Shown: positions 1 to 64,000 of the stretch, piece by piece | Position numbering within the stretch: the stretch's first letter is position 1 | Layout of the letters: every line of letters begins with the position of its first letter | NCBI GenBank assembly: GCA_963695435.1 | Contig: OY968788.1 | Coordinates: 349,456 to 413,455, forward strand | DNA length: 64,000 nt | Source of the DNA: an uncultured bacterium | GTDB taxonomy: Bacteria; Patescibacteriota; Kazan-3B-28 | Direction: 5' to 3' | The notes under the pieces: model-generated | Told to the model about the DNA's origin: nothing | The model's database searches: none | Seen by the model: only the letters and a program-made list of their open reading frames with translations | Made by a program: the position numbers and the translations under genes

Positions 1-1413
1 TGCGGTCAAATACATTGCTTGGAGGATTTTGGATGTACCATGTCACCAACATTCTCCCCAATTCCGCCAGTTTTCCACTGACATCATTTAGTATCTTGAA
101 TAAACTGTCAGCCAGCTTCACATCTTTTGGACGAATATGAAGATGCACAAAGTCGCGACGACTGGAAACCAGCGCGTTGAAATAATTTACCGAAAGCGTC
201 CTTGAAGATGAGCGAATCGCAGATTCTTCAACTCCCAGAGGGTCGAGCATTACAATATTGTATTTATCTAAATTCTCCAGCTCCAAACAGGAACTGCCTG
301 TGGCGACAATCAGATCTGCTTTGCTGTGTTCGGGGAGCAGAGATTTTTTGATTTCGGTTGGAGCGAATTTTTGTTCCCACTGGTAGATTTCATCATTTAC
401 CAGATACAATTTTGACGGGTCACTCCCCCACTCTTCGCGCCAAATAATAATTTTGGCAATTAACTTTGCTTCGATAGCGGAAAGTGAAGGCATTAGTTTT
501 GCCAGTTCCAACTCGCTTCCTTCACGATAGAAAAATTCTTTTCTGTCCCGCACAGCTATATTTATTTTTTGCGCACGGCCGACTTCCCCCCAATCAATTT
601 CCTTCCAAGCGTTGAAAGGCACTACTAGCACGGCCGGCTTTTTAGCAATGGCGTGAGCAGTTGCTAGTGTTAGTTGGTCAACTGAAAAATGGGTTTCGAT
701 GAAATTGACTTTGCCGGTTTCGGCTAGTTTGATTTCAGGCAAAAATTGTTCGGCTTGGTTTAGTCCGTCCACCAAGCTACTTACATGCGGAGTAATGTGC
801 GGAGTGGGAAGTTTTTCGAAAGTCCAATCCAATTTTTCAAACATCCAGCGCCAGTTCCAAGAATCTCCAGGCAAAGTATCCAAAACTTCCTTGCGAGTTC
901 CCGCTTTGAATTCGGCAATTTGTGAAGCTAAAAACTCCATCAAATCAAGCGTCGCCAAAACATCCGCCATTGCACGGTGAGATGGTTGATGTGAAAAATT
1001 AAATCGCCAAGACAAGCCCTCCAAGCTATAGCTGGGTTGTTTGGGGAGAATTGTTTGGGCGAGTTCGAGAGTGTCCAGCAAGTCGCCTTTTAGAGCAAGT
1101 CCTTTGGCATGCAAAAACTCAACATCAAAACTAATGTTGTGTCCGACAATCGGTAGATCTCGAACAAAAGATTCAACCTTGGGCAATATCTCTTCTAATG
1201 TTGGTTGACCGTCCAAGTCTTCATCTTTTATCCCTGTTAGCGCTGTAACGAGTGGACGGAGAGGCAGTTGTTTGGTCGCGACTAAAGTATCGAGGATATC
1301 GATAATCTCTCCCTTGTCGTTCAGTTTGACGGCAGACAATTCGATAATATCGTCGCGCTTGGGGTCGACTCCGGTTGACTCAATATCTAAAACAATAAAT
1401 TCGGTGTATTTCA
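1..1413 (-). CDS. DnaQ-like DEDDh 3'-5' exonuclease domain protein (PolIII-epsilon-like N-terminus fused to a >300 aa C-terminal region); partial, C-terminus beyond window start
   Basis: Open minus-strand frame from ATG at 1411-1413 to window edge (absent from ORF track because stop is off-window); my translation shows Exo I LDIESTG, Exo II GHNISFDVEF, Exo III HRAMADVLAT. Confidence 0.7.
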
Positions 1414-2610
1414 TTACAAGCGGGAGATGACGACTTCTACTTCTTCAGGAGTGAAGCTTACGATCTGAATGTTAGCGGGAACAGAAAACATTGCGGGCGT
1501 AATGGTGATTTGGTTCGTACCGGACAGAGTCCCCTTCATATCTAGGTTTAGCTTGATATCGGAGCGCTTTAGTTGGTTGATGGTCTTAGGATCCCCTGAA
1601 ACCACCACCTGAACGCTGGTTGGGGCAATAGTAGTCACCCCGAAACCTTCGGTTACATTAGCATACTGGGGCACTATGTCCATCTGGCGAGTCCCCTCGC
1701 TGGAACCGATGATGACCCGAGCCATGATTATGTTGTCTCCAACCATTTCTACCCCATTAGGCAAATCGACGGCTACTTGTTCGTTGAAACTCTCACGGTG
1801 ATCACTCAAATTGATAGCGGTTGAGGACAGGAATATTAAACCCTCCAAATTTTTCTGTGGCCCACGAACTTGCGCTAACGGTGGATCAAACACAACTTCC
1901 TGCACCCAAAACCCACCTGGTAGTTCTCCCGTGAAAGTAGGTTGAAGCCCAAGATTGCGAACGCTGGCGCCGAGAACGATTTCCACATCAACTTTTATAT
2001 TTTCTGGCGTTACTCGGAGTGAATGAATGGTTTGGCTGCGAGCATCCTGCACTACTGCTTTTGCGGGTGTAGTGAACGAGGCGCGGTGATTGCTTACATC
2101 AACAAACGCTTTGGCTTGAGAGATTTTATCTAGCAGCGAGGGGGCGCCAAAAACTAATACTTGAGACGGGGTTGGGGTCAGCGAACGAATACTATATTTG
2201 TCATTGGTGTTTCCTTTAGAAAAAGCGATTACATTTACTGCCTTTGAAGAAATCGGTTCCACCGTTATTTTCAATTCTTGAGGGGTGAAGTTGACTATCC
2301 GAATATCTTTGGGGGTTACTTTGGGCTGAATTTTTACGGAATACTCTCCCACGCTGGTGATGTTTGACGCGTCAATAAAAAATTGTAAGGTTTGGTCAGA
2401 CAATCCGGCGACATTACGCACACTCCCGCTAACAGTTGTTTCCACGACAGTGATCGGTTCGGCAATCGCCAGCGTGTCGGAAAGATTCTCTATGATGAGA
2501 GGCGCGGGAATTGTTTTTGTGCGGTCAGCAAATGAGTATATGTTAACCCACACCAAAATGGCGGCGATTAGGACAACCCAGCGCATAATACTCACCGAGC
2601 TAAGACGCAT
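1414..2610 (-). CDS. cdaR: YbbR/CdaR-like regulator of diadenylate cyclase (N-terminal TM, repeated beta-rich domains)
   Basis: 398 aa ORF directly downstream of cdaA, start overlaps cdaA stop; N-terminal membrane anchor; conserved cdaA-cdaR synteny. Confidence 0.55.
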   Translation of the reverse strand: MRLSSVSIMRWVVLIAAILVWVNIYSFADRTKTIPAPLIIENLSDTLAIAEPITVVETTVSGSVRNVAGLSDQTLQFFIDASNITSVGEYSVKIQPKVTPKDIRIVNFTPQELKITVEPISSKAVNVIAFSKGNTNDKYSIRSLTPTPSQVLVFGAPSLLDKISQAKAFVDVSNHRASFTTPAKAVVQDARSQTIHSLRVTPENIKVDVEIVLGASVRNLGLQPTFTGELPGGFWVQEVVFDPPLAQVRGPQKNLEGLIFLSSTAINLSDHRESFNEQVAVDLPNGVEMVGDNIIMARVIIGSSEGTRQMDIVPQYANVTEGFGVTTIAPTSVQVVVSGDPKTINQLKRSDIKLNLDMKGTLSGTNQITITPAMFSVPANIQIVSFTPEEVEVVISRL

Positions 2611-3483
2611 TTACATTCGATGATAAACCAATATGTTCTGTAATAGTTTAGAGAGGTCATTCAGCGGAAGATTTTTGTAAGTGTTGTCACTGCACACCAC
2701 GCTGATATCTCCGGTTGTTCTGTTGGTCAAAACCACAACTGCGTTCAAATCCTTGGCTATTCTTTGGATTGTCGGATCGGTGGGATTGAATAGTACGCGG
2801 GCTTTGGGACGCATCAAAGTTGAGCCGGCGGCAACAATTTTGTTACCTTCAATAATTACCGCACCCTTCCCAAAGACGGAACCGTTACCAAAGAAATCTA
2901 TCAGCAAATCGGAGCGCAGAGGAGAATTCATTTTAGTCCCGTTTTCGATCAATCGCGTAAGAGACTTATCGCGTTTGATGACGAAAAGGGCTGGTTTGTG
3001 GGCGCGAGCTAACACCGCTAGCGCTTCAATTATAGTTTTGATTGCGGTTTGCGAATCGGCCGTGCTCACTCGAGGAGTTGAGATCCGAGTGGCGGGCAGA
3101 TTTATTCTGATATCTGACGATAAAATATGTTTTATTTCAGGGGCGTATAGGGCAGCGATTGCCAGCAGAACGATAATGAGCAAAGCTCCTGTTAGATAAA
3201 AGAGCGCCCAGAGCCCAAGGATTCGAGCGATCAACGCGATAATGAGCAATATAAAAATTCTTGGCGCGATGGTGATAAGTTCGGTACGGCGAAGCTTGCG
3301 ATAGAGCCACCACAGCAGATACGCGACCAAGGCTAGATCAATCAGCCCTATAAGGGAAAACTGGCTAACTAGACCACTCCAAAACAAACCAGCGGTTTCT
3401 TGTACTTGCTGGAAACTTGCTCCAATTTGACTAATAAAAATGTCCCACCAATTCATTGTTAGCACTTTTGACTTTCCTATCAT
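2611..3483 (-). CDS. cdaA: diadenylate cyclase CdaA (c-di-AMP synthase)
   Basis: 290 aa; three N-terminal TM helices then DAC-like domain (GAVIIEGNKIVAAG ... RTTGDISVV); operon with ybbR-like gene. Confidence 0.75.
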   Translation of the reverse strand: MIGKSKVLTMNWWDIFISQIGASFQQVQETAGLFWSGLVSQFSLIGLIDLALVAYLLWWLYRKLRRTELITIAPRIFILLIIALIARILGLWALFYLTGALLIIVLLAIAALYAPEIKHILSSDIRINLPATRISTPRVSTADSQTAIKTIIEALAVLARAHKPALFVIKRDKSLTRLIENGTKMNSPLRSDLLIDFFGNGSVFGKGAVIIEGNKIVAAGSTLMRPKARVLFNPTDPTIQRIAKDLNAVVVLTNRTTGDISVVCSDNTYKNLPLNDLSKLLQNILVYHRM

Positions 3484-3504
3484 ACGGTAAAACTCTCATC
3501 TGAA

Positions 3505-3537
3505 CAAAAAAGAGGGTCCCGCCTTGCGGCAGGACCC
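3505..3537 (-). terminator. intrinsic terminator hairpin GGGTCCTGCCGCAAGGCGGGACCC + U-tract (minus sense)
   Basis: GC stem 3514-3537 with A-run on + strand (= U-run after stem on minus strand). Confidence 0.6.
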
Positions 3538-3766
3538 AGACTGTTCCGTTCTGCTATCGTACAGCGACAACATGTAACTTTACTGCATGCAGTGGGGCTT
3601 TGGTCTTGCCCCGCAAATGATGGGAAAAGGTACCAATGCTTGCCTCCCAAACTTGAGATGAAGGGGCGAGTAATGGGAAAAAACAGCAAACCTAGAGTGA
3701 GAAAAGTTTTGGTAAAGAGCCCTAGATCCGCTGCCGTTGCTTTCATCCTAGCATAAATCGGCGATG

Positions 3767-4837
3767 TTAGATTGGCTTGGGGGTACGGCGGGCTGTTCGC
3801 CAACTATCGTAAATTCTAGCGAATATCCAAACTACTGTAATAGCAACCAAGTTGATTGTGAAATTGATCCACAAATTATTGCTTGGGTACGGAAGAAGTA
3901 AATTCAGGCTTACCAAAACAAAACTTTGGGAAATATAAGTAGCAAGGGAATTCCGTCCGGCCGGGAGCAAAAGCCAGCCCACAATTTTTGTGAAAACAGG
4001 CTCTAGGCTGCGCACTAGCAAATACAATCCCGCAAACCAAATCAGCGCGACAACCAAATGACCTGGAGCCAGCGTCCATTTATCAAACCATTGAGTAAGC
4101 CATCCTCCTTCGTAGCCGTAAAAATGTTTCACCCACAAATTAGTAACTAAAATAATAAATGCTCCTGCAACGACTGACCAACGAAGCCACCGTTGAGCAA
4201 GCTGGGTGAGACCTCCCCAGAGTTTTTCCCAATCGCTGAAATAATATCCGCCGGTTAGACCAATAAAGAACAATACCTGCCACGCCAAAAAGGGATTGTG
4301 CCCTCGCATCAGCCAAATAGTAAGGGAAGTGGCGATTACTAGCCAAGCCTGCTTTTTTGACATCAGCCAAAGTGCCAACGGCGCAAAAATCATATACATC
4401 GTGTAGTAAGGTAGGAAGTCAGTCCAGCCGTAGCTGTATTGAAAAGTAAGAGACCGCCAAAGAAGCTGAAGAAATGGCAGATGTTCGGCTCCCGCCTTAA
4501 TGCCGGGCTGATTGGGCAGCCAAATAGCTAACGCCGTAAATAGTAGAGTAAGCCCCACAGACCAGCCGTAGAGCACCAACGCGCGAAGCCAGAGGCGCTT
4601 CCAAGCCAACATAAAGTTATTTGCTCGCACTTCCCTCCCCCGCAAAAATCCGACTAAAATTCCTGATTCAATAAAAAATCCATCAGCGGCTGAAGCCCAA
4701 AGCAAACCCTTGCCGGTAAACACCTCAAAAAGCGCCGGGAAGCGGTAAATGTGGTCAATCAGAATAACCCAAAGAAAGTATCCGCGCAGTAAATCTAGAG
4801 TAATAATGCGGCGACTGGGAGATGAAGTCATAAACAT
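3767..4837 (-). CDS. polytopic membrane acyltransferase-3/OpgC-like family protein
   Basis: 356 aa, ~10 TM helices, N-terminal LDLLRG motif typical of acyltransferase_3/DUF1624-like proteins. Confidence 0.5.
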   Translation of the reverse strand: MFMTSSPSRRIITLDLLRGYFLWVILIDHIYRFPALFEVFTGKGLLWASAADGFFIESGILVGFLRGREVRANNFMLAWKRLWLRALVLYGWSVGLTLLFTALAIWLPNQPGIKAGAEHLPFLQLLWRSLTFQYSYGWTDFLPYYTMYMIFAPLALWLMSKKQAWLVIATSLTIWLMRGHNPFLAWQVLFFIGLTGGYYFSDWEKLWGGLTQLAQRWLRWSVVAGAFIILVTNLWVKHFYGYEGGWLTQWFDKWTLAPGHLVVALIWFAGLYLLVRSLEPVFTKIVGWLLLPAGRNSLATYISQSFVLVSLNLLLPYPSNNLWINFTINLVAITVVWIFARIYDSWRTARRTPKPI

Positions 4838-4912
4838 ATATTAGCACGACAGAATTTATCTATTTAGGTATTGCAAAAAGCCCAGCTCCAGTTTTTTAGA
4901 CTGGAGCCGAGC

Positions 4913-5965
4913 TTATTTGTCGAAAAGAGCAAGTTGGGGAGGTCTTCCGCGGGGTCCACGAATTTGTAGTTTTCCGAGCCGATAGAGATTGGCCGATGGA
5001 ACCAACCAGCGACAAGTCCCTTCAATCGGACACTGACTACAGGTGTTGAGATAGTTCTCAATGTTCTGCTTTGTCCAACTAATTTCTTTGGGGACTACTG
5101 TAATCACCCGAGAATCTTCATCCCTAGGGACGATACTCTTGTTACCCGGGTGGCATCGACAGGCGATGCTCGACAAGAACCATGTCGCATCACAGAGTTC
5201 GGTTGGATCAACCTTCCGCTCTCGACAGTAGCGTTGAGTCAGTTCCCTAGCAGCAGCGAACATCTTCTCCGTTCGGAAGTTATAGTTGTCCGGTGCGTTA
5301 GACGCGGTGATCAACCCATTTGCGATAATAATCCTCATCGCATGAAAGTCGATCGGAATCGGCATCGATATAGGAGCTACCAACTTTGCCCTCACGAGAT
5401 AGAAGGCTAACATACTTACCATCTTCTCTCGGAACCCACGGAAACCATGGGGATATTCTGGGTTGAATTCCCCTGCTGGTTGACAGATGAGACGCTTGCA
5501 GAGCGTTTCATAGTCAGCATCAGCAAAGAGTGCTCTCGTGTCACCACCCCAGAACTGATGCAGTTTGGTGAAGTTGTCGACCCATTGTCGGCAAGACTCC
5601 TCAATGTGGTTTAGCCGCCGCTTCAAGAGTTCTTCAGCCAGCAACGCCTTGGTTCGGCTAGGCTGGCGAGCGACCAACTCGGGATCGAAGAGCCTTGGCT
5701 GGTCGTCGTGAAGCTTTACCAAACTGTTAAACGCAGTGTAGCTTTGAATGCTACCCTTCATATAACAGCAAACTGCTAACGAGAAATTAGATTCTGCTTT
5801 CCCCCCAATTTTGAGAGTATGGGGCAGAGTATTACTGTCATAGACGGCAGTAGCGATACTGTAGGGATACGCGGGGCGGCGAAGAGCCGCGATTAGCGCA
5901 TCAAAGACTTGGTATGCCCGTTTCCAGTGGGTAACCAACTTAACTTCCCCGTTGCCGTTAGCCAC
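4913..5965 (-). CDS. hypothetical protein, elevated GC (~50%), C-terminal C-x2-C-x5-C cysteine cluster
   Basis: 353 aa ORF; AGGAGG sits 8 nt before second GTG (track start GTG abuts SD), so start probably 5965; composition differs from neighbours. Confidence 0.5.
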   Translation of the reverse strand: MANGNGEVKLVTHWKRAYQVFDALIAALRRPAYPYSIATAVYDSNTLPHTLKIGGKAESNFSLAVCCYMKGSIQSYTAFNSLVKLHDDQPRLFDPELVARQPSRTKALLAEELLKRRLNHIEESCRQWVDNFTKLHQFWGGDTRALFADADYETLCKRLICQPAGEFNPEYPHGFRGFREKMVSMLAFYLVRAKLVAPISMPIPIDFHAMRIIIANGLITASNAPDNYNFRTEKMFAAARELTQRYCRERKVDPTELCDATWFLSSIACRCHPGNKSIVPRDEDSRVITVVPKEISWTKQNIENYLNTCSQCPIEGTCRWLVPSANLYRLGKLQIRGPRGRPPQLALFDK

Positions 5966-6063
5966 GGCTTTCACCTCCTAAAAATATTCTGGTTGTTCAG
6001 GTACCAGTTCTTTAGTGTATGGATTGAGGGGCTTCGGGTCAAATCTGACCGAAAAGCTTGAGG

Positions 6064-6657
6064 TTAGTACACCCCGAGGGAGATGAGTTCTTCTTCTAGC
6101 TGTTCGGGACTTTGGAAATGTATCCCCTTCATCCCAAACTTTCGAGCGCCTTCAACATTTTCTAATTGGTCATCAACAAAAACACACTCTTTGGGAGCGA
6201 CTCCAAGTTTGTTGCACACATAACGATAAATTCTCTCGTCCGGTTTGATAAAACCTACTTCCCACGACCAGACCATTACATCAAACCAAATGGACATATG
6301 AAAAAGTTTTTTGCGAACTTCAGACCATTTCTTGCCCGTGTTGGAGAGAATAGCAAGTTTATATTTATTTTTTAGCCTTTTTACATGTTCCCATGTTCCC
6401 GTGATAGGTTTTATTTTCATTGACCTTCTTTCCAACACAGATGCTTCAACGGGAATTTTAAATTTCTTGACAATGTGTTCAAACAATTGTCTTTCTGTCA
6501 TTTCTCCCAAATCCACTTTGTTGAAAAGCGGTTTGTAGTATGCACGAACAGCAGAACAGTCCAATTTATATTCATCCGCCAATTCAGATATCAGAGGATG
6601 GAGTGTCCTTTTGGCTAATACACCGCTAACATCAAAAATTACCGCCTTGATCCGCAT
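6064..6657 (-). CDS. HAD-superfamily hydrolase
   Basis: MRIKAVIFDVSGVL (motif I DxD-like), FVDDQLENVEGARKFG (motif IV). Confidence 0.75.
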   Translation of the reverse strand: MRIKAVIFDVSGVLAKRTLHPLISELADEYKLDCSAVRAYYKPLFNKVDLGEMTERQLFEHIVKKFKIPVEASVLERRSMKIKPITGTWEHVKRLKNKYKLAILSNTGKKWSEVRKKLFHMSIWFDVMVWSWEVGFIKPDERIYRYVCNKLGVAPKECVFVDDQLENVEGARKFGMKGIHFQSPEQLEEELISLGVY

Positions 6658-6742
6658 GAAGAAATTTTATTTCCACAAGGCGGTAATGTCAATCTATTGA
6701 GAAAGACTGCTTTGTGAATTACGGCAGATTAGTTTTTATATC

Positions 6743-7519
6743 TTAGGCCTTGCTGACGATAATCATCGCACGGACATTGCTGGTGATTGTTTTGTGGTCT
6801 CCAGTCGGATAGTCCCGCATTGCGGCATAGAGTGTCTCGTAAGTGTAGCGATAGTTTCTACCATTGCGCGTCCCCGGATCATTAGTAGTGAACATTCCCG
6901 CTTTGTCGTCATATCCAATGACCACCAAAAAGTGCCGTTCCGGCCCTGCGCCCGTAAAGTTTGGGTTATGCAAAGCTTGCCCATTCATCGGCATCAAGAG
7001 AATATGATTCGCCGCTAATTCGGTTTTGATATCCGTCATCGTAACATTGTACTTTACGGTACCTTTTGTGGTTCCGGTATAACTTTGGAATAGTTTCAGA
7101 GTGTCTGCGGCGGAAGAATCAACATAAGTGCCAAACATGCTTTCCGCCAGTTTTGAAAGAGTAAGAAGATCCGCAAGAGCATTTTCCGTGGAGCCAATCG
7201 ATTCGCCGTTCATCCATTTCGCCCCAATCAATACAGCGGCTTCTTCGCAATCGTTTTGCTGACGATCATCGCTCCATTGCCCCGTGGGCGCTTGGGAAGT
7301 AAACGGAACATTAGCAATGATGAACTTGTTTGGCAGACCATCCGACTGCGTTTGGGCTGTATTGGCAACTGTTGAATTCTCTACTCGATCGGGAGGCGTT
7401 GAGCCGGCATTATTTTGTGGAGCAACTCCTATGGCTAAGCGAGCACCATACCAAACCAGACCAATCAAAATTGGTATTCCGATTATGCCGTAAATAAGAT
7501 TTGGGGTTTTTCTAGCCAT
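6743..7519 (-). CDS. membrane-anchored C39-like (BtrH/C39_2) peptidase-domain protein
   Basis: N-terminal TM, Cys (NDCEEAAV) and later His (ANHILLMPMNG / HFLVVIGYDD) arrangement typical of C39-like papain fold. Confidence 0.5.
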   Translation of the reverse strand: MARKTPNLIYGIIGIPILIGLVWYGARLAIGVAPQNNAGSTPPDRVENSTVANTAQTQSDGLPNKFIIANVPFTSQAPTGQWSDDRQQNDCEEAAVLIGAKWMNGESIGSTENALADLLTLSKLAESMFGTYVDSSAADTLKLFQSYTGTTKGTVKYNVTMTDIKTELAANHILLMPMNGQALHNPNFTGAGPERHFLVVIGYDDKAGMFTTNDPGTRNGRNYRYTYETLYAAMRDYPTGDHKTITSNVRAMIIVSKA

Positions 7520-7528
7520 AGTCGTAAA

Positions 7529-8050
7529 CTAAATTGTTTGAATTGTTGAGATTATTTGGGAAACAAGATTATCTACATTGAGAGAAGTCCGTTCGGTATC
7601 ACAGGCAGTTTTTTGTGGGTCGTCATAGTTGGCGCATTGAACAGAGCGCAAAGCAAACTCCACCTCTACCGTTTTATCTATCTTGGGCATAGCAACGGAA
7701 TAATCGTAAGCGGTGTACACACTACCGGCCGCTCCATCGGTTTGAGCACTAACACAATAGGACAAGCCATCGATAACAAATGGTTCGACTGAACATGTTG
7801 AGGTACCAGACACCAATGTAACTGATGGCGGCCAAGTTTGCGCTGTAATGTAGGTAGTAGCAAGAGGGTCTGGATATTGGTATGAAATACCTTGTTGGGT
7901 ATCGGTGATAGTTTGCCAACCGGAAATTTCACACTGTGCTTTGCCGTTCAGACACTTTGATTGCGAGTGTCCACCTTGCCAAACGAAATATCCCGCGACG
8001 GCAATTATAACAATGGCCGCAAGAAATAGGACTTTATCTAAAGTAGTCAT
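7529..8050 (-). CDS. secreted/membrane-anchored Cys-containing hypothetical protein
   Basis: 173 aa, N-terminal TM/signal anchor, 7 Cys, co-oriented with C39-like gene. Confidence 0.45.
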   Translation of the reverse strand: MTTLDKVLFLAAIVIIAVAGYFVWQGGHSQSKCLNGKAQCEISGWQTITDTQQGISYQYPDPLATTYITAQTWPPSVTLVSGTSTCSVEPFVIDGLSYCVSAQTDGAAGSVYTAYDYSVAMPKIDKTVEVEFALRSVQCANYDDPQKTACDTERTSLNVDNLVSQIISTIQTI

Positions 8051-8052
8051 AG

Positions 8053-8241
8053 TTAGCGAGCCAAGAACTGGAATGCCTGATATACCAAAAACACCGGCCA
8101 GACGAGAGCCTTCAGAAAGCCGAGCACTCCAACTCCAAAACTTGTCGCGGTACTAATGAAATATATTGCCGCTCCGACAAGCCCCAGACCGTAAATAGCA
8201 CCAGAGGGGTGACCACAATGCTGCATCATTTTATTCTTCAT
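8053..8241 (-). CDS. small two-helix glycine-rich membrane protein
   Basis: 62 aa, GLGLVGAAIYF and FGVGVLGFL GxxxG-rich helices; first gene of the minus-strand 3-gene unit. Confidence 0.4.
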   Translation of the reverse strand: MKNKMMQHCGHPSGAIYGLGLVGAAIYFISTATSFGVGVLGFLKALVWPVFLVYQAFQFLAR

Positions 8242-8316
8242 AGGATTACTCCGTGAAAAATTATATTATCTATCCGTAATTTATTATACAGCTTGGTTCG
8301 GAAAAGCCCCAGGGGA

Positions 8317-8346
8317 GAAAGCTTGTCTGGGGGTGGGTTTTGGGTG
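8317..8346 (+). promoter_or_regulatory. candidate sigma70 promoter TTGTCT-N18-TATAGT for the ABC transporter operon (near-leaderless)
   Basis: hexamers read directly; ATG at 8361 is ~15 nt downstream of -10. Confidence 0.35.
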
Positions 8347-8360
8347 TATAGTAGCTAACT

Positions 8361-9236
8361 ATGGGAGTAATCGAGGTCAACAACCTAACCAAGTATTACG
8401 GGCGCGTAAGGGGGGTGGAAGGCCTTAGTTTTAGCGTTAACGAGGGTGAAATCTTCGGATTTTTGGGCCCCAACGGGGCGGGCAAAACTACCGCCATCAG
8501 GCTCATGCTGGATTTTATCCGACCACAAACCGGCAGTATCAGTTTGTTCGGCTTTGACGCCCATCGAGACGCCGCAGCCATTCACCGCTACATCGGTTAT
8601 GTTTCGAGTGAACCGTTTTTGTATCCGTTCATGCGCGGAAGAGAATTGTTGAATTGGCTCAAAACTTTTCGTGCGCAAACTACGGATGATTTGTCAGTTG
8701 CGCGGCTGTGCGAAATTTTGCAGTTCAATCCCAAACACTTTATCAAGAATTATTCCAGTGGCAACCGCAAAAAGCTAGCACTTATTCAGGCACTAATGCA
8801 TCGACCGCGATTGCTAATCCTAGACGAGCCGACCAACGGGCTTGATCCTATTATCAAACAAGATTTTTACGCTATTTTACGCAGTTTGAGGCAGAGCGGA
8901 ACAACGATATTTTTCTCTTCTCACGATTTGACGGAAGTTCAGAAAATATGTGACCGCGTGGCTATTGTCAAAGACGGCAGGGTTGTGGCGGTGGAAGAGG
9001 TGGCAAGCCTCATCCAAAAAAGTAACCTACTTGTGGAAGTAACTTTCAGCCAGATGCCCGATGAAGTAGCGTTAGCCGGGTTCAAGGTCGTTGAGCGCAA
9101 CGGACAATCAATAAAGTTGCAGATGGGGCGGACGGAAATCAATGCCGCGCTAGCTCAACTGAATAACCATCCGATAACCAACATCACCATCTCTCAACCG
9201 ACTTTGGAGGACATATTCTTAACTTGGTACCGATAA
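8361..9236 (+). CDS. ABC transporter ATP-binding protein
   Basis: Walker A GPNGAGKTT, signature YSSGNRKKL, Walker B LLILDEPTNGLD. Confidence 0.9.
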   Translation: MGVIEVNNLTKYYGRVRGVEGLSFSVNEGEIFGFLGPNGAGKTTAIRLMLDFIRPQTGSISLFGFDAHRDAAAIHRYIGYVSSEPFLYPFMRGRELLNWLKTFRAQTTDDLSVARLCEILQFNPKHFIKNYSSGNRKKLALIQALMHRPRLLILDEPTNGLDPIIKQDFYAILRSLRQSGTTIFFSSHDLTEVQKICDRVAIVKDGRVVAVEEVASLIQKSNLLVEVTFSQMPDEVALAGFKVVERNGQSIKLQMGRTEINAALAQLNNHPITNITISQPTLEDIFLTWYR

Positions 9237-10054
9237 TGAACTGGCCGATTTTCTGGCAAACCCTAAAAAGCTACTGGCTAACCATCCTCTTCTACTGCGG
9301 TGGCTTGTTCTTGTATAGTATGTTTTTGACATTTATTTTCCCAGTTGCTCGCGACTTGGGAACGAATTACACCGAGATTTTTAACAAAATACCCGAACAA
9401 ATTAAGCAGGCGATGGGTGGAGCAAACTTTTTGACTAACGGGCTGACCTTCGAAGGATTCTTGTCGTTGGAACATCTTAAATTTTTCTGGGTAATCGCTG
9501 TTGCCGCTTTTATTGTTGGGTTTGCTTCGCGGGCAATTGCGGGAGAAGTGGAACAGGGCACAATCGCTCTTCTGTTGTCCCAACCGGTTACCCGCACGCA
9601 AATATTTTTCAGCAAATTCGCTGTTGGAGTAATAGGAATAGTGGCATTGACCGCAGCAACCATCGGAGGGATCCTCTGGCAGGCTCATCGATTGGACATT
9701 GCAGTCGCGCCGATTGAGGGATACTGGTTGTTCCTTAGTGTGGCTATTTTATTTTTTATTAGTATTCTCGCGGTGGCGATGATGTTCTCCACCATGGTGG
9801 CGGAACGGGGGCGAGCTACACTACTGCCGCTTATGTTTGTAATCGTTTCTTTCGCGATAGATTTATTTGCTAAATTGAATGCGGATTGGGAAGACTTGAA
9901 ATGGCTTTCGATATTCCATTATTACGGAACGCCGGATTCGATTATCACTAACGCAAGTATTGATGATCTAAACCTTTGGGTATTTGGCGGGATTATTGTG
10001 GTAACAACTATTATTGGGTTGGTAACTTTCAACCGGCGAGATATCGCCGTGTAG
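9224..10054 (+). CDS. ABC-2 family transporter permease
   Basis: 276 aa, 6 TM, start overlaps ATPase stop. Confidence 0.7.
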   Translation: MVPIMNWPIFWQTLKSYWLTILFYCGGLFLYSMFLTFIFPVARDLGTNYTEIFNKIPEQIKQAMGGANFLTNGLTFEGFLSLEHLKFFWVIAVAAFIVGFASRAIAGEVEQGTIALLLSQPVTRTQIFFSKFAVGVIGIVALTAATIGGILWQAHRLDIAVAPIEGYWLFLSVAILFFISILAVAMMFSTMVAERGRATLLPLMFVIVSFAIDLFAKLNADWEDLKWLSIFHYYGTPDSIITNASIDDLNLWVFGGIIVVTTIIGLVTFNRRDIAV

Positions 10055-10080
10055 TATAGGAAATCCAGTTTAGCGGGATT

Positions 10081-10998
10081 CTACAGAACTTGGTTCGGGA
10101 AAAGTCCCTGGGTGGCGTTGACCATTGTATCCGTCCACTGTTCGGCGTTCTGCTCTCTAGACTTGTCAGTAGCCCAAGCAACGCATGGAAGGGCTAGGAC
10201 ATTGCCTTTGTAGTTGTTCGGAGTGCCGTTGTCTTCTTCGAACGCATAACCGCCAATCTTGCCGGATTGTGCTAAATCTAAAACTAACTGGTGGTTGTAA
10301 GTGCGACTGAAGCTTACGAAAATAGCTGAATTGTTTATACTGTTCAGCAAATCATCGGTGAGAGTTTGGATGCTCTCTTCGTTTTTTGCCATGGCGGAAA
10401 ATATTACATCGCACGAGGACATCAATTCTGGCAGTTCAACAAATTTGAATCTTTCGTCTCGCGATTTTCTTGACCAATAGACAACTTCCATACCTATGCC
10501 GGAGCAAAGTTCGGCGTATCTTTTCCCAATGTTGCCAAGCCCAACAATTCCTGCTCTTTTTCCTTTCAACTCAATGCCTCGGTGTCTTATGTAGTTCTGC
10601 TGGTAGTTATCCTGAATTACCAGCGGCATTTTGCGAGCCACTGCCAGTGTCACCATTAGGGCGAATTCGGTTACAGCCTCGGTGCAGTAATTACGAACAT
10701 TGGTAACGGGGATATTTTTTGTTTTGGCGTATTTCGCATCTATCCAAGAAAAAGAAGTGGTCAAACCACAAATCGCTTTTAGGTTGGGAATTGCGTCAAT
10801 TTCTTCTTTGTTGAATTTCCAATCAACAAAGTCGGGGTCTAGTCCTACTATTTTCTCTTCGCTGTCCTGCAGCTCGGGAATCGAAGAGAGGTTTTGGGTT
10901 TGAGATACATAAAACACAGGGGCAGCGGAGTTCAGACGAGTTTTTTGTTCGTCTGTGAAATACTTCTTCCCCTCTGGTGAAAGAATAATTATTTTCAT
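10081..10998 (-). CDS. D-isomer-specific 2-hydroxyacid dehydrogenase family, NAD-binding
   Basis: GxGxxG Rossmann motif GIVGLGNIGKRYAE and catalytic-domain layout. Confidence 0.8.
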   Translation of the reverse strand: MKIIILSPEGKKYFTDEQKTRLNSAAPVFYVSQTQNLSSIPELQDSEEKIVGLDPDFVDWKFNKEEIDAIPNLKAICGLTTSFSWIDAKYAKTKNIPVTNVRNYCTEAVTEFALMVTLAVARKMPLVIQDNYQQNYIRHRGIELKGKRAGIVGLGNIGKRYAELCSGIGMEVVYWSRKSRDERFKFVELPELMSSCDVIFSAMAKNEESIQTLTDDLLNSINNSAIFVSFSRTYNHQLVLDLAQSGKIGGYAFEEDNGTPNNYKGNVLALPCVAWATDKSREQNAEQWTDTMVNATQGLFPNQVL

Positions 10999-11412
10999 CT
11001 AATCGATTAGCGACTGTTCTTTTAGTCTTGGCAAAACTTCGTGTTCGAAGATTGAGCCGACTTTGATATCTGCGGGAATTTCAGAAGTAATCCAACGGAT
11101 TTCCTCGACCTCGCTGTTTGGCCTTGGTTCGCCGTCCCAGTTTTTCACTGTGAAAACATCCATCCTTACCCTTTTGCCGTCCATACCAGCGGCTTCGGCG
11201 TAAAACACACCGAATTCCTCTAAGTTATCTTCAATCACATCAATCGCGAATTCTTCTTGAAGTTCTCTCACTAAAGCTTGTTTTGGAGTTTCTCCTTCTT
11301 CAATCGAACCACCCGGAGCGATAAAAAATTCCTTACCAAAAGATCTCTCGACTAAAAGTTTATTGTCGCGGATGATAATTCCGCCTGATTTATGGATGTC
11401 GAAGTTGTCCAT
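10999..11412 (-). CDS. NUDIX hydrolase
   Basis: Nudix box GGSIEEGETPKQALVRELQEEFAI. Confidence 0.8.
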   Translation of the reverse strand: MDNFDIHKSGGIIIRDNKLLVERSFGKEFFIAPGGSIEEGETPKQALVRELQEEFAIDVIEDNLEEFGVFYAEAAGMDGKRVRMDVFTVKNWDGEPRPNSEVEEIRWITSEIPADIKVGSIFEHEVLPRLKEQSLID

Positions 11413-11423
11413 ATTAGTTAGTC

Positions 11424-11987
11424 TTAGCTACTGGCCATCATATTATTGAGAGCCTCTAAGACTTGAGGGAGCTCGAGCCACCCTTCATGCCCGCTTAGAT
11501 GGCCACCATTGGGTACTATCACCAGTTCGGCATCTAACTTATCTTTTATTAGGTTTGCGTTTTCCATCGGTACAGACGGATCATTGTCGCCATGAATTAC
11601 TACAATCTTCAAATTGTAAGATTTTATTTTTTCAAAGTTGAACGGGTCATTCAAAAATCTATCGACTTTATCTTTTCCTATCGGAATTACTGGTCCCGCA
11701 ACAAACACGAGCCCAGCCACACCATGAATGTTATCCGCAGATTCTAAATAGCGTAAAATTGCGGGTACTCCCAAACTGTGCCCTACTAGATAAATTTCGT
11801 CTTGGGCGCCTTGTTCCACTTGTCTTGCAATTTCTTTCCCCCATTCTTCTGGCGAAGGATTCCATGGATTAGGCATTGGAAGCGCGCAGGCATAAATATC
11901 CTGCTTATCTAACTCAGCCATTAGCCATGGCCGCCAACCTCCATTGGGGCTACCTTCGTAACCGTGGATTATGAATACTTTTTTCAT
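11424..11987 (-). CDS. alpha/beta hydrolase (RBBP9/YdeN-like serine hydrolase)
   Basis: 187 aa, nucleophile elbow GHSLG, later D and H (IHGDNDPSVP ... GGHLSG). Confidence 0.65.
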   Translation of the reverse strand: MKKVFIIHGYEGSPNGGWRPWLMAELDKQDIYACALPMPNPWNPSPEEWGKEIARQVEQGAQDEIYLVGHSLGVPAILRYLESADNIHGVAGLVFVAGPVIPIGKDKVDRFLNDPFNFEKIKSYNLKIVVIHGDNDPSVPMENANLIKDKLDAELVIVPNGGHLSGHEGWLELPQVLEALNNMMASS

Positions 11988-12000
11988 CTTTAGAATTTTC

Positions 12001-12074
12001 TGGCAGGCCTGGAGGGAATCGGACCCCCGCCTTCGGTTTTGGAGACCGACGAGCTACCACTACACTACAGGCCT
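12001..12074 (-). tRNA. tRNA-Trp (anticodon CCA), 3' CCA encoded
   Basis: Hand-folded: acceptor AGGCCTG/CAGGCCT, anticodon stem TCGGT/ACCGA, loop CTCCAAA; strong similarity to E. coli tRNA-Trp; D-stem has one T-T mismatch. Confidence 0.8.
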
Positions 12075-12103
12075 TTGTATCAACAGGGATATTTTACCAT
12101 AAA

Positions 12104-12130
12104 CCCCGCTACTGGAGCGGGGTTTTTTAT
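12104..12130. terminator. hairpin CCCCGCT-ACTGGA-GCGGGG with T-run on + side, between rpmG and tRNA-Trp
   Basis: perfect 6-7 bp GC stem; U-tract strong on + strand, weak on minus. Confidence 0.4.
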
Positions 12131-12313
12131 TTATTTAGTTTCTTTGTGTTCGGTGGTCTTTTTGCAGATACGGCAGAATTTCTTTCTGACCAACCTATCC
12201 GGTGTATTGGTCGGATTCTTGCGAGTAGAATAGACGCCCTGCTTACATACAGTACACATCAGTTTGATGATGGGGCGTTTTACCTTCTTGGTGATTTTAG
12301 CTTTTGCTGGCAT
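12131..12313 (-). CDS. rpmG: 50S ribosomal protein L33 (zinc-ribbon C+ form)
   Basis: 60 aa, CTVC ... CRIC. Confidence 0.9.
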
Positions 12314-12314
12314 A

Positions 12315-13097
12315 TTATGCTTTTTTAATTTGTAGGAAGTCTAATTCAACTGGAGTCTCGCGACCAAAGATGCTGACCAGCACCTTGATTTTCCCTTTTT
12401 CTTCGTCAATTTCATTAACTGAACCATCGTAGTTTTTGAACGGGCCGTCTTTGATGTGTACCAAATCGCCGATATTTACATCAATCTTATACTTTGGTTC
12501 TTCCACATCCATCCGCTTGAAGATACCCTTCAATTCAAAGTCGGAAACAGGAACAGGGACTGTACCAGAACCGATGAATCCTGTTACATTTGGCGTGTTG
12601 CGAACAACATACCAAGAATCTTCCGTCACTTTCATATTGACCAACACATAACCGGGGAACATTTTCTTTTCCACGATTTTGCGTTTGCCGTTCTTGATTT
12701 CAATTTGATTTTCTTTCGGGACCAAAACATCAAAAATTTTGTCTTGCATATCGAGCGAAGAAATTCTTTGCTTTAAACTATCAGACACAGCATCTTCATA
12801 GCCGGAATAAGTGTGTAAAACATACCACTGCCCCGGCCATTCCTTAGAAAGAGAAGCTGCTGTATCGGCAACTGGAGTCGGCTCTTCGTCGGTCTTTTCT
12901 TCAATTTCTTCCTCAATTTCATCAGCTGGTAATGCAGCTTGCTCAACCGATTCTTCAATTTCAGCTAATTCACCCTTGCCCTCTTCTTCTTCAACCTCGG
13001 CTTCAGCTAAAGACTCTTCCACGGTTTCTGGAGTGTCTTCTGCCTCTACGGGTGTCTGTTGGTCGTCTGATTGTGGTAAGTTGTCGTTTTCTTCCAT
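12315..13097 (-). CDS. nusG: transcription antiterminator NusG with ~85 aa acidic N-terminal extension
   Basis: NGN ([12 protein letters not shown]) and KOW ([19 protein letters not shown]) regions; E/D-rich N-terminus. Confidence 0.9.
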
Positions 13098-13153
13098 TTG
13101 CTTTATTTATTTGTGAATCATTCCGAAGCTTTAGCGAAGGATGACGTCCATTA

Positions 13154-13405
13154 TTATTGAGTTACTGGGGTAGCTGTAACATCACCGAGGCTAGTGCTGG
13201 CTGTCGGCGTATTCTTTTCAGCCAAGATAGTCAGCCACTTGATTCCGGTAGTCAAACCGTAGTCAGCCAATGCTACATAAACCATAAACAAAATTGACAC
13301 ACCTAACACTATCAAAGTCAGATTGATAGCAGCTTGGCGAGTCGGCCAAGTGACCTTGGCTAATTCAACCCGAGCTTCGTGGAAAAATTTTAGAATACCC
13401 TTCAT
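13154..13405 (-). CDS. secE: preprotein translocase subunit SecE
   Basis: FFHEARVELAKVTWPTRQ followed by single TM helix. Confidence 0.85.
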   Translation of the reverse strand: MKGILKFFHEARVELAKVTWPTRQAAINLTLIVLGVSILFMVYVALADYGLTTGIKWLTILAEKNTPTASTSLGDVTATPVTQ

Positions 13406-13423
13406 ATGTTGCGATTATTAGGT

Positions 13424-13517
13424 GGAGGTAAGAGCAGTGAGCTTGTTTCGACTTGTCGAAATGGGCTTTGCCCACGAGCGTTGAGGGAGGGAAATACCTC
13501 GTCCTTCCCTCAAGAGC
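13424..13517 (-). repeat. X-element copy 1 (structured ~95-nt repeat) between rpsI stop and secE start, sense orientation
   Basis: shares CGCTCGT, GGGC-AAA-GCCC hairpin and CAAGCTCACTGCTCT with copies at 35106-35200 and 24262-24360; stems differ but remain paired. Confidence 0.6.
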
Positions 13518-13931
13518 TTAACGCTTGGAGAACTGTGGAGCGCGACGAGCGCGTTTGAGACCAAACTTTTTGCGTTCCTTTACGCGAGCATCACGAGTAA
13601 GTAATCCTGCTTTTTTCAGTGCTGTCTTTAGATTAGCATCAAACTCCACTAAAGCCCGAGCAATTCCGTGACGCACGGCATCTGCTTGAGCTGCCATACC
13701 GCCTCCGTGGACATGTGCAGAAACATCAAAATCTTTTTGCATCCCAACAGTAGTCAATGGCGAGAGAGCAATTTCAACTAAATCTTTAGGACTGAAATAA
13801 TGACTGCCGACTTGGTCGTTGATTACCACAATTTTGCCGTCACCCTTGTAAAGACGGACTTGAGCAGAAGCGGTCTTGCGACGACCGACTGCGTAGAAAT
13901 ATTTACCAGAAAGTTTTAGTGTTGGTTCCAT
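13518..13931 (-). CDS. rpsI: 30S ribosomal protein S9
   Basis: C-terminal GLKRARRAPQFSKR. Confidence 0.95.
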   Translation of the reverse strand: MEPTLKLSGKYFYAVGRRKTASAQVRLYKGDGKIVVINDQVGSHYFSPKDLVEIALSPLTTVGMQKDFDVSAHVHGGGMAAQADAVRHGIARALVEFDANLKTALKKAGLLTRDARVKERKKFGLKRARRAPQFSKR

Positions 13932-13936
13932 ACTAT

Positions 13937-14377
13937 TTATAATTTAACCTCTACTGGGTTTTGACCGCCGTGAGGATGTGTTTCGCCAGTGTAAATCTTT
14001 AGTCTCTCAAGCATTCTGTTGTGGAGTTTATTCTTTGGGAGCATCCCCGCAATGGCGTGACGAACAACTTCGGTAGGATTTTTGCCCGCCAGAATTTCTG
14101 CGGCAGTTTTGGTATTCAAACCACCAGGATAAGTGGTGTGAGTAGTGTAAATCTTTTTCGCCAATTTATTGCCGGTCAGTTTTACTAATTCGGCATTGAT
14201 AATAATAACATTCGTCCTGGCCTCCACCGCCCGATTGAAACTAGCTTGATCTTTACCCATCAGAAGCTTGGCGATTTTCACTGCCAAACGGCCAACCACC
14301 TGATCCTTGGCATCAGCCACGAACCAGCGTTCGGGGAGTTTTTGACTCGGCATATGATCAGTAGCTTTTTTTAACAT
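13937..14377 (-). CDS. rplM: 50S ribosomal protein L13
   Basis: WFVADAKDQVVGRLA. Confidence 0.95.
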   Translation of the reverse strand: MLKKATDHMPSQKLPERWFVADAKDQVVGRLAVKIAKLLMGKDQASFNRAVEARTNVIIINAELVKLTGNKLAKKIYTTHTTYPGGLNTKTAAEILAGKNPTEVVRHAIAGMLPKNKLHNRMLERLKIYTGETHPHGGQNPVEVKL

Positions 14378-14730
14378 TAGACAAATTCAATTACGGATGT
14401 AGGAGCGGCATCACCAACCCGAGTGCCTTTGCGGACAACCCGAACATATCCGCCAGTTCGCTCTTGGTAGCGGGGAGCCAAAACTTTGATTAGCTTTTTT
14501 ACTACAATCTGATTATTATACAAATCTTTCATCAATCTTTGCTTGGCGTTGAGGTCGCCTTTTTTGGCGGTAGTAATAAGTCGTTCGATTTTTGGTCTCA
14601 AACTTTTGGCTTTTGCTGAAGTTGTCACAATGCGTTCGTGCAGAATAAGTGAAGTTAGCAAATTACGCATCAACGCGGTACGCTGACGTTTTACTCTCCC
14701 CAACTTTCTGCCTTTTACCAAGTGACGCAT
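14377..14730 (-). CDS. rplQ: 50S ribosomal protein L17
   Basis: MRHLVKGRKLGR ... GGYVRVVRKG. Confidence 0.95.
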   Translation of the reverse strand: MRHLVKGRKLGRVKRQRTALMRNLLTSLILHERIVTTSAKAKSLRPKIERLITTAKKGDLNAKQRLMKDLYNNQIVVKKLIKVLAPRYQERTGGYVRVVRKGTRVGDAAPTSVIEFV

Positions 14731-14763
14731 AGAGAATAATTAAGAATGAAGAATTATGGAAGA

Positions 14764-15714
14764 TTATTCGGGACGGTTGAATATAATTCCGAGCTCGCCG
14801 AGCTTATCAGTGATTTCGTCTAATGCTTTGGCGCCCAATCCCTTCATTTCACCAAGCTTTTCCGCACCGATCTCTAATATTTCGCTTACTTTCTTGATAC
14901 CGTTATTTATCAGCGCGTTAGTAGTGCGAACTGAAAGACTAATTTCGTCTATGTTGAAGTCTTTGGCACTAACTTCATCCGACTCGGCCTCCGGTTCACC
15001 AACCGGCAAGTTTTCCAAATCAACACCGAATATGCTCAACTGACGCGCAAGCAATAGAGCGCTTTGGCGCAGAGCTTCTTCGGGTGTAATAGTGCCATCG
15101 GTCAATACATTCAGAGTTAGTTTGTCGTAGTTTAGCGTTTCACCGACACGAGTTGGCTCAACATTGAACATTACTTTTACAACTGGTGAAAACGCAGCAT
15201 CAACCGCAATTGTACCGATGGAAAAACTTTTCTCGTCCATTGCTTCGCTCGGTACATATCCCCTCCCCTTGCCTATCTGAATTTCTAGATCCAGAGCGCT
15301 TTTTTCAGATACGGTCGCGATGTATTGCTCGGGGTTTACCAGAGTCATGTTACTTGGAATATCTAAATCACCGGCGGTAACTTCACCTGTTTTGGTTGAT
15401 TTGAATTTCAGCGTTGTAGAGCCTCCTTCATGGACGATGAAGTGCAGTTTTTTGAGATTCAGAATTACTTCAACTGCGTCTTCCTTAACTCCTGGAATGG
15501 GAGAAAATTCGTGATCGATGCCCGCGATTTTCACCGCGATAACGGCCGCGCCCGAAAGAGAACTCAAAAGCATTCTCCGCAAAGAGTTCCCCAGCGTAGT
15601 GCCATAACCCGGATAACACGGTTCGATAACAAACACCGCGCGGTTAGGAGCCTTTTCTTCGATTTTTATACTCGGTATGTTTATGTCTTCAGTCATAATA
15701 TTCCCTCTCCCCAA
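14764..15714 (-). CDS. rpoA: DNA-directed RNA polymerase alpha subunit
   Basis: 316 aa, NTD and CTD conserved, follows rpsD. Confidence 0.95.
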   Translation of the reverse strand: MGRGNIMTEDINIPSIKIEEKAPNRAVFVIEPCYPGYGTTLGNSLRRMLLSSLSGAAVIAVKIAGIDHEFSPIPGVKEDAVEVILNLKKLHFIVHEGGSTTLKFKSTKTGEVTAGDLDIPSNMTLVNPEQYIATVSEKSALDLEIQIGKGRGYVPSEAMDEKSFSIGTIAVDAAFSPVVKVMFNVEPTRVGETLNYDKLTLNVLTDGTITPEEALRQSALLLARQLSIFGVDLENLPVGEPEAESDEVSAKDFNIDEISLSVRTTNALINNGIKKVSEILEIGAEKLGEMKGLGAKALDEITDKLGELGIIFNRPE

Positions 15715-15719
15715 AATTA

Positions 15720-16346
15720 TTATCTTGAATAGAATTCAACGATTATTTTTTCACTAAATGGGACTTCAATTTCGTCACGAGTAGGTAAATTGGTGATCTG
15801 AATAGTCAGCTTGCTATTGTCCACCTTCAGCCATGAGGTTGGCTGATTGCCTTTGGCAGTTTCTTGAAGTGTGGTTTTTTGAGTGGAACTTTTGCCGCTG
15901 AAATTTACCTCGTCGCCTGGGCGAATTTGGAATGATGGCACATCAACCGCTTTGCCATTAACACTCAAATGTCCGTGAGAAACTAATTGGCGAGCGGAAC
16001 GATGAGAATCAGTCCAGCCTGCCCGATAGACTACATTGTCCAAACGGCGTTCCAGCTCCACTAATAGTTCAATGTCGGTCGAACCTTTTTGCTGACTAGC
16101 TGCCGTGTAATAATGTCTTAATTGTTTTTCGGTAAGATTATAAAAAACTCGAGCTTTTTGCTTTTCACGAAGTTGCTGACCGTAAGCGGTCAACTTCGCA
16201 AAGCCAGCCCTTTTGCCGTGCATACCAGGAGGTTGTTTGCGGTGTAACTTCACATACCGCGCGGCAGTAGAACGATCGCCAGCCATAGCGAAATCTTCGC
16301 CTAGCCGTCTGATCTTCTTCATTTTTGGTCCTATAGAAGTAGACAT
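15720..16346 (-). CDS. rpsD: 30S ribosomal protein S4
   Basis: S4 domain, 208 aa. Confidence 0.95.
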   Translation of the reverse strand: MSTSIGPKMKKIRRLGEDFAMAGDRSTAARYVKLHRKQPPGMHGKRAGFAKLTAYGQQLREKQKARVFYNLTEKQLRHYYTAASQQKGSTDIELLVELERRLDNVVYRAGWTDSHRSARQLVSHGHLSVNGKAVDVPSFQIRPGDEVNFSGKSSTQKTTLQETAKGNQPTSWLKVDNSKLTIQITNLPTRDEIEVPFSEKIIVEFYSR

Positions 16347-16351
16347 GTTAT

Positions 16352-16825
16352 TTATACTCTGCGAGATTTACGCGGACGCGGTCCGTTATGCGGAATTGGG
16401 GTTATATCTTTGATTGAAACAATATCTAAACCTCCTTGGGCGACTGACCGAATTGCGGCTTCCCGCCCCGTGCCAACACCTTGTACGAAGATGTGGGCTT
16501 TCTGCATTCCCATAGCTACTCCCTTGGCTACCGCCGAAGCGGAAGCACGCGAGCCAGCATAGGAAGTTGATTTCTTAGAGCCTTTGAACCCTTCGCGTCC
16601 AGCAGAGCTGGAGGAAAGTACATTACCTTCCAAATCGGTTACTGTAACGAGGGTATTATTGAAAGTGGACTTGATGTAAACTTTGCCCTCGGTAACAACC
16701 CGTTTGACCTTCTTCTTTTTGGCCTTGGTTGTTTTTCCGGCAATTTTAGCAGCGTAGGCCTGCTTCTTTTGCTCGGCCTTCCGCCCTTTTTCAGCTTTCT
16801 TCTGTAATCTTTTCTTTCTGGACAT
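16352..16825 (-). CDS. rpsK: 30S ribosomal protein S11 with ~25 aa Lys-rich N-terminal extension
   Basis: FNNTLVTVTDLEGN ... ITPIPHNGPRPRKSRR. Confidence 0.95.
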   Translation of the reverse strand: MSRKKRLQKKAEKGRKAEQKKQAYAAKIAGKTTKAKKKKVKRVVTEGKVYIKSTFNNTLVTVTDLEGNVLSSSSAGREGFKGSKKSTSYAGSRASASAVAKGVAMGMQKAHIFVQGVGTGREAAIRSVAQGGLDIVSIKDITPIPHNGPRPRKSRRV

Positions 16826-16828
16826 AGT

Positions 16829-17218
16829 TTAGGTCTTATCCCCTGTCTTCTTACGACCGCTACCCATCGTTACTCGTTTGCCTCGCTTGGTGCGAGCATT
16901 GGTGCGAGTACGCTGACCGCGAACCGGAAGTTTTTTGATATGGCGGAGACCGCGATATGACCCCAGATCTTTCAATCGTTTGATATTCATTGCAATTTCT
17001 CTGCGCAGGTCGCCTTCAACCAGCAATTCTTTTTCAATCAACGCCCGCAGACGATTTTCTTCATCGGGAGTAAGATTCTTGACCTTGGTCGCGGCATCAA
17101 TGTTGGTTTGTTTCAGGATTTGAGCACTCAAACTTCTGCCAAGACCGTAAATTCCAGTCAGAGCGATATCAATTCGCTTGTCATTGTTCAAGTTGATTCC
17201 GGCAATTCTGACTACCAT
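16829..17218 (-). CDS. rpsM: 30S ribosomal protein S13
   Basis: [10 protein letters not shown] ... [19 protein letters not shown]. Confidence 0.95.
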
Positions 17219-17220
17219 AT

Positions 17221-17334
17221 TTATCCTTGGCGTTGTTTATGCTTTTTTGTTGAACAAATCACGCGTACCACGCCCTTGCGTTTGATGACGCGGCAGTTTT
17301 TGCACATTGGTTTTACTGAAGGCCTAACTTTCAT
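17221..17334 (-). CDS. rpmJ: 50S ribosomal protein L36 (C+ zinc form); true start is internal Met of the 67-aa track ORF
   Basis: [37 protein letters not shown]. Confidence 0.9.
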
Positions 17335-17462
17335 GTCGTCTAAATTCTTTCGCGTTAACGGAAAGTCGCATCCGCTTCTTTCCTTTTGGGGCTCAAGAAT
17401 TTCTCCTCTCCCCAAGCCAAACACTTCGTTGGTTTGCCTCGGGGGCCCCGATAGAATATTAA

Positions 17463-17687
17463 TTACTTATGTCTATAAGTGATTCTTCCTTTTTCGATAT
17501 CGTAAGGGCTCATTTCGATTCTAACTTTGTCGCCCGGCGCGATTTTGATGTAGTTCATCCGCATCTTGCCGGAAATGTGAGCCAAAATAACATGACCATT
17601 GTCCAGCTCTACTCTGAAACTGGCATTGGGCAGGGCTTCTTTGACGACCCCGTCCAGCTCAATAACTTGTTTTTCGAAGGTGTTCAT
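17463..17687 (-). CDS. infA: translation initiation factor IF-1
   Basis: S1-like fold, [19 protein letters not shown]. Confidence 0.95.
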
Positions 17688-17832
17688 AGGAGATGGTAAG
17701 GGCTTACCCTACACTTCCACAGCCGTTCTTGGGGGAAGACTTGGTGCCCTGATAACCAGTTGGAACCTAACAGATAAGGCGGGAAAATTTACTTTGGTAT
17801 TATTGAATTTTTTTGAGCCCTAGTCAAGCATT

Positions 17833-18597
17833 TTATTGAGAGCGGCCGGCAATTAGCTCGTCCAGGGGGGTAAGAACCTCGGCTCCCGTGGGGGTTATGA
17901 GGATAGAGTGTTCAAAGTGGGCAGCCACTCTCCCGTCAGCTGTTTCGATAGTCCAGCCGTCAGAAAGTTCATTGGTTTCTTCCGCCCCCAGGCCCGCGAT
18001 AGGTTCAAGTGCCAGCACCAGACCTGATTTCAGGGCCATTCCTTTAGAACCGGGGTCGAAGTTGGGGATCATCGGGTCCAGATGCAGTTCCCGCCCGACT
18101 CCATGACCTACCAGCTGGCGGAAAATGGTTAGTCCCCTGCCCCGAAGGATTTGCTCGATGGCCTTTGAGATGTCCTGAACATGATTGCCCTCCCTGGCTG
18201 CATCTGTGCCCGCCAACAGGGCGGTATAGGTGCCGTCGAGTAAGCGGTGGGCTTCCGGAGCAATATTTCCCACCGGCAGGGTTATGGCGGCGTCAGTGTG
18301 CCACCCGCGGTAGTACATCCCCATATCTATAGCCAAAATATCACCTTCTTTCAGGACATAGTCAGTGGGGATGCCGTGAACAACTACTTGGTTTACCGAT
18401 AGGCACAAAGATGACGGGTATCCTTTATACCCCTTGAAGGACGGGAGCCCGCCCGATTGGCTGAATAAACTGTCTGCCAATTTTTCCAAGTCCAGTAAAT
18501 TGACGCCAGCACGAACTTGTTCTTTCAAAGCTTTAAAGATAGTCATCAATCGACGACCGCTTTCTTTTAGATCAGCAATGTCTTCTGTGCTTAGCAT
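17833..18597 (-). CDS. map: methionine aminopeptidase type I
   Basis: 254 aa, pita-bread metal-ligand pattern (D..D..H..E..E). Confidence 0.9.
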   Translation of the reverse strand: MLSTEDIADLKESGRRLMTIFKALKEQVRAGVNLLDLEKLADSLFSQSGGLPSFKGYKGYPSSLCLSVNQVVVHGIPTDYVLKEGDILAIDMGMYYRGWHTDAAITLPVGNIAPEAHRLLDGTYTALLAGTDAAREGNHVQDISKAIEQILRGRGLTIFRQLVGHGVGRELHLDPMIPNFDPGSKGMALKSGLVLALEPIAGLGAEETNELSDGWTIETADGRVAAHFEHSILITPTGAEVLTPLDELIAGRSQ

Positions 18598-19172
18598 TGA
18601 GGAAGAATTTTATTAATTGTGGTTTCTACTTGTTTTATAGTGCCGTCACCGTTCACAGTAATTAGACGATTAGATTTTTTGTAACTGGTCAGCAATATTT
18701 TTGCTTGGGCTTCAAAAACTTTGATACGACCGCTAAGTGCTTTTGGATCTTTATCATCCGCACGGTGTTCAATATTTGCTCGCTTCAATAAACGCGCTTT
18801 GGCAACTGCAATTGGAAGTTTGATATAAATCATAACGACAGGACGCCCCGCGTCATTCAATAATTTATCTAAAAATTTCATATGCGCGGCACTGCGGGGA
18901 TATCCATCAAATACCACTCGCTGATTGCGAGGGACTTTGGACATAAACTTTTTTGCCAAACCGTTAACGATGTCAGCTGGGACTAATTTTCCTTGTGCCA
19001 TTATTTTTTTCACTATTTTCCCGTCTGCCGATTTCGATACGGATAATTTACGCAATAAAGCACCCATATTAAGATGCTGGGCGTGTAGCTTCTTTACTAA
19101 ATAAATGGCCTGCGTACTTTTTCCTGAACCCGGACCGCCGTAGAGAATAATATCTTTTCTAGATGGTGTCAT
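18591..19172 (-). CDS. adk: adenylate kinase
   Basis: P-loop GGPGSGKSTQA. Confidence 0.9.
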   Translation of the reverse strand: MTPSRKDIILYGGPGSGKSTQAIYLVKKLHAQHLNMGALLRKLSVSKSADGKIVKKIMAQGKLVPADIVNGLAKKFMSKVPRNQRVVFDGYPRSAAHMKFLDKLLNDAGRPVVMIYIKLPIAVAKARLLKRANIEHRADDKDPKALSGRIKVFEAQAKILLTSYKKSNRLITVNGDGTIKQVETTINKILPQC

Positions 19173-20442
19173 ACCGCTTCATAATTAGTTGGGCGCGAAG
19201 CTGACGCATTAGTTCGAGCGCAACTGACACCACGATAAGCAGTCCTGTACCACCAAGAGTGAGCGTTTGAATGTGAGTTAGCCCCTGGACAATGTTAGGG
19301 AGCACCGCGATAAGCCCAAGGAAAATGGCGCCGGCCAATGTAATGCGATTGGTAACATAACTTAGGAAATCAATAGTCTGACGACCGGGACGAATGCCGG
19401 GAATAAATCCTCCGGATTTCTGGATATTTTCCGCAACCTGATCGGGTTTGAAAATAACCCAAGTATAAAAATAGGTAAAGAACACCACTAAAACAAAATA
19501 CAACCCGCCGTATATCCATTTGTCATTGAAAGCGGTTTGTAACCACTTTGCCGCTTCCGCCAACCAAACAGTCCGAGCGTTAGCAAAGAATGAAGCAATG
19601 AGCCCGGGGAATAGTAATAAAGAAATAGCAAAGATGATTGGAATTACCCCTGCTTGGTTGACTCGCAAAGGCAAATGATTGGTCTGACCACTATAAAGAC
19701 GGTTCCCGCCTCCGCGGCCGGCATAGGCAATCGGAATATTACGCTGACCTTCGGTAATGTAGACTACCAGAAAAACTGTAGCGACAGCCAATACCGCAAA
19801 CACCAGAATTTCCATTAGTTTGCTTGTATCAAACAGCGCTATTGTGCTAGTTAGTCCCTGGGGGAGACTAGCCAAAATACCGACAAAAATGATTATAGAA
19901 ACACCGTTGCCGATACCATGCTCGGAAATCAGTTCACCCAGCCACATCAGGAGGACTGTCCCACCAGTGACAATCAGCATAATCCCCAACATTTTTAGCA
20001 TAGTAATGTCGCCCAAAATGTTGACATCGGACCGTTGAAGTAAGGCAATCATCCCGTAAGCCTGAATCAAACCAAGAGGGATTGTTAGCCAACGAGTGTA
20101 TTGGTTAATTTTTCTCCGACCGTATTCACCTTCTTTTTGCAAAGCTTCAACCGCGGGCAATGCCATCCCCATCAGCTGCATAATAATTGAAGCATTGATG
20201 AAGGGCGCGACACCCATCATTGCGATAGAAAACCGGTTCAGCGAACCTCCCGAAAAGAGATCTATCAACCCCAAATATTGATTGCTGGAAAAAACTTGTT
20301 GGAGAGCATCCAGATTTACTCCCGGCATTGGAGTGTGGGTAATAATGCGAACAATCAAAACGATCACTAGTGTCCAAAATATCCGCATCCGCAAATCGCG
20401 GTGTTTGAATATCTGTCTGATTGAATCGAACATGTTCGTCAT
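19159..20442 (-). CDS. secY: preprotein translocase subunit SecY
   Basis: 427 aa, 10 TM, position between rplO and adk. Confidence 0.95.
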   Translation of the reverse strand: MTNMFDSIRQIFKHRDLRMRIFWTLVIVLIVRIITHTPMPGVNLDALQQVFSSNQYLGLIDLFSGGSLNRFSIAMMGVAPFINASIIMQLMGMALPAVEALQKEGEYGRRKINQYTRWLTIPLGLIQAYGMIALLQRSDVNILGDITMLKMLGIMLIVTGGTVLLMWLGELISEHGIGNGVSIIIFVGILASLPQGLTSTIALFDTSKLMEILVFAVLAVATVFLVVYITEGQRNIPIAYAGRGGGNRLYSGQTNHLPLRVNQAGVIPIIFAISLLLFPGLIASFFANARTVWLAEAAKWLQTAFNDKWIYGGLYFVLVVFFTYFYTWVIFKPDQVAENIQKSGGFIPGIRPGRQTIDFLSYVTNRITLAGAIFLGLIAVLPNIVQGLTHIQTLTLGGTGLLIVVSVALELMRQLRAQLIMKRYDTI

Positions 20443-20885
20443 TATTTGAGAATTTCTACTGTTCCACCCTGCTCTTCGATTTTAGCGCGGGCGCCGGCAG
20501 AAATAAAATGAACCTGTACTTGGTATGCACCAGTAATGGCGCCTTCGCCTAAAATCTTTACTTTAGTATCAGACATAATCGTACCCGCTTCAACAAGTTG
20601 TCTGGCGTCCAATTTATTTTCTTTAGCATACCTCGGCACATCTTTCAGATTGATTTTGATTTCGCTAAATTTGCGCTGGGAGTGAAATCCTCTGCGCTTA
20701 GCCAACCTTCTAATCAGCGGAGTCTGACCGCCTTCAAAGTAGGCCGGAATATTACCGCCCGTTCTGGCTTTCTGACCGTTGTTCCCCCGCCCGGCAGTAG
20801 AACCGCCACCGGCTGATGAACCACGACCAATCCGCTTGCGAGCGGGTTGCTTGGTGATCCCTACGATTTCATGCATAGCATCCAT
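20442..20885 (-). CDS. rplO: 50S ribosomal protein L15
   Basis: Gly-rich N-terminus, 147 aa; directly follows rpsE with no L30 gene between. Confidence 0.95.
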   Translation of the reverse strand: MDAMHEIVGITKQPARKRIGRGSSAGGGSTAGRGNNGQKARTGGNIPAYFEGGQTPLIRRLAKRRGFHSQRKFSEIKINLKDVPRYAKENKLDARQLVEAGTIMSDTKVKILGEGAITGAYQVQVHFISAGARAKIEEQGGTVEILK

Positions 20886-20898
20886 AATAGTTTACCGA

Positions 20899-21489
20899 TT
20901 ACTTAGTATCTTCCGCTTCCTGCTTGGCAGGTTTTTGAGGTTTAGATTTTCCGCGGTTTGCCAGAATATCAGCCGACGGACGAATGTCATCCAGCGCCTG
21001 AATAGTTGCCACCACATTACTGATTTTATTAGATGAACCCATAACTTTTGCGACGGCGTCTTTGATCCCAGCCAGTTCCAGAACAATCCGAACAGCACCA
21101 CCGGCAATAAGTCCTGTACCGGACTTGGCCGGCTTGATCAAAACTGTGGCGCTCTTGTGACTGGCTTGTACCCGATAAGGCAAAGTACCGTGAACCATAT
21201 GAATAGTTTTGACATCTTTCTTTGCTTCGTTGACTGCTTTGGCAACGGCAGTGGTAACATCATTAGCTTTCCCCAAGCCATATGCCACGCGATTAATTTT
21301 ATCGCCCAAAACTACCAGCGCTCTGAAACGCATTCTTTTGCCACCTTTTACCACACGGGTAACGCGATTGATCTCCAGCACCCGTTCCTGGAATTCTGAT
21401 GGAGCGGCTTCCCGACGACCGCCGGGGCGGCGTTGCCCGCCGCGATCACCCCTGCCGCGACCCTGATTGTGAGATTGAGGTCTTTCCAT
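20899..21489 (-). CDS. rpsE: 30S ribosomal protein S5 with R/G-rich N-terminal and Lys-rich C-terminal extensions
   Basis: VTRVVKGGKRMRFRALVVLGD. Confidence 0.95.
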   Translation of the reverse strand: MERPQSHNQGRGRGDRGGQRRPGGRREAAPSEFQERVLEINRVTRVVKGGKRMRFRALVVLGDKINRVAYGLGKANDVTTAVAKAVNEAKKDVKTIHMVHGTLPYRVQASHKSATVLIKPAKSGTGLIAGGAVRIVLELAGIKDAVAKVMGSSNKISNVVATIQALDDIRPSADILANRGKSKPQKPAKQEAEDTK

Positions 21490-21492
21490 AAT

Positions 21493-21843
21493 TTAGAATA
21501 TTAGTCCGCCTTCACGAGCACCGTCAGCCAAAGCCTTTATTTGCCCATGATATTTATAACCGCGACGGTCAAACGCTACTTTCGTCACTTTCTTTTCTAT
21601 TGCTACCTTCGCCAATGCCTGCCCCACTTGAGTGGCGCGCTCTATTGGAGTTTTGCCCTTCATTTTTAAACTGGAGACAGAGGCCAGTACTTTTCCGCCA
21701 GATTCGACTACTTGAGCATAAATGTATTTGTTACTCCTGTTGACCACTAATCGAGGACGAGTAGCATGAACGCCAACCTTAACACGAGTCCGATTGGTGC
21801 GAAGTTGGCGACGGCGACTAGTTTTGATAGTTTCTTTTGACAT
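21493..21843 (-). CDS. rplR: 50S ribosomal protein L18
   Basis: 116 aa, position and sequence. Confidence 0.95.
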
Positions 21844-21854
21844 AATAAAAATTT

Positions 21855-22412
21855 CTAGGCGGCAGTTTTACCCGAACCAGTCGCGGCGGTCTTACCGGCC
21901 TTGCGGCGAATAACTTCATCAATATATTTGATACCTTTGCCTTTGTACGGTTCTGGTTTTTTGTGGGAGCGAATAACAGCTGCCATTTGTCCGACTATTT
22001 GTTTATTTATTCCGGTGATGAATACCTGATTTTTTTCTACCCGAACTTCAACACCGTCTAAAATCGGCACTTCTACTTGGTGCGAAAGACCAATATTCAA
22101 AACAACTACATTACCTTTAACTTCTGCGCGATAACCCACGCCGTTAATTTCCAATGTTTTAGCAAATCCTTCGGTGACACCAATTACCGCGTTGTTCAGA
22201 AGCGAGCGAACTAACCCGTGAAGTGCGCGGGTTGGTTTTTCGTCATTGGCTCTCTTCACCAATAGCTCATCACCTTCTTGGGTAACGGTAATAACTGTAG
22301 GAATAACAACAGTAAGCTCTCCTTTGGGGCCTTTTACTTTTGCTTCACCATCCGTTATTGCAACGGTTACCTGGGAAGAAATCTTAACTGGTAGTTTTCC
22401 AATCTTTGACAT
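21855..22412 (-). CDS. rplF: 50S ribosomal protein L6 (start at internal Met MSKIGKLP; C-terminal extension)
   Basis: two L6 repeats. Confidence 0.9.
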
Positions 22413-22416
22413 ATCT

Positions 22417-22824
22417 TTACCAAATCTTAAATAGAACTTCACCTCCCAAGCCCTTGTCTCGAGCCTGCTGATCAGTCATCAAACCTTGAGAAGTAGATAT
22501 AACTGAAGTGCCGACTCCGCTCAAAACTTTGTGCAGTCTTCCGGATGCGCTATAAATGCGCTGACCGGGGTGGCTCACCCGCTTTACACCTTGAATAATC
22601 GGCATACCGTTGGGAGCGTATTTCATCACCATAGCGATTTGTTGAAATTTAGATTTTGCGTCTGGCGCCATAACTTTGACATCCCGAAGATAACCTTCCG
22701 CTTCCAAAAGATTGGCAATCGCCAATCGCAATTTGGAATGGGGCACGGTAACAGTTTCCTTGCGAACGGCTACTGCGTTGCGCAGGGTGGTGATGAAATC
22801 AGCAATTGGATCGGTCATAGTCAT
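22417..22824 (-). CDS. rpsH: 30S ribosomal protein S8
   Basis: MTMTDPIADFITTLRNA. Confidence 0.95.
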   Translation of the reverse strand: MTMTDPIADFITTLRNAVAVRKETVTVPHSKLRLAIANLLEAEGYLRDVKVMAPDAKSKFQQIAMVMKYAPNGMPIIQGVKRVSHPGQRIYSASGRLHKVLSGVGTSVISTSQGLMTDQQARDKGLGGEVLFKIW

Positions 22825-22840
22825 AATAAAATTCTAAATA

Positions 22841-23026
22841 TTACCAGCTAGCTTTTTTTATACCAGGTAGTTGTCCATTACGGCTAAGCTCTCTGAAACA
22901 AATTCGGCAGATACCGAAATCACGCATATACCCGTGTGGGCGTCCGCAAATCGAACACCGACGGTTTAGCCGAGTGGAAAACTTTGGTTTCTTATTCGCG
23001 CTATTAATTAATGCTTTTCGTGCCAT
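22841..23026 (-). CDS. rpsZ: 30S ribosomal protein S14 type Z (zinc-binding)
   Basis: 61 aa, CSICGRPHG ... CRIC. Confidence 0.95.
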
Positions 23027-23041
23027 ATCGTCTAAATCCTT

Positions 23042-23581
23042 TTATTTATTCTCTCCTTGGAATGGGAAACCTAGTGCCTTCAATAATGCCTTGGTCTGCA
23101 CTTTGTTTCTGCCAGTAGTAACAATAGTTACCTGCAAACTTAATATCTTCTCAACATTTTCAAATACTACCTCGGGAAAAGCGATATGTTCTCTAATCCC
23201 AAGATTGAACCCGCCGTGGTTATCAAAACCTTTGTCTGGTAATCCTTGAAAGTCGCGGACTCGCGGTAAGGTGATATTCACCAGTTTATCAAGAAAATCG
23301 TACATTCTATCTCCTCTAAGAGTTACCATCACTCCGATTTCGGCGTTTTCGCGCAGTTTGAAACCAGCGATAGATTTCTTGGCCTTGGTTACAACTGGCT
23401 TCTGACCGGTAATCTTTTTAAGCTCTTCTCTTACCACTTCAATCAGTTTTGGCTCAAGCACAGCCTTGCCGGCAGAAACATGAACAACCACTTTCTGTAC
23501 TTTTGGCACAGCTGAAATCGATTTGAGTCCAAGCTCTTTCTGCAACTGCGGAACTAATTTTTGATACTTACTTTTTAACAT
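23042..23581 (-). CDS. rplE: 50S ribosomal protein L5
   Basis: 179 aa. Confidence 0.95.
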   Translation of the reverse strand: MLKSKYQKLVPQLQKELGLKSISAVPKVQKVVVHVSAGKAVLEPKLIEVVREELKKITGQKPVVTKAKKSIAGFKLRENAEIGVMVTLRGDRMYDFLDKLVNITLPRVRDFQGLPDKGFDNHGGFNLGIREHIAFPEVVFENVEKILSLQVTIVTTGRNKVQTKALLKALGFPFQGENK

Positions 23582-23891
23582 AAGAAATAATTGCCTGACA
23601 TTTTTTACATACTCTTTCTCTTTTTCCGCTGACTACTTTGTGTCCGACTCTAACCGGTTTGTGGCAGTTCGCGCAAATAAGCATAACTTTAGAAACTGGA
23701 ATTGGCAGAATTTTTTCAGTGATGCCACCCGGCTGACCGGCGCGGGAAGATTTTTTAAGATGACGCTTGACCACATTCAAACCTTCAATTTTAACCTGAC
23801 CTGTTGAAGGGCTAACTGCAACCACTACTCCGGATTTACCGCGGTCGCGTCCTTTGATAACCAAAACTTGATCAGCTTTTTTAATATCCAT
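23568..23891 (-). CDS. rplX: 50S ribosomal protein L24 with C-terminal CxxC-x17-CxxC zinc-ribbon-like insert
   Basis: KOW motif KGRDRGKSGVV; CANCHKPVRVGHKVVSGKRERVCKKC. Confidence 0.9.
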   Translation of the reverse strand: MDIKKADQVLVIKGRDRGKSGVVVAVSPSTGQVKIEGLNVVKRHLKKSSRAGQPGGITEKILPIPVSKVMLICANCHKPVRVGHKVVSGKRERVCKKCQAIISYVKK

Positions 23892-24259
23892 TAGAGTACC
23901 TCGGGTGCTAAGGAGATTATTTTCATAAAGTTCTTATCACGAAGTTCGCGAGCAACCGGTCCAAAAACACGAGTCCCGCGAGGCTGCTTCTGGGCGTCAA
24001 CAATAACTACGGCATTGTCATCAAACCGGACATAGCTTCCATCACTCCGACGAATTGCTTTCTTGGTACGAACAATCACCGCTCGCACGACATCCTTTTT
24101 CTTAACAACACCTGTTGGAGAAGCTACTTTGACTGCGCAGACAACAATGTCACCTACGCCGGCATAACGCCGACGGGAACCGCCAAGTACCTTGAAACAA
24201 CGAACCGCTTTCGCGCCAGTGTTGTCAGCTACTTTCAAATTGGTTCCTTCTTGAATCAT
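23891..24259 (-). CDS. rplN: 50S ribosomal protein L14
   Basis: [17 protein letters not shown]. Confidence 0.95.
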
Positions 24260-24261
24260 AG

Positions 24262-24360
24262 AGTGCCTCTCGAGAGGGCAACCAAGAGGTTTTCCTCTCG
24301 ACGCTCGTCAGCAAAGCTGAGTTTTGGTGAACCAAAACCAAGCTCACTGCTCTCCCTTCC
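24262..24360 (+). repeat. X-element copy 3, inverted (antisense to operon), filling the 126-nt rpsQ-rplN spacer
   Basis: + strand reads CCTCTCGAGAGG...CCTCTCGA-CGCTCGT-CAGC-AAA-GCTG-A-GTTTTGG-TGAA-CCAAAAC-CAAGCTCACTGCTCT. Confidence 0.6.
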
Positions 24361-24385
24361 TTTAAATATAGTAATTGTTCTCATA

Positions 24386-24658
24386 TTACAAATCTGCTGA
24401 TGTTATTTGATTCTTACCCGGCATAATCTGAATAACTTCCCAATGTTTTGTCTTACTCAACGGTCTGGTTTCACCAATCGATACCAAGTCGCCGACTTTG
24501 ACTTTGTTCTCGGCATCGTGGACAGCAAAACGCTTAGTCACCCGAACCCGTTTTTTGTAAAGCGGATGAGCGACATAAGTGTCCACCTTCACAATGACGG
24601 TTTGTTCACCGGCACGGGAAATGGTTACGCCAATTTTTTGTTGTCTAATTTTCTCCAT
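24386..24658 (-). CDS. rpsQ: 30S ribosomal protein S17 (start at internal Met MEKIRQQ; track ORF extends upstream into rpmC)
   Basis: conserved S17 core. Confidence 0.85.
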   Translation of the reverse strand: MEKIRQQKIGVTISRAGEQTVIVKVDTYVAHPLYKKRVRVTKRFAVHDAENKVKVGDLVSIGETRPLSKTKHWEVIQIMPGKNQITSADL

Positions 24659-24893
24659 GAGAGATTGCCTCCAAAATAATTTTTTCATTGAGAACCGTTT
24701 CCATTTGAGCAATTGAGTGGCGGGCTTTACGCAATTCCTGATGATTCTTGAGTTTGCCGATAGTTAGTTGGTTGCGCAAATCCTGCAATTTTAATTGAAT
24801 CTCGGCCAAATCTTTTTTCAGTTTGGTGATATCCAGCTTGCGATATTCAGAAATAGTTGTTTTTTCCTTAGCCATATTAAACCTTAGTAACAA
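24645..24893 (-). CDS. rpmC: 50S ribosomal protein L29
   Basis: 82 aa coiled helix protein between rplP and rpsQ. Confidence 0.9.
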
Positions 24894-25284
24894 ATTTAGT
24901 CTTGATAGGAAGTTTGTGGCCAGCCAAAGTCATTGCCCGAGCCGCTACTTCCTTTGGAACACCATCCATTTCAAACATTACTGTTCCCGGTTTGACGGTA
25001 GCAACATAGTGACTCACCGCGCCTTTTCCTCCGCCCATACGGGTTTCGTTAGGAGTGGATGTGACAGCTTGGTGAGGGAAAATTCGAATCCAAACCTTTC
25101 CTTCGCGTTTAATAAAGTGAGTAATAGCACGACGAGCGGCTTCGATTTGGCGAGAGGTTAGCCAGCTGGCTTCCAACGCCTTCAGCCCGTATTTGCCGAA
25201 ACTGACGACATTACCACGGGTAGCAACGCCACCTCGCTTGCCTCTTTGCTGTTTACGAAATTTAACTTTTCTTGGAACTAACAT
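24877..25284 (-). CDS. rplP: 50S ribosomal protein L16
   Basis: [16 protein letters not shown]. Confidence 0.95.
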
Positions 25285-25286
25285 AA

Positions 25287-25928
25287 TTATTTATTCTCGT
25301 TATTCTCCGTGACTTCCTGTGGTAATACCCACACCTTTACTCCGATTGTGCCGTAAGTGGTAAAGGCTGTCCGAAAAGCGTAATCAATAAAATACTTAAT
25401 TGTGTGAAGTGGAACTTTGCCAAAACCGAATACTTCTCTGCGGGCAATTTCTGCACCATTCAAACGACCAGCAATTACAATGCGGATACCTTGAACCTGA
25501 GCTTGTTTTGCCGCTTCAACCGATTGTTTGATGGCACGACGGAAAGGAATTCTTTTTTCAATCTGTTCAACGATATTACCAGCAATCACCGCCGCCGAAC
25601 TTTCAGGATTCGGTACTTCTTGAATTGTGATATTGATAGTGCTACCTACCGCCAGTGGTTTGAGAATCTTTTTCAAATCTTCCACGCCTGCTCCACCTCG
25701 GCCGATAATCATTCCAGGGCGTGAAGTCCAAATAATTAGATTGATTTCGTTTCCTACCCTTTCAATTTCTAAATCGGCAATGGCTCTTTTGAATTTGGTA
25801 TTAGTGGCCATCCGAATTTTATAATCTTCCAAAAGAAGTCTGGGATAATTTTTAGTATCCAGCCAACGGGACTTCCAGGCGGAAGTGACACCGAGTCTAA
25901 ATAAATGTGGATGAATCTTTTGTCCCAT
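25287..25928 (-). CDS. rpsC: 30S ribosomal protein S3
   Basis: MGQKIHP, KH domain. Confidence 0.95.
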
Positions 25929-25933
25929 GAGAT

Positions 25934-26443
25934 TTACTTATTGGTAGTACGACGAGTTATAATCTTTTTTAATCCTTGAGAAAATTTTGGTTTGGGTAAT
26001 GTAGCCTTTGGTTGAGTGGTCGTCTTTTCGCCAGTAGTTTCGGTTGTTGGTGCCGACGGAGAAACAGGAGTAGAGGAAGGCTTTACAATTGGTTTTTTCA
26101 CCAGACTTGGTTTGATTTCTTCCAGGGTAATGCTCATGTGGCTGCTGCGCTTCAAAAGCGGATCGGCAGAACCGTGAGAACGGAACCAATATCGTTTCAT
26201 TGTTGGACCAGTATCGACTGTCAGAGTTTTTATCCGCAAATTATCTTCCTTCAAGTTATAGTTATTAGTTGCGTTAGCGGAAGCGGAATGAAGTAGTTTG
26301 TAAATTAGCTTAGCTGTCTTGCTGGAATGATATTTCAAATGGATTAGCGCATCAGGCACCGGCATCTTACGCAAAGCCACCACCATTGGTTGGACTTTTT
26401 TTGGACTAATCCGGATGAATTTTGCCGTTGCACTTACTTCCAT
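25934..26443 (-). CDS. rplV: 50S ribosomal protein L22 with S/T/P-rich C-terminal extension
   Basis: 169 aa. Confidence 0.9.
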   Translation of the reverse strand: MEVSATAKFIRISPKKVQPMVVALRKMPVPDALIHLKYHSSKTAKLIYKLLHSASANATNNYNLKEDNLRIKTLTVDTGPTMKRYWFRSHGSADPLLKRSSHMSITLEEIKPSLVKKPIVKPSSTPVSPSAPTTETTGEKTTTQPKATLPKPKFSQGLKKIITRRTTNK

Positions 26444-26505
26444 ATGATTTATAGATTTAGATCCCTCGTCGACCTAGCGGTCTCGCTCGGGATGACGCTG
26501 TTGCG

Positions 26506-26883
26506 TCACTTTTTCTTACCACCTTTTTTACCGCCTTTACTGGCTGGTTTAGCTGAAGATTTAGCAGCGGGAGCGGCGACTGGAGCGGGAGCAGATGTAG
26601 CAGACTTAGCCTGTTCTTTCGCCATCTTACCGCCGTGGCTTCTAAACTTGCGGGTAGGAGAAAATTCGCCCAACTTATGACCAATCATCCCTTCTTGAAT
26701 ATAAATTTGGACATGTTCTTTGCCATTGTGAACACCGATGGTCAATCCAATCATTTCTGGAGCAATAGCACAACTGCGTGACCATGTTTTGATAACTGCC
26801 TTACTATTAGTGTCTTTGGCAACCATCACCTTTTTCATTAGGCGTTCGTCAATGTAAGGACCTTTTTTGCTTGAACGTGACAT
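26506..26883 (-). CDS. rpsS: 30S ribosomal protein S19 (start at internal Met MSRSSKKGP; Ala/Lys-rich C-terminal tail)
   Basis: track ORF N-terminus overlaps rplB 3' end; canonical S19 start found 27 codons in. Confidence 0.9.
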
Positions 26884-26884
26884 A

Positions 26885-27733
26885 TTATTTCTTCCTCTTC
26901 TTAGGGCGAGCTTTAACAATAAACTTGTTACTAAATTTCTTGGGGTTGCGGGTCTTGTAGCCAAGTGCCGGTTTGCCAGTGCGAGTTTTTGGCTTCTTCA
27001 AACCGATTGAAGTATTTCCTTCACCACCACCATGAGGGTGATCAACTGGGTTCTTTGCTTTACCTCTGGTTGTTGGGCGATGCCCCATATGACGGGTCCG
27101 ACCTGCTTTTGAAATTCTAACATTCATATGGTCGGGATTTGATAATACTCCAATGCTGGCAAATCCTATTTCTGGTACTCGATGAATTTCGCCTGACGGC
27201 ATTTTTAGCAATGCGAATCCCGCATCAAAGCCCATCAAAGTAATGGATGATCCTGCGGAACGGGCGATTTGACCGCCATGCCCTGGTACCATTTCAACAT
27301 TATGGATTGCTGTACCAGCAGGAATATTTTTGAGTTGCAGACGATTACCAAGTTTAACTTTGGTGTTTGCGCCAGAAACTACTTTATCCCCTACCTTCAG
27401 TCCTTCAGGAGCCAGAATATAGGATTGGGTTCCATCAGCAAAGATAATGTGAGCAATAAAGGATGTTCTGTTTGGATCGTATTGAATGCTTTGAACAGTG
27501 GCTGGAATTTCAAATTTCTGCTGTTTGAGGTCAACTGTTCTAAAGGAGCGCTTTGCTCCGCCTCCGCGACCGGTCATTGTTTTTACACCGCGATTGTTTC
27601 TGACATCCGTACGAGTACGGCCCTTCATCAGACTTTTAACTGGACCGGCATTTTTGGTCAGCACTTCCCTATACAGGATGTACTGCATTTTGCGCTGAGC
27701 GGAAGTGACTGGTTTTAGTGTTCTGACTGCCAT
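26885..27733 (-). CDS. rplB: 50S ribosomal protein L2
   Basis: 282 aa, [10 protein letters not shown]-like C-terminus. Confidence 0.95.
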
Positions 27734-28011
27734 TATTTATTCTCCTCAAATAGAGCAATGCGGTCGCCTTTCTTTAGCGTGACTATCGCTTTCCTGCGGG
27801 CAGAGCGCGCTCCTGTTTGCCGACGGAATTTCTTTAGTTTGCCGGCCAAGTTAATCATATTTACATCAGTGACTTTTACTTTAAATAATTCTTCTACCGC
27901 TGTGGCAACTTGATATTTGTTGGCGGTAGGAATAACCAAAAAGGTATATTTATTCACCGTCCCTTGGGCGATACTTTTTTCAGAAATAATTGGACGTTTG
28001 ATAATAGCCAT
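27733..28011 (-). CDS. rplW: 50S ribosomal protein L23
   Basis: 92 aa. Confidence 0.9.
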   Translation of the reverse strand: MAIIKRPIISEKSIAQGTVNKYTFLVIPTANKYQVATAVEELFKVKVTDVNMINLAGKLKKFRRQTGARSARRKAIVTLKKGDRIALFEENK

Positions 28012-28638
28012 CTAGACTCCTAATTTCTTTTTTAAATCAGCGTAAGCATCGTTCAGAAAAACAATTCGGCGAGCGGACATAACCTCTAAAGCGCTCAATC
28101 TGTTTGGAGCAATTACTTTTACTCCTGCAATATTTTGTAGAGCTTGGGGAGGGATAGAAGTAATGATCAGAGCTGGAGCAATGGCAATGGCATCCGACAA
28201 CTGCTGAACCGCTGATTTGGTTTTTGTGGTGTTGATATCAAAATTTACAATCCCAACTTTACCGAATTTGATTTTCAAACGCAGTGCGCCAAGTAATGCT
28301 TGTCGACGCAAATTGGTAGTCAACTTCTGTTGATAATTTTTGGATTTGAGTGGCCCAAAAGTAATGCCGCCGCCTTTCCATAAGGGGCTTCGGATTGAAC
28401 CAACCCTAGCACGGCCGGTACCTTTTTGACGCCATGGTTTTTTGCCTCCACCTGAAACTTCGCCTCTGCGTTTTGTATTGGCGTTGGAGTGGTGCTGGTT
28501 TGCCTGCAGAGCCAATGCCACCTCACGAAGAATCTGCGGATGCACAACTACATCTTTCATTTCATCGCTAGATACCGCCTGCCAAGTAGTGACAGTTGGA
28601 TCAATTTTAGTAGTGGTTGATTTAGTTGCGTGTTCCAT
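28012..28638 (-). CDS. rplD: 50S ribosomal protein L4 (probable start at internal Met MEHATKS; overlaps rplC end)
   Basis: L4 core. Confidence 0.9.
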   Translation of the reverse strand: MEHATKSTTTKIDPTVTTWQAVSSDEMKDVVVHPQILREVALALQANQHHSNANTKRRGEVSGGGKKPWRQKGTGRARVGSIRSPLWKGGGITFGPLKSKNYQQKLTTNLRRQALLGALRLKIKFGKVGIVNFDINTTKTKSAVQQLSDAIAIAPALIITSIPPQALQNIAGVKVIAPNRLSALEVMSARRIVFLNDAYADLKKKLGV

Positions 28639-29203
28639 CGTGTGTGATAGTGACCAATTGTTTATTCGCACCAGGGATGTTACCTGAAACTGCTATGAGA
28701 TTATTTTCTTTATCCAAAGCTACGACTTCCAGATTTTTGACTGTAATTTGAGTGGAGCCCATATGTCCGCTCATGCGACGACCTTTGATAACACGGGCGA
28801 TTCCCATAGGACCAAGAGAACCTGGTTGACGGTGATGGTCGTGACCATGCCCCATTGGACCGCAAGCAAAGTTGTGTCGCTTTACTGTACCAGCAAAACC
28901 TTTACCCTTGCTCACTCCCGTCACCTCTACTTTGTCGCCAATGGTAAAAATATCCACGCTGACACTGTCGCCAACTTTATATTCGCCTTCAGGAAAACGA
29001 AATTCTTTCGCTTTCATTTGACGAGTGTCCTTGGCTCTTGTTTTGATTGATGCCAATTGCAACGCAAAATAGCCATCTTTTTCAGCCGTTTTAATCTGCT
29101 TGATGACATTGGGAAGGGCTTGCAAGATGGTCACAGCCTGAACTTTGCCGTCTTTGGCAACGCTTTGCCCCATCATTATTTTTTTGGCGATCAATCCTTT
29201 CAT
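28622..29203 (-). CDS. rplC: 50S ribosomal protein L3
   Basis: 193 aa. Confidence 0.95.
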   Translation of the reverse strand: MKGLIAKKIMMGQSVAKDGKVQAVTILQALPNVIKQIKTAEKDGYFALQLASIKTRAKDTRQMKAKEFRFPEGEYKVGDSVSVDIFTIGDKVEVTGVSKGKGFAGTVKRHNFACGPMGHGHDHHRQPGSLGPMGIARVIKGRRMSGHMGSTQITVKNLEVVALDKENNLIAVSGNIPGANKQLVTITHDGTRN

Positions 29204-29255
29204 ATAAATCCTTCTTCTGGTCCCATTAGACGGGACGCGGAAGTAATAAACAGAG

Positions 29256-29317
29256 TCTAGAGAGTAGAGATGAGAGAATAGAGATTGGCTCTACACTCTC
29301 GTCTCTCTTCTCTAGAG
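29256..29317. repeat. TAGAG-unit hairpin repeat copy A (28-nt purine arm, loop ATTGG, 29-nt pyrimidine arm) between rpsJ and rplC
   Basis: TCTAGAGAGTAGAGATGAGAGAATAGAG / CTCTACACTCTCGTCTCTCTTCTCTAGAG imperfect inverted repeat. Confidence 0.6.
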
Positions 29318-29320
29318 CTT

Positions 29321-29701
29321 CTACATTTTTACGTCGATGCTGACACCGGCCGGCAGGCTCAAGTTAGTGAGCGCGTCGATAGTCTTTGGGGTCGGATCAA
29401 CAATTTCAATCAACCGGCGATGGATTCTCATCTCAAACTGGTCGCGAGAATCTTTGTGAACAAAAGTAGATTTCAATACAGTATAGATTTTTTTATCGGT
29501 AGGCAGGGGAATTGGTCCCAAGACGACTGCACCAGTCCGTTCTGCGGTTTCGATAATCAGTCTGGCTGAACGATCAAGAATCCGATGATCATAGGCTTTG
29601 AGACGAATGCGAATTCGTTGCTTATCACTGCGTTGCTCGGATTGCTTCGCGCTTTCCGCCTTGTCTTTTTTCAAACCTGATTGTGTAGGAGCTTTGGCCA
29701 T
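29321..29701 (-). CDS. rpsJ: 30S ribosomal protein S10 with ~25 aa Lys-rich N-terminal extension
   Basis: [12 protein letters not shown]... Confidence 0.9.
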
Positions 29702-29766
29702 AGTTAGTGTGCAAAAAATCTTTTGTTTTAGGCGGCCCCAGAATCTGGAACCGCCTAATTTAATTT

Positions 29767-30954
29767 TTACTTATCAATCTTGGCAACAACACCTGAAGCA
29801 ACTGTTCTGCCGCCTTCACGAATGGCGAAACGCAAACCTTCGTCCATAGCGATTGGGGCAATCAGTACAACTTTTACTTTGGCTGTGTCACCCGGCATTA
29901 CGATTTCAGTCCCTTCACCCAAGATTACTTCACCAGTCACATCCGTGGTGCGGAAGTAGAACTGTGGTTTGTAACCTTTGGAGAATGGGGTGTGGCGTCC
30001 GCCTTCTTCTTTGCTCAAGACATAAATCTCGGCTTCGAATTCGGTGTGCGGAGTAATGCTTCCCGGCTTGGCGATAACTTGACCGCGTTCAATTTGTTCG
30101 CGCTCAACACCGCGCAAGAGCAAACCAACATTGTCACCGGCCTGACCTTGGTCCAGCAATTTGCGGAACATTTCCACGCCGGTCACAATTGATTTCTGGG
30201 TTGCCTTGATACCAATAATTTCAATTTCTTCGTTGATTTTAATAACACCCTGCTCAACACGGCCAGTAGCAACTGTACCGCGTCCCTTGATGGAGAAAAC
30301 ATCTTCAACAGGCATCAAGAAAGGTTTATCAAGGGCGCGAACTGGATCAGGAATGTAAGTGTCCAAAGCATTGACCAAATCCATAATTGGTTTGGCAGCC
30401 GCTTCGTCGGTTGGGTTCTCCAACGCTTTCAAAGCTGACCCGCGAATGATTGGGACTTCATCACCTGGGTAACCTTGCTTGGTTAACAAGTCGCGAATTT
30501 CCTGTTCGACGAGGTCAATAAGCTCTGGGTCGTCCACCATATCGGTCTTGTTCAAGAAAACAATAATTTGAGGCACACCAACCTGATGAGCCAAAAGAAT
30601 GTGCTCACGAGTTTGTGGCATTGGACCGTCAGTAGCGGCAACTACCAAAATGGCAGCGTCCATCTGGGCAGCACCAGTAATCATGTTCTTTACGTAGTCA
30701 GCGTGGCCCGGACAGTCAACGTGGGCGTAGTGACGCTTTTCTGTTTCATATTCTTGGTGAGATGTTGCAATAGTAATACCACGCGCCTTTTCTTCAGGAG
30801 CGTTATCAATTTCATCAAACTTTCTGGCAGTAGCCAAACCTTTGCTGGCCAACACTTGAGTGATAGCCGCAGTTAGGGTGGTTTTACCATGGTCGACGTG
30901 ACCAATTGTACCGACGTTGACGTGAACCTTGTCTCTCTTGAATGTTTCAGCCAT
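29767..30954 (-). CDS. tuf: elongation factor Tu
   Basis: [18 protein letters not shown]. Confidence 0.97.
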
Positions 30955-31080
30955 AAATCCCTCTCAAAAACTTCTTATAGATTAGTATAGGTGTAAAAAA
31001 GATACTTTTAGAAAATACCTAAATTTGGAGAATAAAGCAAGGGTTTTTTCTGGGAAAATCGCCCATAGGAGGGGCTTCAG

Positions 31081-31118
31081 ATATAAAAGTGGGGCGGCGG
31101 GTCTTCCCGCTGCCCCAC
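31081..31118 (-). terminator. strong intrinsic terminator GTGGGGCAGCGGGAAGACCCGCCGCCCCAC + UUUU after plsC-like gene
   Basis: read on minus strand. Confidence 0.7.
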
Positions 31119-31135
31119 AAAATGGGCTTCGCCGA

Positions 31136-31858
31136 TCAGTCATACCAGGCTCTCATATCCTTTTTACTTGGCTGGAGCTCTTCCGGCAACATGGCGCGTA
31201 TCCGCCATGCAAGTCTACGAACCTCTCTCTTGAGAACATCCCTGGGGATGGTTTCTCCTAGATTGGCTCTGTAGCTAATCCGATAAGGAGCCCCGAAGAC
31301 GATCCTGATTTGGGACGGCCGGGGAAACTTACAGCCCTTCGGCAGGGCTCGGTGACTTCCAACAATGACGGCTGGTACGATGTGGCACCCACTGATAATA
31401 GCTGCTTTGACCGCCCCCGATCTACACCGCTCCATTCGGGGAGTATCACTGCGCTTCCCTTCTGGGAACATCATGATGGTTTCCCCATTTTTGAGAAGAT
31501 CGAGGGTGTACTCGAAGGCTGCCTTGGGGCTGCTTCGATGAAGTGCAACGGCTCCCAGCCCGATAATTACCCAAGCGAGTAGTTTGCTCAAACAGCTCTT
31601 CCCTTGGAAGAGTTCTATTTTGGCAATAACCCTGACCCTTCTGGGTATAGATATCCCAACCAATGGCGGATCAAGGTAGCTAATATGATTAGCTACCACC
31701 AGTACGCCTCCAGATTTAGGGACTTGAGACAGCCCGACAATCCGAAGCCTAAACCAGATCACTGCGCACACCAACACGATGGTGCGGATGCTCCAGTGAA
31801 AGATTATTTGCCACACCGACATAGGTCGGTGTGTCGAGTGTTTGCCTGACGACAACAT
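31136..31858 (-). CDS. 1-acyl-sn-glycerol-3-phosphate acyltransferase family (PlsC-like), ~52% GC
   Basis: motif I VVANHISYLD (HxxxxD), motif III FPEGKRS. Confidence 0.75.
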   Translation of the reverse strand: MLSSGKHSTHRPMSVWQIIFHWSIRTIVLVCAVIWFRLRIVGLSQVPKSGGVLVVANHISYLDPPLVGISIPRRVRVIAKIELFQGKSCLSKLLAWVIIGLGAVALHRSSPKAAFEYTLDLLKNGETIMMFPEGKRSDTPRMERCRSGAVKAAIISGCHIVPAVIVGSHRALPKGCKFPRPSQIRIVFGAPYRISYRANLGETIPRDVLKREVRRLAWRIRAMLPEELQPSKKDMRAWYD

Positions 31859-31937
31859 TGTGGGGGTGCGCCTCCTTTTTGATTTGAAGTGCCCTATAAA
31901 AATACCACTCGATTATTAGAAATGCAATCCCAGAGTC

Positions 31938-31965
31938 TAAAAAGCAGTCCGAAGAATCGGACTGC
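31938..31965 (-). terminator. intrinsic terminator GCAGTCCGATTCTTCGGACTGC + U-run
   Basis: read on minus strand. Confidence 0.6.
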
Positions 31966-31992
31966 TTGAAGTTTTGAATATTTTGTGGTGTA
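31964..31992. repeat. 29-bp direct repeat copy 1 GCTTGAAGTTTTGAATATTTTGTGGTGTA
   Basis: 27/29 identical to 32978-33006. Confidence 0.8.
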
Positions 31993-32002
31993 GCTTGGGT
32001 AT

Positions 32003-32034
32003 AGAAAAGGGGTCGCGGATTGCTCCGCGACCCC
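32003..32034 (-). terminator. intrinsic terminator GGGGTCGCGGAGCAATCCGCGACCCC + UUUU after hypothetical gene
   Basis: perfect 11-bp stem. Confidence 0.7.
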
Positions 32035-32069
32035 TGTGTTGTAGGTAAGGTGCGCTTTGACTAGCTCCT

Positions 32070-32801
32070 CTAGTCGAGCGAATGAACACCCCTCTCTTCT
32101 CCTATGTTGGCATAGAGGGCAATGCGAATGCATCCCGCCATGTGGTGGCCCACCCTTTCGTCTAAATAAAATCTTTCCGAGATCCAGTGGCACTCAAATG
32201 AGAAAACAGTAGCTGGGTATGCTCTAGAGAGACTAAGTGCATATCTCCTATTTTCTTCGTCTCTGTAGATAGTACCCAAGAAGATTGTTGGTACATCTTC
32301 ATAACCGCTGTCTCTCGGGATGAATCTTTGGTCATGGAGCAGGCCCTGGAGTACATTAGCATTAGGAAACATCCGACCAGCCAGTGTTTTCTTGACTTCA
32401 TCGAGATTGAAACAGAATCCTGGTCGTTTTTGGTCGGGTGGATAGTACAAATCAATCTGAAACGGATTCCACTCCCACTTACCCATCGAGGTGTCGTGGC
32501 TCTCAATCCTACCCTTGATATGAAGCCTATCTACAGGGGCGGGAGCCGCACAGTCAATCACCAAACTCGAGCGCTTCTTGGTTCGTTTGGAGGGAAGCAT
32601 GGGTTTCAGTAATTTGGCGCAAACTGGTTCGAGGGGTTTGCCCTCACGAATAGCTTGCAGGATTGGCTTTGCTTGGACAAAGTATGTTGCGGTGTACTTA
32701 CCGTCACGGGTTCCTTTTGCGATAGCAAGTAGGGTGCCAATAACCCATTCCGCCCATTCTGATAGCGTAGCGGGGCTAACCGCTTTCTTTTTCCTGAACA
32801 T
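32070..32801 (-). CDS. hypothetical protein (243 aa), ~50% GC, no recognisable motifs
   Basis: long ORF flanked by terminators and the 29-bp direct repeats. Confidence 0.5.
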   Translation of the reverse strand: MFRKKKAVSPATLSEWAEWVIGTLLAIAKGTRDGKYTATYFVQAKPILQAIREGKPLEPVCAKLLKPMLPSKRTKKRSSLVIDCAAPAPVDRLHIKGRIESHDTSMGKWEWNPFQIDLYYPPDQKRPGFCFNLDEVKKTLAGRMFPNANVLQGLLHDQRFIPRDSGYEDVPTIFLGTIYRDEENRRYALSLSRAYPATVFSFECHWISERFYLDERVGHHMAGCIRIALYANIGEERGVHSLD

Positions 32802-32951
32802 AGAACCTCCTTCTGCGGGACTAGCGCAGCCAACCTCGGTTACTCTCCAAAAGGGTAGAGTGTCTAGTTGGTAAAAAACAGAGATTTCGCACTTTCAAAC
32901 TACTGTTGATTAGGTTATCTGTCAAATAAAATTGCTCTCACATTGATTTTT

Positions 32952-32975
32952 CAAAAACACCCGCCTTTGAAGCGG
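32952..32975 (-). terminator. terminator-like hairpin CCGCTTCAAAGGCGG + GUGUUUUUG after fusA
   Basis: 6-bp stem incl. one GU. Confidence 0.4.
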
Positions 32976-32977
32976 AT

Positions 32978-33006
32978 GCTTGAAATTTTGAATATTTTGT
33001 GGCGTA
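32978..33006. repeat. 29-bp direct repeat copy 2 GCTTGAAATTTTGAATATTTTGTGGCGTA, immediately after fusA stop
   Basis: see copy 1. Confidence 0.8.
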
Positions 33007-33007
33007 A

Positions 33008-35080
33008 TTAGCCTTTTTTGGCGACCAGCTCGGCCTGAATGTTGGCAGGCACCTTCTCATAGTGGTCGAATTCCATTGTAGAGGAGGCACGGCCTTGGGA
33101 CATCGAGCGGAGGTTGGTGGCATAGCCGAACATTTCGGCCAACGGCACCAGTGCCCGAATCACCTTGGCATTAGCTCTATCCGTCATTCCTTCAATGCGC
33201 CCGCGCTTGGAGTTCAAATCTCCCATCACATCACCAGCATATTCTTCAGGGGTGACCGCTTCTACTTTCATAATAGGTTCCAACACAACGGGATTTCCTT
33301 TGCGCACACCTTCCTGCAAACACATACTCCCTGCGATTTGAAACGCCATTTCGTTGGAGTCAACTTCATGATACGAACCGTCAATCAAAGTGGCTTTGAT
33401 ATCTACAACAGGATAACCGGCGATAACACCGCGAGTAAGCGAAGATTCCACACCTTTTTGAACTGCGGGAATATATTCACGAGGAATAACACCACCAACG
33501 ATTTTATTAACAAATTCAAATCCACCAGTCTCAAGAGGCTCAAACTTGATAACCACATGTCCGTATTGTCCGCGACCACCGGTTTGTTTGATGTATTTCG
33601 TTTCGTTGACTGCTTCTTGCGTAATGGTTTCGCGATAAGCCACCTGCGGTTTACCGATGTTGGCTTCAACTTTGAACTCGCGTTTCATGCGGTCAACAAT
33701 AATATCCAAATGAAGCTCACCCATTCCTTCAATAATTGTTTGGCCGGAATCAGTATCGGTGTGCACACGGAAGGTCGGATCTTCTTCGGCTAATTTACCA
33801 AGAGCAATGGCCATTTTTTCTTGGTCAGCTTTTGATTTTGGTTCAACCGCAATAGAAATAACAGGCTCGGGGAAAGTAATCGATTCCAAAATAATCGGCT
33901 TGTCTCCATCACAAAGGGTGTCACCAGTGGTCACTTCTTTCAGCCCCACCATAGCGCCGATTTCACCTGCAAAAATTTCATCCACTTCTTCGCGGTGATT
34001 ACTGTGCATCCGCAAAATTCGGCTAACTCTTTCTTTTGTTCCTTTTGTAGCATTAGTCACATACGAACCAGATTTCAATGTTCCTGAATAAACACGGAAA
34101 TAAATAAGTTTTCCGACAAACGGGTCAGTGGCAATTTTGAAAGCTAGCGAAGAAAATGGTTCAGAGTCACTGGCTTCGCGAATAATTTCTTCACCGGTTT
34201 TTGGATCTAATCCTTTAACCGGAGGAATATCCAATGGATTCGGAAGATAATCAACAACCGCGTCCAAAAGTTTTTGAACACCTTTATTTTTCAAAGCGGA
34301 ACCGCACATTACCGGCACAAATTTGCCGGCAATAACAGCTGCTCGCATTGCTTTTTTTAATTCATCATTGGTAATAGCTTGGTCTGCCAAAAACCGCTCC
34401 ATTAAAGCGTCTTCGGTTTCAACAATTTTTTCCAGCATTTTGTGTCGATATTCTTTTACCAATTCTTTCATATCGTCTGGAATATCTGTTTCTAAAACAT
34501 CTTTACCTAAATCATCTTGATAAAAATAAGCTTTTTCGGTAATCAAATCGACTAACCCTTTGTAAGTTTCAGCGGCACCAATAGGAAGCTGAATTGGAAC
34601 GGCATTAGCGCCTAATCTATCCAAAATAGTTTTGTAGCAAAAATAAAAGTCCGCGCCCATTCGATCCATCTTGTTCACAAAACAGATGCGTGGGACGTGG
34701 TACTTGTCCGCCTGACGCCAAACAGTCTCGGATTGTGGTTCCACACCCGCGACACCGTCAAACACCACTACACCGCCGTCTAGTACGCGGAGACTGCGTT
34801 CTACTTCAACTGTGAAGTCAACGTGTCCGGGGGTGTCGATAATGTTGATGCGGGAATCGTTCCAGAAACAGGTGGTAGCGGCGGAAGTAATTGTAATTCC
34901 GCGTTCCTGTTCCTGTTCCATCCAGTCCATAACCGCCTCGCCTTCATGAACTTCACCAATCTTGTAAGTCTTTCCAGTATAAAAAAGAACTCGTTCTGTA
35001 ACGGTAGTTTTTCCGGCATCAATATGAGCAATAATGCCGATGTTTCTGGTTTGAGCTAGTGAATATTGTCTTTCTGACAT
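33008..35080 (-). CDS. fusA: elongation factor G
   Basis: 690 aa, [17 protein letters not shown]. Confidence 0.97.
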
Positions 35081-35105
35081 TCCGTTTACATTTATTCTTT
35101 GAAAG

Positions 35106-35200
35106 GGAAAAAGAGCAGTGAGCTTGTTCTGCTGTGAGCAGAATGGGCTTTGCCCACGAGCGTCGAGAGAAAACCGTAGGTGTTCTCTCGAGACTCTCTT
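35106..35200 (-). repeat. X-element copy 2 between rpsG stop and fusA start, sense orientation
   Basis: TCGAGAGA...TCTCTCGA-CGCTCGT-GGGC-AAA-GCCC-A-TTCTGC-TCACA-GCAGAA-CAAGCTCACTGCTCT. Confidence 0.6.
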
Positions 35201-35674
35201 TTAGAATCGCGAGAAGTGTGCGAACGCTTGGTTCGCTTCCGCCATGCGGTGTGTTTCTTCCTTTTTCTTCATTGCATCACCGGTACCGTTGTAAGCATCA
35301 ATCAATTCTTGAGTTAATTTTTCGGCGATTGGTTTGCCTTTGCGAGCACGAGCAACTGTCACCAACCACTTCAAAGCGATAACAATTCTACGGTCAGCAC
35401 TAACTTCGGTCGGCACCTGCAAGTTAGAACCACCCATACGACGAGCTTTCAACTGAACTGATGGAGCAATATTGTGAATTGCTGTATCAAAAACTTCTAC
35501 TGGTTCTTTACCCAATTTTTTGGCGGCGGCTTCCAGAGCCGTATAAACCGCTCTTTCGGCGACAGTTTTTTTGCCGTTCACCATTACTTTATTAATAAAC
35601 CGACCAATCATAACATTGCCGTATTTGCGGTCGGGTTCGTGAAGATTATTAAATTTGGTTTTTCCTCTCGCCAT
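35201..35674 (-). CDS. rpsG: 30S ribosomal protein S7
   Basis: 157 aa. Confidence 0.95.
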   Translation of the reverse strand: MARGKTKFNNLHEPDRKYGNVMIGRFINKVMVNGKKTVAERAVYTALEAAAKKLGKEPVEVFDTAIHNIAPSVQLKARRMGGSNLQVPTEVSADRRIVIALKWLVTVARARKGKPIAEKLTQELIDAYNGTGDAMKKKEETHRMAEANQAFAHFSRF

Positions 35675-35676
35675 AA

Positions 35677-36105
35677 TTATTTTCCTACTACTTCAGTTTT
35701 CTTAGCACCATATTTACTGCGACCTTGTTTGCGATTGGCTACTCCAGCAGTATCTAGCTTGCCTCGTACCACATGATAACGAACACCCGGAAGGTCTTTT
35801 ACCCTGCCTCCGCGAATCATAACGATAGAGTGCTCCTGCAAGTTATGACCAATGCCGGGAATATAAGCCGTCACTTCCATTCGGTTGGTCAGCCTGACAC
35901 GAGCAATTTTACGCAAAGCGGAGTTTGGTTTTTTCGGAGTGATAGTAGTCACCTTGGTACAGACACCTCTTTTGAAAGGTGAGCCTTTAGGTAATTTGAC
36001 CGGCCGATTTTTCAGCGTGTTAAAGCGCCGCATCATTGCGGGCGATTTGCTCTTGTGAGGAGCTGTCTTGCGACCTGATTTGATTAGTTGATTTACTGTT
36101 GGCAT
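35677..36105 (-). CDS. rpsL: 30S ribosomal protein S12
   Basis: MPTVNQLIK ... [10 protein letters not shown]. Confidence 0.95.
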
Positions 36106-36125
36106 ATGGGGAAGTCTATCTGATA

Positions 36126-39100
36126 TTACTCGGTTTTGTCAATCAGGTTAGAGATTTCACTGTGATATTCGTGGAAACCGGTACCGGCAGGGATCAGTCG
36201 CCCAACAATGACATTTTCCTTCAATCCTCTAAGATAATCGACCTTACCGGCTACTGCAGCATCCACCAACACTCGAGTGGTTTCCTGGAAGGATGCGGCA
36301 GAAAGGAAGCTTTCGGTATTAAGTGATGCCTTGGTGACACCAAGCAAAAGTTCAGTGGCGATTGGCGGAGTTTTGCCCTTGGCGACCAATTCGGCGGCAA
36401 GAACATTGAATTTGAGCCGATCAATTATTTCTCCAACCGTAAGCTCACTATCCCCTTCTTTATCAATACGCACCTTAGAAAACATTTGGCGGACAGTAAT
36501 TTCGATGTGTTTGTCGCTAATGTTCTGTCCCTGCAAGTTATAAATTTTCTGAATCTCATCAATAATGTAGCGCTGGGTAGCTTCTACACCCTTGAGCTGC
36601 ATCAAATCTTTCAAATTCAACTGGCCTTCGGTTATTTGCTGACCCCGCTCAACCGTATCGCCGTCATTCACGCGCAGGAATGTTCTTGCTGTCAGCTGGA
36701 ATTCGTAAGCTTGTTTTTTGGTGTAGGTTAGATAAATCGCGTTGCCTTCGAGATTAATCGTGCCGTTGCTCGGTGATTTTACTTCTTCGTTTTTAGCTAT
36801 CAGCAAAACATCATTGCGTTTTACTTTAGCGCCGTCTTCCACTTTTACTTCCGCGCCCTTCGGCACCGTAATATGAGCAATGGCGTCTTCATCGCCTTCT
36901 AGTCTCAAAATTTTCTTGTTGCCCACTTCCATCACACTAATAACACCCGTAACCGGAGCCATGAGCGCTTCCGTCTTTGGTGTGCGTGATTCAAACAATT
37001 CCTCCACTCGAGGCAAACCTTGAGTAATGTCAGCGCTGGAAGCCACACCACCAGTGTGGAAAGTTCTCATTGTAAGCTGGGTACCCGGTTCACCAATACT
37101 TTGGGCGGCCATAATTCCCACTGCTTCACCAATGGCGACTAAATGACCACGAGCAAGGTCTTTGCCGTAACATTTTTGACAAATTCCCCACGGAGCTTGG
37201 CACCAAATCGGTGAACGAACCACAACCGAATCAATACCGGATTCATCAATCGCTTTCGCCAAGTCTTCGGTAATGTATTCGCCGTTAGGTACAATTACTT
37301 TCCCTTCCTTATCTTTAATAGTTTCGGCAGCGTATCGGCCGTCCAAGCGTTTGCTCAATGGGTCGATCAACAAATCTTCGGCACTGCGGTAAAGCCGGAA
37401 CCCCTGGGTGGCTCCGCAATCTGATTGAGCAACGACTACATCCTGGCAAACATCTACCAAACGGCGGGTCAGATAACCGGCATCAGAAGTACGCAACGCA
37501 GTATCAGACAAACCTTTACGAGCACCGTGTGTGGACAAGAAGTATTCCAAAGATTCCAGTCCTTCTTTGTAGTTGGATTTGACCGGCAACTCGATCATGT
37601 TACCAATGGCGTTGACTTTGGTTCCGACAATCCCAACCATCTGGTTGAACTGTTCCAAGGAACCTCTGGCGCCGGAATTGATCATCATAGCGGTCGGGTT
37701 GAATAACCGGCCACTAACTTGAGTTTTTAGTAAAGCTTCCACTTCTTGTTTGGTCTTTCCCCACAAATTGATAACCAAACGGCGGCGTTCATCAGCGGTA
37801 ATTAGACCTTCCTTGAATTGTTGCTTGATATTTTCAACTTTGGTATCAGTAGCCGTTACTAAACTTTCTTTTTCGTTAGGAATTTCCAAATCGGCGGCGG
37901 AGAAAGTCGCGCCTGAAATAGTAGCGTACTTGAAACCAAGATCTTTGATAGCGTTGACTAATTTGACTGTCCGTTCCTGGGTCTGATTTTTGTAACAATT
38001 GATAACAATTTTTTTCAACGACTTCTTGTCGGCAACATCATTGAAGTATTCAAATTCTTCCGGCAAAGCAGCGTTGAAAATCAACCGTCCAAGAGTGGTT
38101 TCTTTTATTTCGCCTTTGGCTGGCGCAATGATCGGCGTGTGAAGATTTATCGCACCGTGAGCTAACGCTAACCTTGCTTCATCAATATCGGTAAAGATTT
38201 TTTTACGCGCGCCTTCTTTTTCATCTTCTTTCAAAGTCAGGTAGTAGCAACCCAAGATCATGTCTTGGTCGGCCAGCACGATAGGATCACCTGTAGCTGG
38301 TTTCAGAAGATTTTTTGTGGATAGCATAATTTCTTCCGCTTCTTTTTGCGCGGGTTCAGAAAGAGGAAGGTGAATTGCCATCTGGTCACCGTCGAAGTCG
38401 GCGTTGAAAGCAGTACAAGTCAGCGGATGAAGTTGAATGGCATTGCCTTCCACCAAAATTGGTTTGAACGCCTGAATACCCAAACGGTGAAGAGTTGGCG
38501 CGCGATTTAGTAGCACATGATAGTGACCGATAACGGAATCTAGCGCGTCCCAGACTTCGGTGGTTTCCTTTTCCACCATTTTGCCGGCAGTTTTCACATT
38601 GTGAACAATGCCTTCGCTCATCAGTTTGGAAATTACAAATGGTTTGAACAATTCCAAAGCGATTGATTTTGGAACACCACATTCGTCCAGCGCCAAATTC
38701 GGACCAACTACAATTACCGAACGACCAGAGTAGTCTACGCGTTTACCGAGCAAGTTCTGACGGAAGCGACCTTGTTTTCCTTTCAACATGTCGCTTAGGG
38801 ATTTCAGTTGGCGTTTGGTGGCGGTAGTGGTGGAAGTTTCGCGGGCAGTAATATCAAACAAAGCATCAACCGCTTCCTGCAACATTCTTTTTTCGTTGCG
38901 GGTAATAACTTCCGGCGCACCGATTTCTACCAATTTCTTCAAACGGTTATTACGGTTAATAACCCGACGATACAAATCGTTTAGGTCAGATGTCGCAAAT
39001 CGGCCACCATCCAACTGCACCATTGGCCGAAGGTCTGGAGGGATAACCGGCAAAACTGTAATAAACATCCAAGACGGATGAAGTTTGGCTTTGAGCATCC

Positions 39101-39917
39101 CTTCCAAAAGACGCATTCTCTTTTGCAACCGGCGATATTTCTGACCAGCGGCTTCTTTCAGCTGAAGACGCATTTCTTTTATCTCGTCTTCTATATCCAT
39201 ATCTTTCACCAACTGGAATACTGCTTCGGCACCGATGCCGGCTCTAAATACTTGCCCATACTTTAGCGCAAGATTTCGGTATTCGTGTTCAGTAAGAATT
39301 TGCTTTAGGCGCAGATCTTTTACTTCAGTCACCGCTGTTTGGTAGGCAGCTTTGAGTTTTTCTAATCTATCAGTAAGCTCCGCGTCGTTCAGACGGTTTT
39401 GTTTGTGTTCTGACTTCAGGCGAGTGGTGTGAGTTTTGTATTCCTGTTCCAACTGACCCAGCGCCTGATGACGGGCATCTTCATCAATGTTGGTGAGGAT
39501 GTAGGCGGCAAAATAAATTACCTGTTCTAAGCGACGTGCTGGAACATTCAATGTCAGACCAAGTCTGGAAGGAGTTCCGCGCAAATACCAAATATGGCTA
39601 ACCGGCGCAGCTAACTGAATGTGCCCCATCCGTTCACGACGAACAGCAGAGCGAGTTACTTCAACTCCGCATTTATCGCAGGTAATTCCCTTGTAGCGAA
39701 TTTTTTTGTATTTTCCACAGTAACATTCCCAGTCTTTGGTGGGGCCAAAAATTCTTTCATCAAACAAACCATCTTTCTCCGGACGCAAAGTGCGGTAGTT
39801 GATAGTTTCCGGTTTCGTAATCTCACCATGCGACCACTGCAAAATGTGTTCCGGAGAGGCAATGCCAATTCGGACGGCGAGAAAGTCAGTAGATAATGTA
39901 GATGGTTCTTTTATCAT
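36126..39917 (-). CDS. rpoC: DNA-directed RNA polymerase beta' subunit
   Basis: 1263 aa, NADFDGDQM catalytic motif, Zn finger [21 protein letters not shown]. Confidence 0.97.
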
Positions 39918-39926
39918 GATTTTGCC

Positions 39927-42900
39927 TTATTTCTTGCGGCTGCTTTTGGGCAAATGCTTGCCTGCTTCGCCATGAAGTTCGCCGATCGGTCGTTTTAGCT
40001 CGTCTTCGCTGTGTACTACTTCCACATTCAATCCGAGTCCTTGTAGTTCTTTTACAATGACATTGAAAGCTTCCGGAGTTTGTGGCTTTTGGATGGTTTC
40101 GCCCTTGATGATCGATTCGTAAGTGCGGGCGCGCCCTTGAACATCGTCTGACTTGATTGTCAGCATTTCTTCCAATGTGTAAGCAGCACCATAACCTTCC
40201 AGCGCCCAAACTTCCATTTCACCAAATCGTTGACCTCCAAGCTGTGCTTTTCCTCCTAACGGCTGTTGGGTAACAAGAGCGTACGGTCCGATAGAACGAG
40301 CGTGAATCTTGTCGTCTACCATGTGCGCCAATTTCAACATATAAATCACACCAACTGTAGTGGGCTGGCCAAACGCTTCACCGGTACGCCCGTCTGTCAG
40401 CTGGATTTTGCCGTTTTCGGGCAAGCTGCCCTTGCGCAATTCTTCAATAATTCCTTGAATATCAATACCTTCAAAAACCGGGTTGACTGCGTTGAACCCT
40501 AGTGTGCCGGCAGCCCACCCCAAATGAGTTTCCAAAATCTGACCTAGATTCATACGAGAAATAACGCCGAGCGGATTCAAAATAATGTCTACCGGCGTGC
40601 CATCAGGCAAACAAGGCATGTCTTCGCGAGGAACAACTTTGGAGATAACTCCTTTGTTACCATGCCGACCAGCCAACTTGTCACCGACAGAAATTTTGCG
40701 CATCTGCGCGATGTTCACATAAATCCGTTTCAAAACACCGACTTCCAATTTGTCGCCCTTACTCGCATCAAATACCTGCACGCCGATAACTTTTCCATAA
40801 CCACCGTGAGGCATGCGCAAGGAAGTGTCTTTTACATCTTTTACTTTTTCGCCAAAGATAGCCCGCAGCAATCTTTCTTCTGCGGTTAGTTCGGTTTCAC
40901 CTTTAGGCGTAATCTTACCGACCAAAATATCATTTGAAGTAACGCGCGCACCAATTCGAATAATCCCATCTTCATCCAAATCCGATACAGCTTCTTCACC
41001 AACATTCGGGATGTCGCGAGTGGTAATTTCTGGTCCTAGTTTTGTATCGCGAACATCAATTTCTTCACGTTTGATATGAATGGAAGTGAATACATCATCT
41101 TTTACCGCGCGATCAGACAAAATAATAGCATCCTGATAGTTGGCGCCAGCCCACGGCATAAAAGCGACAACCAAGTTGCGCCCAAGTGCCAGTTTTCCAT
41201 TTTTGATTGCCGGACCATCACACAGAGCTTGGCCTTTTTTAACTTTGTCACCTGAATTTACCAACGGAGTTTGGTTGAGGTTGGTTTCGTGGTTACTCCG
41301 AATAAATTTGGTCAGGGTGTAAACAATTGGCTTGCGACCGCCTTCGGGGACAAATTCAATCCGGGTACTGTCGGCATATTTCACTGTGCCGTCTTCTGGC
41401 GCGGTGATTACCCAGTTTGAGCCAACGGCGGCATCGCCTTCCATACCAGTACCAACAATTGGAACTTGAGGACTAACTAAGGGGACAGCTTGGCGTTGCA
41501 TGTTGGAACCCATCAGGGCGCGTTTGGCGTCATCATGTTCAACGAAAGGAATCAGAGATGTAGTAACACTCAAAATCTGTTTGGGTGATACATCCATGTA
41601 ACTTACTTTCCCAATAGAAATCACAGTTGGTTCACCGGCTTGCCGTGCGGCAACCTGCGTACTCAAAACTTGATTTTGATCATTGGTCGGGATATTAGCC
41701 TGCGCGATTACCAAATCTTCTTCGACGTGGGCATCAAGATATTCAATTTGAGAAGTTACGAAAGACTTAACTTCAATTTCTTTTAGACCTTCAACGCGAG
41801 AAATTTTCTGCGCCAAAGATTCGTCCACAACCGAGCCTGATGGCGCAACAATATTCTTGGTTTTGGGGTCGAGTAAATCTTTGAATAGGGTTTTGCCTAC
41901 AGCGCTTTTTCCATCATTTGAGACTATTGATGTAATTTTCCGGTAAGGTGTTTCGATAAATCCAAAATCATTTACCCGCGCATAGCTGGCCAAGTGCCCA
42001 ACCAAACCGATGTTTTGACCTTCAGGAGTTTGAATCGGACAAATACGGCCGTAGTGGCTAGTGTGCACGTCGCGAACTTCAAAACCGGCGCGTTCGCGGG
42101 AAAGTCCTCCCGGCCCCATAGCGGATAATCTTCGTTTGTGCTCCAACTCCGCTAGAGGATTAGTTTGGTCCATGAATTGGCTCAACTGCGAAGAACCGAA
42201 GAATTCCTGCATGATCGCGGAAATCGGTCGCGCGTTCATCAATTGAGCGGGAGTAAGTGTATTGATATCAGAAACGCTCATTCTGTCTTTTACAATGCGT
42301 TCGACACGAAGCAACCCTGTGCGGAATTTGCTTTGCATCAATTCGCCAACCGCTTTCACGCGGCGATTTTTCAAATGATCAACATCATCCTCCAAACCAC
42401 CATTATTGTTCAATCTGATGATCTCTCTGGTAATGGCGATCAAGTCTTCTTTGGTCAGTACTCTAAATTCCGGCTTGTTTGGTCGTTCAATCTTTAATCT
42501 TTTGTTCAATTTATAACGACCGACCGCGCCCAAATCATAACGGCGGAAGTTTTGGAAAGTATTCACAAACAAAGCGCGGGCATTATCAACGGTAGCAAGA
42601 TCGCCTGGCCGAATTTTTTTGTAAACTTCGAGCAATGCTTGGTCTGTGGATTTGGTTGGGTCTTTGTCGATAGTGTTTTTCAAAAATCCCATTTTTGGGT
42701 TGTCGTCCACATCGGCGAATAATTCGATAAGTTCAGCGTCACTACTGATTCCAAAAGCGCGAAGCAAAGTAGTGATGAAAGTTTTGCGCTTCCGGTCTAT
42801 CTTTACGGAGATTACGCCCTTACCGTTGGTTTCGATTTCCAGCCAGGCGCCGCGTTCCGGAATTATTTTTGCTCCGTATTGGCCGTATTCTAACCCATCT

Positions 42901-43367
42901 TCGCGAGTAAGGAGTACTCCCGAAGAACGCACCAATTGAGACACGATTACACGCTCAACACCATTGATAATAAAAGTCCCCGAATCGGTCATTACGGGAA
43001 TATCGCCCAGAAAAACTTCCTGTTCTTTTATTTCACCAGTGTTTTTATTTACCAATCGCAATTTCACCCGCAGGCTCGATTCGAATGTTGCGTAACGCTC
43101 GCGAGCTTGAGATTGGGTGTACTTTGGTTCTTCAAAATAATAGTCAACAAAATGAAGCTCCAGATTTTTCCCCGTTAAGTCCTCAATGGGACTAATTTCC
43201 GCAAATAATTCTTTCAGTCCTTCGCGAACGAAGTACTCATAAGAACGACTTTGCAGACTATTTAGCTCGGGGAGCGAAGGAACTTTTTTCTTGTCGGTAT
43301 ACCACTTATCTTCGTAATTGTGGTTCTCGGTAATTAAAATGTCCTGGTCTAGGGGATTTTTTGCCAT
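39927..43367 (-). CDS. rpoB: DNA-directed RNA polymerase beta subunit
   Basis: 1146 aa. Confidence 0.97.
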   Translation of the reverse strand: MAKNPLDQDILITENHNYEDKWYTDKKKVPSLPELNSLQSRSYEYFVREGLKELFAEISPIEDLTGKNLELHFVDYYFEEPKYTQSQARERYATFESSLRVKLRLVNKNTGEIKEQEVFLGDIPVMTDSGTFIINGVERVIVSQLVRSSGVLLTREDGLEYGQYGAKIIPERGAWLEIETNGKGVISVKIDRKRKTFITTLLRAFGISSDAELIELFADVDDNPKMGFLKNTIDKDPTKSTDQALLEVYKKIRPGDLATVDNARALFVNTFQNFRRYDLGAVGRYKLNKRLKIERPNKPEFRVLTKEDLIAITREIIRLNNNGGLEDDVDHLKNRRVKAVGELMQSKFRTGLLRVERIVKDRMSVSDINTLTPAQLMNARPISAIMQEFFGSSQLSQFMDQTNPLAELEHKRRLSAMGPGGLSRERAGFEVRDVHTSHYGRICPIQTPEGQNIGLVGHLASYARVNDFGFIETPYRKITSIVSNDGKSAVGKTLFKDLLDPKTKNIVAPSGSVVDESLAQKISRVEGLKEIEVKSFVTSQIEYLDAHVEEDLVIAQANIPTNDQNQVLSTQVAARQAGEPTVISIGKVSYMDVSPKQILSVTTSLIPFVEHDDAKRALMGSNMQRQAVPLVSPQVPIVGTGMEGDAAVGSNWVITAPEDGTVKYADSTRIEFVPEGGRKPIVYTLTKFIRSNHETNLNQTPLVNSGDKVKKGQALCDGPAIKNGKLALGRNLVVAFMPWAGANYQDAIILSDRAVKDDVFTSIHIKREEIDVRDTKLGPEITTRDIPNVGEEAVSDLDEDGIIRIGARVTSNDILVGKITPKGETELTAEERLLRAIFGEKVKDVKDTSLRMPHGGYGKVIGVQVFDASKGDKLEVGVLKRIYVNIAQMRKISVGDKLAGRHGNKGVISKVVPREDMPCLPDGTPVDIILNPLGVISRMNLGQILETHLGWAAGTLGFNAVNPVFEGIDIQGIIEELRKGSLPENGKIQLTDGRTGEAFGQPTTVGVIYMLKLAHMVDDKIHARSIGPYALVTQQPLGGKAQLGGQRFGEMEVWALEGYGAAYTLEEMLTIKSDDVQGRARTYESIIKGETIQKPQTPEAFNVIVKELQGLGLNVEVVHSEDELKRPIGELHGEAGKHLPKSSRKK

Positions 43368-43448
43368 AAAAATACCTGCTCTTTGAATCGAGAGTTGCTC
43401 AAAAAGTTATGAATAGAACCAGCTTTTAATGTCAGTACGGATAGCCAA

Positions 43449-43477
43449 ACCATAACTAAAACTCGGGCTATCGTCAA
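43449..43477 (-). promoter_or_regulatory. candidate sigma70 promoter TTGACG-N17-TATGGT ~75 nt upstream of rpoB
   Basis: hexamers read on minus strand. Confidence 0.4.
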
Positions 43478-43546
43478 TACCTCTCTCGGGTGTTTGTATT
43501 ATAAACGACACCGTGGGAAGGGCGCAACCCCTTTTTTTGGTGATTT

Positions 43547-44383
43547 TTAGCTCTGGATTGTGAAGTTGGTTGTTTTGGCCAGTGCTTGGTTGATTTTTGC
43601 CGTCACTTCAAAGCTCCCCGCCGGCCATAATTTGTCGCTCCAGAAGCGACCAAATTGGCTACGGGTGAGCGAGAATAATAGGGTGTCACTCCCTCCTACC
43701 ACAGAGGAGAATGTGTTCACGACGAGATCGGTCTTTATCTGACGAACCGCTATCTGCAAGTCCGTCCCCGTGGGGGCATTGGCGATTTTCACCTGGATAT
43801 AGATAACTGGAGCAGTTCTCGAAAAACTGGACTTTGTGTTTGCTAGTAGGTTGTCTTCGGTTAGGGTATCGCCAAAAGAGATACTGCTCACCAACCCTTG
43901 AATCCGCTGCTTTTCCGCCTCTGCATCGCTAACAATGCTAAAAAATACCGTCTTGGCGAGATTGTTGTCCAGATATACCTCTGTCTTATAGTCCCCCATT
44001 GGCCAACTTATCCCCGGTCGTTCAATTTGGGAGCTTAGCCAGCTGGAAGCGGCCTTATAGTCAAAATCCAGCTGGTTACGGGTGTTTGTGCGTTTGCCGG
44101 TGAAAGTTTCTGTGGCGATGATCTGATTGGGCAATTTTTGCCAGACTACCCGCACTTGAGTAGTACTTACGGGGTGAGTTACTTCGACTGCCAGATAAAT
44201 TTTCAAACTGCTGTCCCCGACCTGTTCAAGATTGTTCTCCGGCTCATTGGTGTATTTGATACCGGTCGTTAAACTCACTTGAGAAATAGTCGTTCCCACG
44301 TTTGTCGTTGGTTTACCACAACTCGCTCCGCCGAGTATCACCAGAGCAAGGGTAGCCAGCAAAGCGAATCTAGGCGCTTTCAT
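43547..44383 (-). CDS. putative lipoprotein (lipobox LGGASC), hypothetical
   Basis: MKAPRFALLATLALVILGGASC. Confidence 0.5.
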   Translation of the reverse strand: MKAPRFALLATLALVILGGASCGKPTTNVGTTISQVSLTTGIKYTNEPENNLEQVGDSSLKIYLAVEVTHPVSTTQVRVVWQKLPNQIIATETFTGKRTNTRNQLDFDYKAASSWLSSQIERPGISWPMGDYKTEVYLDNNLAKTVFFSIVSDAEAEKQRIQGLVSSISFGDTLTEDNLLANTKSSFSRTAPVIYIQVKIANAPTGTDLQIAVRQIKTDLVVNTFSSVVGGSDTLLFSLTRSQFGRFWSDKLWPAGSFEVTAKINQALAKTTNFTIQS

Positions 44384-44404
44384 GTTTTTTGCCCCCCATA
44401 TGAA

Positions 44405-44959
44405 TTAGAACTTCACTTCGGGTGCTTCGCGTTCTTTGATCTCTTCCAGCTCGAATAGTTCGCGCTTTCCGAAATTGAACATGCTAGCGAATAAACTGGT
44501 TGGGAACATTTCGCGGCGTGTATTGTAATCACGCACATTGGTGTTGTAGAACCGACGCGAAGACATAATTTTGTTCTCAGTTTCAGCTAATTCCTCCTGT
44601 AGGGCCAAGAAATTCTGATTAGCTTTCAAGTCAGGATAATTTTCCGCCACCGCAAACAAACTTTTCAAAGTGGAAGTCAGCGCGTTTTCTGCCACTGCTT
44701 TTTGTTTGAAATCACCACTTTCTGCCGCAATCGCATTACTCCGAGCTTGAGTCACTTTTTCGAATAGCTCGCGTTCGTGCGTAGCGTAGCCCTGAACAGT
44801 ATTCACAAGATTGGGGATCAGGTCATGCCGACGTTTATGCTGAACATCAATATCACTCTCAGCTTCGTTGACTCTGTTCTTCAAGACTACCAGTCCGTTG
44901 AACATGCCAATCAGCCAAGCAATCAGCCCCAAGATAGCAATCCATAATATCCACCACAT
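44405..44959 (-). CDS. LemA family membrane protein
   Basis: N-terminal TM + LemA-like helical domain; strong SD AAGGAGGAAAT. Confidence 0.7.
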   Translation of the reverse strand: MWWILWIAILGLIAWLIGMFNGLVVLKNRVNEAESDIDVQHKRRHDLIPNLVNTVQGYATHERELFEKVTQARSNAIAAESGDFKQKAVAENALTSTLKSLFAVAENYPDLKANQNFLALQEELAETENKIMSSRRFYNTNVRDYNTRREMFPTSLFASMFNFGKRELFELEEIKEREAPEVKF

Positions 44960-44980
44960 ATTTCCTCCTTTGTTTAATAA

Positions 44981-45057
44981 CTAGAGATTAGAGCATAGAG
45001 TGTAGAGAGTAAGAGCAGAATTTTTGTAATCTCTCTTCTCTCATCTCTATTCTCTGG
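44981..45057. repeat. TAGAG-unit hairpin repeat copy B
   Basis: CTAGAGATTAGAGCATAGAGTGTAGAGAGTAAGAG ... CTCTCTTCTCTCATCTCTATTCTCTGG. Confidence 0.55.
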
Positions 45058-45076
45058 CTTCCAGTATACCTGTTTT

Positions 45077-45652
45077 CTAGTCTCCTTTGAAGAAGACTGA
45101 TAGATACATAATTTTCTGTAGTTCACTAAGAGTGATTTTGCGAGCCCAAGCATTATCCCACCAACCGTTTTTACGCCAAGCCGAGTCTGCCGCGGAATGA
45201 TTTATTATTTTTACCGAATCCCCCAAATAACGATTGAAAGTTAGTGACGCGCGCCGTTGATGATACGGAGAAGTCACCAAAATTATTGACTCGACATTAT
45301 TGTTCATTAAAATGTCACGAGTAAATTTGGCGTTGTCAAAAGTATTGCGAGATTCCTTTTCTACTAAAACTTTGTCTGTCGGGACGCCAAGTTTCACTGC
45401 CAACCGTTTCATTGCTTCGGCGTTGGATTCACCGGCATCTCTAGCGGCGCCTGACATAATAATAAGAGGTGCCCATTCTTCTTGAAAAAGTTTCACTCCT
45501 TCTTTCACCCGCAAATCAGTCTCTCCCCCGCTGATAACGACTATCGCGTCGGTTTTAGCAAGTTTATCCTGCGGAGACAAATAAAAACCGGTGCCGACAA
45601 TAAAGCCAGCAACGATTACCAGAATTCCAATTAACCCGATTAGGTATTTCAC
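45077..45652 (-). CDS. DUF218/YdcF(SanA)-like membrane-anchored protein
   Basis: 191 aa; VVISGG ... SPYHQRRA motifs. Confidence 0.6.
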   Translation of the reverse strand: MKYLIGLIGILVIVAGFIVGTGFYLSPQDKLAKTDAIVVISGGETDLRVKEGVKLFQEEWAPLIIMSGAARDAGESNAEAMKRLAVKLGVPTDKVLVEKESRNTFDNAKFTRDILMNNNVESIILVTSPYHQRRASLTFNRYLGDSVKIINHSAADSAWRKNGWWDNAWARKITLSELQKIMYLSVFFKGD

Positions 45653-46065
45653 GGCAATTTCAGTTCCTGACCAACGGTCAAATCATAGGGAGCTGGAATG
45701 TTGTTCGCATTTGCCAAATCTTTCCACTCAAGATTCAGGGCGCTTGCAATACTATAAAGTGTATCGCCAGTCTTGACGGTGTATTTATCAGTACTCTTTA
45801 GAGTGAAACTGCCTGTGTCGTCAGTGGTTGTGTTGGTCGCTGTATTATCGGTAGCTGTATTGGACACGGTCGGTGAACCGTTCAAGGACGGATTAATAAT
45901 ACCCAGTGGTTTGATAAAAATCGTGGCAATTAGTCCACGAAAAGCAAAGATAAGAAATATCAGCGAGAAGAATAAAGCGTATAAAACGATAACAGAAAAT
46001 GGGTCTTCGCGAAAACGCTTCTTGACCCGATAGCCATATCTCCTAGTTTGGTGGGAAAGTGCCAT
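45649..46065 (-). CDS. LysM domain membrane protein
   Basis: C-terminal YTVKTGDTLYSIA...VGQELKLP. Confidence 0.75.
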   Translation of the reverse strand: MALSHQTRRYGYRVKKRFREDPFSVIVLYALFFSLIFLIFAFRGLIATIFIKPLGIINPSLNGSPTVSNTATDNTATNTTTDDTGSFTLKSTDKYTVKTGDTLYSIASALNLEWKDLANANNIPAPYDLTVGQELKLP

Positions 46066-46081
46066 ATGTTTAGTTTACCAT

Positions 46082-46165
46082 TGGTGGGCGGGGTGGGATT
46101 CGAACCCACAAGCCTTGCGGCAAAGGATTTTAAGTCCTTCGTGTATACCGTTCCACCACCCGCCC
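46082..46165 (-). tRNA. tRNA-Leu (anticodon TAA), class II long variable arm, CCA encoded
   Basis: hand-folded; anticodon loop CTTAAAA. Confidence 0.85.
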
Positions 46166-46168
46166 AAT

Positions 46169-46255
46169 TGGTGGGCACGAGAGGAGTTGAACCTCCACGG
46201 GATTGCTCCCACAGCGACCTGAACGCTGCGCGTATGCCAGTTCCGCCACGTGCCC
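46169..46255 (-). tRNA. tRNA-Leu (anticodon CAG), CCA encoded
   Basis: anticodon stem CAGCG/CGCTG, loop TTCAGGT. Confidence 0.85.
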
Positions 46256-46271
46256 ACACCGATTTTTAAAA

Positions 46272-46345
46272 TGGAGACCTGGAGGAGAGTCGAACTCCTG
46301 TACGGGGTTTTGCAGACCCCTGCCTAACCGCTCGGCCACCAGGCC
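46272..46345 (-). tRNA. tRNA-Cys (anticodon GCA), CCA encoded
   Basis: loop CTGCAAA; acceptor has one GU. Confidence 0.8.
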
Positions 46346-46408
46346 ATCGTCAGAATGGACTCGACCTTACGCTAACACCTTCGACAGGCTCAGGGTTGCT
46401 TTTAGTCT

Positions 46409-46490
46409 CGTCATTCTTCCTCTCAAAATCACAAACACTCGCTTCGCTCCTTGGTTTGTGATTTTGTGTTTGGGTTTTCAATCTCCGTTT
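46409..46490. repeat. Z-element copy 1: AAAATCACAAAC-N17-GTTTGTGATTTT hairpin module upstream of tRNA cluster 1 / downstream of dCMP deaminase
   Basis: ~90% identical over ~55 nt to 47515-47570. Confidence 0.6.
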
Positions 46491-46517
46491 TGTTATTTGT
46501 TATTTGGTTATTGGTTA

Positions 46518-47006
46518 TTACGGTGTAGCCGTTGTGGGGTACTCTTTTACTTTATCATCAAGAATTTCAAATTTAATACCCGCTTCTTCAAATATTCGCC
46601 GACTTTCAGCGCTTGCCTGATAATCCTGCCGTACCACTACCCGTACAATTCCACTGTTGATAATCATCTTGGCACAGGCATAACATGGCGTCATTGTGCA
46701 ATATAATGTACCGCCGTCAATAGAGATGCCAAATCGTGCAGCTTGGCAAATTGCATTTTGTTCGGCATGAGAAGTCCGAACACAATGCTTAGTTATACGA
46801 CCATCTTCATGAACAGTATCCTTGAATTCGTGACCTACTTCATCACAGTGTGGCAATCCTATTGGTGAACCAACATAACCAGTAGAAAGAATCCGTTTAT
46901 CTTTCGTAATAACTGCGCCGCTTTTTCCGCGATCACAAGTAGCACGGTTGGCTACCGCTTCACAAATTTGAAAAAAATATTCATCCCAGCTCAGTCGCTC
47001 GTTCAT
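46518..47006 (-). CDS. dCMP (cytidine/deoxycytidylate) deaminase family, zinc-binding
   Basis: HAEQNAI and PCYACAKMI motifs; start moved to second ATG (AGGAGG 7 nt upstream; perfect TATAAT overlaps first ATG). Confidence 0.75.
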   Translation of the reverse strand: MNERLSWDEYFFQICEAVANRATCDRGKSGAVITKDKRILSTGYVGSPIGLPHCDEVGHEFKDTVHEDGRITKHCVRTSHAEQNAICQAARFGISIDGGTLYCTMTPCYACAKMIINSGIVRVVVRQDYQASAESRRIFEEAGIKFEILDDKVKEYPTTATP

Positions 47007-47056
47007 CTGTGTCCTCCTGCTAATCATTATATCAGGCAGCTTGATTCTCTCTCGCC

Positions 47057-47095
47057 CAAAACAAAAAACCGAGCATTGCTCGATTTTCTGTTTTC
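47057..47095. terminator. bidirectional terminator hairpin CGAGCATTGCTCG flanked by A-run and T-run, after tRNA-Gly
   Basis: read directly. Confidence 0.55.
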
Positions 47096-47170
47096 TGGAG
47101 CGGGTGAGGAGAGTCGAACTCCCGTCTCTACCTTGGCAAGGTAATGTAATAGCCGTTATACGACACCCGC
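47096..47170 (-). tRNA. tRNA-Gly (anticodon GCC), CCA encoded
   Basis: loop TTGCCAA. Confidence 0.8.
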
Positions 47171-47217
47171 ACTTTTAATTTTCTGGATTGCCATGAAGCG
47201 TGCTTTGCACTGCTTCA

Positions 47218-47292
47218 TGGTGCCGAGAGACAGAATCGAACTGTCGACACCACGCTCTTCAGGCGCGTGCTCTACCACTGAGCTACCTCGGC
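47218..47292 (-). tRNA. tRNA-Phe (anticodon GAA), CCA encoded
   Basis: loop CTGAAGA. Confidence 0.85.
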
Positions 47293-47323
47293 ATAACAAT
47301 ACTAATATTATCAATTTTTTCAA

Positions 47324-47400
47324 TGGTGGATCCAAGAGGGATCGAACCTCTGACCTTTCGGATGTAAACCGAACGCTCTAACCAGCTGAGCTATGGATCC
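47324..47400 (-). tRNA. tRNA-Val (anticodon TAC), CCA encoded
   Basis: loop TTTACAT. Confidence 0.8.
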
Positions 47401-47403
47401 AGT

Positions 47404-47488
47404 TGGTGGGCGAGAGAGGACTCGAACCTCCACGGGTTGCCCCACAGCGCCCTTAACGCTGCGTGTATACCAGTTTCACCACTCGCCC
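47404..47488 (-). tRNA. tRNA-Leu with anticodon AAG (A34), paralog of the Leu-CAG gene
   Basis: anticodon stem CAGCG/CGCTG identical to Leu-CAG gene, loop TTAAGGG instead of TTCAGGT. Confidence 0.7.
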
Positions 47489-47490
47489 AT

Positions 47491-47575
47491 TGTCATTCTG
47501 CTGTACAGCAGAATTCCTCTCAAAATCACAAACAGTCGCTTCGCTTCTTGGTTTATGATTTTGTATTTTAAACTA
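47491..47575. repeat. Z-element copy 2 plus 18-bp palindrome TTCTGCTGTACAGCAGAA abutting tRNA-Leu(AAG) 5' end
   Basis: see copy 1. Confidence 0.6.
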
Positions 47576-47578
47576 CAC

Positions 47579-49333
47579 TTATTCTTTCTTCGACTTTATG
47601 TACCACTGTGCAATGTTTATAAACCTATCCGTTGTAGATGACAAGTTAATCTTATCAGTTACACCTTTTACTTTCTTGTCCACCAGATAGGTATATTTTG
47701 GCTGATACAGCAAGATAGCAGGAACAAGATCGGCAAAAGCGGATTGAAATTTCAAATAATATGGAATCGCTTTGTTCAAACTAGCGGCAGTACGGGCTTG
47801 TTCCAAATTATTATCAATGTCCTTGTCCACTTCCACCGCCAACGCCAACCCGGGGTCTTTTATTTCACTGCTGTGCCAATAAACATACGGGTCGGAGTTG
47901 CCGCCCAAATCCTGTCCGAAGATCAGTACTTCATAAGCGCGCGGACGAATTACATCTTTAATAAGAGTGGCAACATCCAGCGGTTGAAGAATCGCTTCCA
48001 CGCCAATGCTTTTCCATGTTTGCTGAACTAGTTCTGCTGTTTTACGGGATTTGGCATCATCACGAAAAGCTACTTTCAAACTTAATTTTGTTTTGTTCTT
48101 ATCCAGAATTCCGTCACCATCAACATCCACCCAGCCGGCTTTTTTCAATAAGTTCGCGGCACGGGCGATATCGAATTCATATTTTTTGATATCGGGATTG
48201 TGCCCCCAAAAGCCAGGTAAAATCGGCGAGTCCACTTTTTCAGCATAACCTTGTTCCACTTCATCAATAATTTGCTGCTTGTTGGTGGCGTAGGCTAGTG
48301 CTTGTCGAATAGTTTTATCCGCGAGCAGTGGGTTGCTACCAAGTTGATTGAAGAAGATTGCCTTATATTGTGGCAATGCGAATTTGTAGATCGAATCATT
48401 GGCGGTTGTGCTAAATACCGGCTCGGTAAACCCACCTGCGCTAACTTGACGGTTGCGGAAAGCAGCATAAAGATTCTCGGCGTTGTCAAAGAAGTAAAAA
48501 ATAATGCTTTCGATGTATGGTTTGGTACCATAGTAGTCGTCAAACTTGGTGAGTGTAATGGAAGTATTCAAATCGGATGATTGGTATCTGTACGGACCGG
48601 TACCAATAATTTTCCCCGAATCATATTGGCTAGCCATATCTTTTATCGCAATATCGGCAAAGATATGTTCGGGGATTATCCCCACGGACAGGTCGGTCAG
48701 GAAAAATGCCGAGGGTGCGGGGAGAGTGAACTTGACCGTCAAGTCGTCTAGTTTTTCCACCAAAATTCCGGCAAAGCTGGATTTCAACACACCTGTGTAG
48801 TCATTGTTTTGCAGAGTGTTGAAAGTATAAACCACGTCATCAGCGGTAAAATTTTTACCATCATGCCATTTGGCATTGGACTGCAGACGGAAGAGATAAG
48901 TTTTCCCACCGTCCAATAAATCCCACCCGGTAGCTAGATTCGGCACTATTTCGCGTCCCGTACCTATTTTAGTAAGACCAGAATAAACAAGCGAAGAAAT
49001 ATCTCGGTCAGCCGCGTTCGTGCCAGAAAGCAGCGGATTGATGTATTTCGGGCTGCCAACCAACCCTTCAATATGCACACCTCCGGCAATTGGTTTGACT
49101 TCGCTAACTCCAGCATCAGACAAAGCCAAGATCGCGCCGCCGCCAATAATTACTATGACCAAGCTCGCCAAAATAACTTTTTCGGTAAAAGTAAATTTCT
49201 TTTTCAAATGATTCAACCACAAAACCGCCTCACCAAAAAACTTCTGCATTCCTCCAATAGCGGAGATTGCAGCGTGTTTAGTGCGGTCTACTTTCAGTCT
49301 TTTGACAATGCGAATTTCTGGCTCTTTTTTCAT
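47579..49333 (-). CDS. ABC transporter substrate-binding protein family 5 (peptide/nickel-type) with N-terminal TM anchor
   Basis: 584 aa; SBP_bac_5-like. Confidence 0.7.
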   Translation of the reverse strand: MKKEPEIRIVKRLKVDRTKHAAISAIGGMQKFFGEAVLWLNHLKKKFTFTEKVILASLVIVIIGGGAILALSDAGVSEVKPIAGGVHIEGLVGSPKYINPLLSGTNAADRDISSLVYSGLTKIGTGREIVPNLATGWDLLDGGKTYLFRLQSNAKWHDGKNFTADDVVYTFNTLQNNDYTGVLKSSFAGILVEKLDDLTVKFTLPAPSAFFLTDLSVGIIPEHIFADIAIKDMASQYDSGKIIGTGPYRYQSSDLNTSITLTKFDDYYGTKPYIESIIFYFFDNAENLYAAFRNRQVSAGGFTEPVFSTTANDSIYKFALPQYKAIFFNQLGSNPLLADKTIRQALAYATNKQQIIDEVEQGYAEKVDSPILPGFWGHNPDIKKYEFDIARAANLLKKAGWVDVDGDGILDKNKTKLSLKVAFRDDAKSRKTAELVQQTWKSIGVEAILQPLDVATLIKDVIRPRAYEVLIFGQDLGGNSDPYVYWHSSEIKDPGLALAVEVDKDIDNNLEQARTAASLNKAIPYYLKFQSAFADLVPAILLYQPKYTYLVDKKVKGVTDKINLSSTTDRFINIAQWYIKSKKE

Positions 49334-49348
49334 AAGACCAGTCAGCTC

Positions 49349-49573
49349 CTATTTAACAAAAAGCATCACGAAAGAGCTGGCGACAAATAAGACAGCTAAA
49401 ACCACCGTGATGTAATAGAGCATCTGTTCTGGACCCCGGCGGGTGCCGTAGAAAACGCCACTACCTCCGAAAGTCTCCCCCAGAGAGGAGCCCCGTGCCT
49501 GTAATAGAACGGCGGCCATCAGTAAGATGCCTATTACTACCTGAAAAATAAAGAAAAAATTACTCCAATCCAT
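49349..49573 (-). CDS. secG: preprotein translocase subunit SecG
   Basis: 74 aa, two TM, LLQARGSSLGETFGG. Confidence 0.8.
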   Translation of the reverse strand: MDWSNFFFIFQVVIGILLMAAVLLQARGSSLGETFGGSGVFYGTRRGPEQMLYYITVVLAVLFVASSFVMLFVK

Positions 49574-49654
49574 AAGATGTAATCCGTAATTAGATCCTTC
49601 CTATCCTAGCAAAAAAATCACCCCAAGTAAACTGATTTCCCCTATTCCCCTTTT

Positions 49655-49684
49655 TGACTTTTTGCCCCCAATCTGCTTACAATT
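49655..49684 (+). promoter_or_regulatory. candidate promoter TTGACT-N18-TACAAT for bactofilin operon
   Basis: followed by GGGGGG SD-like run and ATG at 49697. Confidence 0.45.
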
Positions 49685-49696
49685 GGGGGGTCTATT

Positions 49697-50134
49697 ATGG
49701 CTAAGACCAGAGCAGATTTTGCTGATTTCGATAACCCCGACACCATTATTGGTCGAGGGGTTCGGGTAGAGGGCAGTCTTCAGACTGCTGGCGATATTCA
49801 AATTAACGGAGAGTTCAAAGGCAAGCTCCTGACAGAAGCTGATGTTGTCGTAGGCGAACACGCAGTAGTTGATGCCGATATCAACGGACAAAATGTCTAT
49901 GTATCGGGTGAGGTGAAAGGCGACATCAATGCATTTGAAAAAATCCAAATCTTAGAAACAGGCAAGGTTGACGGCAATGTCACCTCTGCCGCTCTTTCAA
50001 TTGAATCTGGTGGAATTCTGAAGGGTACCAGCACGATGCACGAGATTGAAGCGGAACGGCCTGAAACCGAGCCGACTTATGAAGTACAGGAAGCTAAGCC
50101 CGAGGAGACTTCCGATTCAGATACTTCCGCCTAA
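49697..50134 (+). CDS. bactofilin (polymer-forming cytoskeletal protein)
   Basis: beta-helical repeats IIGRGVRVEGSL ... IQINGEFKGK ... VYVSGEVKGDI. Confidence 0.8.
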   Translation: MAKTRADFADFDNPDTIIGRGVRVEGSLQTAGDIQINGEFKGKLLTEADVVVGEHAVVDADINGQNVYVSGEVKGDINAFEKIQILETGKVDGNVTSAALSIESGGILKGTSTMHEIEAERPETEPTYEVQEAKPEETSDSDTSA

Positions 50135-50140
50135 AAGCTT

Positions 50141-50944
50141 ATGTATCTACTTCTCGCCAATCCAGAAGCCGGTGGCAAGCGTTTTCAGAAAATAAAACCT
50201 CAACTGATTGATTACCTTAATCGAGTCGGGGTAAAGTTTGATTTGGTAGAGCTCACTAATTTGGTGGATGCGGGAGAAGTTATGGAACAGCACATCCAAA
50301 ACGCTACTCGCGGCGTCATCGCGGTTGGTGGCAACGCAACAGTAAACACTGTTATCAACTCGATGGCAGACGAGGGAATGCCGTTTGGTATTATCCCGAT
50401 TGGAAAAACTAACTACCTCGCTCACAGTCTTGGGATAAAAGGCTGGCGTAATGCGGTCAAATTGCTGGCTGAGCCAGATAAAAAAGCTCAACGCTTAGGG
50501 AAAATCGGCAAACATTATTTTGTTGGGAAAATCGAAATATTGGGAAGCCACAACTTGCTGGCGAAATATTTGCGGGGAGAGGGATTCTTGAAAAAGTTTC
50601 TGGGTTCATCCAAGCCCACCTCCCAGCGAACCGCAGGCGTCAATACGACGATCACCTTTGACGATTGTGTAAAGGCAGCCGCCGTTGCGCAAAAAATTAC
50701 CGTCAAGCTGAATGACGAAAAAGGCGGTAAAAAATTATTGATGGAGATAACTTCTGATGACCCGAAAAACCCGACCCGTCTTTGGATGGATGAAATGGAA
50801 ATTGAAGGCGACAAAAAAATGCCAGTATTGATGGGCAACGAAACGGTGGCGCACACGCCCGTGGAAATAAAGGGTTGTCCAAAATATATCGAGCTGTTGG
50901 TCCCCAAAGCCCCAAGCAAATTGACCAAGAACCATAAGAAATGA
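50141..50944 (+). CDS. YegS/DgkB-like lipid kinase (DAGK_cat) with variant glycine loop GGNAT instead of GGDGT
   Basis: LLLANPEAGGKR, VIAVGGNATVNTVINSM. Confidence 0.55.
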   Translation: MYLLLANPEAGGKRFQKIKPQLIDYLNRVGVKFDLVELTNLVDAGEVMEQHIQNATRGVIAVGGNATVNTVINSMADEGMPFGIIPIGKTNYLAHSLGIKGWRNAVKLLAEPDKKAQRLGKIGKHYFVGKIEILGSHNLLAKYLRGEGFLKKFLGSSKPTSQRTAGVNTTITFDDCVKAAAVAQKITVKLNDEKGGKKLLMEITSDDPKNPTRLWMDEMEIEGDKKMPVLMGNETVAHTPVEIKGCPKYIELLVPKAPSKLTKNHKK

Positions 50945-50959
50945 TAGTTTGAGGATAGC

Positions 50960-51484
50960 TTGAGTAGACCAACTCCACCACCACGAATCCGCGCTAATCA
51001 CATGATCCGAGCATCTCGGCTATTTGTGATTGACGCAGAGGGGCAGCCTCATGGTGAAATGTCCCTGCAGGACGCAATGAAGTTGGCGGAAGCGTCCGAA
51101 ATGGACTTGGTAGAGGTATCTCCCAATGCCAATCCGCCCGTAGCCAAGATTCTGGATTTGGGCAAATACAAGTACGATCTGACCAAGGCTCAACAGCGTC
51201 AGCGCAAGCACCATAAGGAGGTGGTAGTCAAAGAAGTCCGACTAGGGCCTACTATTGGCGACCACGATTTAGGGGTAAAAATCAAGCAGGCAGAGAAGTT
51301 TTTGGGGCTGGGCTATAAGGTGAAGGCCTCGGTAGTGTTCCGTGGTCGGCAGATGGCCCATATGGAGCTCGGTCATGATGTTTTACAAAAGCTGGTTGAC
51401 AGATTACGGGACAAAGCTAAAATGGAACAAGCTCCTATCCGGCAAGGTCGGAGCATTCATATTGTCATCGCTCCTGTAAAATAG
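50960..51484 (+). CDS. infC: translation initiation factor IF-3
   Basis: IRASRLFVIDAEGQ ... VVFRGRQMAH. Confidence 0.9.
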   Translation: MSRPTPPPRIRANHMIRASRLFVIDAEGQPHGEMSLQDAMKLAEASEMDLVEVSPNANPPVAKILDLGKYKYDLTKAQQRQRKHHKEVVVKEVRLGPTIGDHDLGVKIKQAEKFLGLGYKVKASVVFRGRQMAHMELGHDVLQKLVDRLRDKAKMEQAPIRQGRSIHIVIAPVK

Positions 51485-51575
51485 AGAGTAGAGCGTAGAG
51501 AATAGAGCGTAGGAAGAATTACTTTAGTTTTTGCTCCCTGCCCTCGTCTCTAGTCTCTCATCTCTCATCTCTATC
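51482..51575. repeat. TAGAG-unit hairpin repeat copy C between infC stop and rpmI start
   Basis: TAGAGAGTAGAGCGTAGAGAATAGAGCGTAGG ... CCTCGTCTCTAGTCTCTCATCTCTCATCTCTATC. Confidence 0.55.
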
Positions 51576-51580
51576 TTTCT

Positions 51581-51778
51581 ATGCCAAAAATTAAGACTCA
51601 CAAGACAGCTGCTAAGAGATTTAGCGTTACCAAAACGGGCAAAATCGCCCGTCGGAAGACTCGTGGTGCCCATAAACTGACTAACAAGACGCCTAACCAA
51701 AAACGGAGAAGCGCCCAACCGGCACAGGTAGCTGCTTCTGATGTAAGCAGAATAAGACGAATGATCGGTAAAACTTAA
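51581..51778 (+). CDS. rpmI: 50S ribosomal protein L35
   Basis: MPKIKTHKTAAKRF. Confidence 0.95.
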   Translation: MPKIKTHKTAAKRFSVTKTGKIARRKTRGAHKLTNKTPNQKRRSAQPAQVAASDVSRIRRMIGKT

Positions 51779-51815
51779 TTTGTCATCCTGAGCATAGCGA
51801 AGGATCTATAAAATT

Positions 51816-52163
51816 ATGGCACGAATCAAACGGGGAAAAGTAGTTCGCAGACGCCACAAGAAGTTGCTTGAAGCAACTAAGGGTTTTCGAGTACTGCGTC
51901 GGACTAACATCAAACGGGCAAAAGAAGCTTTGATAAAAGCATTGTCCTATTCCTACCGTGACCGCAGAAATAAGAAGCGGGAGTTTAGAGCACTCTGGAT
52001 TAACCGCATCAATTCTGCGTTGTCGAATATGAATATCAAATACAGCAAATTCATTCAGGCAATGACTGCAAAAAAGATTGAATTGGATCGAAAGATTTTA
52101 GCTCAACTGGCAGTTCAACATCCTGATGTCTTTGACCGCATCGTAAAAGAAGTGACGAAGTAA
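51816..52163 (+). CDS. rplT: 50S ribosomal protein L20
   Basis: MARIKRGKVVRRRHKK. Confidence 0.95.
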   Translation: MARIKRGKVVRRRHKKLLEATKGFRVLRRTNIKRAKEALIKALSYSYRDRRNKKREFRALWINRINSALSNMNIKYSKFIQAMTAKKIELDRKILAQLAVQHPDVFDRIVKEVTK

Positions 52164-52220
52164 CACTTTGTCATTCTGACTCCGACTGGTCGGGAGAAGA
52201 ATCTAAACTATAAAATTAAA

Positions 52221-52250
52221 AAAACCGAGTAGAGATGCTCGGCTTTTTGT
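52221..52250 (+). terminator. intrinsic terminator CCGAG-TAGAGATG-CTCGG + TTTTT after rplT
   Basis: read directly. Confidence 0.65.
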
Positions 52251-52311
52251 TGTCCAAAAATAATTACAGGAGACAAACCAAATCCCCCGTAGATAACTAA
52301 AATTTTCATAT

Positions 52312-54318
52312 CTACAAGCTGATATCTGCTACCAACGGACCTTTGAAAAGTTCTTTGAGGTTGCCAGTGGCAAGCCCCGTAGAAGGAGTTTTGAGCGTGG
52401 AGGTGAAGCTGGTGTTCACCGTGCCCGCTTGTTTTTGTACATAAAGAGAATAGCTCTCCCCCTTTGCCGTATCCAGCATAAATGGAGCCTGATAATCTAA
52501 GGTAATAATTTTAGTTTCGCCGGGATTTGTTGTTACATAAAACCCAAAGAAAGTTTTTTCGTGAGCAGGTTCGGTCACAATTTTTTCCGCCACATCATAG
52601 CCGATAATATTTTTCACCGTCGCACCTTTTGGCAAATACACCCGTACATAATCTTTATTTGTACCATCAGGAGATTTACCGGTGCCAGTGTGAGTGTAGG
52701 TCAGGATTAGTTTTTCGGTAATCTTGCCCGTGGAGCTGATATTCACCTGATGCTGAATGGTGTCAGTAATATTTTTACTGCTTTTTACTCCGCCCATATT
52801 AGCACGGGCAACCATCAGATAATCTTCCTTTGGCGCAGTTTCTTTCAGCTCTCCCGACCAATTCATTTGGGAAAGAATTTTTTGCAAATCTGCGTTGCGA
52901 GTGTAGAGCATAATATTTTTCTTGGTAATTTGTTCCAAGAGTAGCGGGGTCAATTTATTCAAATCATCGCGACTCAAAGACATTATTCTTTGCATCAAAA
53001 TTGGATTCAGTTCAGAGAGAATCGCTTTGGGGTTACTAGTTTTTTCAACCTTTTGGATTTCGCCATATACCACATCCGCAAAATTATCCGCGGTAATAGT
53101 AATGTGTCTTTCCGGTAATTCAATATCCCCAATCACTGTCATGATCGCTGACATAACTTGCGTATTGATAGCGATCACGCCATCAGGCGTCCCGCCGCCG
53201 GATTCTTCGTACAAATTAGAAATATATTTTGCGGAGGCAGGGAAGTCAGGGTCAAAGTTTGCGTTAGGGATTACTTTTTCTCCCGTCTGCGAACCTGCTA
53301 GTTGCCCATCTATGCGGTAAGTGTCGTCCACAAAGAAATCAGTAATTTTACCGCGCTGAAGTTTGAGCATCGCGTAACTTCCCATAAATCCACCTGTTGG
53401 ACGAAGCTCTGTGTCGTTCTGATTCAAAATCAAATACGAGCGGGGATTAGGACTACCAAGAGCTCTTGGTAATTGTTTTGCTATTGTGCCCATCATTGCG
53501 ACTAAATCGTGGAGTGTTGATGCTTTTCCCTGCGCCACAGCAAGCGTCGCAGAATATGCTCCTCCAAGTGCGGATGGCTGAATTGACTGCAACAGATTAT
53601 CTGCTTTGGCGAGTTTCACCAGTGCCTTATCTAGATTCCCAACACTCCCGGAAAGAATCTGCATGGCTTGAGGCAGAAATTCTTCCGTAGTTTGCGCTTC
53701 CTGTATATCGGCAGAATTAGCGGTGTTATCAAAATATTTCATCGCCGGTTCGGCGGTAGCAATCAAAAGTTGTCCGCCTTGGGCAAGATTTAGACCGGCA
53801 TCAATCAATTTTTGTCCCGCAATAATCTGAAAATGTTCACCTCCCAGCCCTGACATATACAAATTAGTTTGTCCAAGCGACAAGATATCTTTTTGGGCGG
53901 AGGCAAATAAATTTTCAGCGGCAATTAGATTTGTTTTTGCTTCTGGTAGGTTTTTCAGTGTAACGGCTTGGGCAGCCGCTTCAACTTTTGCCACACCCCT
54001 ATTTACCGTCGTAATAGTTTCTTGTTTTATTTGTGTAGCGCCTTGATATAGCACTACCCCGCCGGCATACAGCAAGATTCCGGTTACCATCAAGCCGGCT
54101 AATTTCAGCCAAGTCAATCCTGCGTGAGCTACTTCGGCGACAGGTCTCGCCGTAACGGTTGATTCGGCATTTACAAAAGCCAAATCCATAATTTGTCCTT
54201 TGGCTGGAGATCTCAAACTAGACTCCGTTTCATCGGGTCTATCCAGTACCGCTGCCGCGTGGCCGTATGACAGCCGTACTTTGGCCTTTGGTTTTACATT
54301 GTAATATTTATCCGACAT
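52312..54318 (-). CDS. large membrane-anchored extracytoplasmic protein (DUF4012-like), hypothetical
   Basis: 668 aa, single TM near residue 75-95, last gene of glycosyltransferase cluster. Confidence 0.45.
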   Translation of the reverse strand: MSDKYYNVKPKAKVRLSYGHAAAVLDRPDETESSLRSPAKGQIMDLAFVNAESTVTARPVAEVAHAGLTWLKLAGLMVTGILLYAGGVVLYQGATQIKQETITTVNRGVAKVEAAAQAVTLKNLPEAKTNLIAAENLFASAQKDILSLGQTNLYMSGLGGEHFQIIAGQKLIDAGLNLAQGGQLLIATAEPAMKYFDNTANSADIQEAQTTEEFLPQAMQILSGSVGNLDKALVKLAKADNLLQSIQPSALGGAYSATLAVAQGKASTLHDLVAMMGTIAKQLPRALGSPNPRSYLILNQNDTELRPTGGFMGSYAMLKLQRGKITDFFVDDTYRIDGQLAGSQTGEKVIPNANFDPDFPASAKYISNLYEESGGGTPDGVIAINTQVMSAIMTVIGDIELPERHITITADNFADVVYGEIQKVEKTSNPKAILSELNPILMQRIMSLSRDDLNKLTPLLLEQITKKNIMLYTRNADLQKILSQMNWSGELKETAPKEDYLMVARANMGGVKSSKNITDTIQHQVNISSTGKITEKLILTYTHTGTGKSPDGTNKDYVRVYLPKGATVKNIIGYDVAEKIVTEPAHEKTFFGFYVTTNPGETKIITLDYQAPFMLDTAKGESYSLYVQKQAGTVNTSFTSTLKTPSTGLATGNLKELFKGPLVADISL

Positions 54319-55525
54319 GGTGTGACACTGCTTGTTCTAAAACTAATAAAGTCTTTCTGGCAGTGGTTTCCCAATCAAATTCGCGAGCAATCTTTTTTCC
54401 TTTATCAATCATCTCATTCCGCTTGGAAGGATTAGAAAGTAAGTTGCTGATTTCTTTTGCTAGAGCATTGAAATCCGTTGCGTCAATCAGGATACCGGCA
54501 TCTCCCGCTATTTCGGGCAGAGCGGAATTGTTCGCCGTAATCACAGGACATCCACTCGCAAACGCTTCCAATACCATCAACCCAAATCCTTCATAGAACG
54601 AGGGAAAAACGAATACAAAAGCGTGTTGCAGAAAGGCTATTTTTTCTTCTTCGCTTACTCTGCCGGTAAAGATTACTTTTTCTTCTAGCTCGAGCTCTTT
54701 GATAATTTGATAAAGTTCACTGTTTAGCCAACTTTTTCCTCCAGAAACCACCAGCTTAATTGTATCACTCTTATCTGTTTGTAATTGGTGGAGTGCGCGG
54801 ACAATTGTGACCAGATTTTTGCGTGGTTCAACACTCCCAACATAGTAAATATATTGTTCGGGCAATTGCCATTTGTCGCGCATTTGGACAAATACTTTTT
54901 CGTCTGCAGGATTGAAATAATCTTTCCCTACTCCTTCATAAATTACTTTTATCTTACTTGGGTCAGCGTGAAGCAAACGCACCATGTCGCGTTTGGTGCT
55001 TTTTGATACAGCAATTACAGCATCAGATATTTTCGCTTCATATCCATAGCCCATTTGCCACTGCCAGATTCGGGAATCCAGAGTATAAAACTGGGGGAAC
55101 AATAAAAAGATAAGGTCGTGAAAAGTGGTCACTTTGGCGCATTTCGGAGACAGCGGAAGAAGCCGAGGTGAAGGCATCCACATAACATCCAATCCACCGC
55201 AAACAATATCCGCTTTTGGCCAGTTGAGGGGTTTGAAAAAAGCGTGTAGGAGAAAGGGGACATTCGGCCATTTGAGTTTGCGGATTTCGACATTTGGGCT
55301 TTTCAATATTGGGTAAAGGTTCATCAAATCAACCAGATTCTTGTCCTGATCCTTGTACGCCACATAAAACAACACATAAGTATTGTCGTGGTCGATTCGC
55401 ACTAATTCGCTCAATACAGAAATGGTGTATTGCTCAATACCGGAAATCTTTCCGGTAATAAGTGGCCTCAAATCAACCCCAATCCGTAATGTCTTCTTCT
55501 CCTCCATATTTCCTTCTCTCGTCAT
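54308..55525 (-). CDS. glycosyltransferase family 4 (GT-B)
   Basis: C-terminal EGFGLMVLEA motif. Confidence 0.8.
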   Translation of the reverse strand: MTREGNMEEKKTLRIGVDLRPLITGKISGIEQYTISVLSELVRIDHDNTYVLFYVAYKDQDKNLVDLMNLYPILKSPNVEIRKLKWPNVPFLLHAFFKPLNWPKADIVCGGLDVMWMPSPRLLPLSPKCAKVTTFHDLIFLLFPQFYTLDSRIWQWQMGYGYEAKISDAVIAVSKSTKRDMVRLLHADPSKIKVIYEGVGKDYFNPADEKVFVQMRDKWQLPEQYIYYVGSVEPRKNLVTIVRALHQLQTDKSDTIKLVVSGGKSWLNSELYQIIKELELEEKVIFTGRVSEEEKIAFLQHAFVFVFPSFYEGFGLMVLEAFASGCPVITANNSALPEIAGDAGILIDATDFNALAKEISNLLSNPSKRNEMIDKGKKIAREFDWETTARKTLLVLEQAVSHHVG

Positions 55526-55590
55526 CCTCTCTTTTTATGTCATTCCCGCGTAGGCGGGAATCCATTTTCTCCCTGTCTTTCACTCATCAC

Positions 55591-56733
55591 TCACAACCCA
55601 TTACTCTCTACCCCCATCTTATCCAAATGCGATTCAACAAATTCCATAATCTTTTGTTTGAAAACAGACAAATCAAATTGTCTGGCGCGCTCCCGACAAA
55701 TTTCAGGAGAAAAACTAGTTTGCTCAAATTTACGAATCGCTTCAGTCAATGAATCGACTGATTGCTCTGAAAATAAAATTCCGGTTTGCCCGTCAATTAC
55801 AGTTTCCAATGCACCGCCATGCGCGTATGCAATAACTGGTTTGCCAGCGGACATTGCTTCCAACGGGACAATTCCAAAATCTTCTTCTTGTGGGAAAATT
55901 ACCGCCTTACATCCCAAAACTACTTTAGTAGTTTCCAAGTCCGAAATTCTGCCCAAAAATTCGACATTTTCTTTTCCTGAAGCCATTTTTTTCAGCTTTT
56001 CCATCTCCGAGCCATCCCCCACTATCTTCAATTTGGCGGGAAGGTTTCTGAATGCTTCCACAACTAAGTCAGTTCGCTTGTAAGGCATTTGGCGACCCAA
56101 AACCAAATAGTAATCCCCCGCTTGTGCCTCGCCCGAAAATCTATTGAAATCAACTGGCGGATTTATCACAGTTGAATCCATGTTGTAATATTTGCGAATG
56201 CGGCTTTGGGTGTGTCGGGAGTTGGCAATAAAGAAATCTACCCTATCCGCCGCCACTCTATCCCACTCACGCAGATTGTGAATCATTGAAGGAATAAAAA
56301 GTTTTGCAATTGGGTCTAAAATCCCAAATTGTTTCGCCTTCAAATATTCGTGATAGTGACTCCAAAAATAACGAGTCGGAGTGTGGCAATAACAAATATG
56401 TAAAGTTGAGGGTTGTGTAAGCACACCCTTTGCTTCAGCAGAGGCGGAGGAAATTACCAAATCATATTCGTCCAAATTCAAACTTTCAAACGCTTTTGGA
56501 CGAAGTGTTGGGAAAAGCTGGTGTTTGAACTTCAACGGCCAGTTTTGTAGGTAAGTCGTAATCACTTTTCGGTTGGCAAGTTCCAGAAAGGCTTCCGCCT
56601 TGTAAACAGAGGCAAAAATATCGGCTTGGGGGAAGATATCTGCCAACGCCAAAATCACCCGCTCGGCTCCCCCTCGATCCGTCAGCCAATCCGCCACAAT
56701 CGCCACTTTTAGTTCTTCTAGCCTTTTTGCCAT
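55591..56733 (-). CDS. glycosyltransferase family 4 (GT-B)
   Basis: EDFGIVPLEAMSAGKPVIA. Confidence 0.8.
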   Translation of the reverse strand: MAKRLEELKVAIVADWLTDRGGAERVILALADIFPQADIFASVYKAEAFLELANRKVITTYLQNWPLKFKHQLFPTLRPKAFESLNLDEYDLVISSASAEAKGVLTQPSTLHICYCHTPTRYFWSHYHEYLKAKQFGILDPIAKLFIPSMIHNLREWDRVAADRVDFFIANSRHTQSRIRKYYNMDSTVINPPVDFNRFSGEAQAGDYYLVLGRQMPYKRTDLVVEAFRNLPAKLKIVGDGSEMEKLKKMASGKENVEFLGRISDLETTKVVLGCKAVIFPQEEDFGIVPLEAMSAGKPVIAYAHGGALETVIDGQTGILFSEQSVDSLTEAIRKFEQTSFSPEICRERARQFDLSVFKQKIMEFVESHLDKMGVESNGL

Positions 56734-56835
56734 ATAGGTATTATAACACAGGCAAAATCGCTAAAAATCTGCTCTCATTGACAATTTCTGCCCGTTGACC
56801 TAGTCTGAACCCAGCACCTTAAAAGGAGGAAAAAA

Positions 56836-57450
56836 ATGATTCTCGGAATAGTTTTTGTGGTCGTGTTGGCACTTTTCCTTTTGGGAGAGGGAGGAATCTG
56901 GAAGCAGAAAAAAGAGGATCGAGCATCGGCGATATGTTCAGCTTTATGGATAAGTGCAATATTGTCTTTTTTTTGCGCTTGGTTTATCGCAGGACTTTGC
57001 AACTCCAGGCCCGTGAATGAACCTGTCACCGCCAAGAGCTCACTCATAGCAGTACAGGGAGGGCTAGCCAAGAGTGGCAATTTCTCGCTATCGGGAGACA
57101 TTTTCTATGTTTCCGGTAGTGGGCGTTACGGTGATGAGTCCCAGTTCAGTTACTACATCAAAGACCGAGACGGTGGAATTATGCTGGAGACTGTCCCCCG
57201 CTACGCGGACATCAAAGTCTATGAGGACAGCGCTGAACCATATGTCCTGAAGCATTACTTGCATAGGACATATTCTCAAAGACAGCGTTGGGCGTCGTGG
57301 CCGTTGCCCCTGCCCTTGGACGTGGGACCTAAACTGATGGACAAATTAGTGCAAGTCGATCTGCATGTTCCGATTGGTTCCATTAAGCCCGACTTCAATG
57401 TTCGGGTCTACCAGAACACGGTTGCCCAAACCGCTGATTCATCTCCTTGA
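56836..57450 (+). CDS. hypothetical membrane-anchored protein
   Basis: 204 aa, two N-terminal hydrophobic segments. Confidence 0.4.
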   Translation: MILGIVFVVVLALFLLGEGGIWKQKKEDRASAICSALWISAILSFFCAWFIAGLCNSRPVNEPVTAKSSLIAVQGGLAKSGNFSLSGDIFYVSGSGRYGDESQFSYYIKDRDGGIMLETVPRYADIKVYEDSAEPYVLKHYLHRTYSQRQRWASWPLPLPLDVGPKLMDKLVQVDLHVPIGSIKPDFNVRVYQNTVAQTADSSP

Positions 57451-57462
57451 ATTTCGCACCCA

Positions 57463-57497
57463 GAAAAAGAGACCCCTTCGGGGTCTCTTTAATTTTC
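57463..57497. terminator. bidirectional terminator AAAAAGAGACCCCTTCGGGGTCTCTTTAATTTT between convergent genes
   Basis: perfect 8-bp stem, tetraloop TTCG. Confidence 0.8.
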
Positions 57498-57499
57498 AT

Positions 57500-58882
57500 T
57501 TAGTAGCTTCCCTTGCGAGCGAAAACAGCTTTGAAGGTCAGGAACATAATCTTGAAATCGAGCCAGATAGACCAGTGCTCCAGATAATAAACATCCATCT
57601 GAACATAGTCGTCAAACCCCGTGTCGCTTCTGCCAGAAACTTGCCACAATCCTGTCACACCGGGCTTGATGAGTAATCGCCGCTTCGCGGCGTCGCCGTA
57701 CTGCACAACTTCATTGGGAAGAGCAGGACGCGGTCCTACCACACTCATATTGCCGACAAAAACATTGAACAACTGGGGCAATTCATCCAACGAAGTTTTG
57801 CGGATGAATTTTCCTACTTTGGTAATGCGCGGGTCATCTTTCATTTTGAACATCGGGCCACTCGCTTCATTTTTCTCTGCGCGTAATTTTTCCAAAAGTT
57901 CTTCCGCCTTCGCTCCTCCTAACCCCGGACTCAATTCGCTATACATCGAACGGAATTTGTAAAAAGTAAATAATTTACCAAGCTCCCCAACTCTTTTTTG
58001 GGAATAAATTATCGGACCTTTAGAATCGAGTTTGATAGCGATTGCTATCACTAGCATCACAGGAGATAAAACAATAATCCCTAAAATGCTCAAAACAATA
58101 TCAATAAATCTTTTGACGATTCTCCCCCACCCCGAAAGTGATGTTGGGGCAATTTCAATCAGCGGATATCCTGCAATTGTATCGATAGTAATATGAGAGG
58201 TATAAAGACTGGTCAAACTCGGAACATATTGAAGAGTGATTCCGCGGTCTTCGCAGAAACGAACCAGTTTCAACATTTTTTCTTTATCCAGTTCTGCGCC
58301 CAAGATTATCCGATTAAGTTGGGTTTGGGCGAACAGATTTTCTTCATCAAAAAATCCGCTGATGCCAAGCAGTTTTTTGCCCGGCCGGCGGGATTTGATA
58401 TAGTTTCTCAAAACCACCGCAATATTACCCTCGGCAATCAGCCAGACTCCCTCCACACCTGTTCCGTAATACTGCAACCATTGTTTGATGAAGTTGACGA
58501 ATGCTCTGCCCAACGGAACCATCAAAATACTTAGTCCCCAAAAATAAACAACAATTAGACGAGAGAAGAAAGAAGTTTTTACCAAGAATAATCCGATAAT
58601 AAACAGCGCCAAAGCGACCGAAGTTGCGGTGATAACTTTCCCAAATAACTCACCCTGCTTGAGCCCACGGAATTTATACAATCCAAAAATAAAAAATACC
58701 GCCAGCCACAGAAGTGATAGTTCGGCGGTATATTTCGCGTATTCAGGCAAAGGTTGGATGTAAATAACATCCGTAGCCGTCCAACCAATGCGGATGTAAT
58801 AGGCAAATAAGAAAGCGCCCCAGACCATCAAAAAGTCCACGGGCAAAAGAAGTATCGTAAATATCTGATTAAATCTTTTCAT
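57500..58882 (-). CDS. polyprenyl-phosphate sugar phosphotransferase (bacterial sugar transferase, WbaP/CpsE-like); start moved to internal Met to clear tRNA
   Basis: C-terminal KFRSM ... DELPQLFNV ... GNMSVVGPRP; track ORF start would overlap tRNA-Val by 33 nt. Confidence 0.8.
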   Translation of the reverse strand: MKRFNQIFTILLLPVDFLMVWGAFLFAYYIRIGWTATDVIYIQPLPEYAKYTAELSLLWLAVFFIFGLYKFRGLKQGELFGKVITATSVALALFIIGLFLVKTSFFSRLIVVYFWGLSILMVPLGRAFVNFIKQWLQYYGTGVEGVWLIAEGNIAVVLRNYIKSRRPGKKLLGISGFFDEENLFAQTQLNRIILGAELDKEKMLKLVRFCEDRGITLQYVPSLTSLYTSHITIDTIAGYPLIEIAPTSLSGWGRIVKRFIDIVLSILGIIVLSPVMLVIAIAIKLDSKGPIIYSQKRVGELGKLFTFYKFRSMYSELSPGLGGAKAEELLEKLRAEKNEASGPMFKMKDDPRITKVGKFIRKTSLDELPQLFNVFVGNMSVVGPRPALPNEVVQYGDAAKRRLLIKPGVTGLWQVSGRSDTGFDDYVQMDVYYLEHWSIWLDFKIMFLTFKAVFARKGSY

Positions 58883-58915
58883 ATCTGAATCATAGCCCCC
58901 AAGCGGCTTATTATA

Positions 58916-58991
58916 TGGTGGGCGGTAGAGGATTCGAACCTCTGACATTCACAACGTCAATGTGACGCTCTACCAACTGAGCTAACCGCCC
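58916..58991 (-). tRNA. tRNA-Val (anticodon GAC), CCA encoded
   Basis: loop TTGACGT, T-loop TTCGAAT. Confidence 0.85.
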
Positions 58992-59020
58992 GTATTTTCA
59001 ACTCCAATAGATTAGCTTTT

Positions 59021-59662
59021 CTACTGGTATTTGCCAAGTACCTCGAGAATGCGGCCGCGGACAGTTTCCAGCGCGTCCTGAAGTTCCTCAATACCGCGGT
59101 TATTGTTAATAATCAAATCCGCTTCTTCTTTCCCCGGCTCGACATATTTATCGTGCATTGGTTGTGCTGAAGTTAGATATTGGTTCAGAGATTCTTCAAA
59201 TGTTCTATCTCGCGTACCAACATCCCGCTCCAATCTGCGAGCCAGACGAATATCGGATTCAACATCAACGAAAATTGTAAGATCTAACAAATCGCGTACT
59301 CGTGGATCAGTCAAAATCAAAATTCCCTCAATAATAATTACTGGCAAAGGCTCGATGTGTTTAGTTTCCGGTTTGCGAGTGTGCTCACCAAAATCATATT
59401 GTGGCATTTCAATCGCCTCGCCTCGCTTTAGCGCGGATAGTTGTTCGACAAACAATTCCTCATCTAGGGCTTTTGGTTCGTCGTAGTTAAGTTCTTTCCG
59501 CTCCTCTAAAGGGATATCATCGTGGCTTTTGTAGTAGTTGTCATGAGACAAAATCAGAATTTTGGTTGGGTCGGCTTTTTGCAGTTCTTGAGCTACATAA
59601 GTTTTGCCCGAGCCGGTACCGCCAGCCACGCCGATAAAAAACGGGGTAATGGTTTTATCCAT
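59021..59662 (-). CDS. udk: uridine kinase
   Basis: GVAGGTGSGKT P-loop. Confidence 0.85.
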   Translation of the reverse strand: MDKTITPFFIGVAGGTGSGKTYVAQELQKADPTKILILSHDNYYKSHDDIPLEERKELNYDEPKALDEELFVEQLSALKRGEAIEMPQYDFGEHTRKPETKHIEPLPVIIIEGILILTDPRVRDLLDLTIFVDVESDIRLARRLERDVGTRDRTFEESLNQYLTSAQPMHDKYVEPGKEEADLIINNNRGIEELQDALETVRGRILEVLGKYQ

Positions 59663-59690
59663 ATACCTATTATGCCATATCTTGGATTCT

Positions 59691-59718
59691 TTACATCTGG
59701 AGCCGAAAAGTGTATGAT
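59691..59718 (+). promoter_or_regulatory. candidate promoter TTACAT-N16-TATGAT for rnpB
   Basis: -10 ends 7 nt before P1 5' strand. Confidence 0.4.
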
Positions 59719-59725
59719 GTGCCTG

Positions 59726-60168
59726 CTCTTTGCAAGTGTGTAACTACCCTGTACCGACGGTATAGGGAGGAAAGTCCGGACACCATTTGGGATTTGGAAA
59801 GTCGCTAACGGCGACCAGGGGCAACCCTAGGGAAAGTGCCACAGAGACTATACTAGTTCTGCTGTAAAGCAGAATGAAAGGTGAAAAGTTGCGGGATGTG
59901 TTGTGTAAAGAATTAGGCCAAACCTAATGATTTGCGCCTCTTGCCACTCGCAAGGTTCCACCGCGAGGTGGAAATTCTGGTAAACCCTTTCCGGTGCAAG
60001 TTGGACTGGACTGAATATGCTAACAACATAAATTCCAATTGAGTATATTCAGACCCCAACGCTTGAGTTCTGGAGCAATCCAGAACCTAGATAGATGGTT
60101 ACTCTACCCGCGTACATTCGCAAGACTGTACAGGGTGAGACAGAATCCGGCTTATAGCTTGCAAAGAG
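59726..60168 (+). ncRNA. rnpB: RNase P RNA (bacterial type A-like), ~443 nt
   Basis: GGGAGGAAAGTCCGGAC (P4 5' strand), ACAGAATCCGGCTTATAG (P4 3' strand), GGTAAACCC; P1 pairing CTCTTTGCAAG / CTTGCAAAGAG. Confidence 0.85.
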
Positions 60169-60172
60169 TTTT

Positions 60173-60200
60173 AAAAAGACCACATTAGTGGTCTTTTTTG
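60173..60200 (+). terminator. intrinsic terminator AAAAAGACCAC-ATTA-GTGGTCTTTTTT after rnpB
   Basis: perfect stem. Confidence 0.8.
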
Positions 60201-60265
60201 ATTACAAATAAATTTTATAAACAACTTCTACAAACAACTCACAGAACAACATCTCCCCATTACGC

Positions 60266-60287
60266 AAAACTCACGATCGTGAGTTTT
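60266..60287. promoter_or_regulatory. perfect 22-bp palindrome AAAACTCACGATCGTGAGTTTT (bidirectional terminator-like or operator) 45 nt after the Cas2-like gene stop
   Basis: read directly. Confidence 0.5.
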
Positions 60288-60331
60288 GGGGAATAATTAG
60301 ATATTTAGATATGTCGATTAAATAAATGTAG

Positions 60332-60817
60332 CTACCAGATGTGTTCGCCGACATACAGAGATACATAGCCCTCAACATCATGATAATCAACTAAATCCTC
60401 TATCCAGTCCTCGCATTTATATCGACTAATCCAGACACTAAGCTGATGTTGTTTGAAACCCAGCATCTTGATGTGACGACGAAACCTATCACGCAACTTG
60501 CGCTCCCCTTCGGGGATATCGAATACCAAAATTCTTATTTTGCCGTCAACGGCCAGTTCTTTTTTAATAATTGGTAGCATTCTAACTGCACCAAGTTGTG
60601 TCAGTCGATAATATTTTCCTTTTGGTTCTAATTCTTGCTCGTAAATCAGTCTATCAACAATTTTCTGAACCTGACGAGGATCCAATAATCGCATCCCCTT
60701 ATATCTAGTGGTCAGAGGGATAGTGAAAAATTCAAACAGACCCGCACCGGTGTGTTTGATAGCACGAATAATAAGACGGCGGACTATATTACGTTGAGTA
60801 TTTTTTGTTTTTGGCAT
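60332..60817 (-). CDS. PaaX-type protein: N-terminal winged-HTH-like region + C-terminal Cas2-like domain
   Basis: KIRILVFDIPEGERKLRDRFRRHIKMLGFKQHQLSVWI aligns with Cas2 core (VVVYDV..RRRR..L..YG.RVQYSVFE). Confidence 0.6.
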   Translation of the reverse strand: MPKTKNTQRNIVRRLIIRAIKHTGAGLFEFFTIPLTTRYKGMRLLDPRQVQKIVDRLIYEQELEPKGKYYRLTQLGAVRMLPIIKKELAVDGKIRILVFDIPEGERKLRDRFRRHIKMLGFKQHQLSVWISRYKCEDWIEDLVDYHDVEGYVSLYVGEHIW

Positions 60818-60824
60818 GTTACTA

Positions 60825-60846
60825 AAAACGTACGATCGTGAGTTTT
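60825..60846. promoter_or_regulatory. degenerate second copy of the palindrome (AAAACGTACGATCGTGAGTTTT) 8 nt upstream of the Cas2-like gene ATG
   Basis: 20/22 match to 60266-60287. Confidence 0.5.
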
Positions 60847-60876
60847 GAGGATAGAAAGTTGTGGGTAAAATAAAGA

Positions 60877-62997
60877 CTAGGCGATGGTGATGGTGATGAT
60901 ACCAGTGTAGTTACCTGTCGCCTTGTTCCATAGACCAGTGAGATCAATTGTGGGCGAAAAATAGAATCCCCCCTTACCATAACCCGCAGAAGCTGCGTAG
61001 GCTGTTCTGGAAGCGTCTAGAGTGGCACCGGTTTGGCCAGTCATATTTGTTGTGACAGAGGTAAAACCGACATTAAGAACACCTGTCGTGGATGTCCATG
61101 TGATATTAGCATGGTCGATAGTGTTTCCTCCATTAGTCATATCAGTACCAGAAACTGATACGGTATAAGCGGAAGCTGTAGAGCGCTTGTCCCAAAAACC
61201 AATCTTCTCGCCGGCAGCAAAGACATACTGCTTGGTATTCGTGCCTACAGTGACACTTCCATAGCTCACGCTGGCAGGTGCAGTGCTTACTTCCAAATCA
61301 TAAGCGGCGGCGGTAGTGAGGGTAGGATAATTATTGCCCACAACAGGAGATACTACACCAGCAGGAGTATCTGTCCCGCCACTATTCTCGATGTAGTAGA
61401 GGCGGAAAAAATATTGAGTGTTGGCGGTGGCACCATTATTTTGGATGGTAAATTCAAATTCTGTGGCGGTGCTGGCGGCAGGATCAAAGGTACTGGAGCT
61501 AGTGCTACCGCCAGTTTCGTTATGAGTACCGTTGGCGGCAGTAGTGGTAAGAAGACGAGTAGTTATCGAAGTGTCGTCAGTGTCAACGCCGTTGTAGTAG
61601 CGCCAAATAACCATTTGACCAACCCCGCCGACATCAGTCGCCGATGAAAAACTATTAGAAGTATCGTATTCCAAATGAAATTTTACATCCGTGCCGGCCG
61701 TCGCCCCAGTTTCCGTTACACCAAAGCGTAATTTTAAAGCATTCCCGTCATAGACTATTCGGGTGCTGGCTGGCGCGTGGCTTTCGGTTCCGATAGTGTC
61801 TCCTGCTAAAATATCAGTCCCTAAGGTGTCGGCAGGGTCAGTCGTTTGTTCGGCATCACACCAGCGCCATTCGGTTGATTTGGGAGTATATACAGCCAAT
61901 TTCTTCGCTACCACCACATCAATATACGCAGGAGTATTGCTCTCGGAGGAGAAGTTGCCGGAGATGGTATGAGTGTGAGCGGCAGCTGTGGCGCCAGGAG
62001 GAGTGGTGCTGGTGGTGACACCCGTTGTGGCACTGGCGCCAAGAGAGACAACACTAAGGGCATGGGTATGAGTGGCGGAGCCTTGTCCGGTCTGGTAGCC
62101 AGTCTGGGCCTCCATAAAAACTTGGTAGAATGCTTCGCCTCCGCCATTGCTAATGATATCCCAGCTGGAGCTGTCAATATTCGGGTCACCATTGAACATA
62201 GCTATCATGCCGGCGGGGATAGCGGTGCCGCCGCTGTTGGTAACAGAGCCCAAGACCACTTCTGTATGGAGAGGGGTATCGTCGTTACTGATAGGAGAAG
62301 TGCCGGTATAGCTGTGGGTATGGGCGCTGGAGGGGCGCGGATCGGTCCCGGAAGCTACAGCAACGGTGGCGCTGGGGCCGCTGGTGACAATGCTTAGATT
62401 AGCATGGGAGTGGGTGTTGGTGCTACTAAAGCCACCAGAAGTAGAATTAAACCTGATCATATAGCCATTTTGACCAGCATAACCGCTAAATCCCGTTCCC
62501 ACGGCGGCATCAAATATAGCGATGGCGAATTGGGGCAGGGTGGTGGGAATACCGCTATCGCAAGAAATGGGGATGAGATCGCGATAAGCAGGCGAAGGAG
62601 TTGCAGTATTCATAGTGAAAGTGGTAAGAGTCGAGTGGGTGTGGATGGTGTTGGAGACAGTAACTCCCGTTCTTGTACGGTTGGCGCCCGTGGAAGACGC
62701 AACCACAGCTACGGTGCCTTGGGTGTGAGTATGAGTGGGGGTGGTGGCGGAGCCAAGGGCCGCATTCCCCCGCGGGAAGTAGCCGGCATAGGTAGCGCCT
62801 GTGCCAACACCCGCAGTCCAGCCAGTAGGGACACTTCCGCCCAGACCGGTATCCCAGAGCAAAATCATTTTCTCGCCGGTAGCGCGAGCTTTTGGGACAT
62901 TACCTGTTTCTAACGGGAACAAATGGGAAAAGCCGGCCACTACCGAGACCGTTATGATAATGACTGTAATACGCTGGAAAAGTTTTGTCCGCTTCAT
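60877..62997 (-). CDS. secreted/anchored 706-aa Thr/Gly/Ser-rich protein with six periodic (S/T/A)-H-(T/S)-H motifs; possible fiber-like surface protein
   Basis: N-terminal signal anchor; PTHTHTQG, IHTHST, NTHSHAN, SAHTHSY, SATHTHAL, AAHTHTIS. Confidence 0.5.
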   Translation of the reverse strand: MKRTKLFQRITVIIITVSVVAGFSHLFPLETGNVPKARATGEKMILLWDTGLGGSVPTGWTAGVGTGATYAGYFPRGNAALGSATTPTHTHTQGTVAVVASSTGANRTRTGVTVSNTIHTHSTLTTFTMNTATPSPAYRDLIPISCDSGIPTTLPQFAIAIFDAAVGTGFSGYAGQNGYMIRFNSTSGGFSSTNTHSHANLSIVTSGPSATVAVASGTDPRPSSAHTHSYTGTSPISNDDTPLHTEVVLGSVTNSGGTAIPAGMIAMFNGDPNIDSSSWDIISNGGGEAFYQVFMEAQTGYQTGQGSATHTHALSVVSLGASATTGVTTSTTPPGATAAAHTHTISGNFSSESNTPAYIDVVVAKKLAVYTPKSTEWRWCDAEQTTDPADTLGTDILAGDTIGTESHAPASTRIVYDGNALKLRFGVTETGATAGTDVKFHLEYDTSNSFSSATDVGGVGQMVIWRYYNGVDTDDTSITTRLLTTTAANGTHNETGGSTSSSTFDPAASTATEFEFTIQNNGATANTQYFFRLYYIENSGGTDTPAGVVSPVVGNNYPTLTTAAAYDLEVSTAPASVSYGSVTVGTNTKQYVFAAGEKIGFWDKRSTASAYTVSVSGTDMTNGGNTIDHANITWTSTTGVLNVGFTSVTTNMTGQTGATLDASRTAYAASAGYGKGGFYFSPTIDLTGLWNKATGNYTGIITITIA

Positions 62998-63983
62998 TTC
63001 TTCTTCCGTTTGCTACTTGTTTTGCTCGTACTCAACCTCGCGGATAGGCGTGGCTGTCCGCTGGTAGTTATGCGTGGATGATACAAAGAAGATTTAAACG
63101 ATAGTAGATAGCTAACGAGAGATGGCATAGTTTCGGTTTCGGATTTACGGTATAGCTCATCAGATGTCAGTGGACGAATTGGAATCATTAATTTGTCTCC
63201 GACATTTAGCGCATAGGGCCAGACCAGCCGGTTGAATCTAACGATTAGTTGGGGCAAAGCGCCTGTTTTTTCGGAAATATGAATAATTGTTTCACCTTTT
63301 GCGATAGTATAAACCTCAACTTTGGTGCGGTATTTATTTCTGTCTTTCCAGAAAGCCAATAAACGGTAGACGAGCCATCCAATGACCAAAAGAATGGCTA
63401 GGAGTGCGAAGTAAATTCCTCCTATCCAGAAACCGAAAGAATATTTAAAAGTCATGTCTGGCAGAGTTTTCTTGCTTCCATCCGACAAGATTTCATCAAT
63501 CGACCATGTGTGTAAAACCAGATTTACCCGATAATAGCCCATCAGCGGAGCGTGTTTTGCCCACGTCTTGTCTATAGTTATCGTACTATTAGGCAGAAAA
63601 GCTCCATTTGAGTTTTCTACTTGGTGATAAGTTCCAAACAATCCTTTTAGGTTAATATCTAGCGCCGGTTCGATATTTATATTGCTTTCGTTGCGGGCTT
63701 GAATATGAAAAATTAATTTCCCATCCTTAATTTCATGAGTGACTTTTTGGAAAGTTAGTTTGCGAACAACCTTCCCCGGCACCGTCACATAAATTCGGGC
63801 ACCTATACGGATTCTTAGCCCGACTCCGTTGGGTGAGTCGGCTGTTTTTTCATAAATTACAATTGCCCCGCTGTGTTGGCCCGGACTGGCATTGTCGGGA
63901 ACTGTGAGATTGAAATTAATGTTAGCAGATTTGCCAGCACCGACTTGAATAGTATTAGTAGAAAGCTTAACCCAATTACCCAA
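62994..63983 (-). CDS. hypothetical protein: beta-rich Ig-like N-region, TM helix, C-terminal LysM domain; N-terminus possibly beyond window (frame open to 64000)
   Basis: TM FGFWIGGIYFALLAILLVIGWLVY; LysM YTIAKGETIIHISEKTGALPQLIVRFNRLVWPYALNVGDKLMIP. Confidence 0.5.
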   Translation of the reverse strand: MGNWVKLSTNTIQVGAGKSANINFNLTVPDNASPGQHSGAIVIYEKTADSPNGVGLRIRIGARIYVTVPGKVVRKLTFQKVTHEIKDGKLIFHIQARNESNINIEPALDINLKGLFGTYHQVENSNGAFLPNSTITIDKTWAKHAPLMGYYRVNLVLHTWSIDEILSDGSKKTLPDMTFKYSFGFWIGGIYFALLAILLVIGWLVYRLLAFWKDRNKYRTKVEVYTIAKGETIIHISEKTGALPQLIVRFNRLVWPYALNVGDKLMIPIRPLTSDELYRKSETETMPSLVSYLLSFKSSLYHPRITTSGQPRLSARLSTSKTSSKRKKK

Positions 63984-64000
63984 ATCTTGGTTCTGGGCGG

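Follow-up and report, generated by a model that had tools for sequence, protein, structure and literature searches.

Anticodons that start with A, other than that of tRNA-Arg(ACG), are almost absent from prokaryotes. The leucine codons CUU and CUC are read in most bacteria by tRNA-Leu(GAG), and where A34 is naturally left unmodified, as in Mycoplasma tRNA-Thr(AGU) and some organellar tRNAs, it usually belongs to the sole decoder of its codon box. In several families of the Lactobacillales, tRNA-Leu(AAG) is nevertheless fixed and tRNA-Leu(GAG) is missing (PMC13249217); in Streptococcus pyogenes, S. mutans and Oenococcus oeni it is fully modified to inosine (I34) by TadA (PMC11472039, PMC13249217). 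It is deaminated in vitro by the TadA of S. pyogenes, not by that of E. coli, and the loop consensus of the S. pyogenes enzyme is YUAMGRA, with A38 (PMC11472039). The Lactobacillales tRNA equalises the decoding of CUU and CUC and accompanies a recoding of leucine codons; in GtRNAdb, nearly all Leu(AAG) genes of bacteria belong to the class Bacilli (PMC13249217), and a 2026 survey of A-starting anticodons found Firmicutes genera, all of them 60-70% AT (bioRxiv 10.64898/2026.05.15.725136).

For the CPR bacteria (Patescibacteria), tRNA-Arg(ACG) appears to be lacking altogether, with GCG, UCG and CCG used instead, and some deep-branching bacteria do not use I34 (Shulgina and Eddy, PMC8629427); in the literature we found no paper that links Leu-AAG or TadA with this group. 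The present gene came to attention in a sequence-only reading, which took A34 outside tRNA-Arg(ACG) for a rare bacterial exception. This is true outside the lactic acid bacteria, but understates the case within them, where Leu(AAG) is fixed in several Lactobacillales families and carries I34 (PMC13249217, PMC11472039).

[quoted passage not shown]

The window, that is, the whole 64-kb stretch of DNA that was analysed, has a GC content of about 45% and contains housekeeping genes such as rpoB, rpoC, nusG and RNase P RNA, as well as nine tRNA genes found by ARAGORN. Leu(AAG) is the first gene of a seven-tRNA minus-strand array downstream of an SBP_bac_5 gene, in the order Leu(AAG), Val(UAC), Phe(GAA), Gly(GCC), a protein-coding ORF, Cys(GCA), Leu(CAG) and Leu(UAA) (Table 1).

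Table 1. Features of the tRNA array and its synteny anchor in the window.
Feature	Position	Strand	Basis and remarks
SBP_bac_5 substrate-binding protein gene	47579..49333	-	Pfam; directly upstream of tRNA-Leu(AAG), synteny anchor
tRNA-Leu(AAG)	47404..47488	-	ARAGORN; Rfam RF00005; class II, long variable arm, A73, CCA encoded
Anticodon loop U32 U33 A34 A35 G36 G37 G38	47450..47456	-	Direct reading and cmscan alignment
tRNA-Val(UAC)	47324..47400	-	ARAGORN and Rfam; Leu(AAG)-Val(UAC) order kept in relatives
tRNA-Phe(GAA)	47218..47292	-	ARAGORN and Rfam
tRNA-Gly(GCC)	47096..47170	-	ARAGORN and Rfam
dCMP deaminase (ComEB-like) gene inside the array	46518..47006	-	Pfam PF00383, NCBIfam, PDB match
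tRNA-Cys(GCA)	46272..46345	-	ARAGORN and Rfam
tRNA-Leu(CAG), paralog, loop UUCAGGU	46169..46255	-	ARAGORN and Rfam
tRNA-Leu(UAA)	46082..46165	-	ARAGORN and Rfam

The hand folding of the sequence-only reading had given the anticodon as AAG, and this register is borne out by two independent methods and by direct reading of the sequence. ARAGORN, the check proposed at the time, returns a tRNA-Leu with anticodon aag at the same minus-strand position; the Rfam model RF00005 matches 47407-47488 with 47.1 bits against a gathering score of 29, and its alignment places UUAAGGG on the consensus anticodon loop, with the stem CAGCG/CGCUG on either side; and direct reading assigns U33 to window base 47455, A34 to 47454, A35 to 47453, G36 to 47452, G37 to 47451 and G38 to 47450, the anticodon thus occupying 47452-47454. 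The agreement of ARAGORN and the Rfam model rules out a register shifted by a nucleotide, which had been named as a danger. G18G19 of the D-loop and the T-loop (GGTTCGAGTCC) are canonical, and when the gene is aligned with the two other Leu genes of its array, Leu(CAG) and Leu(UAA), the mean column identity is 83%. The gene has what is expected of a bacterial class II tRNA-Leu: a score above the covariance threshold, helices backed by covariation, and a Leu-type body common to the other Leu isoacceptors of its array.

The surroundings of the array show several features of their own. A 55-nt element with a 12-bp A/T-rich hairpin (AAAATCACAAAC...GTTTGTGATTTT) occurs in two copies, 46417-46471 and 47514-47568, which are 93% identical and which each lie between the end of a protein gene (dCMP deaminase and SBP, respectively) and the start of the next minus-strand tRNA cluster. 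A weak sigma-70-like match, from 47523 to 47495 on the minus strand, overlaps the second copy, and a perfect 20-nt palindrome (ATTCTGCTGTACAGCAGAAT) fills 47495-47514, between this copy and the 5' end of tRNA-Leu(AAG). The element may belong to a promoter of the tRNA clusters, or may act as a terminator or a processing site; it was not found in any of the relatives' loci that were fetched and is thus specific to this genome. Elsewhere in the window, the RNase P RNA (bacterial class A, 59728-60170, plus strand, 210.5 bits) spans 443 nt for a model of 367 positions, and therefore carries insertions. Among the larger ORFs of the window, five (173-706 aa) remain without a Pfam match at E <= 1e-5: 60877-62997, 62994-63542, 4913-5761 and 7529-8050 on the minus strand, and 56836-57450 on the plus strand.

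The space inside the array varies among relatives (11707-13484 in locus L121, 12619-13905 in L128, 12197-14015 in L134) and holds genes with a weak HNH match, AAA_17/DNMK kinase, dCMP deaminase, dCTP deaminase/dUTPase, NUDIX and HTH_38 genes. The array looks like an insertion hotspot for nucleotide-metabolism or mobile-looking genes that differ from one relative to the next.

Conservation and origin of A34 in the clade

Homologs of the SBP protein of the window carry the name Patescibacteria group bacterium, one of them, at 59% identity, being from a candidate division Kazan bacterium; the clade with Leu(AAG) is thus part of the Patescibacteria (CPR), with candidate division Kazan as its nearest named members. 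Orthologous loci were gathered through SBP homologs of falling identity in the assemblies of NCBI, ENA, JGI and Logan. A scan of metagenomes, for which SBP homologs had been aligned, yielded 80 loci. Leu(AAG) is present in 20 loci, at SBP identities of 47-85%, and these provide 14 distinct sequences, the window's own included. In clade loci with enough downstream DNA the gene lies within about 100 nt after the SBP gene, with the exception of L142, where the array has an inverted copy at a distance of 4.9 kb and the gene is found there. Two loci show no AAG gene in the DNA that is there to be seen: L140, whose 699 downstream nucleotides contain Leu(UAA) and Val(UAC), and L143, whose 276 contain no tRNA. 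Two further clade loci, L144 and L145, have almost no downstream DNA. Apart from these four, the gene is present in every fetched relative with an SBP identity of 45% or more.

Across the 14 distinct sequences, all 322 stem cells of the cloverleaf are paired. Compensatory changes occur in 11 of the 23 pairs, spread over all five helices and with no broken pair; none of 500 shuffles reaches the observed values, and 3' partners that have been slid out of place pair at only 41-69%. The anticodon stem takes four compensated forms (CAGCG, CACGG, CAUGG and CUAGG) around an AAG that is invariant in all 14, and the loop reads UUAAGGG in 13 of them and UUAAGGA in the remaining one (L139). Taken together, these comparisons show that genomic A34 is fixed across the clade, and is not sporadic.

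This pattern bears on whether the gene is what it seems. Its Rfam score is the lowest of the array and its single-fold z-score only -1.8, as might be expected of an artefact of sequencing, assembly or register, or of a gene that had come from Leu(CAG) or Leu(GAG) by duplication and was decaying or already a pseudogene. However, the paralogous Leu(CAG) scores much the same (48.0 bits), class II tRNAs being typically low on the general model, and the match exceeds the gathering score, a low covariance score being what the sequence-only reading had named as the mark of a pseudogene. The register is agreed by two programs, the gene was met independently in many assemblies, and its conservation through the clade, with compensatory changes in every helix, is not that of a sequence in decay; the suggestion of a decaying duplicate is refuted by it. 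An error at position 34 is likewise excluded, since AAG recurs in all 14 distinct orthologs, which come from assemblies made independently of one another (NCBI, ENA, JGI and Logan). We therefore regard all these explanations as highly improbable, and the gene of the window as a real, working-looking Leu tRNA gene with genomic A34, which is evidently maintained by selection.

Outside the clade, at SBP identities of 34-40%, the SBP gene is followed by Leu(CAG) in 47 loci from other Patescibacteria and by Leu(GAG) in 2, and AAG is absent from every locus with an SBP identity of 41% or less. Leu(CAG) of the window, which had fairly been described as a close paralog of Leu(AAG), has the same anticodon stem, but it is not very close, with 70 of 87 positions (80%) identical. 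The AAG gene of the window in fact agrees better with the CAG gene of L123 (78/87) than with most of its own orthologs (70-75/87) or with the CAG gene of its own genome, and three types of acceptor stem are spread over both the Leu(AAG) and the Leu(CAG) genes of the clade. Bodies are thus exchanged between the two isoacceptors, which suggests gene conversion or anticodon switching. Position 38, in contrast, follows the anticodon: it is a purine next to every A34 (G in 13 of 14, A in L139) and U in all seven Leu(CAG) genes of the clade that were compared. As this coupling of positions 34 and 38 is kept while the tRNA bodies are swapped, the loop must be under isoacceptor-specific selection.

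The simplest origin of Leu(AAG) would be a single transition from G34 to A in a GAG-type gene that already had G38. A genome collection was scanned with the pattern CGCAGCGYTRAGGNCGCTGTGG, in which position 34 could be either A or G; among the matches listed, at least 120 loci were found, all of them G34 tRNA-Leu(GAG) and nearly all from Alphaproteobacteria, and none had A34. The anticodon stem of the AAG gene is thus shared with ordinary Leu(GAG) genes, one of which was compared and is identical to the window tRNA at 68 of 85 positions. Neither the window nor the clade loci, which amount to about 335 kb and represent one genomic region, contain a Leu(GAG) gene. An origin from the Leu(CAG) gene that follows the SBP gene in outgroups was rejected as the simplest course, since it needs a transversion; it is further disfavoured because a CAG gene is still present in the clade, at the opposite end of the array, and because G38 is common to the AAG genes and the two GAG genes of the outgroups.

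Decoding and the state of A34

Since LeuRS does not use the anticodon (PMC11028032), leucine would be the amino acid carried by tRNA-Leu(AAG), and m1G37 could be formed given G36-G37. This tRNA would decode CUU and CUC, in place of tRNA-Leu(GAG), a replacement that is provisional. A TadA-family enzyme, with its gene in another part of the genome, would probably deaminate A34 to inosine, as happens in Streptococcus and Oenococcus, and the mature anticodon, IAG, would then read CUU and CUC about equally and CUA weakly.

A deaminase gene does lie inside the array, with the HAE...PCxxC motifs of a zinc deaminase and a position between two tRNA clusters that might commend it as the enzyme acting on A34. 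Its family is nevertheless clear. The ORF has Pfam dCMP_cyt_deam_1 (PF00383), scores 123.8 bits against the NCBIfam model ComEB and 26.5 against TadA (cut-off 150), and finds its best PDB match in a Streptococcus mutans-type dCMP deaminase (2hvv, 3e-28), with the TadA of S. aureus (2b3j) at 1.3e-6; its true start is the second ATG, behind AGGAGG, which gives a protein of 162 aa rather than the 169-aa ORF, and exactly this form is also found on short Logan contigs. The gene occurs only in the window and at two of the relatives' loci (L121 and L134); in five of the eight clade loci with full flanks (L123, L126, L128, L130 and L132) it is missing, yet Leu(AAG) is kept. The sequence-only reading had judged this neighbour to be of the dCMP deaminase type and had claimed nothing functional from its proximity, and was right on both counts, as it was in its other factual statements. 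In L121 and L134 the deaminase gene adjoins a dNMP-kinase-like AAA_17/DNMK gene, and in L128 a gene for dCTP deaminase/dUTPase and a similar AAA_17 kinase gene are found at that place in the array; this company points to a nucleotide-metabolism cassette in the array. That the ORF supplies the A34 deaminase is hardly credible, and by its family and neighbours it is best classed as a nucleotide-metabolism insert.

TadA itself was not seen. A scan of the window for the HAE...PCxxC motif, following the earlier proposal to look for TadA-like genes, found the dCMP deaminase only, as did tblastn with an approximate E. coli TadA query against the window and loci L121-L215; neither the 64 kb of the window nor the fetched CPR loci, about 930 kb in all, thus yielded a TadA. 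Nor is there an Arg(ACG) gene in the window or these loci, the sole Arg tRNA seen, in an outgroup CPR locus, being UCG, which fits the report on CPR genomes (PMC8629427). If Arg(ACG) is lacking from the CPR, as reported, the canonical substrate of TadA, and possibly TadA too, may therefore be absent.

Codon use offers an indirect view of the modification state. CUU and CUC together make up 27% of the Leu codons in the window, and CUA 11%. The proportion CUC/(CUC+CUU) is 0.40 overall in the clade and rises to 0.62-0.77 in L140-L142, where CUU accounts for 3-7% of Leu codons and CUC for 10-11%; these members with more CUC than CUU are counted as keeping A34, including L140, whose 699 visible downstream nucleotides are without AAG. 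Relative to the outgroups, the clade shows a weak shift to relatively more CUC. As a proxy of the modification state, codon usage is suggestive only, the sample being small and confounded by GC3 (p = 0.046).

The choice is then between an A34 that becomes inosine and one that stays as it is. We favour inosine as the probable state. A34 never reverts to G in the diverged clade, it is kept by members in which CUC exceeds CUU, and the only bacterial Leu(AAG) genes studied experimentally are modified to I34; that CUC is not avoided fits inosine better than an unmodified A34 with its preference for U, although this argument from codon usage is a weak one, since CUC might equally be read by a U34 Leu tRNA from another part of the genome. 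Against inosine stand the failure to see TadA, the reported absence of Arg(ACG) from the CPR, and the loop, in which positions 32-37 of UUAAGGG fit YUAMGRA but position 38 is G instead of A, A38 occurring in L139 only.

These same points speak for a clade without TadA and Arg(ACG), in which plain A would read CUU by Watson-Crick pairing and CUC and the other CUN codons weakly, the remainder of the box being left to a U34 Leu tRNA. The apparent lack of Arg(ACG) in CPR, the existence of deep-branching bacteria without I34 (PMC8629427), the empty search for TadA in the window and fetched loci and the departure of G38 from the known TadA loop consensus (PMC11472039) all go with it, and Leu(CAG) in the same array, together with CUA at 11% of Leu codons, suggests that other CUN decoders exist. 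However, reversion to G, though a single transition, is not seen in any of the 14 diverged sequences, and the persistence of A34 in the CUC-rich members, with CUU at 3-7%, is hard to explain if its benefit were better reading of CUU. Prokaryotes moreover have almost no unmodified tRNA(ANN), against which selection apparently acts (bioRxiv 10.64898/2026.05.15.725136, PMC11066159), and the known cases of unmodified A34 are sole decoders of their box, unlike here, where Leu(CAG) is present in the array of the window and of its relatives, so that a situation of the Mycoplasma Thr(AGU) type does not obtain. On balance we consider an unmodified A34 rather unlikely. A broader proposition, that the clade has no Arg(ACG)/TadA pair and that Leu(AAG) would be either the only substrate of a retargeted or non-canonical deaminase or a positively maintained unmodified A34 in a split box, is doubtful, if slightly less so.

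Leu(AAG) was also encountered in phages. Seven IMG/VR phage contigs (L216-L219 and L221-L223; 34-164 kb, six of them 94-164 kb) have tRNA arrays of up to 21 genes. The tRNA-Leu(AAG) among them shares the loop UUAAGGG with that of the clade, but its body differs and CCA is not encoded. The arrays of L219 and L221 also carry tRNA-Arg(ACG) with the canonical loop CUACGAA (example coordinates of phage tRNAs are 3624-3708 and 6756-6829 in L219), and Leu tRNAs with A34 and G38 thus occur beside the classical TadA substrate as well. The phage contigs with Leu(AAG) have no close relative in the annotated phage collection. A further unusual tRNA for bacteria, which normally read AUA with a lysidine-modified CAU tRNA, is tRNA-Ile(UAU), found in the outgroup Patescibacteria locus L191 (2476-2551) and likewise in the phage array L216 (11760-11835).

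Comparison with known A34 systems

The Leu(AAG) of the lactic acid bacteria, the only well-studied exception of its kind, serves as a natural experiment on the effect of inosine wobble on codon usage and on the widening of TadA specificity. A second, independent clade-wide case would replicate this experiment in uncultured, genome-reduced bacteria of middling GC content, and would show whether the AT-rich background of the Lactobacillales is required. Given that the CPR are reported to lack Arg(ACG), the clade could show either an inosine system for leucine only or an unmodified A34 kept by selection, both of which bear on how the eukaryotic expansion of I34 may have started; the choice between inosine and unmodified A34 is for this reason more interesting than the sequence-only reading had realised. 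Should the clade truly be without Arg(ACG) and TadA, either arrangement would be undescribed in bacteria, and the finding considerably more interesting.

Among the described systems, the eukaryotic tRNA-Leu(IAG) has the same anticodon and the same presumed decoding of CUU, CUC and CUA, but nothing suggests that its heterodimeric enzyme, ADAT2/3, is present in the clade. The unmodified A34 of Mycoplasma and organelles resembles the present case in the small, reduced genome, with plausibly few modification enzymes, and in the location of A34 in a four-codon box; the box is split here, Leu(CAG) being in the same array, which sets the clade apart from Mycoplasma Thr(AGU). With tRNA-Arg(ACG) and TadA of E. 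coli and S. aureus it shares genomic A34, the preceding U33, G36 and a loop of seven nucleotides, that is, the core UAMG as broadened in S. pyogenes, and differs from tRNA-Arg(ACG) in having A35 instead of C, G37 instead of A and G38 instead of A.

The closest likeness is to the Lactobacillales: a class II Leu tRNA that has G36-G37 and an A34 encoded in the gene, fixation throughout a clade and an apparent role as CUU/CUC decoder, the weak shift to CUC in the clade being parallel to the recoding described there (PMC13249217). For the Lactobacillales, TadA and I34 have been established, as has the lack of Leu(GAG), whereas the clade is known here from the genes of one region. It has G38 instead of A38, a GC content of about 45% in the window against genera with 60-70% AT, and a CPR background reported to be without the canonical substrate Arg(ACG). 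As it belongs to a different phylum, the Patescibacteria (CPR), it is apparently an independent second occurrence of tRNA-Leu(AAG) in bacteria.

What the first reader, a model, noticed from the sequence alone, without database searches (positions are those of the whole stretch)
60266..60846. Stand-alone wHTH + Cas2-like (PaaX-type) protein bracketed by two copies of a 22-bp palindrome, with no CRISPR array
The C-terminal half of the 161-aa protein aligns residue-for-residue with the Cas2 core: IRILVFDIPEGERKLRDRFRRHIKMLGFKQHQLSVWI against the Cas2 consensus VxVYDv..RRRR.L..L..yG.RvQySVFe. It includes the catalytic-position Asp. It is fused behind a winged-helix-like N-terminus.

The perfect palindrome AAAACTCACGATCGTGAGTTTT lies 45 nt after the stop. 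A two-mismatch copy lies 8 nt before the ATG.

The palindromes may be intrinsic terminators, given the stem plus U-run. Given their position against the start codon of an HTH protein, they may instead be operator sites for autoregulation, or serve both roles.

No repeats or spacers occur anywhere in the window, so this is not a CRISPR adaptation module. It may be a Cas2-derived regulator or nuclease controlling the adjacent surface-protein genes.
Basis: partly seen in the sequence, partly recalled or inferred. Interest (0 to 1): 0.6.

Follow-up and report, generated by a model that had tools for sequence, protein, structure and literature searches.

The report
Palindrome-bracketed wHTH–Cas2-like regulator gene
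A small DNA-binding protein gene in an ultrasmall (Patescibacteria/CPR) bacterium sits between two copies of its own probable binding site. The same gene-between-palindromes layout recurs across a family with thousands of members, and I found no paper describing it.

Summary
A 161-aa ORF (60332-60817, minus strand) lies between a perfect 22-nt palindrome (60266-60287) and a 2-mismatch copy (60825-60846). These are the only two ACGATCGT sites in the 64 kb.

The protein is a two-domain relative of PaaX: a winged helix plus the Cas2-like PaaX_M domain. It lacks PaaX_C. It keeps a Cas2-type polar core (D100, E103, R109, R113, Q125, S127) that E. coli PaaX has lost. The window holds no CRISPR array and no cas gene.

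The bracket is a family trait. About 22 of 30 distant homolog loci have the same repeat on both sides of the gene. The centre is conserved (CGATCG, CTATAG) and the arms are lineage-specific. In 26 of 43 loci a -10 box sits about 6 nt before the ATG, inside or next to the upstream palindrome. That fits an operator over a leaderless promoter. The window's own promoter is unclear.

The window's upstream copy cannot form an RNA hairpin (-2.1 kcal/mol). The downstream copy can (-12.4).

The exact 22-mer also occurs as about 50 orphan copies in metagenomes, mostly at gene 3' ends.

Best reading: an autoregulated palindrome-binding protein. A mobile-cassette reading is not excluded. No link to the surface-protein genes was shown.

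The parts
60332..60817 (-). 161-aa ORF encoding a wHTH + Cas2-like (PaaX_M) protein
   Evidence: ORF list. Pfam PF20803 at 1.8e-17. AF2 model with pLDDT 84. Foldseek hits to PaaX 8a39, Rv0674 and Cas2. 100% identical protein P0001 on a 560-kb contig.
60551..60817 (-). N-terminal winged-helix-like domain (about residues 1-89); sequence variable across the family
   Evidence: AF2 secondary structure: H8-23, H47-59, beta-hairpin 63-72. Aligns to the E. coli PaaX wHTH region in a family-HMM alignment. T73 and G76 in the wing are nearly invariant. No Pfam hit for this half.
60341..60550 (-). Cas2-like ferredoxin-fold domain (residues 90-159) with an invariant polar core: D100, E103, R109, R113, Q125, S127
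   Evidence: PaaX_M match to residues 90-159. Cas2 alignments FDIPE / GF..HQ.SVW. Conservation in 164 representatives. The motif is absent from E. coli PaaX.
60266..60287 (.). Downstream copy: perfect 22-nt palindrome AAAACTCACGATCGTGAGTTTT, 44 nt after the stop. Candidate second operator and possible terminator hairpin.
   Evidence: RNA hairpin of -12.4 kcal/mol, z = -5.2. The exact 22-mer is found in 61 metagenome contigs, 12 of them next to PaaX_M genes.
60825..60846 (.). Upstream copy with 2 mismatches, ending 7 nt before the ATG. Candidate autoregulatory operator.
   Evidence: Its RNA hairpin is only -2.1 kcal/mol, no better than shuffles. The same right-half deviation, CGATCGTAC, occurs in the upstream copies of orthologs L001, L010 and L013.
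60260..60292 (.). Downstream member of the 33-nt direct repeat that contains the palindrome
   Evidence: the repeat finder family D1, reference copy.
60819..60851 (.). Upstream member of the 33-nt direct repeat, 85% identical, start-to-start spacing 559 nt
   Evidence: the repeat finder family D1.
60248..60305 (.). Imperfect outer extension of the downstream dyad: 29-nt arms, 76% complementary
   Evidence: the repeat finder I1. The extended RNA fold is -21.7 kcal/mol. Homologs carry 34-50-nt palindromes.

Best explanation
The gene encodes a small, probably dimeric, sequence-specific DNA-binding protein of the PaaX superfamily. It has a variable winged helix and a conserved Cas2-like domain that serves as the dimer core. 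The two palindromes are its own binding sites.

The upstream site overlaps the promoter or start region, so the protein would shut off its own transcription. In most of the family this is a leaderless promoter whose -10 box sits about 6 nt before the ATG.

The downstream site is a second operator. It may allow cooperative looping, or block RNA polymerase arriving from outside. In this window it can also fold into a terminator-strength RNA hairpin.

By inference, the conserved centre (C-G/T-A | T-C/A-G, with an A/T tract 8-11 bp out) is read by conserved parts of the protein. The lineage-specific outer arms would be read by the variable winged helix.

What is shown: the domain identity, the family-wide bracket, the conserved centre with variable arms, the -10 placement, and the lack of an RNA hairpin at the window's upstream copy.

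What is inferred: binding, dimerisation, repression, and the role of the downstream copy.
For: Fold and family:
- PaaX_M scores 63.7 bits. Foldseek's top hits are PaaX 8a39 and Rv0674, then Cas2.
- E. coli PaaX is a wHTH repressor that represses its own promoter. It binds a 39-bp spaced palindrome, TGATTC-N27-GAATCA, and its middle domain is the dimerisation motif (PMC9493321). That length scale matches the 22-50-nt palindromes seen here.

Family-wide bracket:
- In about 22 of 30 loci found through the protein, the 200 nt upstream and 250 nt downstream share a repeat with score at least 14.
- Among 317 control ORFs the mean score is 8.5, and 7 reach 14.

Specificity:
- No further copy of a locus's own repeat in 233 kb of flanks, apart from one borderline hit in L040.
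- None elsewhere in the 64-kb window.

Motif shape:
- The centre carries 1.6, 0.8 and 1.1 bits of information. There is an A/T tract at positions -8 to -11. The rest is variable.
- Centres are mostly self-complementary, as expected for a two-fold symmetric dimer on duplex DNA.

Promoter overlap:
- A -10-like hexamer ends 4-10 nt (mostly 6) before the start codon in 26 of 43 loci, against 19% of 411 control ORFs (Fisher p = 2e-8).
- L107 is a clear case: palindrome followed by TGGTATAAT, 6 nt, then ATG. A leaderless start means the upstream copy is not transcribed.

Other points:
- The window's upstream copy keeps 20 of 22 bases but has no hairpin potential.
- Two paralogs recovered from the same metagenome sample (probably the same Kazan MAG) carry different arms.
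- Gene-flanking and orphan copies share arm types within groups of contigs that have similar GC content.
Against: - No binding data exist.
- In this window and its closest orthologs (L001, L010, L069), no convincing -10 or -35 is found at the upstream copy. Autoregulation here rests on analogy with the rest of the family.
- A conserved downstream operator is unusual for a simple autorepressor and remains unexplained.
- Proteins only 20-32% identical to the window protein are flanked by the identical 22-mer. Meanwhile proteins about 70% identical at the DNA level (L057, L060, L064) have unrelated outer arms. Both facts strain a simple 'winged helix reads the arms' picture.
- Orphan copies lie mostly between convergent or tandem genes rather than at promoters. 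Only 1 of 50 lies next to a leaderless promoter.
- An invariant Cas2-type polar core, lost in true PaaX, is not needed for a pure dimerisation role.
Confidence: 0.5

Rival explanations
1. The unit palindrome-gene-palindrome is, or recently was, a self-propagating cassette. The wHTH-Cas2-like protein would act on its palindromes as a nuclease or recombination factor. The two flanking direct repeats would be end or att sites, or a duplicated target. Orphan palindromes would be solo footprints or targets. This resembles REP/RAYT systems, or the repeat duplication made by Cas1-Cas2. It is compatible with the protein also repressing itself at its ends, as transposases do.
For: - The flanking repeats are mostly direct (15 direct, 5 inverted, 3 equal). 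They are 33-96 nt long and abut the start and stop codons.
- Presence or absence at one junction: L010 has the module between the surface-protein gene and the MT-GtrA-GT2 operon. L110 and L111 have the same junction with neither gene nor palindrome.
- The L064 and L085 modules are 92% identical over 740 nt. The homology stops inside the upstream palindrome, and the flanks beyond are unrelated.
- Paralogs sit at different loci in contigs of one sample or MAG (L015 and L107; L024 and L033).
- The same core occurs in contigs with GC from 29% to 59% and in several phyla.
- Orphans share the positional bias of the module itself.
- The Cas2-type polar core is invariant.
Against: - Synteny is stable across a clade with 57-67% protein identity.
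- No identical multi-copy modules were seen in any genome or contig.
- No hits in viral contigs or phage records. The only plasmid hits are ordinary Rhodococcus PaaX regulators.
- Cas2 alone has no known integrase or transposase activity.
- No HUH or Tyr motif is present, and no target-site pattern was defined.
Confidence: 0.2
2. The palindromes act as RNA hairpins. The Cas2/VapD-like domain would bind or cleave them, controlling termination, stability or translation of the protein's own and other transcripts.
For: - Cas2 and VapD relatives are the nearest sequence hits.
- Outer arms vary but stay complementary at 43 of 65 sites.
- Orphans lie at 3' ends.
- The window's downstream hairpin is -12.4 kcal/mol, close to the neighbouring RNase P terminator at -13.8.
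- There are a few strand-consistent G.U-type mismatches at orphans.
Against: - Upstream copies are usually not transcribed if the leaderless start is right.
- The window's upstream copy has no hairpin.
- At gene-flanking copies, G.U versus A.C on the sense strand is 19 versus 11, which is not significant.
- Loop positions are mostly self-complementary (GATC, TATA, GGCC). A hairpin loop does not need that.
- Reading the sequence of a long, perfect A-form duplex is unlikely (general knowledge).
Confidence: 0.12
3. The palindromes are ordinary intrinsic (bidirectional) terminators that happen to flank the gene, and the protein is unrelated to them.
For: - The downstream copy has an A-tract, stem and T-tract like other terminators in the window at 57466 and 60173.
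- Many metagenome copies fill short gaps between convergent genes.
Against: - The same 22-mer is conserved in 61 contigs, with arm families, across phyla.
- 12 of 61 contigs carry a PaaX_M gene next to it, whereas a few tenths of a percent would be my rough expectation for one gene in a small genome (not computed).
- The up/down pairing is family-wide, with lineage-specific sequence.
- Many family palindromes have no T-run.
- The window's upstream copy does not fold.
- The terminator scan finds none in this region, though that scan also missed the obvious RNase P terminator.
Confidence: 0.05

Closest known systems
PaaX, the phenylacetyl-CoA-responsive repressor of the paa operons (E. coli; PDB 8a39; Pfam PaaX / PaaX_M / PaaX_C; TIGR02277)
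   Same: - N-terminal winged helix followed by the Cas2-like middle domain.
- PaaX represses its own promoter and binds a long (39-bp) spaced palindrome.
- Three-domain intermediates (PaaX_M + PaaX_C, about 270 aa) carry the same palindrome core flanking their gene (L093, L040).
   Different: - No PaaX_C effector domain (161 aa against 316).
- TIGR02277 scores 12.6 against a cutoff of 264.55.
- No paa genes are nearby.
- It keeps the FDIPE..R..R..Q.S.W polar core that E. coli PaaX lacks.
- The operator is a contiguous palindrome centred on CGATCG, present on both sides of the gene.
Cas2, the CRISPR adaptation protein, especially type II-A (PDB 5zyf, 6qxf)
   Same: - Ferredoxin-like beta-alpha-beta-beta-alpha-beta fold. 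TM-score 0.64 normalised to the target, rmsd 2.5 A.
- Shared motif: hydrophobic beta-1 ending in Asp, then GF..HQ.SV(W/Y).
- TIGR01573 score just above its cutoff.
   Different: - Fused to a winged helix.
- No cas1, no other cas gene and no CRISPR array in the window.
- Pfam CRISPR_Cas2 does not hit the window protein.
- The database name 'CRISPR-associated endonuclease Cas2' given to homolog P0009 is a likely over-annotation.
VapD, a Cas2-fold endoribonuclease toxin (PDB 3ui3)
   Same: Weak sequence similarity over the first beta-alpha-beta unit.
   Different: E-values of 0.04-0.24 only. No partner antitoxin gene. A DNA-binding domain is attached.
REP/RAYT systems: REP-associated tyrosine transposase genes flanked by their REP palindromes (from my own knowledge; not checked in papers here)
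   Same: - A single-copy gene bracketed by two copies of a lineage-specific palindrome.
- Further copies in intergenic regions at gene 3' ends.
   Different: - Unrelated protein fold, with no HUH or Tyr motifs.
- Perfect zero-loop palindromes.
- Low copy number: none extra in 64 kb plus 233 kb.
- Flanking copies are mostly direct repeats.

Membership tests
PaaX family (TIGR02277 / Pfam three-domain PaaX) | Central Cas2-like domain PF20803 (PaaX_M) | tested here: met
   63.7 bits against a cutoff of 24, residues 90-159.
PaaX family (TIGR02277 / Pfam three-domain PaaX) | C-terminal helical effector domain PF08223 (PaaX_C) | tested here: not met
   No hit, and the protein ends at residue 161. The domain is present in the 270-aa relatives L093 and L040.
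PaaX family (TIGR02277 / Pfam three-domain PaaX) | N-terminal PaaX-type winged helix | tested here: inconclusive
   No Pfam hit. The family HMM aligns to E. coli PaaX residues 54-172, including helix 3 and the wing. Foldseek aligns 163 columns to 8a39 but with rmsd 7.8 A. pLDDT is low for residues 30-45.
PaaX family (TIGR02277 / Pfam three-domain PaaX) | Full-length equivalog score and paa operon context | tested here: not met
   TIGR02277 scores 12.6 against 264.55. The window holds ribosomal, RNA polymerase, glycosyltransferase and surface-protein genes, and no paa genes were detected.
Cas2 (CRISPR adaptation) | Cas2 ferredoxin fold with a conserved Asp at the end of beta-1 | tested here: met
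   Foldseek hits to Cas2 chains at rmsd 2.3-2.6 A. D100 is invariant in all 164 sequences.
Cas2 (CRISPR adaptation) | Profile score above the curated threshold | tested here: inconclusive
   TIGR01573 scores 26.4 against 24.5 but covers only 38 residues. Pfam PF09827 gives no hit for the window protein and is below its cutoff in relatives.
Cas2 (CRISPR adaptation) | Encoded next to cas1 and a CRISPR array | tested here: not met
   No arrays. PADLOC finds no other Cas protein among 65 window ORFs. The rest of the 560-kb genome was not available.
Intrinsic terminator | Stable GC-containing RNA hairpin followed by a U-run | tested here: inconclusive
   Downstream copy: -12.4 kcal/mol followed by UUUU. 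Upstream copy: -2.1 kcal/mol, so not met. The consensus scan found none, but it is insensitive here.
Autoregulated repressor with an operator over its own promoter | Palindrome overlapping or abutting a -10 box and the transcription start | tested here: inconclusive
   Met in 26 of 43 family loci, p = 2e-8 (L107). In the window itself only a weak TACGTT is seen 9 nt before the ATG, and no promoter-scan hit lies at the upstream copy.
Autoregulated repressor with an operator over its own promoter | Protein binds the palindrome and represses transcription | not testable with these tools
   Requires EMSA, footprinting or reporter assays.
REP/RAYT-like or transposon-like mobile unit | Gene flanked by its cognate palindromes, plus dispersed copies | tested here: inconclusive
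   Flanking is met. Orphans exist in metagenomes and on the L001 contig. None were found in this window or in 233 kb of flanks.
REP/RAYT-like or transposon-like mobile unit | Recognised transposase or recombinase catalytic fold or motifs | tested here: not met
   Only wHTH and PaaX_M were detected. No homologs in viral contigs or phage records; the only plasmid hits are ordinary Rhodococcus PaaX-family regulators.

The most novel reading that the evidence does not exclude
The palindrome-gene-palindrome unit is a minimal self-propagating element. Its Cas2-like domain, with its invariant Asp/Glu/Arg/Gln/Ser core, would be catalytically active on the palindromes. Insertion would duplicate a repeat-sized palindrome of about 33-50 bp, much as Cas1-Cas2 duplicates a CRISPR repeat. 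Loss by recombination between the two copies would leave the solo palindromes seen at gene 3' ends. That would make it a REP/RAYT-like system built on a Cas2 fold, and a possible evolutionary link between Cas2, PaaX-type regulators and repeat-flanked inserts.
Probability: 0.15. Interest if true: 0.9.

Novelty: new variant of a known kind. Interest (0 to 1): 0.62.

Why it matters
- Patescibacteria have tiny genomes and (from general knowledge) few recognisable regulators. This family has about 4,700 clusters at 50% identity and is currently labelled either 'PaaX' or 'Cas2'. Neither label describes what the evidence suggests.
- I found no paper describing a rule that each gene sits between two copies of its own long palindrome, overlapping a leaderless promoter. 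The rule gives a directly testable protein-site pair for uncultivated bacteria.
- It also flags a likely systematic mis-annotation of stand-alone 'Cas2' genes in genomes with no CRISPR locus near the gene.
- If the Cas2-type core proves catalytic, or the unit proves mobile, it would bear on where Cas2 came from and how repeat-flanked inserts arise.

Tried and rejected
- Generic terminator: rejected, as set out under the rival explanations.
- CRISPR remnant: rejected. No arrays and no cas genes.
- Phage, plasmid or defence-island origin: no viral contigs, no phage records, and only Rhodococcus PaaX regulators on plasmids. PADLOC and PHROGs gave nothing beyond weak Cas2 hits.
- RNA-strand signature: G.U versus A.C on the sense strand at gene-flanking copies was 19 versus 11, not significant.
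- Palindrome-mediated inversion: the RNase P-PRK-tRNA-Val block is inverted between relatives, but no second palindrome lies at its far end.
- Orphans as operators of other leaderless genes: only 1 of 50 fits, msrA in L101.
- Conserved neighbours as targets: outside one clade no neighbour recurs.
- Literature: searches for PaaX+Cas2, Cas2-like+VapD+HTH, PaaX_M/PF20803 and PaaX+Patescibacteria found nothing on this family.
- Whole-genome count of palindromes: not possible.

Full report
OBSERVATION

The ORF at 60332-60817 (minus strand, 161 aa, ATG) is real. AAAACTCACGATCGTGAGTTTT lies at 60266-60287, 44 nt past the stop. The two-mismatch copy lies at 60825-60846, 7 nt before the ATG. With up to 2 mismatches, the 14-nt core occurs only at these two places in 64 kb (expected 0.15). 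ACGATCGT occurs nowhere else in the window.

The similarity is really a 33-nt direct repeat, 60260-60292 and 60819-60851, 85% identical. It is the longest of the three short-range direct repeats found in the window.

The window is core chromosome: ribosomal protein operons, rpoB/C, EF-Tu/G and SecY. It comes from a 560-kb contig. No CRISPR array or cas gene is present. An RNase P RNA gene (59728-60170, plus strand) converges on the ORF.

THE PROTEIN

- Pfam gives one hit, PaaX_M ('PaaX central Cas2-like domain'), at 63.7 bits for residues 90-159.
- NCBIfam cas2 (TIGR01573) scores 26.4 against a cutoff of 24.5, over 38 residues only. The PaaX equivalog scores 12.6 against 264.55.
- An AF2 model (pLDDT 84) shows a helix/beta-hairpin N-terminal half and a beta-alpha-beta-beta-alpha-beta C-terminal half.
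- Foldseek's best PDB matches are E. coli PaaX (8a39), Rv0674, and then many Cas2 chains at rmsd about 2.5 A.
- Sequence alignments to type II-A Cas2 show FDIPE against FDMPT, and GFKQHQLSVW against GFIMHQFSVY.

The family is large: 4,697 clusters at 50% identity with E up to 1e-3, mostly 140-200 aa. In 164 representatives D100 and S127 are invariant. R109, Q125, F99, R113, P102, E103, D91 and R95 are nearly so.

When E. coli PaaX is aligned to the family HMM, it shares the WDGKW entry to beta-1 but lacks this polar core. So the protein is a two-domain PaaX relative that kept Cas2-type residues. Sources name homologs either 'PaaX' or 'CRISPR-associated endonuclease Cas2'.

THE BRACKET IS A FAMILY TRAIT

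Close homologs in other contigs carry a palindrome just before the start and just after the stop. They share the core ACG(A/G)(T/C)CGT but have different arms.

Thirty loci found through the protein could be scored. They include Kazan, Paceibacterota, Kaiser-, Zambryski-, Yanofsky- and Uhrbacteria, a gammaproteobacterial MAG, and Kiritimatiellales. In about 22 of them the upstream 200 nt and downstream 250 nt share a repeat scoring at least 14. Control ORFs in the same loci average 8.5, and 7 of 317 reach 14.

Many of the repeats are 34-50-nt palindromes, perfect on one or both sides:
- L022: 38 nt, twice.
- L030: 50 nt.
- L057: 50 nt, twice.

The repeats are mostly direct (15 direct, 5 inverted, 3 equal). 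No further copy of a locus's own repeat occurs in 233 kb of flanks, apart from one borderline hit in L040.

The half-site logo has an informative centre, C-(G/T)-A, plus a Y at -5 and an A/T tract at -8 to -11. Other positions vary.

PROMOTER OVERLAP

The upstream palindrome often abuts or even includes the ATG (L020, L027, L030, L040). A -10-like hexamer ends 4-10 nt before the start codon, usually exactly 6 nt, in 26 of 43 loci. The figure for 411 control ORFs is 19% (p = 2e-8). L107 reads palindrome, TGGTATAAT, 6 nt, ATG.

This is the geometry of a leaderless mRNA whose promoter is covered by the palindrome. In that case the upstream copy works as DNA, not RNA.

The window's upstream copy has almost no RNA hairpin potential (-2.1 kcal/mol, no better than shuffles), although it keeps 20 of 22 bases. 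The downstream copy folds at -12.4 kcal/mol, like the neighbouring RNase P terminator at -13.8.

E. coli PaaX binds a 39-bp spaced palindrome, represses its own promoter, and dimerises through the middle domain (PMC9493321).

In the window and its nearest orthologs I could not find a convincing promoter. There the gene may depend partly on read-through from the surface-protein gene 59 nt upstream.

ORPHAN COPIES

A scan of metagenome contigs for the exact 22-mer gave 61 contigs.
- Twelve contigs have a PaaX_M gene next to the 22-mer. Four of these hold two exact copies 615-703 nt apart on either side of the gene.
- The proteins involved are only 20-32% identical to the window protein, apart from L069 at 58%.
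- They include three-domain forms with PaaX_C.
- The other 49 contigs place the 22-mer next to unrelated housekeeping genes. About 17 sites lie between convergent genes, about 12 between tandem genes and 1 between divergent genes. Only 1 of 50 orphan sites lies next to a leaderless promoter.

Beyond the 22-mer, the outer arms stay complementary at 43 of 65 sites. They fall into arm families, such as CCGTYYAYT and GTCACGGA. Gene-flanking and orphan copies share these families within groups of contigs of similar GC content.

The contig that carries homolog L001 has one orphan, between miaA and a GT2 gene, with arms like those of the gene-flanking copy.

However, the sequence conservation and the strong enrichment next to this gene family argue against a generic terminator.

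HINTS OF MOBILITY

- L010 carries the module between a surface-protein gene and an MT-GtrA-GT2 operon. L110 and L111 have that same junction without the gene or any palindrome.
- The L064 and L085 modules are 92% identical, but the homology ends inside the upstream palindrome.
- Contigs from one metagenome sample, probably one Kazan MAG, carry two paralogs at different loci. They share the unusual centre CGGCCG but have different arms.

Against mobility:
- Synteny is stable across the Kazan-like clade.
- No multi-copy identical modules were seen.
- There are no viral contig or phage hits, and the only plasmid hits are ordinary Rhodococcus PaaX-family regulators.

SURFACE-PROTEIN LINK

The 706-aa protein and the LysM/WxL protein upstream are conserved neighbours only in the close clade. 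Relatives with these genes can lack the regulator. Control of the surface genes is untested and has no positive support.

VERDICT

The most likely reading is an autoregulated, palindrome-binding PaaX-superfamily protein (confidence about 0.5). Its upstream site acts as an operator. Its downstream site is a second operator that can double as a terminator hairpin.

A mobile or REP/RAYT-like cassette (0.2) and an RNA-level mechanism (0.12) remain open. A generic terminator is largely excluded (0.05).

I found no paper describing this architecture in four literature searches. I class it as a new variant of a known kind.

Noticed in passing
window 59728-60170 (+), hairpin 60173-60198: Bacterial RNase P RNA class A (210 bits), followed by an A-tract/stem/T-tract terminator at -13.8 kcal/mol. 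It converges on the regulator gene.
   Followed up: partly
window about 58900-60200, compared with L013, L016 and L069: The block RNase P RNA - uridine kinase (PRK) - tRNA-Val downstream of the module is inverted in L013, L016 and L069 relative to the window, L001 and L014. One breakpoint lies next to the downstream palindrome. No matching palindrome lies at the far end.
   Followed up: partly
window 60877-62997 (-) and 62994-63983 (-): The 706-aa Thr/His/Gly-rich protein has no Pfam hit. Together with a LysM/WxL-interacting-domain protein, it forms a gene pair conserved in Kazan-like relatives.
   Followed up: partly
L064, L085, L080, L086, L094, L053, L079, L083, L045: The outer arms of the 22-mer come in two variants, CCGTCCACT and CCGTTTATT, which differ by three C-to-T changes. 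They occur in all left/right combinations. This could mean hybrid sites, wobble-tolerant hairpins or recombination products.
   Followed up: partly
L080 98-119 and 2302-2323: Two copies of the 22-mer 2.2 kb apart bracket a radical-SAM/SPASM gene plus a 295-aa gene. Each copy has a conserved flank of about 45 nt containing TTGACA.
   Followed up: no
L055 622-659 and 1826-1847 (GC 59%, not CPR-like): CGATCG-centred long palindromes with different arms sit between thiG and thiH, and between thiH and trpC.
   Followed up: no
L107 5277-5768 and L015 4968-5483: Contigs from one metagenome sample, probably the same Kazan MAG, carry two paralogous modules at different loci. Both have the centre CGGCCG instead of CGATCG, but their arms differ.
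   Followed up: partly
family loci generally; L101 about 228-244: A leaderless gene arrangement (-10 box 6 nt before the ATG) appears common in these organisms. It is also seen for msrA in L101.
   Followed up: partly
window 48368-48392 and 49300-49324: A 25-nt direct repeat, 80% identical, 932 nt apart. Its meaning is unknown.
   Followed up: no
L013 (+587 from the stop) and L069 (+450 from the stop): The GC-rich palindrome CCCCGAAGGGGCCCCTTTGGGG, doubled in L069, recurs downstream of the module in two relatives.
   Followed up: no
P0009 (CP011216.1 and others): Public sources name this homolog 'CRISPR-associated endonuclease Cas2'. This probably happens because TIGR01573 scores just above its cutoff on a 38-residue stretch. 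It looks like a likely systematic over-annotation in Patescibacteria.
   Followed up: partly

Follow-up and report, generated by a model that had tools for sequence, protein, structure and literature searches.

A putative large WxL-type surface protein whose head triplicates a phage fibre tip, a candidate host-attachment device of a Kazan-type CPR bacterium

A recent Saccharibacteria pilus study (10.1101/2024.11.25.624915) describes the host identification and binding mechanisms of ultra-small episymbionts as largely unknown. The stretch of Kazan-type genomic DNA analyzed here (64,000 nucleotides in all, hereafter the window) encodes a 706-aa protein in which the motif HxH recurs, and an earlier note made from the letters alone had proposed it as a candidate metal-stabilised fibre or adhesin, by analogy with the tip of T4 gp37. 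We asked what domain these motifs belong to, where the protein may sit in its cell and what it may be for. The protein reads as a large surface protein of the WxL type whose head is a phage fibre tip in three tandem versions.

Six HxH motifs in three tandem units

The ORF list places the whole coding sequence, 706 aa plus a TAG stop, at 60877..62997 on the minus strand; it begins with ATG, within an ATGA that also contains the stop codon of the gene upstream, and a GGAAG-type RBS precedes it. The protein is composed of 17% T, 11.2% G, 10.6% A, 9.8% S and 6.8% V, among others. A signal peptide or signal anchor can be read at aa 1-41 (62875..62997, minus strand), consisting of MKRTK, the hydrophobic segment ITVIIITVSVVAGF and an AxA-type site (KARA before TG). 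An AxA-GEKM junction is common to the homologues, and signal cleavage would fall between KARA and TG. An unusually long spacer separates the hydrophobic segment from the AxA site, so the N terminus may remain membrane-anchored; in that case the head would lie close to the membrane and not distally, which counts against the explanation that we favor below. Searches returned an identical protein (P0001) and 21 homologues, of which the named ones are from Kazan/Patescibacteria, and a search for related loci with a narrow alignment also gave only close Patescibacteria/Kazan relatives.

The six HxH motifs start at aa 89, 119, 196, 226, 310 and 341. All six strings quoted in the earlier note were found, and their number exceeds that in every one of 20,000 composition-preserving shuffles (mean 0.43, maximum 5), so the count is far above chance. 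The spacing that had been given, roughly 30 to 45 residues, was wrong, the true gaps being 30, 77, 30, 84 and 31. This unevenness arises because the motifs belong to three tandem units of about 108 aa, each with two HxH about 31 residues apart, which fill aa 42-366. The units are mutually homologous (hhalign probability 98 to 99%, E values of 1e-13 to 1e-19) and have diverged to 20 to 25% identity. There is no DNA-level repeat remaining among them, which excludes a recent DNA duplication as their source.

All coordinates of the units and motifs are on the minus strand. Unit 1 (aa 42-147; 62557..62874), supported by hhalign between units, the unit profile and the AF2 strand pattern, runs from a collar-like core (KMILLWD..VPTGWT..FPRG) through HxH 89-91, a variable loop and HxH 119-121 to a closing strand, PAYRDLIPI. 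Its first motif, H89-T-H91 (62725..62733), is the presumed outer metal site A and has His in 112 and 120 of 138 family modules at its two positions; its second, H119-T-H121 (62635..62643), is the presumed core metal site B, with His in 136 and 130 of 138. Unit 2 (aa 148-257; 62227..62556) carries the HSH motif H196-S-H198 (62404..62412; presumed site A; His in 123/138 and 128/138) and then H226-T-H228 (62314..62322; presumed site B; 137/138 at both positions). In unit 3 (aa 258-366; 61900..62226), H310-T-H312 (62062..62070; presumed site A; 125/138 and 120/138) is followed by H341-T-H343 (61969..61977; presumed site B; 138/138 and 137/138) and the closing strand PAYIDVVVAKK.

The family counts come from 138 complete three-unit modules in 126 proteins. 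The module always has three units or two blocks of three, some family proteins contain two whole modules, and partial modules were seen only at truncated protein N termini. It is also embedded in multidomain relatives of 2,000 to 5,800 aa, and the family as a whole numbers more than 398 representatives. Homologues keep the His motifs, as the earlier note had expected: across its six positions the second HxH is nearly invariant, with His in 130 to 138 of the 138 modules, while the first has His in 112 to 128. In nine mutually diverse modules every unit has lost its first HxH, against about one such module expected under independent loss, a statistic that is weakened by phylogenetic non-independence. 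The distance from HxH to HxH is about 31 ± 2 residues in every unit of the family; no correlation of this spacing was detected among units of one module (ICC 0.05), the value being about 31 everywhere, with no variance to correlate. Variability peaks in the loops that separate the paired HxH (3.05 to 3.11 bits versus 1.8 to 2.3 bits elsewhere), and orthologues are 11 to 50% identical there versus 35 to 87% in the rest of the units. Each unit thus described has a hairpin-like pair of HxH, with an AF2 strand after each motif and a hypervariable loop in between.

With a 40-sequence alignment, AF2 folded aa 40-368 into one compact body (pLDDT 83.2, pTM 0.80) with the same strand order in all three units. 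This single body, together with the occurrence of units only in threes, does not agree with the repetitive beta-helix or long trimeric fibre with evenly placed metal sites that had been envisaged. The results point to three collar-and-needle units in one chain that would make up a pseudo-trimeric knob with a presumed two metal sites on its axis, with two beta-sandwich domains coming next in the chain. The HxH His residues of the three units would converge on a common axis, a geometry indirectly supported by the constant number of three units, the pTM of 0.80 and the joint loss of the first HxH. A homotrimeric fibre is the main structural alternative: three parallel chains would trimerise like unit with like unit and so build a stack of three collar/needle knobs, with six metal sites along the axis of each trimer. 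Every solved relative is indeed a homotrimer, with three chains in the entry, a trimer has been reported for Pa223 gp60, the HxH metal sites of T4 gp37 sit on a true threefold axis (PMC11705849), and the earlier note had proposed an assembly of the same type. However, stacked repeats would be expected to vary in number, and the 138 modules do not; the AF2 monomer is a confident single body, the remainder of the protein is a monomer-like beta-sandwich string (pTM 0.88), the module stands within large multidomain relatives, and some phage versions (about 417 to 434 aa) consist of three units alone, without a shaft or an attachment domain. We therefore regard the homotrimer as rather unlikely; the three fused, diverged units and the confident monomer model argue for an intramolecular pseudo-trimer instead.

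Kinship with phage fibre tips

The whole 706-aa protein had no match in Pfam, PHROGs or PDB sequences, and its close homologues had none in Pfam. Distant three-unit relatives scored 13 to 16.5 bits for PF07484 (Collar) against a cut-off of 24, and scans of the single units against Pfam and PHROGs stayed below threshold throughout, although the matches shared one theme (Gp10_C, Phage_fiber, tail fibre, tail collar fibre). A tblastn search of 50,697 phage genomes with the module found nothing. With Foldseek, the module model had no match in the PDB, as is expected if the solved relatives are intertwined single subunits. Against BFVD, however, it matched phiAsp2 Pas28 (E 6e-15, TM 0.58) and Pas29 (E 3e-14, TM 0.54), as well as a "phage tail collar domain containing protein" with a probability of 0.93. 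Pas28 and Pas29 are likewise three-unit proteins, and the annotation of Pas29 mentions HXHY motifs and a possible role in receptor recognition.

Profile comparison extended this relationship to fibres of solved structure. The CPR unit profile matched phage-type units with 99.3% probability (E 2.5e-20), and all nine pairings of a CPR unit with a phage unit were significant, without a diagonal, a pattern equally compatible with one shared triplication and with independent ones. The phage-type unit profile in turn matched the homotrimeric fibres 9nxk (3.6e-6), 6ov6 (2e-5) and 9qgo (1.7e-4), the T4 gp12 collar at residues 340-404 (82%, E 1e-5) and T4 gp37 at residues 810-869 (P 0.0013). For the CPR unit profile the match to the same gp12 region was weak (P 0.0025), and the control, the unit profile against T4 gp10, gave P 0.55. 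At this level of comparison each unit is shown to be a distant homologue of the collar and HxH needle tip of homotrimeric phage tail fibres. Given the lack of direct Pfam, PHROG or PDB matches and the sub-threshold Collar scores, the link to the solved fibres is transitive and runs through the three-unit phage proteins, namely, phiAsp2 Pas28/Pas29 and a podovirus-contig protein. The gp37 analogy of the earlier note holds, since the HxH-bearing domain has profile links to gp37 and the gp12 collar region and is homologous to phage receptor-binding tips.

One could also suppose that the protein is an enzyme, for instance a metallohydrolase, in which the HxH residues bind a catalytic metal, since HxH occurs in some metalloenzyme signatures too. 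No enzyme family was matched, though; all consistent similarity is to fibre or collar domains, and the three repeats that carry the motifs are equivalent and lack conserved acidic partners. An enzymatic role is barely credible on these data, and we rejected it for want of supporting similarity.

The likeness to the phage HxH tips, comprising T4 gp37, SU10, the JUB59 RBP (6OV6), Pa223 gp60 (9NXK) and the Photorhabdus PVC fibre (9QGO), lies in the order of elements: a P-x-G-W collar strand leads into an R/K-G turn, an ascending and then a descending HxH flank the variable tip, and a P-x-Y strand closes the unit. The SU10 short tail fibre also has exactly two His pairs, 194/196 and 230/232 (PMC9509320), 36 residues apart. 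His pairs in phage fibres have been assigned to stabilising Fe2+ binding (PMC11705849, PMC9509320), and those of SU10 may bind Fe2+ and stabilize the fibre as in T4 and JUB59 (PMC9509320). Unlike these tips, the present protein has three diverged units in one chain, not three identical chains, and lacks a shaft; it is a cellular, wall-anchored protein outside any virion, with PF07484 below threshold. The phage-type unit profile aligns with T4 gp12 along the collar signature IPVGAIMMW...PDMRGLFVRG; only the N-terminal part of the collar aligns, and gp12 differs in being an intertwined homotrimer in the baseplate. T4 gp12 binds one Zn through an HxH from each of its three chains.

The only other proteins that we found with three units in one chain are Pas28/Pas29 of the Actinoplanes phage phiAsp2 and phage-contig proteins of about 420 aa (e.g., P0174); the module HMM scored 49 bits on the Pas28/Pas29 type. 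The phage three-unit proteins have four HxH per unit (three at 7-residue steps and one about 30 residues later) versus two here, and their units 2 and 3 bear the canonical collar signature GWxxCDG..TPD/N-L. They have neither a signal peptide nor a WxL domain and are located among virion genes: phiAsp2 pas28 and pas29 come directly after the 2.9-kb gene pas27, annotated "tail protein," and the P0174 gene adjoins capsid, portal and adaptor genes of SU10 type.

C-terminal half, operon and wall anchoring

The half of the protein that follows the module was modeled by AF2 (aa 366-706) as a rigid, monomeric tandem beta-sandwich with a pLDDT of 92.2 and a pTM of 0.88, and Foldseek against the PDB gave only generic tandem Ig-like or beta-sandwich matches. 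Its first part, defined by HMM and AF2, is a middle beta-sandwich domain at aa 367-561 (61315..61899, minus strand), whose HMM finds 156 copies in 87 proteins, with up to 13 repeats in giant relatives. The second, at aa 562-706 (60880..61314, minus strand), was assigned as a WxL-like wall-binding domain from HMM, hhalign and PF13731 matches in relatives. The operon opens with a protein of about 204 aa that is homologous to this domain (hhalign 91.8%, E 7.5e-7). In all 35 detected cases the WxL-like domain stands at the extreme C terminus and ends no more than 10 residues from the protein end.

PF13731 (WxL) is the sole recurrent family among the aligned family members and matches 7 of 32 of them, with a best E value of 4.3e-8; P0026 matches it at 0.0024. 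The C-terminal domain of the 706-aa protein itself has no Pfam match, PF13731 included, and does not show two Trp-x-Leu motifs about 68 residues apart. The first WxL-like motif is ITWTS (W634), and at about +68 the chain ends with GIITITIA, without Trp, so that the spacing is kept but the residues are not. As in large WxL proteins, a C-terminal anchor domain is combined with a hydrophobic N terminus and an AxA site. From these features aa 562-706 would be a degenerate WxL-like wall-binding domain.

The gene lies in an operon consistent with such an anchor. The gene upstream (62994..64000, minus strand), translationally coupled to it, runs beyond the end of the window and encodes 427 aa in the full contig; its product is WxLIP (DUF916)-like and has a TM helix and a LysM domain. 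The partial ORF scores E 0.0031 for WxLIP_PGBD and E 1.3e-5 for LysM; its orthologues reach 41.9 bits for WxLIP_PGBD (cut-off 27.3) and have, besides a TM helix, a weak match to WxLIP_HBD. The first gene of the operon (about 204 aa) encodes a signal peptide and a WxL-like domain only; another LysM protein and a GT-C glycosyltransferase resembling PMT_2/TMEM260 are encoded as well. The operon thus combines a small WxL-like protein with a WxLIP-type one, as do the WxL clusters defined in PMC9772566 and PMC10599100, whose WxLIP proteins have the layout DUF916-DUF3324-TM, and the arrangement is kept in three genomes, with the same gene order at 41 to 49% identity. Downstream (60332..60817, minus strand) is a PaaX-type gene of 161 aa with a central Cas2-like domain (PF20803 PaaX_M, E 1.8e-17), which occupies the same position next to the cluster in the three genomes and is conserved by position only. 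The neighbors named in the earlier note, a co-oriented LysM/TM gene upstream and a Cas2-like gene downstream, were hence correctly recognised.

Large WxL proteins of the CscC/Lwp type resemble the 706-aa protein in having an N-terminal signal, a string of beta-rich binding domains and an extreme C-terminal anchor, and in the WxL/Csc clusters of Gram-positive bacteria they share an operon with an anchor-domain-only protein and a DUF916/WxLIP-TM protein. The differences are that the host here is a CPR bacterium, while more than 91% of known WxL proteins are in Firmicutes (PMC9772566), that the W-x-L motifs are degenerate, that the WxLIP partner has an extra LysM, and that the cluster adds the GT-C glycosyltransferase and the second LysM protein. 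The operon suggests that wall-anchored complexes of the WxL/WxLIP type exist outside Firmicutes, although with WxL motifs that are degenerate here. No large WxL protein with a phage-fibre-tip head is described in the WxL literature examined (PMC9772566, PMC10599100).

The homology of the module to the virion proteins Pas28/Pas29 and P0174 could mean that the gene is not cellular but encodes the tail fibre of a prophage or phage remnant. The context speaks against it: no phage genes occur near the 706-aa gene, which is not part of a virion or tail module; three divergent genomes share a chromosomal neighborhood that comprises thrS, PTPS_related and the six-gene cluster along with PaaX_M, PRK and glycosyltransferases; a signal sequence is joined in the protein by a WxL-like anchor; and tRNAs and runs of ribosomal-protein-sized genes occur in the window. 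Prophage origin is thus very improbable, and we rejected it on this conserved context.

A candidate host-binding head on a wall-anchored protein

According to the above-described analysis, we propose that the protein is a wall-anchored adhesin of a Kazan-type CPR bacterium that bears as its head a metal-clamped pseudo-trimer of phage receptor-binding tips, formed by a single chain, a reading to which we give a probability of roughly 0.55. The gene product would be the large subunit, of WxL type, in a surface complex anchored to the cell wall. Once exported by Sec, the protein would be tethered to the cell's own wall by its C-terminal WxL-like domain, presumably jointly with the small WxL-like protein of the operon and the membrane-anchored WxLIP/LysM protein, and the two rigid beta-sandwich domains would serve as a stalk. 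In the distal head (aa 42-366), each unit would take the place of one chain's share of a homotrimeric fibre collar and needle tip, as its homology indicates, and the three units would pack about a pseudo-threefold axis within one chain. The second HxH motifs (119/121, 226/228 and 341/343) may form one His6 metal site and the first (89/91, 196/198 and 310/312) a second, more dispensable one; both sites would clamp the three hairpins together, and the metal, by analogy, would be Fe2+ or Zn2+. The hypervariable loops between the HxH would then be the exposed, ligand-recognising tip, for which the likeliest ligand would be a surface structure on the host cell of this presumed episymbiont.

The adhesin role is modeled on phage receptor-binding proteins and large WxL proteins and would hold by that analogy. 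In view of the cell-surface gene cluster, the adhesin suggestion of the earlier note is reasonable, and its place in a cell-wall-anchoring cluster makes the 706-aa protein a good candidate for a host-attachment device of this ultra-small bacterium. The same fold and clamps might instead serve another job, such as binding glycans of the cell's own wall or S-layer, scavenging or sequestering metal, or acting as a phage decoy or sensor. The GT-C glycosyltransferase and LysM proteins of the operon make self-glycan binding conceivable, and His6 sites hold Fe or Zn tightly. Yet with two buried metals per 706 aa the protein would store metal poorly, hypervariable tips beside invariant clamps fit specificity-determining receptor-binding tips better than a housekeeping structure, and large WxL proteins are described as adhesins reaching out from the wall (PMC9772566). 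We consider these other jobs improbable.

With the wall-anchored adhesin as the preferred reading, the family offers a concrete and testable host-binding candidate, which combines a compact head of about 325 aa, invariant presumed metal clamps and hypervariable loops. If the reading is true, a homotrimeric viral fold has been turned into a single-chain pseudo-trimer, a case relevant to protein evolution and useful for engineering monomeric binders that resemble receptor-binding proteins. A broader scenario can be offered only tentatively: episymbionts (CPR/Patescibacteria and, by database labels, DPANN archaea) may have taken up a phage tip, fused its three subunits and used the product as an interchangeable host-recognition head on WxL-anchored and giant surface proteins, with the loops setting host specificity. 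The three-unit head itself was found in at least 126 distinct protein clusters, giant surface proteins included.

Three-unit anatomy of the 706-aa surface protein

The 706-aa ORF that the earlier note placed at 60877..62997 is present on the minus strand, with an ATG start and a TAG stop, and T, G, A, S and V together make up 55% of its residues. All six His strings quoted for this protein were found, and translation confirmed that the HxH motifs (His, any residue, His) start at aa 89, 119, 196, 226, 310 and 341. They are not a chance outcome, because 20,000 shuffled controls of the same composition averaged 0.43 HxH and never exceeded 5. However, the motifs do not recur every 30 to 45 residues as had been claimed; the actual gaps are 30, 77, 30, 84 and 31. 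The spacing is uneven because aa 42 to 366 consist of three tandem copies of a ~108-aa unit with two HxH each, namely, unit 1 (aa 42 to 147, opening strand KMILLWD), unit 2 (aa 148 to 257, FAIAIFD) and unit 3 (aa 258 to 366, GMIAMFN). Profile-profile comparison across homologues shows that the three are mutually homologous (98 to 99% probability, E 1e-13 to 1e-19). Each unit runs from a hydrophobic strand through a P-x-G-W/F turn, an R/K-G turn and G-G-x-x-T-H-x-H into a variable stretch of ~27 residues, followed by the second H-T-H and a closing P-x-Y-x-x-V-V strand. Pairwise identity among the units is just 20 to 25% and no DNA-level repeat remains across them; therefore, the triplication is old.

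A word-indexed search found 22 homologues, of which the named ones belong to candidate division Kazan or Patescibacteria. An exhaustive HMMER search (E ≤ 1e-3) gave 398 cluster representatives, and our block counts cover 163 of these sequences. Among the 163, an HMM of the three-unit block identified 138 complete blocks spread over 126 proteins; roughly twelve of these have the complete block twice and hence 12 HxH, all partial blocks begin at residue 1 of truncated proteins, and none of the sequences scanned has one, two or four units. Block-bearing proteins range from 325 to 5,808 aa, and their source labels include Patescibacteria and Parcubacteria, with two giants labelled Woesearchaeota or "archaeon". 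The giants P0037 (5,808 aa), P0159 (2,901 aa) and P0188 (5,507 aa), all from outside the window, are annotated merely as DUF2341 or LamG-like; their metagenome-bin labels are Woesearchaeota or "archaeon" (DPANN-type) and also Patescibacteria. As far as such labels go, this suggests that the module is common to two ultra-small symbiotic lineages.

The unit is homologous to phage fibre tips

Direct database searches with the whole protein returned no matches. Per-unit searches were all below threshold and shared one theme, tail fibre or collar, with hits to the PDB tail fibres 9qgo and 9nxk (E about 0.1), to Pfam Gp10_C and Phage_fiber, and to PHROG tail fibre and tail collar fibre families. In a Foldseek comparison of the module model with predicted viral structures, Pas28 (E 6e-15, TM 0.58) and Pas29 (E 3e-14, TM 0.54) of Actinoplanes phage phiAsp2 came first, followed by a "phage tail collar domain containing protein" (probability 0.93) and an Aeromonas phage tail fibre. 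In this siphovirus, pas28 and pas29 (L002:19272-25990) follow pas27 (2.9 kb, annotated "tail protein"); both products have three collar/HxH units in one chain with four HxH per unit and a module HMM score of 49 bits, and the depositors of Pas29 described it as possibly receptor-recognising, with HXHY motifs. A profile search added further proteins of ~420 aa that lack signal peptides and are made almost entirely of three such units; their units 2 and 3 bear the canonical collar signature G-W-x-x-C-D-G...T-P-D/N-L; one of them sits amid genes for a P22-type portal, an SU10-type capsid and an SU10 adaptor. A three-unit phage protein with four HxH per unit is encoded on a podovirus-like contig (L006:10001-11512), and a similar protein is encoded on an unclassified contig that also has a phage integrase gene (L007:10001-11254). 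Some phage three-unit proteins are only ~417 to 434 aa long, with nothing beyond the three units.

The CPR unit profile and its phage-type counterpart aligned at 99.3% (E 2.5e-20, 113 columns). The latter matched the solved fibres 9nxk (Pa223 gp60, 3.6e-6), 6ov6 (JUB59 receptor-binding protein, 2e-5) and 9qgo (Photorhabdus PVC fibre, 1.7e-4), each deposited with three chains. It further matched the collar of T4 gp12 (residues 340-404; 82%, E 1e-5) and, weakly, residues 810-869 of T4 gp37 (P 0.0013). The negative control, T4 gp10, gave P 0.55. The gp37 match falls at the start of the receptor-binding tip, which PMC11705849 takes as residues 811 onward; the same paper summarises the seven Fe ions that HxH motifs bind in gp37. 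For the short fibre of SU10, PMC9509320 gives two pairs of His, at 194/196 and 230/232, as possible Fe2+ ligands that would stabilise it as in T4 and JUB59. The analogy to T4 gp37 drawn in the earlier note was right in substance. Judged by this chain of profile links, each unit of the window protein is a miniature of the part that a single chain supplies to a phage fibre tip. The window protein would work like such a tip but falls short of strict membership, with no above-threshold Collar match and a gene outside any virion module. Full-text searches of a limited literature set turned up no publication that connects Patescibacteria with tail collar or tail fibre domains and no description of a single-chain pseudo-trimeric or three-unit fibre tip.

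Histidine conservation and the predicted fold

Across the 138 modules, the six positions of the second HxH are His in 136, 130, 137, 137, 138 and 137, and those of the first HxH in 112 to 128. All three first motifs are intact in 80 modules, two in 45, one in 4 and none in 9, while independent loss would leave ~12 modules with one and ~1 with none. The nine modules without any first HxH share only 28 to 47% identity, and several are nearer to motif-keeping modules than to each other. This joint loss is consistent with a single cooperative site to which all three units contribute, although the statistic is weakened by phylogenetic relatedness. The two HxH lie 31 ± 2 residues apart in each unit of all modules, and the stretch between them is the most variable part (column entropy of 3.05 to 3.11 bits versus 1.8 to 2.3 elsewhere; orthologue identity of 11 to 50% versus 35 to 87% in the remainder of the units).

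AlphaFold2, given a diverse 40-sequence alignment, modelled the module with a mean pLDDT of 83.2 and a pTM of 0.80, with an identical six-strand succession in every unit and low confidence restricted to the three inter-HxH loops. Such a pTM over a 329-residue chain points to a confident relative placement of the units rather than to independent beads. We propose that the three units would pack round a pseudo-threefold axis within one chain, where the three second HxH could together form a His6 metal site clamping three hairpins, the three first HxH might form another such clamp less strictly, and the hypervariable loops would make a ligand-binding tip. The main alternative, a parallel homotrimer with stacked knobs, is rated lower because the unit count is always three or six, the monomer is confidently predicted, the rest of this chain, like the giant relatives, resembles a monomeric string of domains, and some phage versions are three units and nothing else. 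The periodic trimeric fibre suggested earlier is not supported.

The C-terminal half and the surface operon

AlphaFold2 modelled the region from aa 366 to 706 as beta-sandwich domains in rigid tandem (pLDDT 92.2, pTM 0.88), for which a structural search found generic neighbours only. Giant relatives hold as many as 13 copies of its first domain (aa 367 to 561; 61315..61899). P0028, P0041 and P0054 (2,000 to 2,500 aa) carry 10 to 13 copies, and P0028 also has a galactose-binding-like domain and a near-threshold hit to the type IV pilin-like N-terminal methylation motif (PF07963, E 2.3e-4, 21.1 bits versus a cut-off of 21.2). The domain formed by the last 145 residues lies at the extreme C-terminus in 35 of 35 cases and is homologous (91.8%, E 7.5e-7) to the ~204-aa product of the operon's first gene, which is a signal sequence plus this type of domain alone. 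Pfam WxL is the sole recurrent match of the family (7 of 32 members, best E 4.3e-8).

The gene directly upstream (62994..64000, partial, -; orthologues L003:8859-9989, L004:8760-9989 and L005:8607-9863) overlaps the start codon of the window protein gene. Its orthologues match WxLIP_PGBD (DUF916; 41.9 bits versus a cut-off of 27.3) and, weakly, WxLIP_HBD, and it also encodes a TM helix and a LysM domain. The LysM follows the single predicted TM helix and precedes a basic tail; with an N-terminal signal sequence, this peptidoglycan-binding domain would face the cytoplasm. Gene order is conserved in three genomes, whose copies are 41 to 49% identical to the window protein: small WxL-like protein, PMT_2/TMEM260-like glycosyltransferase, a ~500-aa protein of unassigned function, a ~500-aa LysM protein, WxLIP-LysM protein, window protein and PaaX-like protein. 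The minimal WxL cluster, as published, combines a small WxL protein, a large one whose C-terminal domain is WxL, and a DUF916/WxLIP protein; this type is so far over 91% Firmicutes (PMC9772566, PMC10599100). The operon has counterparts of all three; however, the match is incomplete, and the window protein resembles a large WxL adhesin short of strict membership, with degenerate W-x-L motifs (I-T-W-T-S and, ~68 residues on, the terminal I-T-I-T-I-A). We suppose that it would be exported, held at the wall by its C-terminal domain and two partner proteins, and would bind a structure on another cell. In this context, a prophage origin of the gene and a catalytic role of its product are both unlikely.

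The GT-C glycosyltransferase (L003:3914-5515; equivalent upstream of the window end), a conserved operon member, may glycosylate the cluster's Thr/Ser-rich proteins. The 161-aa product with the Cas2-like central domain of PaaX (60332..60817, -; E 1.8e-17), whose gene is directly downstream of the cluster in 3 of 3 genomes examined, might regulate the operon.

The gene content of the window looks like core chromosomal clusters, not a mobile element. Nine tRNA genes are present, and 12000-47500 holds long co-oriented ORF runs, including ORFs of 1,263 and 1,146 aa at 36-43 kb. A 482-aa ORF (57500..58948, -) is orthologous to a sugar transferase (Bac_transf at the syntenic loci), and a tRNA-Val gene (58916..58991, -) overlaps its first 33 nt; because the orthologues are 445 to 464 aa long, translation probably begins inside this ORF, at the Met in position 23.
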